Assembly: GCA_036785375.1 (NCBI GenBank) | Contig: JAWMAR010000028.1 | Span: 4,340,001-4,404,000, forward strand | Source: Leucoraja ocellata | Taxonomy: Eukaryota | Direction of reading: 5' to 3' | Length of the DNA stretch: 64,000 nucleotides | Part shown: piece by piece, positions 1-64,000 of the stretch | Position numbering within the stretch: position 1 is the stretch's first letter | Layout of the letters: each line of letters opens with the position of its first letter | Translations under genes and position numbers: made by a program | Notes under the pieces: model-generated | The model's database searches: none | What the model was told of the DNA's origin: nothing | The model's input: the letters and a program-made list of their open reading frames with translations, nothing else

Positions 1-204
1 GAGAGATTAACACAGAGAAAACCACTTTTTGCAGGAGTAACTTGAATTTATTGAATTTTGTTTCTAAGTCCCTTGTTCTAAAATGTTACTTCTTTTAAAA
101 TTCATCATTGTTTGAAATACTTAACCAAGAGACTTAAAGTCCACGTGCTATTTTTTAGGGACTGCACAAAAAAGGCTGAGCAGAAAATATGACCTAATAA
201 ATCG

Positions 205-1190
205 TTAGGCATTTCCTTCCATTGCGATGCAGATGATACACAACTCTATCTCCCCCCTGAAGCCCAACAACCGATCAAATCTACTTAACCTTACCCGCAG
301 CCTCGAGGATATAAAGTGTTGGATGGCCCAGAACTTCCTCCAACTAAACGAGAGTAAGTCTGAGGTCATCCTTCTCGGCCCCTCGGAATCAATCAAAATA
401 ATAGCAGGCAGCCTTGGAAGCCTTACCCCATTACTCAAACCTCACAGCAAAAACCTTGGCGTGATATTTGACTCAGCACTGAAATTTGACAAACAAGTCA
501 ATGCCGTGATAAAAGCTAGCTTCTTCCAGCTTCGGATGATAGCTAAAATAAAACAATTCCTCCAGTTCGAAAAGATCATCCACACATTTATCTCCTCCCG
601 TCTCGATTACTGCAACTCCCTTTACACTGGCATCAGCCAATCTTCCCTGTCCCGCCTGCAACTGGTCCAAAACGCCACAGCGAGACTCCTGACGGCATCC
701 CGGGATTCTGACCTCTCTCCACTGGCTCCCTGTGCGGTTCTGAATAAATTTCAAGATCCTTCTTGATGTTTACAAAACCCTTAACGGGCTTGCCCCTACC
801 TACATCAAAAGTCTGCTTACCCACCACACCACCTCCAGGTCCCTCAGATCGACCGACTTGGGGTTACTGAACATCCCGCGGTCTAGCCATAAGCTCAGGG
901 CGACCGCGCCTTTGCGGTTGCAGCTCCTAGACTGTGGGACAGCATCCCTCTTTTCATCAGAACTGCCCCCTCCATCGACTCCTTTAAGTCAAGACTTAAA
1001 ATTCATCTTTACTCTCAAGCCTTTCTTGAGGTCCTCTGAGGGAGGGCTATATGTATGTATTTATGTATGTACTTAATCTATGAACCAATGTTGTATAACG
1101 TTAGTACCTCCACCAATGTAAAGCACTTTGGCCAACGAGAGTTGTTTTTTAAATGTGCTATAGAAATAAAAGTGACTTGACTTGACTTGA
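205..1190 (+). mobile_element. 5'-truncated L2-clade LINE (RT C-terminus, 3'UTR, (GACTT)n tail)
   Basis: ORF contains WMAQNFLQLNESKSEV and SRLDYCNSL...LQLVQNATARLL. Ends gtaaagcactttg...aataaaagt(gactt)n; frameshifted. Confidence 0.85.
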
Positions 1191-1595
1191 TGATTAAACT
1201 CGTATCACATACAATAAAGAATACAATTTCCTGGATTTTTACTTCAAGGTTACTTTGAAAATGCCAGATACGGTAGTCAATTCACTGATTGTTCCCAGAT
1301 TGCAGCGGCGAAGTTTGTACATGACACAGCCAGTGAAGGTGCTGACGACAACGTTAACATTTCCACATTGTGTTCAGAAATCCCAAACTTGCTGTTAGTT
1401 TGCATTGTATTGATGGTTGATTGCAGGCAGTTTTGGCAACGTTACTGTCACAAAACAGAGGAGGCGATGTACCATGAAGTAGGAAACAAAACAGAAAAGC
1501 TGGAAGAACTCAACCAGTCAAGAAGCATCTGTAGAAAAATAAATCGGTTAACGTTTCAGGTCAAGGACCCTGGCTCAGGACTGGGTGAAGAGTGA

Positions 1596-2720
1596 GGTGT
1601 TTAGAGTTTTCCAAACGGACCTGGAGACTGGCCCGGAGCTTCAAGCCGCGGGTGCGGTGCGGACTTACCATCGCGGAGCCTGGGATCTTTTGCCGAGGAT
1701 CGCCAGTGGTGGAGCTCTGACAGCGGGGCCTGTGGACTTTAACACTGAAGCCGCGGTCTCCGGTAAGAAGCGGCCGACTTCTGGCGCTCCATGTTCCGAT
1801 CTGTCCCGACGCCGGAGTTTCGATCATCCCGACGAGAGGACTTGAGCAGCGGACCGTCGGCAACGGTATGTTCAAAGGCCCCTGAAAAAGCTACTTTTCT
1901 TAACTACTAAACCAGGTTCGCTTCTTAATAAACAGACACCACACAAACTGTTTGGTAGACCAGTTCAAAACTTTACTTAACATCGGCCGATGGAAGGGAG
2001 CGAGGAGTCCAGCTAAGTGACCAATGTAGACACTTGACTGTGCTCAGCCACCTTCTCTGAACAACAGAATTACATTGCCTTAAATAGGGTTTTTTTTTAC
2101 CCCTTAGCACATTCCACAGACATTAGTCATGGTCAGAGGTACAGGAAAAGGTTTCCACAGAATGCATCACATCAAAGGCCTTTTGTTTACATGGTACAAG
2201 ATATACTAAAAACATTGGCCATTTACTTTAGGCTATTTTATCTCCAAAGAGATCACCCTAGCTCTTTTCGCTGCTTCCTCTCTGTCACTTGGTCCCTCAT
2301 AAACATTGGTCATTTGGTTTATGGCATCTTACTTCAAAGATGTGACTAGCTATGTCTCTCTTCCTCTCTGTCACTTCCTCACTTGGGAGACAATGTTATG
2401 GTATTTATTATCCCACACACTGCAACCTGAGGCAAGCCTAATTTGACACTAAATATAAGCTGTAAGCTAGCCCAGAAACCTATTATAATATCTTCTTATA
2501 TTTTTAACTAAAATTCGGCTTCATCACCGACCACAGGTGAACAAAAGAGGAAGATGACTGAACTTTATTGCCTTCCATCACAGTGAGGAATGTCGATTCC
2601 TCTGTGGTGGATGTTTATGTTCAATTTTATTTTATGTGCTGTGTATATTTTTGCTTTTTACTTGGTATGGCTGTATGGTAACTCAAATTTCGCTGTACCT
2701 TAATTAAATTGAATCTTGAA
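1596..2720 (+). repeat. unclassified GC-rich-head interspersed repeat, split by an LTR insertion
   Basis: CpG-rich 1596-1882 resumes at 2527. The 2527-2700 part resembles 58810-58920 in this window. Confidence 0.5.
1883..2526 (-). mobile_element. solo LTR (retrovirus-like), 644 bp
   Basis: TG...CA ends with imperfect inverted termini (TGAAAAAGC / GCTTCATCA). Diverged internal ~85-bp tandem duplication at about 2210-2380. TATA-like TATTTAA and AGTAAA on the - strand. No clean TSD. Confidence 0.6.
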
Positions 2721-3834
2721 ACACTCCTGTCCTGACCTGAAACATCGCCTGTCCAAGTTCTTCTGATGCTGTCTGACCTGCTGAGATACTCCAGCACTTT
2801 GTGGGGGGGGGGGTTTTTGCCCGATTAAGATGCTGCATTCCAAAAATGCAATTTCCATTCTGTACATGATACACCCAGATTTAAAACGGGAATTTTCCTT
2901 GGTGATTTATACCAAACACGCTGCCTGCACCCAGTGGAGCTTTCTGTTAAGTCACATAACTACCGGACACTTAGGAAATACTGACACTGGTGAAAAGAGT
3001 GTACTGGGCTGAAGAATGTCAAGGCTGACCAGAAAGATTGAGATGAAGATTAGGAATTATAATGCATCTCAATGTATTTTTCTAGGTGAGAATTTCTTCA
3101 GCTGTTGGAAATGGACATATTGCAAAGGTGGTAATTTAGAAAGATTGATAAAAGGCATATTGGAGACAATTCCACCCTGAAAGGAACTGCAGATGCTGGA
3201 GAATCGACGGTAGACAAAATTGCTTGAGAAACTCAGTTGTCTCCTGCAGTTACTAAGAGTGGCACGTTTCAATTAGCATGTCCTTTTTTGCAAATGTATC
3301 CTGTCGATTGTTCCCCACTGAGTTTTAGATAGGAGAACTTCACCACGAAAAACCTACGTAGATGTTGCCTCCTATCTAGTGCCCTTGCCCATCTCTTCCT
3401 TCTTTTTCTGCTTATTCTCCCAGAGATCCTGTACCCTATGGATAGTGTATACCATACACCCTTGTCTTGGACCATCCAGTTTGCACTCTTCTAGATTCTC
3501 AGCAACAACCAGAGGAAATCAATCAGTAACCAAATTATTCAATATTCCATGTGTTCACGATGGGAGGCTAAAATAAATTGTTAGTTGGCACTGAGCTTTA
3601 AAATAACAGAACTGGCATTAAATCAGTGCTGCGCTGATTGATATCATGATCTACCTACTCTACTCTCGTCCAAAACAAGTTCAGTACACACAAACGACTG
3701 TTCTGAACAATATTTTTCTGGTGTTACTTGGCCCATAACTGTGTACACGTACCACAGGTGGAATTTGAGATTTAAGAGTACTCTTCGTTCCCCAACAATT
3801 GAGCCTCATGATCCAGATTTCTCAATAAGGCCAT

Positions 3835-4640
3835 AGGTTCATCAGTGATATGAGCAGAATACGCCATTCGGCCCATCAAGTCTACTCCGCCATTCAGTCA
3901 TGGCTGATCTATCTTTCCCTCTTCACTCCATTCTCCTGCTTTCTCCCCATAAGCCCTGACACAGGTACTGATCAATAATCTATATATCTCTGCCGTAAAA
4001 ATATCCATTGGTTTGGCCTCCACAGCCTTCTGTGACAATGAATTCCACTGATTCACCACCCTTTGACTAAAGAATTTCCACCCCATCTCCTAAAGGAACA
4101 TCCGTTAATACTGAGGCTAAATGCAGCGCCAGAGACCCGGGTTCGATCCCGACTACGGGTGCTGTCTGTATGGAGTTTGCACGTTCTCCCCGGGTCCTGC
4201 GTGGGTTTTCTCCGAGATCTTCGGTTTCCTCCCACACTCCAAAGACGTACAGGTTTGTAGGTTAACTGGCTTGATTAATTGGCTTGAGAAAAATGTAAAA
4301 TTGTCCAAGTTGGCGATATGCAGATTACTGCCCTGCCGACTACAAAATTCAAAAGGCTCAGAAGGTATGATCTCTGGTCCTAGGCTCTCCCACTAGTGGA
4401 AACATCCTCTCCACATCCACTCTATCCGGGCCTTTCACTATTCTGTAAGTTTCAGGGCCTCCCTCCCCCCCCCCCCCACCCCCTTCCTTCTAAACTCCAG
4501 CGAGTTGCGGGCCAGTGCCGTCAAACGCTCATCATATGTGAACCCACACATTCCTGGGATCATTCTCGGAAACCTCCTCTGGACCCTCTCCAGCGCCAGC
4601 ACATATCTTCCTCGGATATGAGGCCCAAAACTGCTCATAA
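3835..4640 (-). mobile_element. CR1-clade LINE 3' fragments interrupted by a SINE
   Basis: Minus-strand peptides FFSQRVVNQWNSL and LALERVQRRFPRMIPGM...YDERL. SINE at about 4121-4310. Confidence 0.75.
4121..4310 (+). mobile_element. HE1-like tRNA-derived SINE, partial
   Basis: B-box ggttcgatcc; body matches the copies at 26442 and 52558. Confidence 0.8.
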
Positions 4641-5003
4641 TAATGTTCTACAATTTGTTCTGGTGGTGAACAAAGTTCATATTAATTTACAGTTTCATGG
4701 CCACAGCATTCATACAGAGAAATAATTGAACTTATCGTTGATAACAAGGTTGAATTACAACAGAAACATCCCATTACTGTGAAGTTAATGCTCTGTGAGT
4801 CTATAAAACCAGAGTAAATGAACCACAATTGTGCTGAAACAGCATTTCAAACTATAGATCAAATAAAACGCCTCTGACTTGATTTACTTCTGGAATGACA
4901 GGGTTATCCTATTAAGAGAAGCTAAGCAGTTAGGTCTGTATTCCTGGGGGTATAGAAGAATTACAAGTAATATAAGATCCTAAGGGGGGCTTGACTGGTA
5001 GGA

Positions 5004-5239
5004 TTTAGTTTAGAGATACAGGGCGGAAACAGGCTCTTTGGCCCACCGAGTCTGCACCGACCAGCGATCCCAGCACAGTGTGTGGGAGGAAACCAAAGAT
5101 CTCGGAGAAAACCGAGGCAGTCACGGGGAGAACGTACAAACTCCGTATACACACCACCCATAGTCGGGATCGAACCCGGGTCTCTGGTGCTGCAAGAGCA
5201 GTAAAGCAGCAACTCTACCTCTGCGCCACTGTGCCGCCC
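5004..5239 (-). mobile_element. HE1-like SINE, internally deleted
   Basis: Reverse complement of head gggcggcacagtggcgcag, B-box, and (taaac)n tail. Confidence 0.8.
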
Positions 5240-5568
5240 TGTTGAGATCTTTTCACTGTGGGAGAGTAACGTAGAAGGGACTCTGGAGAGAAGGAATGGG
5301 TGATTTTTCGGGTCGAGACCCTTCTTCAAACCTGTACTGATCTGTCTGATGAGTTCCGAGGTTGAAAATGGTAAATTGGAAATCCCAAATGCCACAACAA
5401 TCAGGGGATTTGCCTTTTAGCATTTATCCTTAATAGATCTTCCTCTTCATGCAATTTCTTGGTAAGGCAATACTCAGTTGCAGGGGTCATCATAGGCTGG
5501 CGACACTGAATCTCCACACCATTTTCCCAGAGCCTTTGCTGCCTCTGCTCTGTGCTGTCAGAATGTAT

Positions 5569-6007
5569 AGGGCTGTCCCACTGCGGCGACCTAATCTGGC
5601 GAGTTCAGAAAAGTTTGCCCTCGACTCGTACTCGGACATGGTCGACACGATGTCCTAGGAGGTCTTTGTAACTCTCCTTCATGCTGAGAGTAGTCCCGCG
5701 TACTCGAGGCCTCAGCTAGGTCACGCGTATTTTTCAACATGTTGAGAAACGCCCACGAGTAAAAAAAGGTTGCCATAGAAAAAATCGATACTTTTTTTAC
5801 TCGTAGGTTTAGTCGAAGTAGGTCGTAGTAGGTCGGCATGTTAGTCGTAGGTAATCGAGGGTAGTCGAAGATAGTCGTAGATAGTCTTCAACATGGTTGA
5901 AGGAGGTCTTCTACATAGTCGAAGGAAGTCTTCAACATGACATTTTTTCAAACTCTCCTAAACTCTTCTAAACTCGCCAATTAGGTCGCCCAAGTGGGAC
6001 AGCCCCT
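5569..6007. mobile_element. PIF/Harbinger-like MITE
   Basis: TIRs agggctgtcccactgcggcgacctaat / attaggtcgcccaagtgggacagcccct. Internal gtcgtag/gtcgaag micro-repeats; no ORF. Confidence 0.75.
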
Positions 6008-6205
6008 TATGTCTGATGTGCAATTTTGATAAGTCGTCACTTTCAAACAGTGCACTGCAAAGACCAAGTTTATGATCCCGGCCTATCAAACTTCATGCCT
6101 ATACCAATAGATACAACCATGTCTCATACTGCACAAGGTCGTTCAGACCACTGCATATTTAGCTTCAAACCAAGCTATCAACGTTCCAGACAAGGAAGAG
6201 CTAGC

Positions 6206-6400
6206 GTTCAAGAAGGAACTGCAGATGCTGGAAGATCGAAGTGACACAAAAATGCTGAGAAACTCAGTGGGTGCAGCAGCATCTATGGAGCGAAGGAAAA
6301 TAGGCGACATTTCGGGCCGAAACGGCCCGAAACGTCGCCTATTTCCTTCGCTCCATAGATGCTGCTGCACCGCTGAGTTTCTCCAGCATTTTTGTGTACC
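6206..6400. mobile_element. Penelope-derived short fold-back element
   Basis: Inverted arms about 6244-6400 centred on cgggccgaaacggcccg. Flanked by an imperfect direct repeat caaggaagagctagc / caagggaagagcctagc. Confidence 0.75.
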
Positions 6401-6467
6401 AAGGGAAGAGCCTAGCTCTACCTCTAAAACACAAGGCATTTCTACCTTTCCGGATCCAATTATTTAT

Positions 6468-6873
6468 TTATTTTTTATTTTTTTTTAATTTTATTTTTAT
6501 TAGCAGTACAGTAAATCACATTAATACATCGCATATATCTTATTACATTATGTTGTACCACTTCATTTTTTGAGCTTTAAAAAAGATAGAAATAAAAGAA
6601 GTAAGGGAAAGTAAGCAAGAATCGTGAAGGTGCAGGAAAGTGTTGGGAGAAGAGAACCCCTTAGGGAAGGAATTAGAGAAGGAAGCAAAGAAAAGAAATA
6701 AGACCCTAGAAAGAGAAGAAAAAAAAGAAGAAAGGAAAATCAATCGCTCTATTGTAACACAAAACTCCGCAAAAAGGATATACCAACCGTGTTTTTTTAA
6801 AAAAAATTATTTTATACCCCCCATTACCAGGTCCTGGTAGCCTTTATGTTTTAACTTATTATTGCACCTTATA
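6468..6873 (-). mobile_element. poly(A)-tailed retroposed fragment (L1/Tx1-like 3'UTR) with 17-bp TSD
   Basis: Exact TSD cggatccaattatttat at 6451-6467 and 6874-6890. T-rich tail and a minus-strand AATAAA at the left end. Confidence 0.8.
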
Positions 6874-7043
6874 CGGATCCAATTATTTATGTTCCCTTTC
6901 AGCCAAGCTCTCTTGTTGCACAAATTCATCCAAAATCCTGCTTTCCAACAATAAGTCCTCATGCCATCACTGCTGATCGTGTTGGCTTATATTGGCTACC
7001 ATTTGCCCTGTTTCACAATATATTGTGAATATTGACTTCTCTA

Positions 7044-7211
7044 NNNNNNNNNNNNNNNNNNNNNNNNNNNNNNNNNNNNNNNNNNNNNNNNNNNNNNNNN
7101 NNNNNNNNNNNNNNNNNNNNNNNNNNNNNNNNNNNNNNNNNNNNNNNNNNNNNNNNNNNNNNNNNNNNNNNNNNNNNNNNNNNNNNNNNNNNNNNNNNNN
7201 NNNNNNNNNNN
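7044..7211. other. run of N (gap or masked sequence)
   Basis: 168 N. Confidence 1.
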
Positions 7212-7831
7212 CCAACCAGTTTCGCTGTCCTCCTGATTACATTTTACTGATTGTATGCCTCATTGTCACCTTCCCCTCAGCTAACAATGATCCATTCTAC
7301 ATTTTCCTTGAACTTCATCTCCTTTGATCTTTCGTTTTCACAACTTACCCTTCCGTATCACCTACCCTATTCCCTGACTCTCAGTCTGAAGGGTTTGACC
7401 CAAAACGTTACTTCTCTCCAGAGATGCTGCTTGTCCCACTGAGTTACTACAGCATTTTGTGTCTTATCTTCACAAGATATATTATTGGTGGGACCAGAAA
7501 CATAAATGACACCATCTTGTGTTGGAAAAGTGCAAGTTGTTTTGATCATTGTTTGCTGGTTAATATAAATACCACTTGCAATTGCATGAAATTAAGCATG
7601 CATAAACCGAGCCAAAAGCATATTCCGTTAAAATGCTGGTCCATTAATTAAACAAAAAGAAACTATTGTCATTGCAACTCACGCACAATGCAAAGAAAGA
7701 GAAAGGAATGTAAGTAGCATCCAGGTTAATGTCCCACATGTAATTTCAAATTGCATTCATTTCTGATGATTCAGAAGCATTTTTTCTGCTATCATATATA
7801 ATCCAGACTAACTGCTGAGACAAGGTATAAG

Positions 7832-8243
7832 ACAAGGTCTTTATTCTCTGGAGCGAGAGGTTAAGGGGGACTTGATAGAGGTCTTTAAAAGATGAGAGGG
7901 ATAGACAGAGTTGATGTGGACAAGCTTTTCCCTTTGAGAATAGGGAAAATTCAAACAAGAGGACATGACTTCAGAATAAGGGACAGAAGTTTAGGAGTAA
8001 CATGAGGGGAACTTCTTTACTCAGAGAGTGGTAGCGGTGTGGAATGAGCTTCCAGTGGAAGTGGTGGAGGCAGGTTCGTTGGTATCATTTAAAAATAAAT
8101 TGGATAGGCATATGGATGAGAAGGGAATGGAGGGTTATGGTATGAGTGCAGGCAGGTGGGACTAAGCGAAAAAAAGTTGTTCGGCACGGACTTGTAGGGC
8201 CGAGATGGCCTGTTTCCGTCCTGTAATTGTTATATGGTTATAT
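7832..8243 (+). mobile_element. CR1-clade LINE 3' end
   Basis: Encodes LERERLRGDLIEVFK-like and FFTQRVVAVWNELP-like sequence. Tail cctgtttccg..ctgtaattgttatatggtta; matches the copy at 61366-61645 (-). Confidence 0.8.
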
Positions 8244-8994
8244 AAGATGATCTTACATTGTTTGCCTGTTAACAAAAATGTGCAGGGTTGTACAATATGA
8301 ATAAGGATTGTTGAACAAATTTCAACAGGGTCATTCAGATAGTAGAAAGTTTACAGCAGCCAAATGTATTTTTTTGTCACATTATTGTAAATCCTGCTTA
8401 TGAATGAGTTAAGAGGGAACATGGAGGGATCGATGCCAGGATTCACACTTGGCCGGGGGGGTGCGGTGTGGGGAAGGAAAGTTCAGCTTTTTTAAAGATT
8501 GCTTCTTTGAAAAATACATTTTATTTCATGAATAACTACCAGGTTTAAGTTTCTCCATGCTAAATGATTCTCCGATGTAAATGATATGGAACTCTGTGCC
8601 TCCTACAGTTCAACAATCTGCAGATGCTGCAAATCTGAAATAAAAATAAGAACTTCTGGAAACGCTCTGCAGATTAAATAACTTCTGTGGAAAATGACAC
8701 ACAGCTAACGTTTCAGGTCAAAGATCCTCCATCCGAATTTTGGGAAGAGTAAGTGTTAACTATTAATATTTAATATTAAGATGTGAAGTTAGAATATTAA
8801 ATGTGAACACTTTTTTGAATTAATAATGAATGAATAATGTGAATATGTTCTTGGTGAAATTCAAAATATTAAGCAATATTCTCCTGACTTAAGTAGATAA
8901 GTACCTTATTTAAGAGCTCAATTTTCCCCCTTTTTGATTGCAGCTCAGCCAGTTTCATTTATTTATTTATTGAGCTGTATTTTGCTACGACAGG

Positions 8995-9028
8995 ATGTCG
9001 GAGGTTCTTCAGTCACCAGATCATTCAG
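8995..9028 (+). CDS. KANK4: KANK4-like gene, putative first coding exon (MSEVLQSPDHS-)
   Basis: ATG at 8995 (caggATGt), 34 coding nt, donor CAG|gtacga, phase 1. Joins in frame to the acceptor at 13365 (G+CC=Ala). Upstream polypyrimidine acceptor ttttccccctttttgattgcag ends at 8943. No homology support for this peptide itself. Confidence 0.6.
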
Positions 9029-9442
9029 GTACGAATAATTATTTTTTAGTATTTGATGACAATCAATTTCGAGAGTGTCCGTTAGTTCAGGAGTAAATAA
9101 ATGCATAAACGTCACAAACCAGAAAGAGGGGTTAGGGGTGGAAGGCCATCATTCTAATCTTTACTTTCTGCTGCATTTCTCTTCGTCCACTTTCTCATGT
9201 TGTTGGTGTGTACGGTTGTCTGAAATGCCAGCCCTCCACTCGCACATCCTTTTAGCTAGTAGGCATCACATGTTGATGAGTTTTTTGATTAAGGAAGATA
9301 CTGCAGATAATTCAGATTCTCTCCTCTTCCCTGGTGTTGCTAAGTGCCATTTTAATCCAGGGCTACTGATGACTAATGTTCCAGCTAAGATTGGTAAGTC
9401 AGTATTGGAAAGAGAGTGTGGATGAATAACCCTTCTGTTAAA

Positions 9443-10075
9443 GTGAATGGCATGTTGGCCTTTATAGCAAGAGGAGTATAGGAGCAAAGAGGTCCTTCTG
9501 CAGTTGTACAGAGCCCTAGTGAGACCACACCTGGAGTATTGTGTGCAGTTTTGCTCCCTAATTTGAGGAAGGACATTCTTGCTATAGAGGGAGTGCAGCG
9601 TAGGTTTACAAGGATGGCGGGACTGTCAAATGCTGAGAGAATGGAGCGGCTGGGCTTGTACACTCTGGAGTTTAGAAGGATGAGAGGCGATCTTATGGAA
9701 ACATATAACATTGTTAAGGGTTTGGGACACGCTAGAGGCAGGAAACATGTTCCCGATGTTGGGGGAGTCCAGAACCAGCGGCCACAGTTTAAGAATAAGG
9801 GGTAAGCCATTTAGAACGGAGACGAGAAAAACCTTTTCTCACAGCGAGTTGTGAGTGTGGAATTCTCTGCCTCAGAGGGCGGTGGAGGCTTGTTTTCTGG
9901 ATACTTTCAAGAGAGAGCTGGATAGGGCTCTTAAAGATAGCGGAGTCAAGGGATATGGTGAGAAGGCAGGAACGAGGTACTGATTGGGGATGATCAGCCA
10001 TGATGATCACATTGAATGGCGGTGCTGGCTCGAAGGGCCGAATGGCCTACTCCTGCACCTATTGTCTATTGTGTA
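9443..10075 (+). mobile_element. CR1-clade LINE 3' fragment
   Basis: [12 protein letters not shown]-like sequence and DILAIEGVQRRFT...LYTLEFRRMRGDL; typical 3' tail. Confidence 0.85.
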
Positions 10076-11279
10076 TTGTCTAACCCTGTTGAGATTTGTT
10101 CAACAGTCCTTAGTCAGATGGTACCACCCTGCACATTTCTGTTAACTGGCAAACTACGTCAGATTGTCTTTGGAGAGTCTGAAGAAGGGTCTCAACCTGA
10201 AACATCGCCTATCCCTTCGCTCCTTAGATGCTGCCTCACTCACTGAATTTCTCCAGCGTCTTTGTTTACCTCAGTTTGTCTTGCACCTTTTCTTGCCAGT
10301 TAGTCCAGATGACAAACGATACCAGAAAAATTGTTTCTGAGTCATCAAAAATGAAGTCACTTTGAAATTACATGTGGGACATTAACTGGGATGTCACTTT
10401 ATACAATACAAGATGGTGCCTTTACCTGCTACACCATTGGACAGCTCATGACCCCGATCTTTAAAGTGCCACAAGCACAAATAATCATGTAAGTGGTAAA
10501 TGGTTAATTTGGACAATGAGGCCAGATTCGCAGCACATAGCATAAATCAGCTGATGTTTGAGGCGAAGACACTTCTTTGTCACAGAAGGCTGTGGATATC
10601 TTGAAGGCAGAGATAGATACATTCTTCATTAGTACAGGTGTCAGAGGTTATGGGGAGAAGGCAGGGGAATGCTGTTAGGGGGAAAGATAGATCAGCCATG
10701 GTTGAATGGCGAAGTAGACATGATGGGCCGAATGGCCTAATTCTATTCCTATTCCTAACACATGAGAAAATCTGAGAAAATCCATTGTCACATCGATGAA
10801 TATAAAGTACAAGTAACCAGCAAAATCTATTAAAATTCGTAGGTAATTTCCATTACAAATGAATGGAGGGAAGATTTATGCTGAATTTCATGATATCCAC
10901 TGTTCAATAAAAGGTGGCTAAATTCTTGGAGAAATGGCATTGTCATGTGTCTCCCATGGTATCTGCAGTGATTTCAGAGACCCCACCCGCTCCCCCCCCC
11001 CACCCCAAATGCTGGGTGCTGTCGGGCCGTCTATTTCACACCCCTCATCCCAGAGGCGTTGCCATGTTCTCTCTCATTCAGTTATTCTGATATTGCACTT
11101 TAGTTATTTTTTTCATGACTTCAGATTTATTCATCATTAATTGTATTATTAGTTGCATTCATCATTACCATGTGTACTATTTACTCTGCGAGCTTTGTGG
11201 AAGCATGGAATTTCAGTTCACCCTGGCGTATATGGCAAAAACTAATCGGAATCAGAAAGTGGTTGGGAGAATAGCATAA

Positions 11280-11538
11280 AGGGCCTGAACCACTTGGCGA
11301 TTTTGACGGCATCACATCAGTGTCACCAAAAGATTTTGAACATTTCCAAATTCAGCGTCGACAAAGCAAATGTTGCGACACTTAAAAAAACACCGCGCGT
11401 CATACGTCATCACGCTGCGTCACACATCATCACGCTGCATCGCCGCCGTGTCATCAAGCCGCGTATTTTTCGGTGACCTGATACGACATTTGATGATGCC
11501 AGCAGTCGCCGAAAAAATCGCCAAGTGGGACAGGCCCT
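11280..11538. mobile_element. PIF/Harbinger-like MITE with TAA TSD
   Basis: TIRs agggcctgaaccacttggcgatttt / aaaatcgccaagtgggacaggccct. TAA at 11277-11279 and 11539-11541. Confidence 0.85.
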
Positions 11539-11593
11539 TAAGATCTTGTGGTGAATGGAGGTACGTTGTAATGAGTCAAGTCAAACACATATC

Positions 11594-12152
11594 GCTTTAC
11601 CTCCCCCCTCGACTCCATTCAAGGACCCAAGCAGTCGTTCCAGGTGCGACAGAGGTTCACCTGCATCTCCTCCAACCTCATCTATTGCATCTGCTGCTCT
11701 AGATGTCAGCTGATCTACATCGGTGAGGCCAAGCGGAAGCTTGGAGATCGTTTCGCCGAACACCTCCGCTCGGTCCGCATTAACCAACCTGACATCCCAA
11801 TGGCTCAGCACTTCAACTCCCCCTCCCATTCCGTATCCGACCTCTCTGTCCTGGGCCTCCTCCATGACCAGAGTGAGCACCACCGGAAATTGGAGGAACA
11901 GCACCTCATATTCCGCTTGGAGAGTCTGCATCCTGGGGGCATGAACATTGAATTCTCCCAATTCCGTTAGCCCTTGCTGTCTCCTCCCCTTCCTATCTTT
12001 CCCTCAGCCCTCCGGCTCCTCCTCCTTCTTTTTCCTTTCTTCTACCCGCCCCCATCAGTCTGAAGAAGGGTTTAGGCCCGAAACGTCGCCTATTTCCTTC
12101 GCTCCATAGATACTGCTGCACCCGCTGCGTTTCTCCAGTATTTTCGTGTACC
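11594..12152 (+). mobile_element. Penelope-like element 3' fragment (GIY-YIG endonuclease + pLTR), nested in an LTR
   Basis: ORF FTCISSNLIYCICCSRCQLIYIGEAKRKLGDRFAEH...HFN...LEEQHLIFRL...PGGMNIEF. Splits the LTR sequence acacatatc|aggataca. Confidence 0.9.
12060..12087 (+). ncRNA. minimal hammerhead ribozyme motif in Penelope pLTR
   Basis: CTGAAGA-A-GGGT(ttag)GCCC-GAAAC-GTC: both catalytic boxes, stem II and an NUH triplet. Stem I and stem III are very short. Confidence 0.6.
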
Positions 12153-13336
12153 TCAGGATACAACACGTTTATTAAATGAACTTACAGAATCAGTCTGCAG
12201 AACATAACAGTTCCTAGCAGCTACTCACACTGAGTGGCGTAGGCAAACTCTTGCTGATATAAAACGCATATTGGGTGGAGGAACTACTAACAAGCACTAT
12301 ATTTGGCTAGTAGGGAATAACCAATCTACATCTTTCCTTGTAGAAACAAAAAGAAAACATCGGGACATAGGAACAAAGGGTGGCTAAGCAATACAGGTAG
12401 CGGAACGCTAATAACGCATACGGGGAAGTTTATATAGTTACACAAAATCACCGGATCTAATGGGCGGCCTGCTAACCCGTCCGGCACGTGTGCGGTACGA
12501 ATTCGCTTCACCTCCTTTCACCAGAGAAGATACCGGGGAGGGAACGGGAGACGTAACCGGGGACCCGACGGGGTGGGGTGGTGAGATACTCATTGGTGGT
12601 GACCAATGATCGATATGCATCCCACTTCTGACACCATGTAATGAGTGGAGTCAAACACATATCAGGATACAACTCATGTTTATTAAATGTACTTACAGAA
12701 TCAGTCTGCAGAACATAACAGTTCCTAGCAGCTACTCATACTAAATGGCGTAGGCAAACTCTTGCTGATATAAAACGCATATTTGGCGGAGCAACTACTG
12801 ACAAGCACTAAAGTTGGCTAGTTCGGGAATAACCAATCTACATACGTGACAGGATAGGATGATAATGATTTTTTTACATCCTCGTTGCCTTTTTTAATTC
12901 TGTGCATTCTGCTCTTGGGAGTTCCTCCGTCACTAACTCTTGGTTAACAAACGGCATCAAACCATGGCTTGCAAGGGAAAAATGAATCTCTTAGCCTCTT
13001 TCCTCCTTTTACCTGCTTTCCAATGATCTCCTACTGAACTTTATTTACAAGGCTGAGATTGGGTGTGATATTTCTCTCTGAATATCTGCTCTGTAGAGTT
13101 TATGAAATACTATCTAAAATAGTTGGATTCATGTTAATTAAATAACAGTCTTAGTATGTTGTTTATTTTGTGTTCGCTAATTTTATGGAATCATTGACAA
13201 TTGTTACAAAGGACGGTGTGTTATTGAGCATAACTTTATGTTGAAAGCTTATCTATTGGTTTTTACTGTAAATTATGAAATTAACTAGTTGGGTTTGGCA
13301 GGCTTGTATTATAAAGTGCAAATCTATGGTATTTAA

Positions 13337-15598
<2,262 letters not shown>

Positions 15599-18301
15599 TG
15601 ACAAAAAGGCATCATTAATACTTACATTTTCATCATAATCAACTGTTCAAGTAACAGTGATTTTTCTCTCTTAATGCCCATCTTTCTTGAGGGTGCTCTT
15701 GTTTCATGGAAGCCTGTGATACTCTGTTCATATGTATCAACTGGCCGTTCCTGATGTTGAGCCTAGTTGTAATGGAAAGAGTGAAACACAGCCATGAACA
15801 TGAGGACCTGTTTTGCTGATGGGACTGTACTGTAAAATCATTAATGGTAAAATCAACATGCAGAAGCCAGGTTATTTGATCATGAGGAATCATGGATCCT
15901 CTGTTTGCAAGAATCATCATATAGCAACTATAGATAGGCACAAAATTCTGGAGTTACTCAGCTGGACAGGCACTGGCAGCATCGCTGGAGAGAAGGAATG
16001 GGTGACTTTTCGGATCGAGACCTTTCTTCAGATCATTGTTGATTTTACCATTCTCAGCCCAGATAAGTTGCAAATAAGTCTCATCACAATTGTTTTGCCT
16101 ACATCTGCTAAATATGTATTAAAAAAAAGCAGGTTGGGAGGAAAGGAAGTAGTGAAAAATGTTGCATAACTGACAAAAACTGAAAGTCGATAAAAATATA
16201 ATTAAAATCATCCAGGTAAAATCTCATCTAATCAGCAACAGCAGGGGTAATTGTTCAACAGTTAAAAGACCTGCAGATAATCCCACATTTTTACAATAAC
16301 TGATTATTAGATGGAATTTTTGGAGCTCTTTTAGTTGCGGTAAAGCGCCATCTGTTTTGCATTCTTCACACCTTTTGTACTCGTCACTCTATCAAATACA
16401 CATAGAGCACAGTTTGCGAGAGTAATTCTGCATGAATTAAGATTCGACATGAATCTCTTGCTAAGTGTCATTTCTAATTGGCGGGAAGTGAATGTACAAC
16501 ACAAACAGGCCATAGCAAGGCAAAGACTGCAGTTGCGAGATATCTGACATAAATATGGAAATTGTTGTAAATACTTATAAGGTTGGGCAGCATCTGTAGA
16601 GAGAGTAGAAAATGAATTGTCATTTCAGGTTAATGACCTTTCAGTTTGACAGCACAAACTCTGTATGTGGAGATACCTGTTTTTATTGTAGTAACATTTA
16701 GTCCAGCTCTTCATTGTTAGTCTATGTACTCAACATGAGACTCCTACCCTTTCATATACCTCAACCTTCCTAGTTCAACTAATAGTCTCTTCATTGCTCA
16801 TTTGGTTTCCTTTAGAAAACATCCAAGGTTTTTGTCACAACCATTGTTTGTTTAATTGTAAGTTTGACATTGTCATCAGTCTAAAGAAACCACTCCTTAT
16901 TTCCTTAATTGTTAGCAAGTATTTGTAACCCTTTTCGTTTTATTTTCTCCCACATATGGTAATGTTTTCTCCACAGCTGCTCTCGCCATTATCAGTGAAA
17001 TATTTTCTTAATCTTCCCTTTCCGAATCCGAATGGGAAAAAAGGTCCGGACTGTACAATCTCTCACACAGTTCTAGAGCCAGCTTTATAAATATTTTTCA
17101 TGCTTTACACCAAGTCTGTGTGCATTGCTCCTGGGTGTAATGTTCATGACCTTTGCTTTCTATATTCCCAGAATAAACTGGTTAATATTTTGGCATGTTT
17201 ATGATTTGGCCATCTTGCACTGTTCTTTTTAAATAATTCTATTTGTCTGGATCCCTTTGCATTTCTAACCGTTCAGTTTGCTATCTAAAGTGTAGATGGA
17301 TCATTTTTACCTACCATAATCTCTCATGTCTTATTTATCAAAGTTAAAATTCATTTGCTGCGTAGTTGCCAAGCGTGCACATTTTCTGATGTTATCCTGT
17401 ATTATGTAACATTCTTCCTCATTGTTAGCTACTGCCTGCAGTTTGATGCTGCAGTGCTATTGCTTGTTTAAATCATTCATGTGAAATTTTAAGTGCAGTT
17501 ATTCACAGCACGGTTTGTATGTGGATGTAGCTTCCACCTTCCTTCAATATGTACCTTTCATGGCTGTTTCCTGCTTTCCAATTTTTCTTAGTTAATTTAT
17601 TATCAATCAGGATATCTTATCCTTGTCTTTATGTGCCCCATTTTTTTTTATCATAAACATATTACACAAAAAATTATTAAAGTACTTTTGGAAAAACTCC
17701 ATGAACATTATCAAATAACATGCCAAAGCAAGATGTACATATGTAGAGCATTTGAAGAGCAAGGTATGGAAATCTTGTATAGTGCTCTTACAGGTTCTTC
17801 ATTACGATTCCTGAGGGCAGAAAAGTTATAAAGTAAGAAAGGTAATTGCTGGTAATGCTGTGGATGGCACAGAGACACAACCAGCAGAGGTGCATCCTTA
17901 CAACTCAAACAAACCTCGTTAGGTCCTGACTCCTGCTTCGGTTTGTGTGGAGTTTGCACCTTCACCCTGTAACCGCGGGAGCTCCAATATCCTCCCCAAA
18001 GAATGTGCAGGTCGGAAGATTAATCAAACACTGTAACTTGCTAACACTAGCGAATGCAAACGCTGTAATCTGGAGCAACTAGCAAATGTTTTAAGGAAAT
18101 CACTGGCTCAGGCAGCACCTATGGAGGCTTGGGAGATGGTTAATGTTTCGGGTCAAACGAATCAGAAATTGTTCTTATTATGGACAAATAATAGAATCTG
18201 AGGGGAGTTGATGGCAATGAGGCAAAAATAAAAATAGGATTAGTGTTGGATTTGTGGAAGTGGATGCTTGATGGTTGGTGCAGACTCAATGCATTAATGG
18301 A

Positions 18302-18516
18302 CATGTGTCGGAAGGAACTGCTGATGGTGGTTTAAACCGAAGATAGACACAAAAAGTTGGAGCGGGTCAGACAGCATCTCTGGAGCAAAGGAATAGGTGA
18401 CGTTTCAGGTCAAGACGTCTGAAGAAGGGTCTCGACCCGAAACATCACCTCTTCCTTTTCTCCATAGATGCTTTCTGACCCGCTGAGTTACTCCAGCTTT
18501 TTGTGTCTATCTTCGG
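18302..18516. mobile_element. Penelope-derived fold-back element with hammerhead motif
   Basis: Inverted arms ccgaagatagacacaaaaag...ctttttgtgtctatcttcgg. CTGAAGA...GAAAC at 18419-18443. Flanks attaatggac / attaaaggac. Confidence 0.8.
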
Positions 18517-18641
18517 ATTAAAGGACTTGGTCCTTTGCTATATTATGCGATGACCCCAGAGCTGAAGCAACGGTAATAAGGGTGTAAAGATTGAAATAAT
18601 AGTTACCAACAATCTAATGAGATTTGTTTTTGCACTTGCAG

Positions 18642-18674
18642 AAAAGCAATCAAATCAATCAAGTTTTGAATTTA
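18642..18674 (+). CDS. candidate 33-nt in-frame micro-exon of the KANK gene
   Basis: Acceptor gatttgtttttgcacttgcag, donor TTA|gtaaga, phase 1-1, open (EKQSNQSSFEF). Supported by splice signals only. Confidence 0.35.
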
Positions 18675-19399
18675 GTAAGAAACTGCTTGGCCTTTGCAGC
18701 TTGTGCATTGTGCTGTGAAATCTCTTTCGCGACCTTCCTTTGAAATAGAGATGATGCTAGACCTCTCTGCCTTCCGATAATGTTCATTCAGATTTGTACA
18801 CGAGGTTGAACGGCATTCTTCAAGATATCTGTGTGCATATGTAATTGGGAGAAATATGGTTTGCAGCATCATCAAAAGGGTGCATTAAATCAATGGTTGT
18901 ATTCATTGAAATGAGGCTGCTCTTTTCACAGGGCGAATTTCAGCAACTCAATAATTCATCAAAGAACAGCTTTAACTTCAGCAAGGGCACAGGGAAAATG
19001 CACTTGCTTTCCATTGACTCTTAAATGGAATTCTAAAGAATCTTAAATTGTAAAAAAAAGAATTTGGACATGTTGGTAGCTTTGGGGCAAATGTGCTAGT
19101 TCAAAAGAGAGTTAACTATAAACGCATTGATGGTCCTTCTCCAAATTTAGCAGAGGTCAAATAACAAGAGTATTTGGATTCGTTCATTTGTGGAAGAATG
19201 AGGGTGGACTTGAGGAAGTTCCATTGTCTGAAGTAGTCTTCTTAGCGAGTCCACATCACAAGATTAGAAATTGGCCAGCTGGATCTGAACACACTTCTCA
19301 GCATCTGATCTCCAGAATCCCCTCCAATAACATGCCCGTCATTAATATTCGGCTCACTGGTCTATATTCCCAGGCTTTTTCTTGCAGTCTTTCCTAGTC

Positions 19400-20145
19400 T
19401 GTCAGCATCTCACCTGTGAATATCAATGAAACAAATATCTCTGCAAGATGTCCTACAAATTCCTCATTAGCTTTTCATGATGCTCCAGGATAAACTTGAT
19501 CCCACCCAGTGGATTTATCCACCTTTGTGTTTTAAGACCTCCAACGCCTCTTTTTCTGTATTGTGGACTCTCTCCAAGATATCATTTTTAACTTGCCTGA
19601 GTTTCCTACCATCCATGTTATTCATCTTGCTATGGCTTCATACACACACAGATGGTCTTGTTGATCTTTAAGGAGCCATATTCCCTCCATAGTTACTCTA
19701 TCCTGAATATACTTGGAGAATATCTATGGATTTTGCTTTACCCTCTGTGCCAGAGCTATCTTTTGTTCCCTTTTTGCCCTCCTGATTTCCCTTTTAAGTC
19801 TACTCCTTAAGGGAATCATTAAAGGAATCGCTTCGTCCCAGCTGCCTATACCTGGCACAGCTTATTTTGCTAACCAAATATTTAACATTGCTTGTCATCC
19901 TATTTCTCTCAGTCTTGCCCTTTATTCTAACAGGAACATGCTGGCCTTGAACTCTCCTTATCTTACTTTTAAAAGCCTCCCACTTGCCAGACATCTCTTT
20001 GCCTGCAAATCACCCTCACCCCCTCGTTAAATATTTGATAGCTCACGTCACATGCCATCAAAATTGACCTTGCCCCAATTTAGGAGTCCATCCTTTGGGC
20101 CAGTCCTATCATTTTCCATAATTATTTAAAAACTAATAGTGATAT
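19400..20145 (-). mobile_element. decayed CR1-like LINE internal fragment
   Basis: Minus-strand KWEAFKSKIRRVQGQHVPVRIKGK, typical of the region between endonuclease and RT; heavily degenerate. Confidence 0.6.
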
Positions 20146-20202
20146 TCGATACAGATGATCGTTATTAGATTACCATGGTATAGTTTTGTTAATCAATGTT
20201 TT

Positions 20203-21013
20203 ATGGCTGGTCTAGCACTCTGGTGCCAGGATAACAGCCTCCTCTTGAACATCAAAAAAACGAAGGAGCTGATCATGGACTTTAGGAGGGCACATCATCC
20301 GAGGATGTGCACTCCATTGAGGATAAATGGGGATCCTGTGGATAGGGTGAACTGTTTTAAATATCTGGGAGTCCACATCTCCGAGGATATGACATGGGCA
20401 TCACATGCCTCTGCACTCGTGAGTAAGGCAAGGCAGCGCCTTTACCACCTCAGGCAATTGAGGAAATTCAGAGTGTCTCCGAGGATCCTCCAGTGCTTCT
20501 ATGCAGCGGCGGTGGAAAGCATCTTGTCCGGGAACATTACCATCTGGTTTGGGAATTGCTCTGCCCAGGACAAGAAGGCTCTGCAGAGTAGTGCGTTCAG
20601 CCGAACGCACTATGGGAACTTCACTTGCCCCCCTGCAGGAACTATACATCAGGATATGCAAATCCAGAGCCAACAATATCATGAGAGACCCCTTCCACCC
20701 CTGCAACGGACTGTTCCAGCTGCTACGGTCAGGCAAACGCCTCCGTTGCCATGCAGTGAGAACGGAGAGGTTGAGAAGGAGTTTCTTCCCAGAGGCCATT
20801 TGGACTGTAAATGCCTATCTCACCAGGGACTAACTCTACTGAACGTTTTTCCTTCCATTATTTATTATGTAAAAGAATATGTGTGTTATGATTGTGTTTA
20901 TAGTTTGTTTGGTTGTTTGTCTTTTGCACAAAAGTCCGCGAGCATTGCCACTTTCATTTCACTGCACATCTCGTATGTGTATGTGACAAATAAACTTGAC
21001 TTGACTTGACTTG
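20203..21013 (+). mobile_element. Rex1/Babar-clade LINE 3' fragment
   Basis: WCQDNSLLLNIKKTKELIMDFRR, FKYLGVHISEDMTW, KARQRLYHLRQLRKF; (GACTT)n tail. Very similar to 47346-48134 (-). Confidence 0.88.
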
Positions 21014-21289
21014 ATTTGTGTAATATGAACCCGAAGACATAATGCATGAATATTTATCCAAAAATCTGTGTCAAAAGTGATGAAAAAGATGCTATCAGGA
21101 GATCTCATCACCTGATCACTTGATAGATAGCATCCTTTGAATCACTTTTGTTGTTGATATTGGCAGAACAATTTGTGCATTGTGTATAATCACCTAATTC
21201 TGATGAAACATCACCAGCTTGAAACGTTAACTCTGAATCGCTCCCAATAGGTGCTGCCTGGCTTTAGACTTTACTTTTACACGTTAGAT

Positions 21290-21583
21290 TTTAAGAGATA
21301 CAGCACAGAAACAAACTCTTCGGCTCACTGAGTCCACTCCGACCAACAATTACCCCGTACACTAGCATTATCCTACACACTAAGGACAATTTACAATTTT
21401 ACCAAAGCCAATTAACCTACAAACCCGTACTTCTTTGGAGTGTGGGAGAAAACTGTAGCACCCGAAGAATATCCACACGGTCTCGGGGAGAACGTACAAA
21501 CTACACGCAGATGGAACCCATAGTCTGGATCGTACCCGGGTCTCTGGCGCTGTAAGGCAGCAACTCTACCACTGCGCCACCGT
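21290..21583 (-). mobile_element. HE1-like SINE
   Basis: Reverse complement of head cacggtggcgcagtggtagagttgctgccttacagc through to the tail. Confidence 0.8.
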
Positions 21584-22479
21584 GCAGCTGAGTGACCTGT
21601 TGAGTGTTTCCGGCACTTTGTTTTAATTTCAAACTTCCAACACTTGCAGATTTTTTTTTTTTTGCTTTTTGTTCACCAGAGATATCATGCATATTACATC
21701 TATTGCTTGTTCCAGCGTCTCCACCTGTGACTTTCCAGTGAAACAAAGCAACATCTTGGCAATAGATTAACAACAGTTAAAATGTTGTAGAGCCGTGCTT
21801 AAAAATTGCATAGGCTTCCAGCAAGGAGTATATTTATCATACATTTTCTTTAATTATCGTAAGTTTAACTATCTGGTATACTTGCTGGCAATACAAATGG
21901 CAAAATGTTTTGCTATGGCAGAGAAACAAATCTGGAACAATGTGAAGGGCAACAGACTTGCTCAAAGATGGAGTACAGATAAATTAGCTTAATAATCCTC
22001 CACCTCTCAAAACATGATTTAAATCCAGGCTAGATTAAAATGACATGATATAGAAATTGCAACAGAGGGACGGGATCAGTTCAAGGATTAAACTCGTCAT
22101 GATCAGTAGCAATAGGCAGGCAGGTCCATTGACATTAACAGCCAAAGTGCTCTGTACTCATTTCCCATCAGACAGTTGGATGAGGGAAGGGATTGTAAAC
22201 TATTAAATGCTTACTTCAGTAATTCCAACTGGCCTTTCTGTATTCCGCTGTGTAACTACTTCCTCCTGTTCTCTGTTCCAAATATCACAGCTTTAAATTT
22301 CCATCTGTGTTCCCGATTCATCATTTAATGGAAAAAGTCTATGTTTCAGGATCCTGCAATATTGTTTCATAATTCAACTCATATCTGGCAAATGACCCAT
22401 AAGTATCGTCTAATGGAAACAGCCAATGTTTATTCGATATTTGCTGAGGTTGCAGACTGTTTCCGTCTAACAAATACTG

Positions 22480-22700
22480 AAGATAGACACAAAATGCTGG
22501 AGTAACTCAGCAGGACAGGCAGCATCTCTGGAGAGAAGGAATGGGTGACGTTTCGGGTCAAGACCCCTCTTCAAACTGTAGAAGGGTCTCGACCCGGAAC
22601 GTCACCCATTCCTTCTCTCCAGAGATGCTGCCCGTCCCACTGAGTTACTCCAGCATTTTGTGTCAATCTTCAGTTTAAACCAGCATCTGTAGTTCCTTCC
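22480..22700. mobile_element. Penelope-derived fold-back element
   Basis: ~95-bp near-perfect inverted arms. Flanks aacaaatactga / aacaaattctga. Confidence 0.85.
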
Positions 22701-22779
22701 CAACAAATTCTGAATCTGTTTAACATGAAATCAATCCAGTTGATTTACCCATACTCCAAGGGGATGTCATAGGGTCCGT

Positions 22780-23220
22780 GTCATGGGGAAACACGCTCTT
22801 CAGTCAAACTTGTCCATGCCGTCTAAAATGCCCATCTATGCTAGCCCCGTTGACCCATATCCCTCTAAACCTTGTTTAAGAAGGAACTGCAGATGCTGGA
22901 GAATGGAAGGTACACAAAAAAGCTGGAGAAACTCAGCGGGTGCAGCAGCATCTATGGAGCGAAGGAAATGCTGCTGCACCTGCTGAGTTTCTCCAGCTTT
23001 TTTGTGTACCTTCCCTCTAAACCTTACTTATCCGGGTACCCGTCCAAATGTTTTTTAAATGTTGTTATTGTACCTGCCTCAAATACTTCCTCTCGCAGCC
23101 TATTTCACATACCCACCACCCTCTGGGTGAATAAGTTTCCCCTCAGGTTCCTATTAAATATTTCTCCTCTCACCTTAAACTTATATCCTCCAGTTCTTGA
23201 TTTCCTAATCGTGGGGGAGA
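22780..23220 (-). mobile_element. CR1 3' fragment with nested short Penelope-derived insert
   Basis: Insert about 22874-23012 is bounded by the direct repeat ccctctaaacctt; host is a CR1-type tail. Confidence 0.7.
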
Positions 23221-23865
23221 AGAATGTTTGGATTCACGTGAGAGTAAACCATTGGTTATGGACTGTCATTAACATAGACTTCATCTTCACCTTCCATCTT
23301 CATCAAGGAAGGTGGAAGGTGAAAACAAGTTACCATTTGGGTCAAAAACACTTTAGAACTGCCAAGAAGGAAAACATTGCAGAGAGTATCGAGCAGGGAT
23401 AAACAGGACATAGGAGAGGGTTTGGGACAAGCAGTGGATGAAATTATCCGGTCAGTGCTTTAAAGGGGGTAGTTAGAGTGAGAACCTGAACAAAGGAACA
23501 TACAAGCTTGTCATTGCACCCATTCTTCTTGTCTCGAAGGAAGAAGAAAATGTTTTTTTTTAATTGTTGGTCCGATGTAGTTTAAGAACAATTTCCCTAC
23601 CTGGCAGACTAGTCTGGAAAGTGTGGGAAGTAACTCTGAGGAAGGGTCTCCACCCGAAACGTCACCCGCACCTTCTCGCCAGAGTTCGTGCCTGTCCCGC
23701 TGAGTTACTGCAGCATTTTGTTTCTATCTTTGACTAGTCTGGAATGCAGAAATGGTAAGTCTGCAGTACATAAATTCTGCATGCAGTGCAAAAATATGAC
23801 TGGTGCATCTCAAAGGCTTTGGTTCCATTGAAATTTCTCTTGAATTAGTTTGTATTGTATTTCAG

Positions 23866-23973
23866 AAACTGACGCTGTGCATCACGTCATTCACGTGGAG
23901 CCGTCGCCATCATCCTCTGAACCTCTGGACTACAGGACCCACAGCCAGCTACAAATGTGCATCAGTGATGCAG
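23866..23973 (+). CDS. KANK4: candidate 108-nt cassette exon of the KANK gene
   Basis: Acceptor tgtattgtatttcag; open in the required frame (ETDAVHHVIHVEPSPSSSEPLDYRTHSQLQMCISDA). Weak donor CAG|gtctaa, phase 1-1. Confidence 0.5.
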
Positions 23974-24074
23974 GTCTAACTCCCTGAAGACCAAGTAAAA
24001 TGATTCATTTGTTCGAGAAACATAACTGCGGCCATTATCAAGTGATTGTCATTTTCTTTATTTTATCTATACAG

Positions 24075-24186
24075 CTACGTTTCAATCCACATCTCTTAAA
24101 TCTATTATGAAAAAAAGCAGTGGAGATAACAAATCAGATGGTTCACCAGCCAAAAAAAATCTTCAGTTCATTGGTGTGAATGGCGG
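24075..24186 (+). CDS. KANK4: KANK4-like exon (LKSIMKK...KKNLQFIGVNGG)
   Basis: Acceptor tctatacag, donor GG|gtaagc. Encodes the KANK-conserved LKSIMKK and KNLQFxGVNGG motifs; phase 1 to 2. Confidence 0.92.
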
Positions 24187-24305
24187 GTAAGCATTAAGTA
24201 AGAGTTGCTGGCCTTTGACAACCTGTGATGTGCACAGAATTGATCTTGTATCTGAATTATGTCATTTGCACTGGTTCGTTGAACAAATATATATATTTCT
24301 TTAAG

Positions 24306-24512
24306 TTACGAAACCACATCAAGTGAAAATTCCAACTCGGAAGGCAGCTCAGAGAGCGAATCGGAGAAGGAAGGTGTCAACGCAAGAGACCAAGTGCAAC
24401 ATGCTGACAACAAAGCAGAACTATGTCCAGAATCAGAGAGAGCAGGACCTGAAGAGATCCAGCAAACAGCAAGCGATGCTGCAGCCACAAGTATGCAAGA
24501 CTGCACAAAAAG
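24306..24512 (+). CDS. KANK4: KANK4-like exon (YETTSSE, acidic/Ser-rich)
   Basis: Acceptor tttctttaag, donor AG|gtacag. Completes the GGYETTSS motif; phase 2 to 2. Confidence 0.88.
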
Positions 24513-24919
24513 GTACAGTGACTGTTCTGATAGTCGTGAGCAATAAACATTTGAGGAAAACAATTAAATGCAACGGATATCGGGCTGGAATCTGGGTACT
24601 AGTCCAACGTTAAGTCCATCTGATGTATGTGTAGGGTGCATTTGAATTTCAACTTATCTTATTTCATCCATTAACTCTAATGATCACAGGGTGAGGGCAC
24701 TAGTCTCCCAACTAGTGGGCAGCTAGTATACACTACAACAATGAAAGCCATCTAGTTTCCTGTAAACATGGGAAGAAATAGAATAAAGGGCATGACTTCT
24801 CTTCCCGTTCCCATAGTGAATTCCTCTTCCCGTTCACATACTTCATCTCCCAGTTGCTCACCATTTTAACTCCTTTTTCCATTCCCCTACTGCCTGGCTC
24901 TGTACCTTGTTCCTTACTT

Positions 24920-25605
24920 TCATCCAGGTGAGACGGAGGTTCATGTGCATCTCCTGGAACCTCATCTACTGCATCGGGAGTCCCTGATGTGGCCTCCTGT
25001 ACATTGGGAAGACCAAGCGTGGACCCGGTGGATGTTGCGCTGAACACGTGTGCTCGGCCCTCTATCTAAGGCCTTCTGGATCTCCCGGTTGCCAACAATT
25101 TTAACTCCCCTTCCCATTCCCATACTGACCTTTCTGTCTTGGTTCTCCTCCATTGCCACACACAAACTGGAGGAACAGCACCTCATATTGCGCAAGGATA
25201 CCTTACAACCCAATAGTATGAGCATTGAATTCTCCAATTTTAGATAACTATAAATGCCCCCCCCCCCTCCCTTCTGCCCCCACAATCCACCCCCCTTCTT
25301 TCCGTCCCCCCCTTTCCCCTGTGTCCCACCTGGACTTGCACCAGTTTCTGCCTTCCCCCTCCCTTCCACCCACATTCCTTCCTCTAGCTTCACAATTCAC
25401 AAACATTCAATGATTTTGTCTCACGCCTTTTGTCTTGTCATCTTCTGTCTTTGTCCATCCATCTTCCTATCAAACCATTATCTTGTTTAAGGAGGAACTG
25501 CAGATGCTGGAAAAAGAATGGTTTCGGCCCGAAACGTTGCCTATTTCCTTCGCTCCATAGATGCAGCCGCACCAGCTGAGTTTCGCCAGCACTTTTGTCT
25601 ACCTC
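24920..25605 (+). mobile_element. decayed Penelope-like fragment (GIY-YIG) plus short derivative
   Basis: Homologous to 11594-12152 (KLEEQHLILR...PNSMSIEFSNFR); frameshifted. Confidence 0.75.
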
Positions 25606-26441
25606 CATCCTATTATCTGCCAGGCTTCCTCTCTTCCTGCTTTATTCGCCAAACCCCCTGCCCCCACCTACCCCCCTCCCCCCCCCCCCCAAACACCACA
25701 CAATGAGCCTTAAGCGTCCCAACTCAAAACACCACCTATCCATATTCTCCAAAGATGTTGCCTGACCTGCTGAGTTACTCCAGAACATTGTGTCTTTTTT
25801 TTTTGTAAACCAGTGTCAGCAGTTTCTTGTTTCTGCACTATTGGAATCAATCTGGTTTAAAGCTGATATGACTCTTCCCAGAACAGCATTCTGGTCCTGA
25901 TTGCAAATTCCACATTATCAGCCAGGCCATAACCAAGTTAAAGTGATACATCACACCAGTTATAGACCATGGGAGATGGATTATTAGTGATAAAATAATA
26001 ATAGTACTGAACGAGTCATAAACTCCTGCCCAGAGGGTGGTCAGTGATGAATGTGTCACTGGTAACCTAAAGCGTTTGAGAGAGTCTGTGACAATGATTA
26101 ACTCCCCCAAAAGCTGTCGAGCCACCTCAACTAACATCTTAAAGGCTAAAATCAAGATATTTTTGTTATCAGGTGAACCGTCCCCCACCCTCCTTACCCA
26201 TATCGGCCGATCACTTTCCAGGCTATGCCCCACCCCCACCTCTCTTCCAGCTTTCTCGCCCACTGCTACAATCAGTCTGACGGAGGGTGTGGTGACTTCC
26301 CTTCCTTTGCCTCACCCTCATACTTTTACCTGGAAATGATAAATGTTGAGTTCTCCCAAAATGGAGGATCTGAGCATGTTTGGAACAAATTTAAGGACAT
26401 TATGATATGGTAATCCATTAAAGAAATAGCTGACCTGAACT

Positions 26442-26768
26442 GGGTGGCACAGTGGTGTAGGAAGGGTGGCACAGTGGTAGAGCTATTGCCTTACAGTACC
26501 AGAGACCCGGGTTCGATCCTGACTACGGGTGCTGTCTGTATGGAGTTTGTATGTTCTCCCCATGACCTGCGTGGGTTTTCTCCGAGATCTTCAATTTCCT
26601 CCCACACTCCAAAGACGTACAGGTTTGTAGGTTAATTGGCTTGGTGTAAATGTAAAATTGTCCCTAGTGTGTAAGGTAGTGTTAATGTGCAGGGGTCGCT
26701 GGTCGGTGCGGGCCTGGTGGGCCAAGGGGCCTGTTTCTGCGCTGTACCTCTAAACTAAACTAAACTAA
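26442..26768 (+). mobile_element. HE1-like tRNA-derived SINE, full length
   Basis: Head gggtggcacagtggt (present twice), B-box ggttcgatcc, central domain, CR1-like tail and (taaac)n. Confidence 0.85.
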
Positions 26769-26975
26769 TTGGTTCTGGAGTTCGCAACAGAATGGCCCCT
26801 TCTATTCTATACAGAATGGCTTGTGTGTATCTCATCCGGTCCATTGAGTTACGAGATAAACCTTTTATATTGGGTGCATTGGATGGCAGACCAGCGCACT
26901 ACTTTATGTAAAATTACCAGATCATGAGCCCATTCAAGAATAATTAATACAACTTAGTTTATGTGTTCCTTGCAG

Positions 26976-27063
26976 CCGTGAATGGAACCCAAGTCTCATT
27001 TTGGCTTGTCAAAACCTGAAGGGTCATCTCAGTGAGCTGGAAGCCACAAATGACAAAGGCATG
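26976..27063 (+). CDS. KANK4: KANK4-like exon preceding the ankyrin domain
   Basis: Acceptor gttccttgcag, donor ATG|gtatgg. Encodes REWNPSLILACQNLKGHLSELEATNDKGM; phase 2 to 0 fits both neighbours. Confidence 0.85.
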
Positions 27064-27779
27064 GTATGGTACTTTTCCTGTTTAACTTTAGCAGCTGGAA
27101 TCAAAACCTTGCACAGAGTTCAAAGGTGGATACTCTAAATGTTTTACACATGGTTGGGCTTGGTTGTTGAAGACGATGAGTTGATAGGTTCCACTTTAAT
27201 CATTGATTGTTGGGGGGGGGGGGGGGGGGGGGGGGTTGCATTTATACTGAATTTTGAAGAGATTTGAAAGCCGTCACTTCCTGATATATGTGTATGTGAC
27301 AACTCCAATGGGAACTTGTCAGATGAAGTAAATCTGCTTTCCCAGGCTGCCAACAAATGTATCTTGGTATTACTGCAGGCCCCACATGATCGTATGGGAG
27401 TTAACTCCATTAACAGAATTAGGCAAAGTTGCTATATTACAGCTGTTAATGTCTTTTGTGTCTTTAAACCTGACTATTCTCTTCCCCCTGGCTTGTAATG
27501 TTGTTCTCTGTAAACCTCCTGGCCTCTGGTCCGCCTTACACTATTCACCCCTTCCCCTGTGCACGCTAACCTATATTGACTCCTGCTTAAGCATGGCCAT
27601 GCATTTAAATGTTTTATAAATCTCTCCCGTTTCTTGCCTTTCGTGTGTCTGTAATCGTGTAAATCAAGATACGTTTCTCCCACACCAGCCTCGTGTTCAG
27701 TTTTAGCTTGTTGTCACGTGTACTGAGGTACAGTCAAAAGCGTTTGTTGCGTGCTAACCAGCCAGCGGAAAGACAATCA

Positions 27780-28475
27780 TGTTAATGGCAAGACCCTTAA
27801 CACCATTGATGTACAGAGAGATCTTGGGGTTTAGATCCTTAGCTCCTTGAAAGTGGCAATGCAAGTAGACAGGGAAGGGTTATGGTATGCTTGCCTTCGG
27901 TGTTTGAGGCACCGTATAGAAGTCAGGGTGGAGTTTTGTAGCTTTGTAAAACTTGGTTTAGGCCGCATTTGCATGTAGTACAGGTCACCCCCATTACAGG
28001 AAGAATGGGGAGGCTTTGGAGAGGGTGCAGAGAGCATTACCAGAATATTGCCTAGATTTGAGGGAATTAGCTATTAAGAGAGATTGGACAAATTTGGATT
28101 GGTTCTGAAGCATCAGAGGTTGAGAGGGGATGATGATTTATAGGAGACACTGTCTCAAAAGCCAACAGCATCATCAAAGGTCATCACTGCCCTGGCCATG
28201 TTCTCATTTCACTCCTGCCATCGGGAAGAAGGTAGGACGGAGTCTGTAAACTGTCACATCCAGATTTAGATACTTCTTCTTCCGAACACTACGAATTCGA
28301 ATTAAACTCTGAACTAAGAACTGCCTTAGTTGCACTAGGGTCTTTGTGTTTTGTTTATGCACTAAATTGTTTTTATTTTTTTTAATGTTTGTTTATTATA
28401 TTAATTATCGAGTACTGTGTTTACAAACTGTTTCAAGTAAGAATTTTTTATTTCGGTACATATGACAATAAACCA
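27780..28475 (+). mobile_element. adjacent decayed CR1 (27780-28130) and Rex1-like (28140-28475) fragments
   Basis: Degenerate ERDLGV and LERVQR-like sequence, then an LLPSGRR-like segment and a tgacaataaa tail. Confidence 0.55.
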
Positions 28476-29006
28476 CTCGATTCATGATGGGTAAGGTCCG
28501 AGCCAAGACCTTGCTCTTTTTCAAATAGAGTTGTGGAGATTTTTGGAAAGCCTAAAGAAGGGATATGGTCTCAATTTAGTGTCACTTCAAAAAAAAGGCA
28601 ATCACCGGCAATAATAATATTTCCCCAGCACCAGGCTGATGTGATGTTGAACACTGTCTCAGCAACAGGACATGAAGATAAACATTCCATCTCAGGACTC
28701 TCACTGGAAGACTTTATAATTCAGTGGCGGACTAAGTCTAAAAATATTGGTTGCCAGGAAACAAAGGGGGGCCACTTCGTCAGGGGCCCACTTGATATAG
28801 GGGGCCTACTTCATCAGGGGCCCACTTGCCATCAGTCAAGCTGACACCCTGGCCAGTCCCGCCACTGTTAATAATGTTCACCAGAGGGCCATGGATCAAG
28901 TCCTTTAGTACAGAAGGGGAAAATTCAGTAAAATTAGATCAGTATTTAATAATACAGAAAGCTACTTTTTATTAAAAAAATGTTTCGTTGTGCTCTGTTT
29001 CTGCAG

Positions 29007-29226
29007 AGGCAGAATTTGACCACAGTTCAGTGGGAATGGTTTAGGATTTCCAGTCAGAAATCTGCAGCTTCTGACAGAGTTCAAGCCTTTCTCGAAAAAC
29101 TCCAAGAAGTGTCACCAGAACTACTTCACTTCATTGTGAACTTAGCAGATGACAATCAGAACACGGCTCTCCATTACAGTGTCTCGCACTCCAACTTCCA
29201 CATTGTGAGGCTCCTGCTGGACACAG
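29007..29226 (+). CDS. KANK4: KANK4-like exon, start of ankyrin repeats
   Basis: Acceptor tttctgcag, donor CAG|gtacca. Encodes EWFRISSQK...[30 protein letters not shown]. Confidence 0.95.
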
Positions 29227-29952
29227 GTACCAAAAGAGACGTCTGTTTTGAAGGGCTGAAGTATAACAACACCTTTTAGAGAATGACAAAAAATTTGGCT
29301 CCTTGGAGATAGTGGTGGAGACCTTGAACACTCATTTCCCCAAAGGTGCCGTTGAGGTGAGGACCATGGAGAAATTCGGAAATGAGGTTAATAGATTTTT
29401 GTTAGGTAAGGCTTAAGAAACCACGGTAGATAGATGGAGCTAAGATCATCCATGGTCCACTTAATGACAACTTGGTGCAGAGTTAAAAAAAATGTACTAA
29501 TATTCCTAAAGTGCTGCAATTTAAAAACCTTGATCCAGTGATTTGAATCAATCAAGGATCTCTTTCTTGGCCATTTATATAATTTGGAATATTTTGATTT
29601 CAGATAAGGATAACGTTCAATTGGTAGTTCCAACAGTCACCCCCAGCTGAGACTTTCAGCTTGTAATCATGAGGAAAGGCATCATGTTATGTAGAATCCC
29701 AACTTGAAACAGGCTCGTTGGTTTAATCCTCACTGGGTACAAGGCTACCAATTCTAAAGAAGGGTCTCGACCCGAAACGTTGCCTGTTTCCTTCGCTCCA
29801 GATGCTGCCTCACCCACTGAGTTTCTCTGGCATTTTTGTAATAATAAAAATAAACAAAGCTAACATCATTTAGAGGTGGGGATAGAAACTTTGAATATTG
29901 TGATTGCAGCTTTGAAAGAGGAATGTGCTTTAGTTGTTGGTGAATATCTTGA

Positions 29953-30135
<183 letters not shown>

Positions 30136-30357
30136 TGAATCAAAACACCATCCACTTCATAGGCCTTGGCTGTATCCCCTTGCTTCCTTTCACTGAAAGG
30201 CAAAAAACAAAATAATGGTTTGGGTAATTAGCATGAAAGGTTGTGACGGAGAAACTATAGTAGCCATTACAACTGTCCTGGGTGAATTAAACCACGTTTA
30301 GGGATATCTTAAAAGGCCAACATTGAAGAAAAGTAGTGAGGTATTCCTAGATCATTA

Positions 30358-30730
30358 TAGAGTCATATAGAGTGATACAGTGGGGAAACAGGCCCTTCGG
30401 CCCAACTTACCCACACAGGCCAACGTGTCCCAGCTACACTAGTCCCACCTGCCTGCGTTTGGCCCATATCCCTCCAAACCTGTCCTATCCATGTACCTGT
30501 CTAACTGTTTCTTAAATGTTGGGATAGTCCCTGCCACAACTACCTCATCTGGCAGCTTGTTCCATATACCCGCCACCCTTTGTGTGAAAAAGTTACCCCT
30601 CAGATTCCAATTAAATCTTTTCCCCTTTACCTTAAACCTATGTCCTCTGGTCCTCGATTCACCTACTCTGGGCAAGAGACTCTGTGCATCTACCCAGTTT
30701 ATTCCTCTCATGATTTTATACACCTCTATA
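30358..30730 (-). mobile_element. CR1-clade LINE 3' end
   Basis: IEVYKIMRG...TRGHRFKVKGKRF...FFTQRVAGIWNKLP. Confidence 0.85.
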
Positions 30731-31257
30731 TGATGTTCAGTTTCAGCTTGTCCAGGAAGCCTGAAAGGAAGAAAAGTCAAAATTAATTGTCAGAAGCATA
30801 TCGACAAAAATAACTTTCCAGAGAGCAAGTGATAAATTCTTGAAACAGGCTCGTTGTTTAAATTTGGTTTATTATTGTCACGTGTACAGTGAAAAACTTT
30901 GTTTTTTGTTCTATCCGGGGTATACATTCATCCATGAATGCATTCAAACCATGCAGAATATAGTTTTACAGTGACAGAGGAAGTGAAGTTGAAAGAAAGA
31001 GATCCACCTCGTTGTGCTAAGGTCACAGTGAGGTCGATTGGGGAATTTGACTTTTTAATATGATTAACCAACAGTTTTTGCAGCCTGAATTCTCACTAGG
31101 TCTCTTTGGTTTGGTTTCTAGCTTACCCTTCCATCCCAGATCTTCCAGCTGTCACAGGCTGATTATATTGTGCCTTGGATGTTAGCAGTTCCCTGCCTCA
31201 TCTCAGCCCTGATGTCAAAAATTCACCCGTTTCAGATTTTTCAACCAACTTTAAATA

Positions 31258-31730
31258 GTGAAGATAGACACAAAATGTTGGAGTAACTCAGCGGGACAGG
31301 CAGCATCCTTAGACTGAAAGTCAGGGGAGTGGAAATGAGATATGGAAGGGTTCAAAGGCCGTGTTAGGTGTGAAAGGAAGATCAAGCAGACGATGATCAA
31401 GGAAATGTAGAATGTGTCATTGTTGGATGAAAGGAAGATGACAACGAGGTTACAAATAGTGAAATTAATTAGGACAGTGAAACTAGACAAAAATGCTGGA
31501 GAAACTCGGGTGAGGCAGCATCTATGGAGCAAAGGAATAGGTGACGTCGAGACCCTTCAGTCTACAAAATATGAGGCGCTGTTCCTTCAATTTGCGTTTG
31601 GCCTCACTCTGGCAGTGGTGGAGTCCCAAGTCAGAAAGGTCAGTATGGGAATGGGAGGGGCAGTGAACGTGTTTAGCAAACGGGAGATCAGGTAAGGACA
31701 GGCGAACTGAGCGCAGGTGTTCAGCGAAAC
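31258..31730 (-). mobile_element. Penelope-like fragments
   Basis: Minus-strand FAEHLRSVR...DLSDLGLHHCQSEAKRKLKEQRLIF, plus pLTR sequence. Confidence 0.75.
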
Positions 31731-31939
31731 ATAATTCAACGAAAAGTGAAATAGTGAAGTCAAGCCAACACACATTTCTGGCAGCTAACCAAGAAATCCT
31801 GCCCTATATACTCCAGGTGCACTGGACAAATTACAGTGAGAGTACACATTTATTTAAGTGAGATCACCTTGCATACCCTGCAGATGGCCCTTGCACTACT
31901 GGGGTAAATAAAATTAATATCTCTGTTAAAGCGCCTTTA

Positions 31940-32539
31940 AGGGCCTGTCCCACTTAGGCGATTTTTTCGGCGACAGCGGGAAAATAGGCTGTCACCACAT
32001 GGTCGCGGGTGACGCCTGTATTATCGTGAGTTGTCTCCTCAAGTGTCGTACCTTTTTTCTTGTTGCCGCTGGATTTTGAAATGTTCAAAACCTTTCTGCG
32101 ACAGTGGGCTTGACGTTGCCTGTCTTCTCCTGTTGTAGGTTGTCGCCAGGTGACGTTGTTTGTCGCTGGGTGCTGACTTTGGTGAATTCCATTAGCGAGT
32201 ACCTACGTCAACCGGCAACAGGTACCGGCGACTGAATTGCCTTCAGTTGTCGCCGACAGAGTCGTAGCTTGTCACGGGTAGTCGGTCGACTTCAGTTGTC
32301 GTAGGTTATCGCCTGTGTGGTGGTAGTTTGTTGTAGGTGTAGTCGTAGGTGGACATCCTAAGTCGCGACAATTGGGTTGCCGCTTGTCGGTAGCTTGCCC
32401 TAGCTTGACGTCGACTAGGTGGTAGGTTATCGTAGACATTGTCATAGGGGTGGTCCAGTCGCCGCTTTTTTGGCGACCCGCTACGACTGTGACGGTCACC
32501 GGAAGTCGGCGAAAAAATTGCCTAAATGGGACAGGCCTT
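31940..32539. mobile_element. PIF/Harbinger-like MITE
   Basis: TIRs agggcctgtcccacttaggcgattttttcg / cgaaaaaattgcctaaatgggacaggcctt; preceded by TTA. Internal gtcgcc/gtcgtag micro-repeats. Confidence 0.8.
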
Positions 32540-33920
32540 TTTATTTTCAGCCCAAAAGATGATACATATGGGGACATTGATTTCAATGGGAGATAGGAAG
32601 TGTTGGGCCTTCAAGTAAATAGTGGGAAACCATTTCCCATACAGCGGAAATTGTAGATGTTAGAAATCTGAAATAAAAACAGAAAATGTTGGAAACACTA
32701 GCAAATGAGAACAATCTATGGATTTGAGACAAACAGCATTTCAAGTCCAAGCCAATTCATTGGAATTCATTGTGGGACTAAGGGAAAAAAGTTGTTCGGC
32801 ATGGACTTGTAGGGCCGAGATGGCCTGTTTCCGTGCTGTAATTGTTGTTGTATAGTTAAATCTTTAAATCTTTTCAAACAAATAAAGGGGAGTCTTTACT
32901 TTTTTAAAGTTGTTATGTTAGTGCCCGAAATGTCTGAACAGATGGAATAATGCCCTCAGAATCCATGGTAGTTTTAGAAAGAGAAGTTTCATAGAACATG
33001 GCAGAAACAAATTAGGCTTAATCACTTCCCTCTGGGATATAAAAATCTGCAATTCTAACAGGGAGGCTAGTTATGAGTGAAAGCTGAGCAGATGAGTCAG
33101 AAATATAACCCTTTTTAGAAAATCCTATTTAACCATTACACCTGTAGAAATTTGGCAACAAAGTAGATTACATCTAAGGCAGACACAAAATGCTGGAGTA
33201 ACTCTTCGGGACAGGCAGCATCTCTGGAGAGAATGAATGGGTGAGGTTTCAGGTCGAGACCCTTCATCGCTTCAGTTCTGATGCAAGGTCACCGACTTGA
33301 AGCATTAACATTGTTGCTATCTTCACCGATGCTGCCTGACATGCTGAGTATTTCCTGTACCTTCTGTTTTATGTGCGTAGTTTAGAAGTTGTGTTTAGTG
33401 GCTCTCATTAAAAGCCATTCCTTTATTTTTATTTTTCTAGCTCCGACAAAATAATATACGTAATAACATCTTAAGGCATCTAGGGAATCTTCTCAGATGG
33501 CAATGATTTTGCTGTTCGAGTTATGACAATTCAGTTTCACAAAGAACAAGGGTGAAAGAATAATTAATTGAAAATTCTCTTTCAGACTTTATCTTGCTAT
33601 AAATGTTATATATTTTTTCCTTTACCTGCATACTATGTGTGGCTTGATGATCATCACATATAGTCTTTTCTTTGACTGGATAGCACACATCAAAAAGCTT
33701 TTCACTGTACGTGACTGTAATAGATTGATGTAGAGATTACGATGGGTATGTATGTTGATAAAAAAGTGGCCGATGCATTCAGTATAAGTTATTAAATTGG
33801 CTATGTTATGGAAAGGTTGAACTGCTGAGAAATTCACATTATTTTCCCTCCAGAGTAGATGGCTTTGGCTTCATCATGTTCTTTGTTATCCCAGGCTGAA
33901 ACTCAATAGACTTCTCAAGG

Positions 33921-34128
33921 GTGAGACACAAAAAGCTGGAGTAACTCAGCGGGTCAGACAGCATCTCTGGAGAAAAGGAATAGGTGATGTTTCGGTTCTG
34001 AAGAAGGGTCTCGACCAGAAAAGTCACCTATTCCTTTTCTCCAGAGATGCTGCCTGACCCGCTGAGTTACTCCAGCTTTTTGTGTCTATCTTCTTTGGTT
34101 TAAACCGGCATCTGCAGTTCCTTCCTCC
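33921..34128. mobile_element. Penelope-derived fold-back element with 13-bp TSD
   Basis: Exact TSD agacttctcaagg at 33908-33920 and 34129-34141; ~70-bp inverted arms. Confidence 0.88.
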
Positions 34129-34207
34129 AGACTTCTCAAGGTACATGGGTAGACAAGCATGAAGCACGGGTGTAATGTAACCATTTGAATTAATGCTCGA
34201 AGTTTAA

Positions 34208-34462
<255 letters not shown>

Positions 34463-35859
34463 TAGTTCTAGACCTCCTGGTTTGTCCATTCTCCACATCT
34501 TCATCCATTTCTCATGGCCAGCACACCTACATCACAGAGGTGAATACTTTTTAAAAGCACTTATTTGTCCCGTTCCTTCTCTCGAACGATGCTGCCTGTC
34601 CCGCTGAGTTACTCCAGCATTTTGTGTCTATAGTTGAAACTTCACAGTTCTTGAAAGGCACGATATTAATCTTTCCCCCACTCTGCCTATTTCCATAGCC
34701 TGTCATGGTCCAGGCTCACAGTACATGGTTATTTAACAGTGTGAGCCAATCTGGTTGTTTCAAAGAGGCCACACAAGCATCTGGTGTGGGAACTTGGGAC
34801 ATGGTGTAGTGGTGACATGAGTTGCGCACCTGAGGTTTGGGCTGAATTACATTATCAAGCAGAGAGCTTCTGCTCTGCTGTCAACCTAGAACAATGCAGC
34901 ACAGGAACAGGCCCTTAGGCCCACAATGTCTGTGCCAAACATGATGCCAAGTTAAAGTAATTATCTCTGCCTGCACGCCTTCTTTGAGCTTTGCCCCTCT
35001 CACCTTAAAACTATGCCCTCTAGTCTTTGATATTCTCATTCTGAGCTCAAGGTTTTGACTGTCTGTCCTATCTATGTTCTGGTAATTTTATATTGTTCTA
35101 TGAGGCACCCCCTCAGTCTCCGATGGTCCAGAGAAAACAATGGTACATTGACCTGAGAGTACTTGATAATGTCACCAAAACAGAGTGGTGCTCTGTTGCA
35201 TTGTTCATCTTGATTTGCTTAAAGATTTGCCATAAGCACATTTTAAATATAATTTGCATTTTTTCAATACACTTGCTAGTGACTTTTGAATACATTGATC
35301 GGCAATTAGCATGCTCCAATATATCATGTTAACTGCCACTGAAAGATTATTCCAGGGGAGGATTGTTATGGTTGTTAGCAGCTGACTAAACTAATTATAG
35401 AGATTATTGCAAACATCTCCGTTAATTCTGAGACGGCTGTCGGTGGCATACAATGAGACTCTTATTAGTTTCTCCGGATTCAGGCAGAGCTATTTACCAT
35501 CTGCCTCATCCTTCTCTGAGGCCCATGGAAGACCCTATTTTGTCGCACGTTCTGTAATCAAAGTGGCATTTTATTCTCTATTTGAAATACAAAATCTGTC
35601 TAGAAAGGAAAGCAATGTCAGTTTTTTGGGAATCGAAATAAAATGATGCTAATAAAATTGAATTGAATTGGTAACAAAACCACCCCTCCCTCAGTTGTAT
35701 TTTCTCTTGCCTTTGGAAGTAAGCTTTGGCATCTTTTGATAATTATCCGCTGCAGTGTGGTTTGAAGCCGTGGACATCACATCACATGTCCAATGGTCGG
35801 TGTGGATCTGAAACTTGTTCACTGTGTTGTGACATTAAAGCCCTTGGAGCATCAGTTTC

Positions 35860-36215
35860 AGTTTAATTCATTGTCACGTGTCCCGAGGTACAGTGAAAAG
35901 CTTTTGTTGCGTGCTAACCAGTCAGCAGAAAGACAATACATGATTACAATCGAGCCATTTGCGTGGCATGGTAAGGGAATTACGTTTAGTGCAAGGTAAA
36001 GCCAGCAAAGTCCCATCAAGGATAGTCTGAGGGTCACCAGAGAGGTAGATAGTAGGTGAAGAAGGGTCTCGACCCGAAACGTCACCCATTCCTTCTCTCC
36101 AGAGATGCTGCCTGTCCCGCTGAGTTACTCCAGCATTTTGTGTCTACCTTCGATTTAAACCAGCATCTGCAGATCTTTCCGACACAGGTAGAGAGAGACT
36201 AGTTCAGCACGGACA
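35860..36215. repeat. interspersed repeat (LINE 3'UTR-like) with nested Penelope-derived piece
   Basis: The ttgtcacgtg..gaggtacagtgaaaagc motif recurs near 27710, 30875, 33700 (-) and 59788. Penelope piece at about 36057-36185. Confidence 0.65.
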
Positions 36216-36302
36216 GTGGCCTTTGACAAAACATGGTTGATGATTAGCTTATCACGTTCAGTGTTTCATACTCTGCATCTTTCTCTCTTCTTTGCCCTGC
36301 AG

Positions 36303-36404
36303 GATGACAGCACTGCTCTGGACTTCGCTATGCAGGCTGGACACAAGGATATAGCGGAACTGCTGAGAATCCACATGAACAGTGAGATCTCTCACACTCC
36401 TTGA
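36303..36404 (+). CDS. KANK4: KANK4-like last coding exon
   Basis: Long pyrimidine tract ending ctgcag. Encodes DDSTALDFAMQAGHKDIAELLRIHMNSEISHTP then TGA. Confidence 0.93.
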   Translation, partial: DDSTALDFAMQAGHKDIAELLRIHMNSEISHTP

Positions 36405-36964
36405 TGTACATTCACCACTGCCTCCCTTAGTTACTCGTTAATCGGAAACAAACAACCATGAGACTTATTAACAGCGGTAACACCTCAACTTTGCTACTTT
36501 AAACCATTTATTGGAGAAGATTTTCAGCACTTGGAACTAAGCTAGAGATCCTTGCATTTGGAGACATATCTCAATTTTCCCTCAAAGTTAAAAATTGTCA
36601 AAGACTGATATCTTAGCTTGAAGGGCACTGTCAAAAATAGCATATTGACTCCTGCAGACACGTCTCTGAGCTTGTTATACAACATTTCTGCAGCATTGCT
36701 TTAAACAGAATGGACATTAATTTTGAAGTCATGCTTATTACCAAATGAATGCTGTACCTTTCTGTGCCATTATAGCGGAGAGCCTTAAAGAGAGAATTTG
36801 CACGTAAGATTATGCAAATCCCATCCATTTAAATTCTGATCAAATTAATCGTACAGTTCTCACAGTAGAACAAACAATATATGCTGCTTTACCCTAATGT
36901 GCTTTAAGAATATTCTAATACTTGCAATATCTTCAAATTCATGGCCATTACAAAGCTTTATTAA

Positions 36965-36970
36965 AATAAA
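36965..36970 (+). promoter_or_regulatory. candidate polyadenylation signal of the KANK gene
   Basis: AATAAA about 560 nt after the stop, in AT-rich unique sequence. Other sites (e.g. ATTAAA near 37349) are possible. Confidence 0.3.
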
Positions 36971-37631
36971 AGATTGTGCTGTGAAAAATGTACTGCCTTT
37001 GAGCTTAAATGATATGGTTTTGAGAACAACTCTGCTGGTGTGGTATTTTGTTGTGGGATTAGCATTGCCTGAGATGAATTTTGGTTTGCATACCAAAAGC
37101 ACTAAGCCCTGTGACGCTGACGTACGTAGCATTTAACACCAGCTCACATGAAAACTAAATTATTGCCATTCAAAATATTGCTAAGGAACAAGGTACTGTT
37201 GAGTACCTTCTGTAGAAGCCTCTATCTTAGAGCAGATCAGTCCTGAGTAGGCAATCAGATGGAATTCCCATCGGACAGATTTGTAACCTTCCATAATTTG
37301 TTATAAATTACAAATCACATTGGTGATCACATAGCATATTATTGCATCATTAAAGAATAATTTTTGCTATCAAAATAGATTGGTTTCTGTCAGAAACTTT
37401 TGTTGGTTAATTAACTGAGGAAAAGTACTTTATCTACACATGGGCCTTAATGAAATGATCGCTTCTTAATCATTTCATTGTCCTTTGTGTTGGTTTCTCT
37501 CCCTCACTTCCTCTACCACTGCCCCCCCCCCCCCCCTTTGTCTATTCTGCCCTCAGTAATTAACGTAACGTTATTTGTGTATAATCAACCACTTATTGAT
37601 TGCCTCAAGAAGCACAGGAAAATAGGAGCAG

Positions 37632-38963
37632 GAATGAATGAATGCCTTTATTTGTCGTTGTAAGCACTGCATACAACAAAATTATTATTGCCATTCGATC
37701 AGTGCATAATATACAAACATAAAAACACAGGACACAATTAAAAAACAATATTATAAACTAGGTATCAAGATAAATAAATAATCAGTATTGCACATGGTGA
37801 TAGTAAAGTGTGAGGTGGGTAGCAGCATGGAAGAGTGCAGCATGAATAATACTCAGTGTTTTTTCATATTGAGTGTGAAGATTGCTTTGGGGGAGAAACT
37901 GTCTCTGAGTCTGGAGGTGCTTGTTTTGGCTGACCTGTAACGCCTGCCAGAGGGCAACAGTTCAAACCGGGGTGTGTGGAGTCTGATGATGTTAGTGGCT
38001 CTGCTGAGGTAGCGTGAGGTGGCAATGTCCTCCAGAGAGGGCAGTGGGTAGCCGGTGATTCTCTCTGCTGTTTTTACCACTCTCTGGAGCGCTTTCTTGT
38101 CTGCAGCAGAGCAGCCTGCAGACCACACTGACATGAAGTAGGTCAGTAGACTCTCAATGGTTGCCCGGTAGAAGGCCACCAGCAGCTCCTTCTTGGTGTT
38201 GTGCCTCCTGAGCACTCTCAGGAAGTGGAGTCTCTGTTGTGCTATCTTGACCGTTGCAGTGATGTTGGCTGACCAGGTGAGGTCCTTGGATATGAGGGCT
38301 CCTAGGAATTTGAACGGCTGCACCCTTTCCACACATGCAGAGCGGGGCCGGGTCTGTGTCCCGTTTCCTCCTGAAGTCCAGTATCAGCTCCTTTGTCTTT
38401 GTGGTGTTCAATGTCAGGTTATTTACTGACCACCACTCTGACAGTGGCTGTATCTCGTCCCTGTACGCTGACTCGTCCCCTCCTAAGATGAGCCCGACCA
38501 CAGTTGTGTCGTCAGCAAATTTAATAATGGTAGGCGGCTGGACAGTCATGTGTGTATAAGGAGTAAAGGAGTGGACTCGGCACACAGCCTTGAGGTGCAC
38601 CAGTGCTTAGTGTGATGGAGGAGGAGATGCGGGGCCGGTTTTAACTGTCTGTGGGCGGTTTGTGGGAAAGTCTTTGATCCATGTGCAGATGGGGGAGGAG
38701 AGGCCTAGGTCAAGCAGTTTGCTGATTAAAATGTCTGGAATGATAGTATTGAATGCTGAGCGATAATCAATGAATAACATCCTCACGTAGCTTTCCCGGT
38801 GTTCCAAGTGGGTCAGTGCGGTGTGAGTTGCTATGGCGATGGCGTCCTCAGTGGATCTCTGTAGGTAAACTGATGTGGGTCGAAGGAGGGAGGTAGGCTG
38901 GTTCTGATGTGATGCAGGACTAGTTTCTCAAAGCACTTCACTGGTGTAAGTGCAATTGGTCTG
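37632..38963 (-). mobile_element. Rex1-clade LINE, 5'-truncated and frameshifted
   Basis: [52 protein letters not shown]; (CATT)n tail. Confidence 0.9.
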
Positions 38964-39679
38964 TTGCGGATTCAGCGAATTATCTGAAGAAGGGTCTCGA
39001 CCCGAATCCTCACCCATTCCTTCTATCCAGAGATGCTGCCTGTCCTGCTGAGTTAATCCAGCATTTTGACTCTAGCTTCGATGTAAACCAGCATCTGCAG
39101 TTCCTGTCTACGCAGTACGTTGTGGATTTACGCCCAACCACAGGGTTTAACACATCAGCTATGCTTCACTTCAATGCATTGCAGAGATACTAACTTTCTG
39201 GAGAAACATCAAACTCGGGTCTAGAGTTTCAAAGATCAAACTGGAGCTTGCCTACCCGGCTGGATGCCAAGGAGACTCTTCCATATCTGACGGAATGTTG
39301 ATGGATCATGAGTTCAAGCGCTTGGTCTGGTTTAGAGTAGATGTGTTCTGAGTGGACTTTAATTTTATAGCTGATCTGATTCCTTCTGTCATCTATCTCC
39401 GATGAAGATTAGAGATTGCATGGTCCAATATGGAAACCAGAGATTTTTGTACAGTGATCAGGCCAATATTTGCCCTGAGTTAATGTCATGGAAGTTGGTT
39501 TTTCTATATGTTATATGTGTGTGTGTGTGGGGGGGGGGGGGGGGGGGTGGGGGGTGGGGGGACTTCCTGTGTGCACCACATTTGTGGCAATGAAAATCGA
39601 GTCACTTCATTGAGATCTTCTGAGGTTATGAAACACTCTGACCTTTGCTTTATATTAAACAACCAGACTCCTGAGGGGA

Positions 39680-39900
39680 ATGGAGTTCGAGGACAGGCCT
39701 TCCGGCAATCCGTCAGGTCGCTCTCAGAGGCTGCCGAGCGAACCAGAAACTGGCTGTGGCTGAAGAGGAAGGACACCAACTGGGCAGCAAGAGGGCATAA
39801 CGGAGGGGAGAGCACCTGGAGGTGTTGTGGGCCTATCAACGAAACACCAAGGAAGGAGGGTGCCCACCTGATGACCCCAATGAAGCCTTTACCCCTACCC
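39680..39900 (+). mobile_element. 3' fragment of an RLE-type non-LTR retrotransposon (Hero-like)
   Basis: Peptide GVRGQAFRQSVRSLSEAAERTRNWLWLKRKDTNWAA resembles the C-terminus of Hero-clade ORFs (from recall), followed by GC-rich UTR-like sequence. Confidence 0.55.
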
Positions 39901-42900
39901 CCACTCAAGATAGTAAGAAGGTGCCAATTATAGTGGGGATTGTAATAGTAAGATTAAACGAGAACTTACCAGTTTGATCTTGATTTTATGAGGAGTTACG
40001 ATGAGCGATTACGTGAAGAAGGACCGTCCGTCTGCGTGCGCGTCAATCTTCAAAGCAGCGGTGTTAAATCACAGATAACAAAGAAGACCTGAGAATAGTA
40101 AGATTGTGAAAAAACTAGAACTTCCATGTGACCTTGATAGTATGAGGGTGGGAGCGGTGGGCACGTAATCGCTCATCGTAACTCCTCATAAAATCAAGAT
40201 CGAACTTCAAACTGGTAAGTTCTCGTTTAATCTTACTATTTTACTTCGGAGTCACGTGAGTGACTACGTGAAGATTTCAAAGCTCTGTAATTTTACGCCG
40301 GTTACGAATCCAGGCGTCACACACTGAATGGATTGACCATAGATGCGTGTAATCATTAAAGCATTCAGACATTATGTAGTTAAGTAAAGACACTGATGCT
40401 TTAAATGAAAGAAATGTTTTTAAAAACTAGTTGCCCCTCCCAACCTTGGGGGTAAACTAAGGGACAGAACTTAAAATGGTACGTGCAAACACCGCCAGTC
40501 CGGTTATAGGTTTGTTATAAACCCGGTGGACCGTTATTTCATTCGTCCATCCTGCAGCCACTAGGATGTCGTCAAGAGGCACGTCCATAGCTCTTGCTGC
40601 CGACGTTGATGCAGCCCTGGTGGAGTGAGGTTTAACCATATAAATGTTCACTCTGTTACCGCCATTACCCCCTTGACCATCTGGAGATGGTTTGAGTTGA
40701 CACCTTCTAGTGTGGTTTTTTATATGGCTGATGAGGACCGATTGTTCTGAGCCTCTGAGGTTCTCCGTAACTCTCAGATAGTGGTGTTAGTATGTTACCA
40801 CACACACAACCGTAGGTCCTCTGGATATTGCCAAGAACTGGATCTCCATCCCTTGCATTCCTGGCCTGCTATGTTTTATCAGATTCCTGATTACGAATGT
40901 AATGTTGTTCATGTTGGTGGTGATGTGGTCCAACCGTAGCTTCTGCAGTGTCTGGACTCTTTGTCAGCATACCATCTTCAGGGTTAGTTATAGGCGGTCC
41001 CCACTGTCAAAGTAGGGTTAGTACCACGCTCACATCCCATGTGTCCATGTACCTTAGTCTTAGAGGTATTAAATTGTAAATTCCCTTCATGAATTTTGTT
41101 GTAAAGGGATGCGTTCCTATCGACCCGTGCCCTACTTCCAGCATCAGATAGGAGGAGAGTGTGCCTCTGGCACTATAGATTACACTATAACTTTGTTTAT
41201 AGTTATGGTACAGAGTTGATAGAAAATCCAAGACATCTGTTATCCGAACTGTGTTGTATTTGTTCGGACAGTCCTATGCCTTGAAATGGCCTCCTCAGAA
41301 TCTGCAGACCAACAAGTTAATACGTTCGTGTAGTGGATGATTACTCCCTGTAACTGGGTTCACTAGGAGGTCCCTGCTCTTGGGCACAGCCATAACCGGC
41401 TGGAGTATAGTTCCCAAATATTTTGGGAGCCAGGCTTGAGTAGGCCAATCTGGCACTACCAATATGCCTGTGGCTTAGTCTTGCTTGATTTTGGTCAAGC
41501 ATCGGTTTGTGAGACAAATTTGAGGAAAGTATACATAAACAATCCTCCCCAATTGAGGGAGAAAGCATCCACTGCCTTTGCTCCTGGATCCTGCTTGCAG
41601 AACACATATCTGGGTAACTGATGGTTTAGTCTAGATGCAAACAGATCAATATCTGGTATGCCAAATCATGTAGTTATTTTGTTAAATACTGCCTGATTCA
41701 ACATCCATTCTGTGTTGTTATTAAACATTCGTGATACAGCATCTGTCACCGCGTTATATCTACCTCGTAGATTTCCCAAATATTCCTCTTGATACACCAG
41801 TGCCAAATGAGGTTCGTCAATCTGTCGTAAGATACAGATTTTACACCACCCTTGTTAATGGATATGTGCCACCACAATGGTGTTATCAATCTGAATTTGA
41901 ACAAGCACCGGTTGCATATTGCTACAGAAACTTTGAGTCCAAATTGTGCCCCCAACAATTCTGGGTAATTGATTCCATATGTTGGGGAATTACAGACTCC
42001 TGCTCATTCCATCTGCCCCCACAGCTCTGGACTGTGTTAGTGGCTCCCCATCCTTAGCCGCTTGCATAGGTCTGAAGAACCCCCGATGGCTTTCAAGCAA
42101 ATTTTACCTTGAGCTTTCTCACGTTCGTTATCCACCATAGTTATTCAACAATGGCCTCTGCTGGCAATCCATAGTTTTGCCAGTTCGGCCTGCATGGAAT
42201 CTGAGTGTTTGTTCCTTCGCTCACTGTAAATTCTGGTAATGCAAAGGCCCGTACGTACTGCTGGAAATGCAGCTACAATTTGCCAATTACACTCGCTGTT
42301 TGCCTGATAGATGGCTAGTATTTGACTATCAGGTCATAGACGGCTTGATTTATATAGTCATTTGCCCCTAGGCAAAGTCACCAACATATTTACTGTTTTT
42401 GATAGTAAATTCTAGGTAATCAATTACCCTTGTAGGTGTCAATTTTGATTTAACTGGATGGATGAGGTAACCAATTCTATCAAACAGGGTTTTGGTTTGC
42501 TTTGACTGATGCTTCTGCCAATTCTTGGTGACTCCAAATGAAATTGTCCAAATATGCCATTACTATATGCCTCTGAGACCTTTGTAGACCCAGAATTGGT
42601 TTCCGTAGTTTAGTCAATAGTCTAGGAGCTGATGTCAACCCATTTGGCAGATCCATGCCATCCAGTTAAACTTCAAATATCTCCTGTTCTTAGTGAATAG
42701 ACACCGAATAGTATGCATCTTTGAGGTCGATGCATGCCATGTGACCATTTTATAGGATGCTCCTATAAAACAGTTGTTAGACCGTAACAAAATTACTATT
42801 TCTAAAAGTTTGTACTGCACAAATGAGTTAAACCTGGATGAAGTGACATCCTCCATCTGTCACATGTCCTGAATGGCAATGCTGCCCAAAATACTGGGCC

Positions 42901-43851
42901 TGCCTCGAAGACCACTCCAGTCCAAGTTCCAATTCTGCTTGGAACCTATGTATGTTGTGCAGTAAAAATAATCACATGTTATTATCTGTTTTTTAAAACC
43001 AGTTCTGAAAATTCATGTTATTGTCATTTTGAACAAAAACACAAGAGTAAATTACCAACATGTAACTGGTCCACAATCCCTTGTTTCAGTAAACCCAGAC
43101 CCACCTACCTCCATGGCTACCAGTGGTCTTGTGGTAAGCCCAAAAGCCCCTGATGCAGGTCCTTTTCTCTCCTTGATTGGGAGTAGGACTGGTAAGGAGT
43201 GTGGATTCCATGTTTCTCCTGACCTCTGCTTGGGTCTGGTCTGAAAACCTCATCATACTGAGCCTGCCTTGTAGGACAATTCTGGCCATAATTCTGAGTC
43301 TGCCTTGAAAGACGACTCTGATCATATTTCCGTGCCCACCTTTCAAGCTACCACCGGATTCGGTGAACCGCTTACCCCCTATGGAGGTGTGGGGTGTGTT
43401 GTCGTCTACTGATGAAGTTTTGCTTGTCGTTGATACCTAGATTGGTCCGACAGCTTTTGCTTCCTTCTTCTGCTCTTACCTGAAGAGAGGATTCGGCGGC
43501 TGGCTTCAGTATGTTCATACTTTAAATTCGAGATCAGTTACCTACTGATCACTCACACTCCCCTCCACTGAGAGTGAGATTCGTGGGCAGCCCTGAAAAC
43601 AGGTGCTGCCGCTGGCCCCTGAGGATACCTGTGCTGACATGGCCCTTCCAGTGGACCTAAATGAGGTTCTAGCTTTGGGTCAGACTGAAACGGACCATGA
43701 ATGCTCCTCTCCTAAGAGCAGGAGACATTTGTGCAGCCCTGAAACAGGTGCTGCTGCCTGTGGGTTCTCCATAATACCCGGGCTGTCAATAGCTAGATCT
43801 CCATCCAGGGAAGCACCCAGTGGAACCTGGATGATTGCAGAAGTACTTCTT

Positions 43852-43957
43852 TGCTGTTGTTTGTATGGAAGCTTATTATTCCTTTTACGTAAAGCACTTT
43901 GGTGTCAATGCGAGTTGACCCGAACAGTGCAACATAAGTAAAACTTACTTACTTACT
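43852..43957 (+). mobile_element. short L2-type 3' tail inserted in the DIRS element
   Basis: gtaaagcactttgg...agtaaa(actt)n, like the tail at 1117-1190. Confidence 0.6.
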
Positions 43958-44596
43958 TCCTTTCTTCTGCTTGTCCCTGGGAAGGTTTCCCCCCCTCTTC
44001 TTTTGTACTCTGATTCAGAGTGGTTTCTTCCATATGTAGTTCCCCCTCCAATGGTGAAGACATTGGGCTGCCCCATGTGCGAGGCTCCCGGCACCGGCAC
44101 TGCTGTAGGCTGTGCTGATACTGCTCCCTCCTTAGGAGCAGATCATTGTTGGAGCAACTTCTCCATAAGTTGCTCCATGTGGGAGAAGTCGTCCTCAGAC
44201 GTTCTCCGTTGAGGGAGGGTATCCCTCTTCCCCGGACTCATCAGAGTCAACGTGTTTGTTAGACTTGCGGGTGGTATTATGTCCCGCAGGACAACCATGG
44301 AGCTCCTCCTCCCGCACAAATTCTCCTGCCGATTCTGCTGTCGGCGCTAATGTCGGGAACAAGACCGTCGCCCGCTATTTGGAAAGCTGCGGTCTTCGGC
44401 AGCCGACTTCCCCGCGGGCCGTCTCCTCGACATCTGGGCCCTGAAACTACAAAAAAGCTTCAAGCCCGAAAGAACGCAGGTAAGTAGTTCAACTTTCCTT
44501 ACCTGCCCATCCCGACGGCTGGGAGGACACAGTGCCTGCCAGTCCGTCATGCGCATTGCGTTCAGACGTAATGACGCGCATGCAGACGGACGGCCC

Positions 44597-44800
44597 TGTA
44601 GATCAGTGCATGTTCCTTTAACATAGTGACCTCACCACTACTAACCACTCCCCATTGTCTCTCGTATAATTGTAGTGTCCCCACCTCCAGCTCGCTCTCT
44701 AGCTCCAGTGATGACCACGGACAGCTATTGCATAGTATGTATTAGTGCTTGTAATAAACTATCAGTAAAAGACTTTGTGTAGCAATCAAGTCGTTTTACA
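44597..44800 (+). mobile_element. solo LTR (204 bp) with 5-bp TSD, inside the DIRS 5' terminal repeat
   Basis: TGTAGA...TTTACA; TSD GGCCC at 44592-44596 and 44801-44805; TATAA and AATAAA inside. Confidence 0.88.
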
Positions 44801-46719
44801 GGCCCTTCTTCACGTAGTCACTCACGTGACTCCGAAGTAAAATTTCAAGTCCTATAAGCTCAACTAAAACTATTAGTTAATACTACCACTTAATCAAATA
44901 ATGGGCAATAGAGGCATGCCTCAGATCTTAGAAATTATGAAATAAAATTAAGGGGGAGTGACTAAAAATGTTAAATCCAAGAATTATTTGTAGCAAGTGT
45001 CCCTAATGTAACCAGGCAGTTAAATGCATTTTGAAAGTGGGTTGACACCATCACTGATGGTAAACATTTGCCTTCTTTTGAGTCTGAATAAAATCACAAG
45101 GATTTTTATGACTGGAAAGTATCTGGTCCAACATTTATATTTGTTTTAGATTTCTGGTGCATGTAACTGCCTCCTCACTTATCACCCCTAATACCCAGTT
45201 ATACTGAAGCACACACTGGCCACACATTTGGTATTCATCGGTCTGCTGGGATTCATGTGTGACGTGTCCATAGTTTCTGAATAGGCAGTGCCAGCTGGCC
45301 ACACTTCTGCTGGAACTTCATTAACATAAAATCAGTCCATATAATTACAGAATCACATCAAGTTCCCCTCTGAGCCCATTTGTAAAGTACACTTTAATGA
45401 TCTTTCCTGGTTGCATTAATATGTTGCATTGTGCAGGAAAAAACGTTGCCTTTTCCCATTACGTGCTTCTAAATGTCTCGATCTGTATTTGCGTCTCTTC
45501 ATTGCTATGCATTTTAGCTTTCATCCCTGCTTTATAATCCTCGTTTTAAATTGGATTTCTCCTATTCCAGATGAAGAGTGTAGATTGAAAAAGGTAACTG
45601 ATTAAAATAATGTCTTCAGCTTCAATAGACTGTAAGTGCCAGTGAATCCTAAAGTCAAATCAAATAAATGTTCCTTGAAATGCAATGCTGATAAATGCAT
45701 AATGGTGATTCCAATAGGCATTTGCAAACTCTTCTACATTTGTTGCAAACATACAATGGATTTGATGTAAAGTGTATTGATGCACTTCACATCACTCACA
45801 TAAGCAGCACACAGCTCTGCATCTGTTCCTCCCTTAGGCACTTTGTAATTGAAGTATTTGCACTCGAACAGGAGATGACTGAAGCATTTGACTGATAGGT
45901 AATATTTGTAATGTAATTAAGAATGATTGATTTTTTTTTAAACCGTTCATAGAACAAGTCATTACAATTCAAAGTGATTGCTTGTAAATGCATTTTCCCC
46001 CCACTTTTCTGAAATACCTAGTGTATTAGCTTAACATTGAAAATCTTTGGAATTTTTTTCACGTGACTGAACTGTTCATTTTCATTCAAATTGTCTGAGA
46101 AGACAGCAAAAGGATATCAGTACAAATAGACACAAAATGCTGGAATAACTCAGCGGGGCAGGTAGCATGTGTGGAGAGGTGACGTTTTCGGAACAAGGCC
46201 CATTCTTCAGACTAGACTAGTCCACCACTACTCCAGAATTTGATGTCTATCTTCGGTTTAAACCAGCATCTGCAGTTCCTTTCTACACAGTTCAAATAAA
46301 TCTTAGTTATAATTTACTTGTGAAATATGAGTCTTTAAACCTCACTATGGCCAAGCACCTCCCTTAATATCTCCTTATTTTATCTTGTTCGATTGTGGTG
46401 GACAATTATTGAGCCAATAGGACAGCCATTATTGGCAAACATATAAATCGCTTTTTAAAATGCCCAGCAGAATTGTGAGAATGAAATACTGTACACACAG
46501 TGTGTTCTCTGGTACCCAACTCAAATGGCCATTCCTTGTGTATAGTTATTAGTTTGGGCTGGTGAGCTTGTCCAACATCCAGCAAGGATCATTGCTCTTG
46601 CACAAGACCCTGGCAGAGTATTATTGTCAGTGCATATGAGGTTTACACCCATTGCTAATGCCAAGGGATGGCAATATTTACTTTGGATCCTTCAATCTGC
46701 ATGGTTCAACATCAGCATA

Positions 46720-47172
46720 CTTCCCAGGAATGAGTGGGTTTACTATGATGAGTGCTTCACGACACTGAGCCTGTACTCGCTGGAGTTTAGAAGGATGAGG
46801 AAGGACCTCATTGAAACTTACCAAATAGTGAAAGACCTTAATATAGTGGATGTGGAGAGGATGTTTCCACTAGTGGGAGAGTCCAAGACCAGAGGTCATA
46901 GCTTCAGAATTAAAGGACGTTCCTTTAGGAAGGAAATGAGGAGGAATTTCTTTAGTCAGAAGGTGGTAAATCTGTGGAATTCATTGCCACAGAAGGCTAT
47001 GGATATTTCTAAAGCAGAGATAGATTGATTCTTGATTAGTACGAGGGTTTGGGGTTATGGGGAGAAGGCAGGAGAATGGGGTTAAGAGGGAAAGATGGAT
47101 CAGCCATGATTGAATGGTGGAGTAGACTTAATGGGCCGAATGGCCTAATTGTGCTCCTATCACTTATGAACA
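46720..47172 (+). mobile_element. CR1-clade LINE 3' end
   Basis: LYSLEFRRMRKDLIETY...TRGHSFRIKGRSFRKEMRRNFFSQKVVNLWNSLP. Confidence 0.85.
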
Positions 47173-47345
47173 TAAATAATCCTCGAGCTGATCTTGCTCC
47201 GACAACAGAAAGAACGCTCTCCCTGTCCTTGGTATGCCCACTTGAGGTGAAGGTCAGTGAGCTTGTCCAATTTCATTTGTCAATCACTGTCCAATGGGCC
47301 AACTAGGCAACTTTTGAAGTGGAAGTCCTGTCGACATAGGGAATG

Positions 47346-48134
47346 TCAAATCAAATCAAGTCAAGTTTATTTGTCACATACACCTACGAGATGTGCAGTG
47401 AAATGAAAGTGGCAATGCTCGCGGACGTTTGTGCAAAAGACAAACAACCAAACAACCAAACAAACTATAAACACAATCATAACACACATATTCTTTTACA
47501 TAATAAATAATGGAAGGAAAAACGTTCAGTAGAGTTAGTCCCTGGTGAGATAGGCATTTACAGTCCGAATTGCCTCTGGGAAGAAACTCCTTCTCAACCT
47601 TTCCGTTCTCACCGCATGGCAACGGAGGCGTTTGCCTGACCGTAGCAGCTGGAACAGTCCGTTGCAGGGGTGGAAGGGGTCTCCCATGATTTTGTTTGCT
47701 CTGGAGTTGCACCTCCTGTTGTATAGTTCCTGCAGGGGGTGAGTGAAGTTCCCATAGTGCGTTCGGCCGAATGCACTACTCTCTGCAGAGCCTTCTTGTC
47801 CTTGGCAGAGCAATTCCCAAACCAGATGGTAATGTTCCCGGACAAGATGCTTTCCACTGCCGCTGCGTAGAAGCACTGGAGGATCCTCGGGGACACTCTG
47901 AATTTCCTCAATTGCCTGAGTTGGTAAAGGCGCTGCCTTGCCTTACTCACGAGTGCTGAGGCGTGTGATGCCCATGTCATATCCTCGGACATGTGGACTT
48001 CCAGATATTTAAAACAGTTCACCCTATCCACAGGATCCCCATTTATCCTCAATGGAGTGCACGTCCTCGGATGATGTGCCCTCCTAAAGTCCATGATCAG
48101 CTCCTTCGTTTTTTTGATGTTCAAGAGGAGGCTG
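47346..48134 (-). mobile_element. Rex1/Babar-clade LINE 3' fragment
   Basis: Near-identical peptide and 3'UTR to 20203-21013, in the opposite orientation. Confidence 0.88.
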
Positions 48135-49401
48135 GAAGCAGAGGGACGTCAACAACTGATTTCCCCAGTCGAGTGTCATTATGAGCCATGTAGTAAAGTT
48201 AGATGTAGGTGACCTTTATTTCTTCATTGTCTATGTTATCGAAACAAAATTAATTGACAGAGGATGACAGTTTAAGGGTATATGTTTCCCATGATGGTCA
48301 TTGTCAACAAATAGTCTATTGAACATTTAGATTTCACTACAGCACAGGCTCGTTCAGTACCCCCTGAGACACCGATATTGTTACGATTCTGTGTGCGCAA
48401 TTCCATTAACAACTATCAGAGGTCGGAGGAAATGGGCAGTCCTCTGTTTGTTGCTATTTTAATTAATGTATTGCGATGCTTTAGTTGAATTCATCATCTA
48501 ATTTATATTCCCGGCTGACTTGGTTAATGAAGAACAGGTTACTTTGTGCAAATGACTGTTTTCCCCTCGTGAGCTCTAAGGTGCCACAAAAAATATCAGT
48601 GGGCCGTGTTACCCCTTGACAAATGTTTAAATGAATTGCTGGATGTTACAAAATCAGTTGCCAAGGAGCATTTAGGAAGATAGAACGGTGTTTTTGTATG
48701 GAGTTTTCAAAACATTTTCAAATGTTGGGTGCTGGTTTCTGGAGAATTGTAGTTCTTGGGGCATCGGTTTACAATGAACTCTACCCATCGGGAGTAAGAG
48801 GACATTGAAACCAGATTATTATAATTAACATTTAAGGTGCTCCACTGACGGCATAGAGCTTCCATGCCCTACATCACATCCGTAATATTAATCAAAACAC
48901 AGTATAACAAGCACACGTTTTACTCTTTCCACATGCCAGCTATCTTGATTTTTTTTAATAGATTGCCCTTGATGAAATGCATGCATTACAAGAGAAGATT
49001 TGTTAAGCTAAAGTTTGTAAATAAAAATTTGGGTGAAATGCATATTATGGGAATTTCTGATACTTATTCCTATTTGCCTGAGTTGATGACGTTTTCATTA
49101 TGAAGATTGCAGTCATGGGCTCATTTGTAAACGCCAATGACATGCTAACATACTTGCTAGGAATTGAATTGAACTTAACTAAACCTCTATGACTCTAGAT
49201 TATATTATATCACTGCACAGAAATCAGAAGTCTCTGTCCGTTATCTCCCAGTTGTACCAAACATGACCTGTCCCTTCACCTCCCCCCTCAGTAGATAAAG
49301 CCCTCTCTGACATTTACATCAGGCTAGTAAACACTAGAGCCTCCAAATAAGATCCAAACTGTATGGTCATGAGGGCATTGGTTTTGTCTTTTGCACTATA
49401 A

Positions 49402-49737
49402 NNNNNNNNNNNNNNNNNNNNNNNNNNNNNNNNNNNNNNNNNNNNNNNNNNNNNNNNNNNNNNNNNNNNNNNNNNNNNNNNNNNNNNNNNNNNNNNNNNN
49501 NNNNNNNNNNNNNNNNNNNNNNNNNNNNNNNNNNNNNNNNNNNNNNNNNNNNNNNNNNNNNNNNNNNNNNNNNNNNNNNNNNNNGTATAGTATANNNNNN
49601 NNNNNNNNNNNNNNNNNNNNNNNNNNNNNNNNNNNNNNNNNNNNNNNNNNNNNNNNNNNNNNNNNNNNNNNNNNNNNNNNNNNNNNNNNNNNNNNNNNNN
49701 NNNNNNNNNNNNNNNNNNNNNNNNNNNNNNNNNNNNN
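49402..49737. other. two runs of N separated by a 10-nt island
   Basis: N at 49402-49584 and 49595-49737, with gtatagtata between. Confidence 1.
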
Positions 49738-50007
49738 CTTTTTTTAATCATTTATTATATTATTTACAGTGTACTAAGTTTACATATTCTGTTGTGCTGC
49801 TGCAAGTAATAATTTCATTGTTCTATCTGGGACATATGTAATTTTGTTTTTTTGTTCTACCAACCAGAATAAAATTACGCTGAAAAATCCAAGTGGTGCC
49901 AGCAGAGTGACTAATTTGCCACTGCCAGTTCTGATGCCTAGCAGTGGGATAAAGGTGAGCTCAGAAATCATAACAATCTGGCCACTTCAAACCTTTCTAG
50001 TAAATTG

Positions 50008-50225
50008 TGGATAGACACAAAATGCTGGAGTAACTCAGCGGGACAGGCAGCATCTCTGGAGAGAAGGAGTGGTGTCATTTTGTATCGAGACCCTTCTTCA
50101 GACTGAGAGTCAGGGGAGAGGGAAACTAGAGATATGAAAGGGTACGTGAATTTAAGATGTGAAAAGGACCGATCAAAGCAGACGATGTTCCAGGAAAACG
50201 TGGAATGATTCATTGTTGGCTGATT
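50008..50225 (-). mobile_element. Penelope pLTR fragment
   Basis: Matches the gatagacacaaaatgctggagtaactcagc family, including the reverse-complement hammerhead boxes. Confidence 0.7.
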
Positions 50226-50777
50226 GCTGGGTTGGACGGCAGGAGGAATTACAGAGGGGGAACAACAAGAGAGGGTGTGGCAGAACTCATCGAGGAGAGG
50301 AGGAGAACTTGGGTTGCCTTAAGCGTTTCATTTGAACAAAAACAAAACAGCTGTGGTAGCCATGACAGCATTGTTATTGCAGGGATTTTTCATGTCCCTC
50401 CTGAATGTCAGGTTTCACACTGCAGCTAACACTCTCCTTATCAGATTTCATACTCCTTCTCAGATGAAATGTGTAGGAAGGAACAGCAGATGCTAGTCGA
50501 AACTAGCCTATTGCTCATGCCCCCCGAGTCCTGGCAACACCCTCATAAATCCTCTCTCCACCCTTTCCAGCTTGACAACATTCTTGCGATGACATGATGA
50601 CCAAAACGGAACCTAATGTTGTAAATGTTGCCTCACCAACGCCTTATACAACTATTATATGACCTCACAACTTGTGTTCACATCCCATAAATGCTGCCGG
50701 ATCGGCTGAGCATTTCCTTTCTTATTTCAGGTTTCCAACCCCTTTCATCACTACAGCAGTTTCAACATGGTGTAGAG

Positions 50778-52290
50778 CAGTGGTTCTCAAATGGGGGTAC
50801 GCGTACCCCTGGGGGTACATGAAGGCATTCCAGGGGGTACGTGATATTTTAAAATATAGGCCTACATATATTTAAAAAGTAGCATCCATGCAAAACTCCT
50901 TTAAAAATAATTATTTAATAAATATTTCAGGAAAATATAAGTATAAGTTCATAAAATGAATTTTATATTCAGTAGGCTATTCAATTTAATTATCCTAAAA
51001 ACCCAGAGTCTCCCCCATTCCAGGATGGTTCGACCCAACCTGCCATATGCCACCCGGCATCACCTGTCAATCACAACTCAAAACGATGGAGTCGTGGTTG
51101 AAGCGTAGCAGCAATTCTTTTGAAAACACGGAGGGACAAGTGGCAAACATAGAAACATAGAAATTAGGTGCAGGAGTAGGCCATTCGGCCCTTCGAGCCT
51201 GCACCGCCATTCAATATGATCATGGCTGATCATCCAACTCAGTATCCCGTACCTGCCTTCTCTCCATACCCCCTGATCCCCTTAGCCACAAGGGCCACAT
51301 CTAACTCCCTCTTAAATATAGCCAATGAACTGGCCTCAACTACCCTCTGTGGCAGAGAGTTCCAGAGATTCACCACTCTCTGTGTGAAAAAAGTTCTTCT
51401 CATCTCGGTTTTAAAGCAAAGGCCAAACCAGAGCCGGGAAAATTCCGGCTGTATCTTGAAGATTATGTTTTAATTGGATTTACGTCCACAAGTTGCAACC
51501 CACCCAAGGCACTGGGTTTTTTTCTGTGGGGAGGAATTAGCTAACAGTAGCATGAAGCCAGCACATCTGCAGCGTCATCTTAAGACAAAACATCGATGTC
51601 ACGTTGGTAATCCACCTGACTTTTTTAAGAGGAAACTGTCTGAATTCAGATCATCTCAAGACACGATGCGGAAGGCCTCCACAACATCAGCCAAAGCCCT
51701 GGAGGCCTCTTATGCAGTGTCTTTGCTCGTAGCTAAAGCCAAGAAGCCATTCACTATCGCTGAAGACCTGCTCCTTCCAGCGGCTGTAGTGCTGGCTGAG
51801 ACTATGCTGGACAAAAACGCAGTGGAGAAATTAAAGACTGTACCATTGTCAAATGACTCTGTTTGCCGCAGAGTAGATGCAATGGGAACAGACGTTGTCG
51901 AGCAAGTTGTGGGAAAACTTAGCGACTCCTTTTCACTCCAGCTGGATGAATCCACAGATGTCAGTGGAAATGCACAACTTGTTGCTTTTGTGAGGTACGT
52001 TGATACTGACATTAGTTTGAATCACTACATTTTAGTGATGAGAAATATTTGCAATAAATTTAGTCATGGATTATTAACATTTAAAATGTTCGAAATAGTT
52101 TTTTTTCGAATGTTTGAATTTTGTATGTGTTTATCAGTTCCAAAGTTTAATAAATCAGACACTGATGGCACAGTGCTCTGTTTTAAGTCTTTTTTTTTCA
52201 ACCAAAAATGCTTTGCGCTGGTTAGGGGGTACTTGGCTGAAAAAATATTTCACAGGGGGTACATCACTGAAAAAAGGTTGAGAACCACTG
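50778..52290 (+). mobile_element. hAT (Charlie/Buster-type) DNA transposon, internally deleted
   Basis: TIR cagtggttctcaa / ttgagaaccactg; exact 8-bp TSD GTGTAGAG at 50770-50777 and 52291-52298. Transposase remnant ELANSSMKPAHLQRHLKTKH...KPFTIAEDLLLPA...SLQLDESTDVSGNAQLVAFVRY, truncated after the first catalytic Asp region. Confidence 0.93.
51146..51412 (-). mobile_element. CR1 3' end inserted in the hAT transposase gene
   Basis: (aaacatag)n tail and CR1 3' sequence interrupt the frame that begins at ATG 51087 (MESWLKRSS). Confidence 0.8.
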
Positions 52291-52557
52291 GTGTAGAGAG
52301 ATTAACTGTGTTTCCAGATGCTGCCCCAGTGTAAGGAGCTCGCTGCTGGTGAAACAAAGCACAAAGACCACAAAGGGTTTTCAGGCATCTGAGGAGGTGG
52401 AGCAAGTATGTTTGTCGGTGTGGAGCAAGGAACCGCAGATGCTGCTTTACACCGAAGATAGACATATAATTCTCGTGTAACTCAGCGGGACAGGCAGCTT
52501 CTCTGGAGAGAAGGAATGAGTGACATTTCAGGTTGAGAACCTTCTTCAGACTAAAGA

Positions 52558-52885
52558 CGGGCGGCATGGTGGCACAACTGTAGAGTTGCTGCCTTACAGC
52601 AAATGCAACGCCGGAGACCCGGGTTCGATCCCGACTACGGGTGCTGTCTGTACGGAGTTCGTACGATCTCCCCGTGACCTGTGTGGGTTTTCTCCAAGAT
52701 CTTGGGTTTCCTGCCACACTCCAAAGACATACAGGTTTGTAGGTTAATTGGCTTGGTGTAAATGTAAAAAATATATATTGTCCCTAGTGGGTGTCGGATA
52801 GTGTTAGTGTGCGGGAATCACTGGTCGGCGTGGACCCTGTGGGCTGAAGGACCTGTTTCCGCACTGTATCTCTAAAACTAAAACT
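52558..52885 (+). mobile_element. HE1-like SINE inserted in a Penelope fold-back (about 52425-52990)
   Basis: Full SINE, flanked by the two inverted Penelope arms. Confidence 0.82.
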
Positions 52886-52994
52886 ACATCCATTCCTTCT
52901 CTCCAGAGATGCTGCCTGTCCCACTGAGTTACTCCAGCATTTTGTGTCTATCTTCGGTGTAAGCCAGCGTCTGCGCTTCCTTCCTACATAATGA

Positions 52995-54585
52995 CGTGAG
53001 GAGATGGCTCCAAAAATATCCCCAACCTCGGACATGATAGGAACCTGTTTGGAAGTGCTAAAGAAATGGGTAAAGCATTTGCAACCATGTGCAGTCAGAA
53101 ATGCAAAATAGATGGTGCACCTCGACTTCCCTCTGCAATCCACTATCTGCAGCCAATTGGATTCACTCCAAATGATGTTATGAAACAGCTGAAAGCAATG
53201 GATACAGCATTGGACACGGGTCCACGCAACATGGTGATTAAATCCTGTGTCCCAGAACAAGCTGTTCCAATACATACACGATTCCGGCCATGCGACAAAT
53301 GACCGGTTTGTACAGTTTACAAAAAGCAGAACAAATCTAGCTAATCAATATATTTGCCACCAGCCAGCAAAATGATGGGGACTATCGTCAGCAGTGCTGC
53401 CAGTAACCTGCTCACCGAAGCAGGGAATGCGTAAGTGAATCATCATTTGACTGTAGACTTCTTCACAGCCGTGGTGCAAACCTGAACCAACAAATGAATT
53501 GGGGAGATAAAGAAAGAGTGACTTCCATTGGCATCAAGATGGCATCTGACCAAGTGTGGCATCTGAGTTCGCTGGTCAATAGGCACTATGGGGAAACACC
53601 ATTGGTTAGATAACTTACACAAAGGCAGTTCACTCTGGTTATTGGAGGACCACCACTATAGTTCCTTGACATCATAGCATATCCTAGGCCCGACCTTCAG
53701 ATCATTAATCAATGACCCTTCTTTCATCAAAAGGAGGTAAGATGGTTACATACTGTTCTATCCATTTACAATTATGCAGGAAATTAAACATTCCGTGCCT
53801 GTGGGCAACTAGACTACATCAAAGTCCAAGGGTGGCCGAATACGTGGAAAATAAAATAGTGCCGTAAAAGTGCCTGGAAATGATCACCCCAAACATGGGA
53901 GTCTAACCATCGCTCATTGACATTCAATGGCAGTACAATCGCAGATTCCTTCTCCATTAACTTCCATGGGGATGCAATTGATCGGAATCTCAACCAGAAT
54001 AGTAATATATATCTATATAAACTGTAGCTACAAAAGCAGGTCAGAAGCAGGGTATCCTGTGGTGACTTACTCACCTCCTGGCTTCTCAAAGCCATTTACA
54101 AGACACATGTAAGAACGTAATAAATTCCTCTCCACCTAGCGGCAACTTTAAAGAAACTCATCACCACCTGGGTCAAACCAGCCGGCTTGATAAGTACTCC
54201 ATCTACCACTCCAAACATTCATCCCTCAACAACTGGCCGCTTTGTGTCACGTTTTGTGAAATGCGCTGCAATTACTTAATAAGGCCCTTTGAACAGCACC
54301 CCCCAAACCCTGGGGCTCTACCACATCAACAATGACAGAAGGCATCTGGTAATGTCACCACTTGCAAGTTCCCCTCCATCACGACTTGGAAATAGATTGT
54401 TGGCCAGTCAAAGTTGCTGGGTTATACAATCGTGAAACACTCTGCCCACCATTGCTGATGGAGCACTTTTATCAGAAGGACCGCAACAGTTCGAGAAAGC
54501 ATCGCATCACCAAGGGCTTTGGGGTTGGCTAATGAATGCTGGCCTTGCCAATAATGCCATGATCCCAGAAAATGAATTTAAAAAA
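52995..54585 (+). mobile_element. ancient, highly decayed CR1-like LINE
   Basis: Degenerate RT-proximal sequence (FTPNDVMKQLKAMDTALDTGP). The 3' tail atgctggccttgcc...atccc...atgaat resembles, from recall, the tail shared by CR1-4/DeuSINE-type elements. Confidence 0.55.
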
Positions 54586-54623
54586 CAAGCAGAACTTTAT
54601 GTCCTCTAAGATAGACACAAAAT

Positions 54624-56960
54624 ACCAGCATGTTAAATGTGCTACAAGAGGAGCTAACACCCTGGACAAGGTCTACTCCAACATCAAGCTGGGCTACAGG
54701 GCTAGACCACTACCACACCTGGGCCAGTCTGACCATATGTCCCTGCTCTTAATTCCTGCATATGCCCCCCTCAGGAAAACCGCTCCTACTATTACAAAGA
54801 CCATCACAACCTGGCCTGATGGTGCTTCTCAGCAGCTGCAGGACTGTTTCGACAGGACCAACTGGGAGGTGTTTGAACACCGGGACCTGGAGGTGTTCAC
54901 AGACAGTGTACTGTGTTACATTAAAAACTGCATGGGCACGGTCACAGTGGACAAACGCATCCGGGTCTACCCCAACCAGAAGCCCTGGATGACCCGGGAG
55001 GTCCAGCGGCTGCTGAAAGAGAGGAACACCGCTTTTAGGTCTGGCGACAGGGCTTTATACAGCACGGCCCGAGCTAACCTGAAGAGAGGCATCAGAGAGG
55101 CCAAATCAAACTACAGGAGGAAGATAGAGGACCACCTGGACAGTAATAACAGCAGGCAGGTGTGGCAGGGGGTCCAGTATCTCACCAACTATAAGACCAA
55201 CCTTGGAGCTGTTGAAGGTGACGCCTCGCTGGCAGAGGAGCTGAACCACTTCTTTGCTCGCTTTGAAGTGGAGCCACCCGAGACAGCCACATCACAGCAC
55301 ATGGTCCACAGCAGCCTAACCCTCAAGATAGAGGAGCATGAGGTGAGGCGCACTCTGCGGGCCATCAATCCAAGGAAGGCTACTGGACCTGACGGCGTCT
55401 CTGGACGCGTGTTGAAGGACTGCGCAGACCAGCTGGCTGGAGTCTTTACAAGGATTTTTAACCAGTCTCTGGCCCAGTCCACTGTCCCACCCTGTCTGAA
55501 GTCCTCCACCATAGTCCCCTTGCCCAAAAAAACCAACATCTCCAGCCTCAACGACTACCGGCCAGTCGCACTTACACCAGTGGTGATGAAGTGTTTTGAA
55601 AAACTGGTCCGGGGTCACATCACATCACTCCTGCCCCGAAGCTTTGACCCCCACCAGTTTGCGTACAGAGCAAATAGATCCACAGAGGACGCTGTAGCCA
55701 CAGCTCTCCATGCTGCACTGTCTCACCTGGAGCAGCGGGGGAGCTACGTGCGGATGCTCTTTGTGGACTACAGCTCTGCTTTTAATACCATCCTTCCCCA
55801 CAGACTGGTGGACAAACTGGGGGACTTGGGACTTCCACACTCCACCTGTACGTGGATCAATAGCTTCCTGTCGGGTCGCAGCCAGAGAGTCAGAGTGGGC
55901 CATCACACATCCACGGCCCTCAGCCTCAGTACCGGCTCTCCACAGGGCTGCGTACTGAGCCCCCTGCTCTACACCATCTACACACATGACTGCACCCCCG
56001 CCCACCACAGCAACACCATTGTCAAATTTGCGGATGACACTACGGTGGTGGGACTCATCTCCGGGGGGGGGACGAGTACGCCTACCGGGATGAGGTGGAG
56101 CAGCTGACAGTGTGGTGTGAAGAAAATAACCTGCTCCTCAACACCTTAAAGACAAAGGAAGTAATAATAGACTTCAGGAAGAATAAAACGGACATGGTAC
56201 CATTGACTATCAGAGGGGACTGTGTAGAGAGGGTGGCGGATTTCCGCTTCCTGGGAATCCATATTGAGGAGGACCTGACGTGGAGCGTGAACACCACTGC
56301 GCTGCTGAAAAAGGTCCAGCAGAGACTGCACTTCCTGAGGGTGCTCAGGAAGAATAACATCACTCAGAGACTGCTGCTGTCCTTTTATCGGTGCTCCATT
56401 GAGAGCATACTAACATACTGTGTATGCGTGTGGTACACCAGCTGCACAGCGGCTCAGAGGAAAGCGCTCCAGAGGGCCATTGACAACGCCCAGAGGATTG
56501 TCGGCTGCCCTCTCCTTACCCTGGAGGACGTACACAGTTCCCGCTGCACCAAAAAATCCCAGAATATCATAAAGGACATTTCCCACCCCGGACACTCCCT
56601 GTTTGAACTGTTGCCGTCAGGCAGACGGTACAGATCTACAAGGACAAGGACAAATAGACTAAAAAACTGTTTTTACCCCACTGCTATAAAATCACTAAAT
56701 GTAGCCGCCAAGGAACGCAGGGGCGATACAGACTAAGGGACTGTGGTAACTGTGAAATCGACAGAAGGATGGAGGGTTGGGTTTGTATGCGTGCTTTGTT
56801 CGTGATATTTATTTAGTTGTTTATCTTTTAATATTTTACCTTGTATGTATCGTTAGCTTTTAGAAATGTTTGAATGCTGCACTGACTGGCTGACATTTTA
56901 AATTTCGTTGTACATGGTTCATGTTACAATGACAATAAAGAAACTATTCTATTCTATTCT
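54624..56960 (+). mobile_element. young Rex1-clade LINE, 5'-truncated (end of APE domain, full RT)
   Basis: TRGANTLD...[43 protein letters not shown]. Single frameshift in the G-run at 56063-56071. (CTATT)n tail; TSD AAAAT at 54619-54623 and 56961-56965 inside a Penelope fragment. Confidence 0.93.
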
Positions 56961-57749
56961 AAAATGCTGGAGTAACTCAGCGGGACAGGCAGCATTTCTG
57001 GAGAGAAGGAATGGGTGGCATTTCAGGTTGACACCCTTCTTCAGACTGAGAGTCATGTCCTCTAGTTTCCTTCTCTCTTACCCACAACCCCGCAATTATG
57101 ACAATGCAGCTGGTTTCTTAAGTACGCATTAAAATAATTCATTATATTGAATATTGCTATGGTGCTGATTTTACCACAATGATGACAGCATCAAGTCATG
57201 GTGAAAAGGCTCACTCTAGTAAACATCTCTAATTATCTCTAAATCGGTTGTGGACCTGTAATAACATTTCTCAGTGTAATGTAATCATGATCATAAAATA
57301 ATAATCTGTTAAACTATTTTCCAGGCAGGTGATGCTGAATTTGCACACTTGTAAAAGCTGATTGTAAGTTTACAGTGATATCTGCATCATATGTATAACA
57401 AGCTTTGTCACTTAAGGAGCCAATAAAACAAAGGTTTGCATTTCTTTGAACATACAACAAAATGCAACCACACACATTGAAAGTCTGTGACGGTTACCGC
57501 AATTCCCAACCCACTGTGTCAGGAAAATGTTCAGATGAAGACAGGATTGAAGTAAGGTCATGTCATTAAATCAAATTAAGTTTATCTCATTAGATCCTGG
57601 AAGAAGTGGGGCATTTTTTTTCCCTCATTCAAATACCTGGCCAATTACCATTTATCATTTTTAATTATATTAGCTTCAACACTGCATAAAATCCGACCCA
57701 CAAAAATGTTCTCAATAATCAAATCTACTTTGCCGCATCTTTGTCATGT

Positions 57750-58342
57750 TATAGTTGTACAAGACGTTAGTGAGGCCAGATTTGTAGTTTTGTATTCAGT
57801 TCTGGTCACCCTGCTATAGAGTGGATGTTGCTACAAAGAGTACAGAGAAATTTTACAAAGGTGTTGCCTGGTCTTGAGGGCCTGAGATACAGGGAGAGGT
57901 TGGGCAGACTTGGACTTTTTTACTTCGAATGCAAGTGACTGAGAGGTAATCTTACAGAGGTGTATAATCATGAGGAATATATAGGATAAATGCACAGTGT
58001 TTCACCCAGAGTAGGGAACTCAAGAATCAGAGGACACGGGTTTAACATGAAAGAGGAAAGATTTAATAGGAACCTGAGGGGTAACCTTTTTACATAAAGG
58101 GCAGTGGGTATAACTGCCAAATGAGGCATTTAAAAAGACATTTAAAGACATTAAATGAGGCATTAAAAAACATTTAAAAGACAGTTGCACAGGTACATAG
58201 ATAAGAGAAGTTTAGTGGGATATGAGCCAAACGCAGGCAGATAGGCTAAGTGTACATGGGGCATTTTGGTTTGCATGGGCAAGTTGGGCTGAGTTGGGCT
58301 GAATGGTCTCTTTTCATGATGTATGACTGTGACTCTATGACT
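57750..58342 (+). mobile_element. decayed CR1-clade LINE 3' fragment
   Basis: LYKTLVRP-like and QFWSPCYR-like sequence; (atgact)n tail. Confidence 0.7.
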
Positions 58343-59879
58343 AATTAACTGAGAGCTAAAAATATTGAAAATCCACTCAAAAGGTCAGGCAGCAGCTGTG
58401 GAAAGAAAACCCCACCCTGAATGAAGTAAAGACCTGTCTCCTTGAACTGTAAGTGTCCTTATCCACTCACTTTTCATAGGGGAAGTAGCTGGTGTGGTGA
58501 ACTCTTGGTGATTGTAATAGATACATTTTCTAAAGTCAGTGCGTTTTGAATAAAAGTTTTAAAAATCATCTCCAAAACATCATTCTTCAATTCAGATATC
58601 AGTGTTTCAAGCTTTTGAGATCCACGGTTTATACGTTAGCTGAATATGATGGGATATGTACTGGCTTCAAAGTCAACGTGCCCAAGTCAAGCACAAAAGC
58701 AGGGAGTGGACAATTCCTGGAGATCATATGCATTGGAAGAGGGAGGATTAACAATATCAAGTGTCAGCACTAAACCACACTAGTTTAACAAATGAATTAG
58801 ATCCACAGAACGAGGAAGACTGACTGAACTTTTGTGCCTTCCATCTCAGCGGGAAGTGCTGGTCCCACCATGGTGGATGTTTTATATTTTATGTTTAATT
58901 TCTGTTGTGTATTGTGTTCTTTCTTTCTTGCTGGGAGAGATCTGCTCATCTGCCCAGCTTACCCTTGAGCAACTCTGCAAAATGCAGATGTCACCACTCA
59001 ACCTCGGTTGGATTGAAAGTCACTTTAATGTAATGTATGTTCCCAGCAACTCGCAAGACTTTATTTTACTACGGAGAATTTTGAATAGGTTGTTGACCAT
59101 GAGTAGTTTACTGATTAACTAGCATGCTGAGAGTGGCATAGTGCTGAGCATGTTTTTGTTCGTACCGCAAATAGGGTTACAACTGTTTTACCAACAAACG
59201 ATAAAAGACGTCAGGTTAGTGCAAAATGTTTGAATGACAGATGTCCTTGACCTTTGACATTTATCCTCCCATCAGTGTGTTCACTTGTACTCGTTTCATT
59301 CGTGTTCAGAAAGAAATGCGGCTGGCACATCAAATGGCTGTTAGTAATTATTGGCAGTGAGGAGCAACCAACTTACAAGGTGATGAAGTTCCTCCGATAC
59401 CACAACTCGCTTGTGAGTCTGAGGATATTGACAACAGAGGGATGATACATCTTTCCAAGGCATGGATCTGCAGTGTGCATCCGTCATTTTGTCCTCTTTG
59501 ATGATGGAAGCCACAGGTTTGGGAGACACTGCCTAGTGTGCCAGAAAATTGACCTCTCAAAGTGATGAGTTCCATCACATATTGGTGCCTGTGGAATTTA
59601 AAATCTGTTAATAATCTGAAATTCAGAAAAAGACAGAGCCACCACCTATTGCCAGTGCTGGTGGTGCCCGGAATAGTCGTAATGGTCAATGTCATTACTG
59701 TCAGCCAGACGTCACCATCACATTCATGGATGGTGTCAGCACTGACTGTAAATTCAACTGGAACAACTACACTGATATTAGTCTGTCATTGTCACGAGAA
59801 CCAAGGTACAGTGGAAAGCTTTGTTTGTGTGCTACCTAAATCAGATCATACTACACATATAACGCGCTGAGGCATTGTA

Positions 59880-60655
59880 CAAGGACAGAGCCATCTGTAC
59901 TTTCTAAGGAGTCCCTGCTCTTTCAACATCTGCAGTAAGATGCTTCAGATGTTCTATCAGACATTTCAGCCTGAAGAAGGGTCTCGACCCGAAACGTCAC
60001 CTATTCCTTCGCTCCATAGATGCTGCCACACCCGCTGAGTTTCTCCAGCATTTTTGTCTACCTTTGATTTTTGCAGCATCTGCAATTCTTTTTTAAGCAG
60101 ATGTTCTATCAATCAGTGGTGGCCAATGCCATCTTCTACACTGTTGTGAGCTGGGGCAGCAGGACGAAGGCCCTGGACGGCAACAGAATCAACAAGCTCA
60201 TCAGCTCCATCCTGGGGGCAGAGTTGGATTCATGGGAGGTGGTCTTGGAGGGGAGGATGCTCCTCAAACTGCAGAGCATCTTGGACAATACAGCTCACTC
60301 CATCCATGACACAGTGGTCAACCTGAGGAGCACCTTCAGCAACAGACTGGTCCCACCAAAATGCAAAATAGAACGCCACAGGAGATCCTTCTTCCCTGTG
60401 GCTGTCAAACTGTACAACTCCTGTCCCTTCTGTCATGGGAAGACTCACTCCCCCTCTCCCACCCCCCTACAACCCCCGCACTCCATCTTTGCACATTTAA
60501 TTCCATGTTTGTTACATATGGGCTGTGCAATAACTGGTCTCTTAAATTGTATTATTATTATTATAATGATGATATTTTCAATGCCTTGTAACTGTAGCTT
60601 TTGACTGTTGGCAGACCAATTTATCTCTGGGATAAATAAAGTTGTATCGTATCAT
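59880..60655 (+). mobile_element. Rex1-like LINE 3' fragment with nested Penelope piece (59960-60097)
   Basis: QMFYQSVVANAIFYTVVSWG...HRRSFFPVAVKLYN. Nested insert has exact 14-bp TSD cagatgttctatca (59946-59959, 60098-60111). Confidence 0.8.
59971..59998 (+). ncRNA. minimal hammerhead ribozyme motif
   Basis: CTGAAGA-A-GGGT(ctcg)ACCC-GAAAC-GTC. Confidence 0.6.
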
Positions 60656-61365
60656 ATTGAATGATTTTAATCAAGTCTTACAAAAATATAACAGGTAACG
60701 CAAAGAGAAGAACACCAGAGTGCAGAATATAAGCATTGTAGCGTTCCAGTTCCAGAGAAAAAGACCAATGTCTGCAATGAGGCAGGTTGGAAGATAGGAA
60801 ATACATGTGCAGCGGTTGTGAAAATCGAAACAATTACAGATGTTGAAAATATTAAATAAAACAGAAAAAAAACTGCAAATAGTCAACATGTCAGTCTGCA
60901 TATGTAGAAAGAGAAACACAGTTAATGTTTCAGATTCAATTTCCATTGTCAGAATCATCCTAACAAACATTCTCTTTCCACAATACTGTCTGACATATTT
61001 TGACCAGTTTTGTTTTTAAGAGCGGTAGATGTGGAAACGCCACCTCCTGCAGGTTCCCCTCTGTGTCACACATTGTCCTGAGGAAGAAATAGCTTGCCAT
61101 TCTTCCATTATTGCTGTGTTTAAATCCTGGAACGCCCTCCACAATAGCATTGATAGACAATGGTGTAGGGGGGTGTGAGGAGAAGGCATGAGAATGGGAT
61201 AAGGAGGGAGATATGGATCAGCCATGATTGATTGGCAGAGTAAACTTGGCCTAATTCTGTTCCTATCACTTATGACTTTATGACCTTATGTGGCAGTTTG
61301 GATGGATAACAAATGCTGGCTGCTCCCTTGACAGTGATAACCATATCCTTAAAAATGAATTAACC

Positions 61366-62144
61366 TTATAACCATAGAACCATATAACAATTACAGCACG
61401 GAAACAGGCCATCTCAGCCCTTGTAGTCCGTGCCGAACATGTATTCTCCCCTAGTCCCATCTACCTGCACTCAGACCATAACCCTGCATTCCTTTCCCGT
61501 CCATATAACTATCCAATTTATTTTTAAATGATAAAATCGAACCTGCCTCCACCACCTTCACTGGAAGCTCATTCCACACAGCTACCACTCTCTGAGTAAA
61601 GAAGTTCCCCCTCATGTTACCCCTAAACTTCTGTCCCTTAATTCTTAATTAATGAAATTAATGAAAGAGAAACTGGATTTTGACTTGGTCATTTGGTTGT
61701 GTAATATTTTATCTGTAGATGCATCGTTTCCTATCGACCGTGATCTTTTCGTCACAGCTTATGTTTCCCCATGATACTTATGTAGTGATACAGCATGGAA
61801 ACAGGCCCTTCAGCCTAACTCGTCAATGCAGATCAAGGTGTCCATTCTAAACTAGTCCCATTTGCCCTCATTTATCCCATATCCTTTTATATCTTTTCTA
61901 TCCATTGCCAGTTCAAATGTCTTTTATATGTTGTTATTGTACATGCCTCAACTACTTCCTCTGGCAGCTCATTCCTTATACCACCCCTTAAAATAATGGA
62001 CAGATACGGACCACATGTAGGCAGAGAAGATTAGTTTAACTTATGTTTAACATGGAAACCACCCTCTATGTGAAAAATGTTACCCCTCAAGACCCTATAA
62101 AATCTTTTCTCTCTCACCTTAAACCTATTCCCTTTAGTTCTTGA
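61366..62144 (-). mobile_element. two CR1-clade 3' fragments (61366-61645; 61780-62144)
   Basis: Reverse complements of the tails at 7832-8243 and 30358-30730 family. Confidence 0.75.
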
Positions 62145-64000
62145 TTTTACTTCGGAGTCACTTGAGTGACTACGTGAAGAACCCCGCCAGGACGCATGCG
62201 TGCCATATCGCTACACGCATTGCAACGGGTCACAGCAGGGGGAACAACGTTCCCCTTAGCGGCAGAATTTGAAAGCCGGGAACAGCAAGTAAGGAGACCC
62301 TGCGTTCCTTCCACTTACCTTACAGGTGGAGACATGGACCAGATCAACGAAGGCTGCGAAAAAGCTGGTGGGGGAGAACCACGGAGTTGCGGGCAGCCAA
62401 CAGCAGCAGCCAACGGCACGCCAATCTCCCGAAATGGGAACAGCTGTGCCCGACTTCGCTCCCGCACCGGCCGATGAGTCCGACTCTGAACAGCCGCGAG
62501 CGGCCAGTGCCCGTGCGCATTGGAGCCGGTTGGAGCGGCTGGGAGCGGGGAACAAGAGCAGCCGCGACGGCCAGTGCCCGTGAGCATTGGGGCCGATTGG
62601 AGCAGCTTTAGGAGCAGCCACAAGCGGCCAGTGCCCGTGAGCATTGGAGCCGGTTGGAGCGGCTGCAGGAACTGGAACAGCCGCGAGTGGCCAGTGCCCG
62701 AGAGCATTGGAGCCAGTTGGAGTGGCTGTTGGAGCAAATACTCCAAAGTGACAGGCTCCGGGAGATGGAGACTAGTCACAGTGGGCAGCTAGTAAGTCCT
62801 ACAGCAGGGACTTGTAGGGCTGCACAGTGTTTCTCCCTCATCAGAGGGGAGTACAGGGGGTCAATTCTGGGCTGACCCTGAAGAGGGGTGTGCAGAACAT
62901 ACCCCCAGTGCACATGGGGTGCAAGAAAACCTATTGGATATGGTGTCCCAGTTTATTCAACCCGACCAAACTGGCCAAAACCTGGAGCCTAAAATAGCTG
63001 CAAGTATCGACTACTTGTCATTCAACCAGCTATAAGGACAGGCATTATTGGACACCACAGCAAGACACTTACCACCAGGGAACTGCAAAACACTGAATGT
63101 TCCCAGTGTCAACCAGTGTATTTGAAAAGATGTTGGAGCCTCAATCAGAGCCAGGAACTTGAAACTACAGAAAGTTCTGAAAGTCCTAACAGCGGGAATT
63201 ACGGTTTTCGCCCGCACAATAAACAAAAAAGACATGACACAAGATCACCAGGATGCACTGGCTTTATTTTGCAACTACCAATACGAGTAAACAGCATTAG
63301 GAAGAAGTGCCATCCAACCGGCTTTAGACCTAATTTGCAGGCCTATGCAAACCTGGAACCTCCAAACCACCAATATTACTATTTGGAGGTGACTTATCAA
63401 AACAGGTAAAATAACTTGACGAAGAGGGTAAAACCCTGGGGCTCATTAAAGCAACGTCTAAAAACTACTTCGGCCAGGAAAAAGCACCCCAGTCGGCCAA
63501 GACAAACTGGTGAAAGCTCAAAGGCCAGGAACACTCAACATCGGTCTTTTTAGGCCATGGCCCAGACCGGCCTTCCTGGGGAATGCGCTAACCCTCAACA
63601 CCGACCCAACTACAGATCCAGACACCGGCGCCTCAACGTCCACGGAGGATGCCGAAAAAGTAACAAACCTACCACTAGTAACCATGGAGGTAGGTAGGCC
63701 TGGTTCCTTACGAGGTTGGTGGGAGATTACAATTATATCTGGATGCATGGAATAAATTAACTACCGACATTTATATTTTCAGAAGTATAGGGTTATACCA
63801 TAGAATTTATACAAAAACATAATCCTCCAGATCAGCATGTACCGAACCGAATGTTCATGCTTAAAGGCAAAGAAAAATCAAAAGCGCATGCTGAACTACA
63901 GCGGCTTTATAAAAAAGGAGTAATGGAGAAAACCCAACACGAATCACAGGAATTCGAGTCCAAAATATTTATCATAAACAAGATGGTGGTTGCCGCATCA
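62145..64000 (+). mobile_element. second DIRS1-type retrotransposon, 5' part (runs off the window)
   Basis: Begins ttttacttcggagtcacttgagtgactacgtgaaga, one mismatch from the 5' end of the 39944-44842 element. Broken gag-like region, then GRLQLYLDAWNKLTTD...GYTIEF-like RT-proximal sequence. Confidence 0.85.
62490..62735 (+). repeat. ~55-65-bp imperfect tandem repeat (4 copies) in the DIRS gag-like region
   Basis: Unit core ggccagtgcccgtgagcattggagccggttggagc at about 62502, 62569, 62626 and 62689. Confidence 0.85.

Follow-up and report, generated by a model that had tools for sequence, protein, structure and literature searches.

A miniature Gypsy-derived LTR element in Leucoraja ocellata as a probable product of failed plus-strand transfer

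A short LTR element in the genome of Leucoraja ocellata had been taken, in a sequence-only reading, for a member of a mobile TRIM family. It lies in a window of 64,000 nt (contig JAWMAR010000028.1, positions 4,340,001 to 4,404,000), which is the whole stretch of DNA that was analysed and to which the coordinates below refer. An element of this shape may be one of many dispersed copies or the trace of a single event, and we asked which origin fits the focal copy and its relatives in the genome.

Structure of the focal element and its surroundings

The earlier reading described a non-autonomous Gypsy-derived LTR element with a remnant of the pol C-terminus, and this was borne out by comparison with the parent family. 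The 5-bp TACGT target site duplications (TSDs) at both ends, the TGTA...TACA termini, the 306-bp interior, the purine tract and the tRNA-Leu complement on the minus strand were likewise found as stated (Table 1). Of the two ~206-bp direct repeats, the right LTR is intact but the left is interrupted by a 561-bp insert; the size of ~720 bp holds for the element without this later insert (718 bp), the full span being 1,276 bp. The proposed primer, tRNA-Leu(CAA), was correct as to the tRNA-Leu 3' end but too specific, since in this genome the 18-mer is common to genes for Leu(CAG) and Leu(CAA). The interior (12331-12636) consists of the 18-nt tRNA complement, then 30 nt of linker, and finally 258 nt made up of the pol tail, the 3' UTR and the purine tract. 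Its pol-tail frame terminates in YRTRAGRVSRPPIRSGDFV followed by the stop codon. The LTR pair differs by 14 substitutions over 203 sites (K2P 0.072).

Table 1. Features of the focal element and of the insert in its 3' LTR, in window coordinates
Feature	Position	Strand	Basis or comment
TSD right copy, TACGT	12843..12847	no strand	
5' LTR, intact, 206 bp, TG...CA	12637..12842	-	66-93% identity to family LTRs
18-nt complement of tRNA-Leu 3' end	12619..12636	-	parent's native site matched over first 10 nt only
30-nt linker, 8-bp inverted repeat and 8-nt repeat of adjoining pol sequence	12589..12618	-	
End of pol frame, final ~50 codons and stop, integrase-side tail	12438..12588	-	
3' UTR with polypurine tract (12331-12339) at its end	12331..12437	-	sibling copies carry the same tract
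3' LTR, main piece, LTR nt 1-181	12153..12330	-	
Later insert, 561 bp, GIY-YIG-like frame	11592..12152	+	edges uncertain by 2 nt
3' LTR, terminal piece, LTR nt 182-206	11567..11591	-	
TSD left copy, TACGT	11562..11566	no strand	

The linker (interior nt 19-48), on which the earlier reading was silent, had no convincing source in the parent on either strand when 15 long copies were compared. Two candidate sources were rejected: L192 shares the first 6 nt, yet its landing is an inverted pol site, and L062, a match with one mismatch, lacks the element context. The two repeat features of the linker occurred together in 1 of 20,000 shuffles, although these features were picked after inspection. Such a repeat structure fits self-templated synthesis at the joint, and the linker was likely made there by fold-back and slip-back synthesis.

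The frame of the insert matched PF01541 with an E-value of 0.00037 and 21.2 bits, below the Pfam cut-off of 22.6, and we take the insert to be a 3' fragment of a Penelope-like element. The focal element adjoins a 754-codon stop-free stretch (13337-15598, plus strand), to which it lies antisense and just upstream at a distance of ~490 bp. This stretch, which carries a KN motif (PF12075, E 6.6e-21), is a large exon of a KANK-family gene. A MITE, presumably Harbinger-like, stands 27 bp from the focal element at 11279-11539, with 32-nt terminal inverted repeats 197 nt apart and TAA on either side. Elsewhere in the window, LINE fragments with RVT_1 and several ALKBH8_N matches were observed at 54563-56733, 20143-21006, 37856-38383 and 47612-48148.

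A single-copy junction and its parent family

The focal interior had 591 candidate matches genome-wide, of which the best 40 were scored; among these best 40 of 591, all 39 other matches begin at interior nt 49-73 and none crosses the junction. A query spanning the LTR, the primer site and the linker aligned to other loci over at most 85 of its 161 nt. Two junction patterns were searched in the whole genome and matched exactly at the focal locus only. The first had 11 matches at up to two mismatches compared to 55 for a control, and the second had one other match, at three mismatches. The focal flank is single-copy in the assembly, where neither a second haplotype nor an empty site of the locus was found. 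Junctions shared among the two-LTR short siblings that were checked each represent one locus duplicated with its flanks; the sibling L145/L200/L201 (147-bp interior), for example, occurs three times, always between the same flanks.

The focal junction thus occurs once in the genome, no dispersed insertion among the matches scored shares its interior, and membership of a mobile TRIM family was rejected on this single occurrence. That the element was moved in trans by the parent Gypsy as part of such a family is highly improbable, even though both LTRs, a perfect primer site, a polypurine tract and a TSD are retained within ~720 bp, a parent with the same LTR exists and the genome searches scored the best 40 candidates only. 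No second copy of the junction accompanies these features, the shared junctions of short siblings are duplications that include the flanks, and the element has lost its entire 5' UTR, the presumed seat of a packaging signal. The earlier reading had itself named a junction unique to this locus as the finding that would speak against a family, and had equated it with a post-insertion deletion; the junction is unique, but this explanation of it is probably also wrong, as argued below.

The same reading had suggested looking for an autonomous Gypsy with the same LTR, and a decayed parent of autonomous type was found. This partner consists of long copies with 82-93% LTR identity, all of them decayed. 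Independent insertions of the long copies are 81-87% alike and every one is broken. The parent interior is ~4.25 kb, insert-free long copies measuring about 4.1-4.3 kb. In the long copy L088, profile matches place RVT_1 upstream of Integrase_H2C2, and Ty3 Gag-Pol is among the best PDB matches (E 1.4e-21). Because RVT_1 precedes Integrase_H2C2 and the Ty3 reverse transcriptase is among the best solved matches, we assign the parent to Ty3/Gypsy. A 281-aa stop-free stretch in the long copy L081 ends in the same basic tail as the focal frame, downstream of an Integrase_H2C2 match. A weak lead from an atlas (K02A2.6-like, rank 14, score 0.84) makes the Mag clade a possible placement.

The first 10 reference long copies have interiors of 3.9-5.7 kb and all 10 carry an imperfect native primer site, which matches the tRNA over 10 nt and then has a bulge of one extra base. 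The primer-binding site (PBS) that the focal element was said to have kept is accordingly not the parent's PBS. Since the long copies carry the imperfect site, the perfect 18-mer of the focal element is likely a copy of the tRNA primer.

Two classes of copies, the tRNA template and the landing sites

After the 5' LTR, copies of the family fall into two types, continuing with the native site in one and with the exact tRNA complement in the other. At up to two mismatches, the genome contains 279 junctions of LTR with 18-nt tRNA sequence and 123 of LTR with native site, a ratio that takes in duplicated loci and sister subfamilies. When 38 regions were picked by their 3' end, 22 junctions were obtained, 15 native and 7 tRNA-type. 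Sequence was retrieved for all 66 other exact tRNA-type matches and for 31 of the 37 exact native-type matches. The 67 tRNA-type loci, focal copy included, represent 48 independent insertions, three duplicate pairs having been merged by eye and confirmed by flank comparison. Nineteen of the 67 loci occur twice with 94-100% identical flanks, on several contigs, an indication that duplicated or second-haplotype sequence is present in the assembly and inflates the copy counts.

Of the 48 independent 18-mer insertions, 47 depart from the native sequence exactly where the tRNA copy ends, and one continues into the native 5' UTR. Native-type loci continue natively in 30 of 31 cases, partly by construction of the search pattern. 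Copies with a corrected PBS and a native 5' UTR do exist (L180/L181, L074), so that deletion may also follow upon the acquisition of a perfect 18-mer. Deletions and inversions further in are frequent among native-type copies, which suggests that the family is prone to rearrangement in general. LTR-LTR identity was equal in the two classes (medians 92.6 and 92.4%, p 0.32), which by this measure appear equally old. TSDs were present in 13 of the 17 tRNA-type events with both ends resolved, focal copy included, and many tRNA-type copies had no 3' LTR inside 5.9 kb. The locus L211 (G000:C11:11573514-11581014) has three LTRs, tandem and partly inverted, with one native and one tRNA-type primer site.

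The length of tRNA copied was 18-19 nt in 23 of the 48 events and 23-66 nt in 25, the read-through lengths clustering at 34-35 and 41-50 nt; nt 49 of the copy is the final base ahead of tRNA position 37. According to PMC13191261, synthesis stops mainly at m1A58, once 18 nt have been copied, and less often at position 37. Half of the read-through events (12 of 24) depart from the gene sequence at nt 19, which lies opposite A58, with 8 A, 3 G and 1 C; the corresponding figures are 0-3 of 24 at neighbouring non-CpG sites and 6 and 10 at the two CpG sites. The three longest events (54, 58 and 66 nt) match the tRNA without an intron, whereas both Leu(CAA) genes seen have an intron of 30 nt; other genes that lack it may exist. 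Collectively, these features suggest that the tRNA itself likely served as template for the tRNA-type copies and that the sibling junctions likely record positions at which it was chemically modified. The signs of a modified template are seen in the siblings, the focal copy with its 18 nt being too short to display them, but its nt 11-18 follow the tRNA and diverge from the native site. An argument for an RNA template from the terminal CCA was dropped because the native site likewise begins with TGG. ARAGORN found no tRNA genes at six element loci, and its intron-mode calls on LTR-adjacent fragments were discarded as artefacts. L161 and L169/L170, two independent long read-throughs, both mismatch the Leu(CAA) genes at interior nt 55, opposite tRNA position 32, perhaps as a modification footprint or from another gene copy. 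The variable-arm region of the read-through differs between L126 and L130 on one side and L112 and L127 on the other, which suggests at least two different Leu tRNAs as primers in these families.

The sequence reached from the tRNA end was then mapped. The landing lay elsewhere in the element, with at least three references, in 37 of the 48 events (21 forward, 16 inverted), and these were kept for analysis; two mapped with fewer than three references, one landed correctly and eight, focal copy included, had no immediate landing. Microhomology of at least 4 nt between the tRNA end and the landing was present at 16 of the 37 joints, compared to 3.75% of 400 simulated joints, and at 9 of 30 when two hot spots were counted once (p 1e-6). 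Extra bases, seen as negative overlap, occurred at 11 of the 37. The members of a hot spot could descend from a rearranged master; they differ in their flanks and in their second junctions, and the latter difference argues against such descent. The 16 inverted landings are not accounted for by simple mis-annealing to the minus strand; together with the eight landings outside the element, they may be a sign that the cDNA was end-joined by the host and not switched by reverse transcriptase. Certain copies (L174, L182, L204; L243, L263, L264) read LTR, tRNA copy, inverted 5' interior and inverted full LTR. With the inverted full LTR, both ends of such copies are LTR starts, and its completeness implies a DNA template.

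The tRNA-Leu pattern is not confined to this family. A 25-nt pattern taken from the 3' half of tRNA-Leu had 604 matches in the genome; among 30 that were examined, one was a tRNA gene and 29 stood behind an LTR-like end, in 12 sequence groups. A second, younger family, with LTR pairs 98-99% alike and a native site of 8 nt, gave 24 primer-site loci: 17 native-type, 6 tRNA-type and one hybrid. All six tRNA-type loci leave the native sequence. The hybrid (L247), part tRNA-like and part native, possibly reflects partial correction during transfer.

Proposed origin and comparison with known systems

We consider it quite probable that the focal element is a single, non-amplified Ty3/Gypsy copy that lost nearly all of its interior before integration, through a failed second (plus-strand) transfer. 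In the proposed sequence of events, tRNA-Leu would prime at the imperfect site of 10 nt and bulge that the long copies carry. Plus-strand strong-stop DNA would run through the LTR into the tRNA and copy 18 nt of it, halting at m1A58; the 18-mer is present in the element, and the m1A58 stop is established for retroviruses. The 3' end of the tRNA copy would not extend at the native site because it mismatches that site beyond nt 10. The strong-stop DNA would have joined instead at a point 258 nt upstream of the 3' LTR, via the putatively self-templated 30-nt linker; the joint is seen directly, and its maker may be reverse transcriptase switching or host end-joining. Integrase would then have inserted the product with the 5-bp duplication that is observed. 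The copy appears to have made no further detectable movement, and the presumed Penelope-like fragment later entered the 3' LTR in which it now lies.

Alternatively, a PBS-corrected longer copy may have integrated and a later break may have removed ~4 kb, with end joining of the polymerase-theta type leaving the templated linker. Fold-back and slip-back structure of the kind seen in the linker is typical of polymerase-theta-type repair, PBS-corrected long copies exist as described above, and native-type copies are internally deleted down to a 407-bp interior (L212). However, the break would need to coincide exactly with nt 18/19, which is the end point in 23 of 48 tRNA-type events; long copies with a corrected site are uncommon (1 of 48); and a chromosomal deletion cannot yield the siblings' read-through tRNA with m1A58 miscopying. 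These points make a later deletion unlikely. We also find it doubtful, and rather more so, that the linker is unrelated RNA or DNA captured by template switching. This would alter the joining step only. Eight of the 48 events do run into non-element sequence, and the source search covered 15 long copies only; yet neither junction pattern has a second exact match in the genome, and chance seldom produces the linker's repeat structure in shuffles, with the proviso already made on the choice of its features. The tRNA-type insertions, focal copy included, are best read as having been dead on arrival, the outcome of a second-strand transfer that failed. The focal copy is one of the less informative of them, with 18 nt of tRNA, no microhomology and an unproven linker source.

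The focal element itself is an inert remnant, and the interest is carried by its class. This class gives in-genome evidence on second strand transfer in Gypsy elements with a short primer site, a question studied mostly in yeast, and suggests one concrete way in which miniature LTR elements could originate. It is also a warning that calls of a "perfect 18-nt PBS" and LTR-adjacent tRNA fragments can stem from failed copies rather than from an active element. Stops at tRNA modifications (positions 58, 37 and near 26) would be readable from old genomic copies. A broader proposition, whose chances we regard as even, concerns the first, tRNA-bearing plus-strand strong-stop DNA: in these animal Gypsy families it would regularly be saved by being joined ectopically and integrated, and in some families the resulting copies would account for most of those that bear a primer site. 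In that case, hundreds of dated cDNA snapshots of germ-line tRNA-Leu would be preserved in the genome, in which modified positions appear as stops or miscopied bases, along with a constant reserve of TRIM-shaped seeds whose primer site is perfect.

In spleen necrosis virus vectors, Pulsinelli and Temin reportedly found in 1991 deletions from strand-transfer errors that begin at the primer site, within one replication round; these were laboratory vectors with a perfect site, unlike the copies described here. A literature search with partial subscription coverage, and with Repbase and Dfam outside its scope, returned no description of tRNA read-through junctions in genomic LTR-retrotransposon copies, and the accessible text of PMC12789967 and PMC10886601 held nothing further on tRNA junctions in such copies. 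TRIMs (plant TRIMs, PbTRIM, Helenus, Ajax; see PMC10886601) resemble the focal element in being under 1 kb and Gypsy-related, with two LTRs, PBS, polypurine tract and TSD and no protein. In contrast, TRIMs are amplified families with a common interior, whereas the focal element is single-copy with a pol tail as interior, and its LTR contains neither tRNA nor 5S sequence.

For yeast Ty1 and Ty3, the review PMC5371799 describes primer tRNA sequence as not inherited and the first tRNA-bearing plus-strand strong-stop DNA as non-productive. The short primer site is kept across generations there as here. In yeast this product is described as a dead end, building up in particles (PMC5371799), whereas here it appears to have been ectopically joined and integrated. 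Non-inheritance is suggested here indirectly by the copies, through the imperfect site in the long copies of two families.

A close parallel is HIV-1, in which defective proviruses arise from aberrant (delayed) second-strand transfer and carry tRNA primer sequence at the deletion junction, with inserts of 7-54 nt in 44 sequences and a change at the A58 position in 5 of 44 (PMC12657518). Intact LTRs, tRNA bases at the junction, an A58-position change and a downstream landing are common to both systems, and the focal copy shares with its siblings a junction that starts at the tRNA end, its own LTRs and TSD being intact apart from the later insert. The HIV-1 proviruses are a minority, somatic, and have a perfect 18-nt site (PMC12657518), whereas here germ-line Gypsy copies form the larger class by pattern count, and a copy halted at the normal 18-nt stop is already a mismatch to their imperfect native site. 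A58 miscopying is commoner here (12 of 24) than in HIV-1 (5 of 44), and inverted landings make up 16 of 37 here, the word "inversion" having no occurrence in the main text of PMC12657518. Together, these comparisons are best read as showing that tRNA-at-junction products, known from HIV-1, are here abundant in an animal Gypsy.
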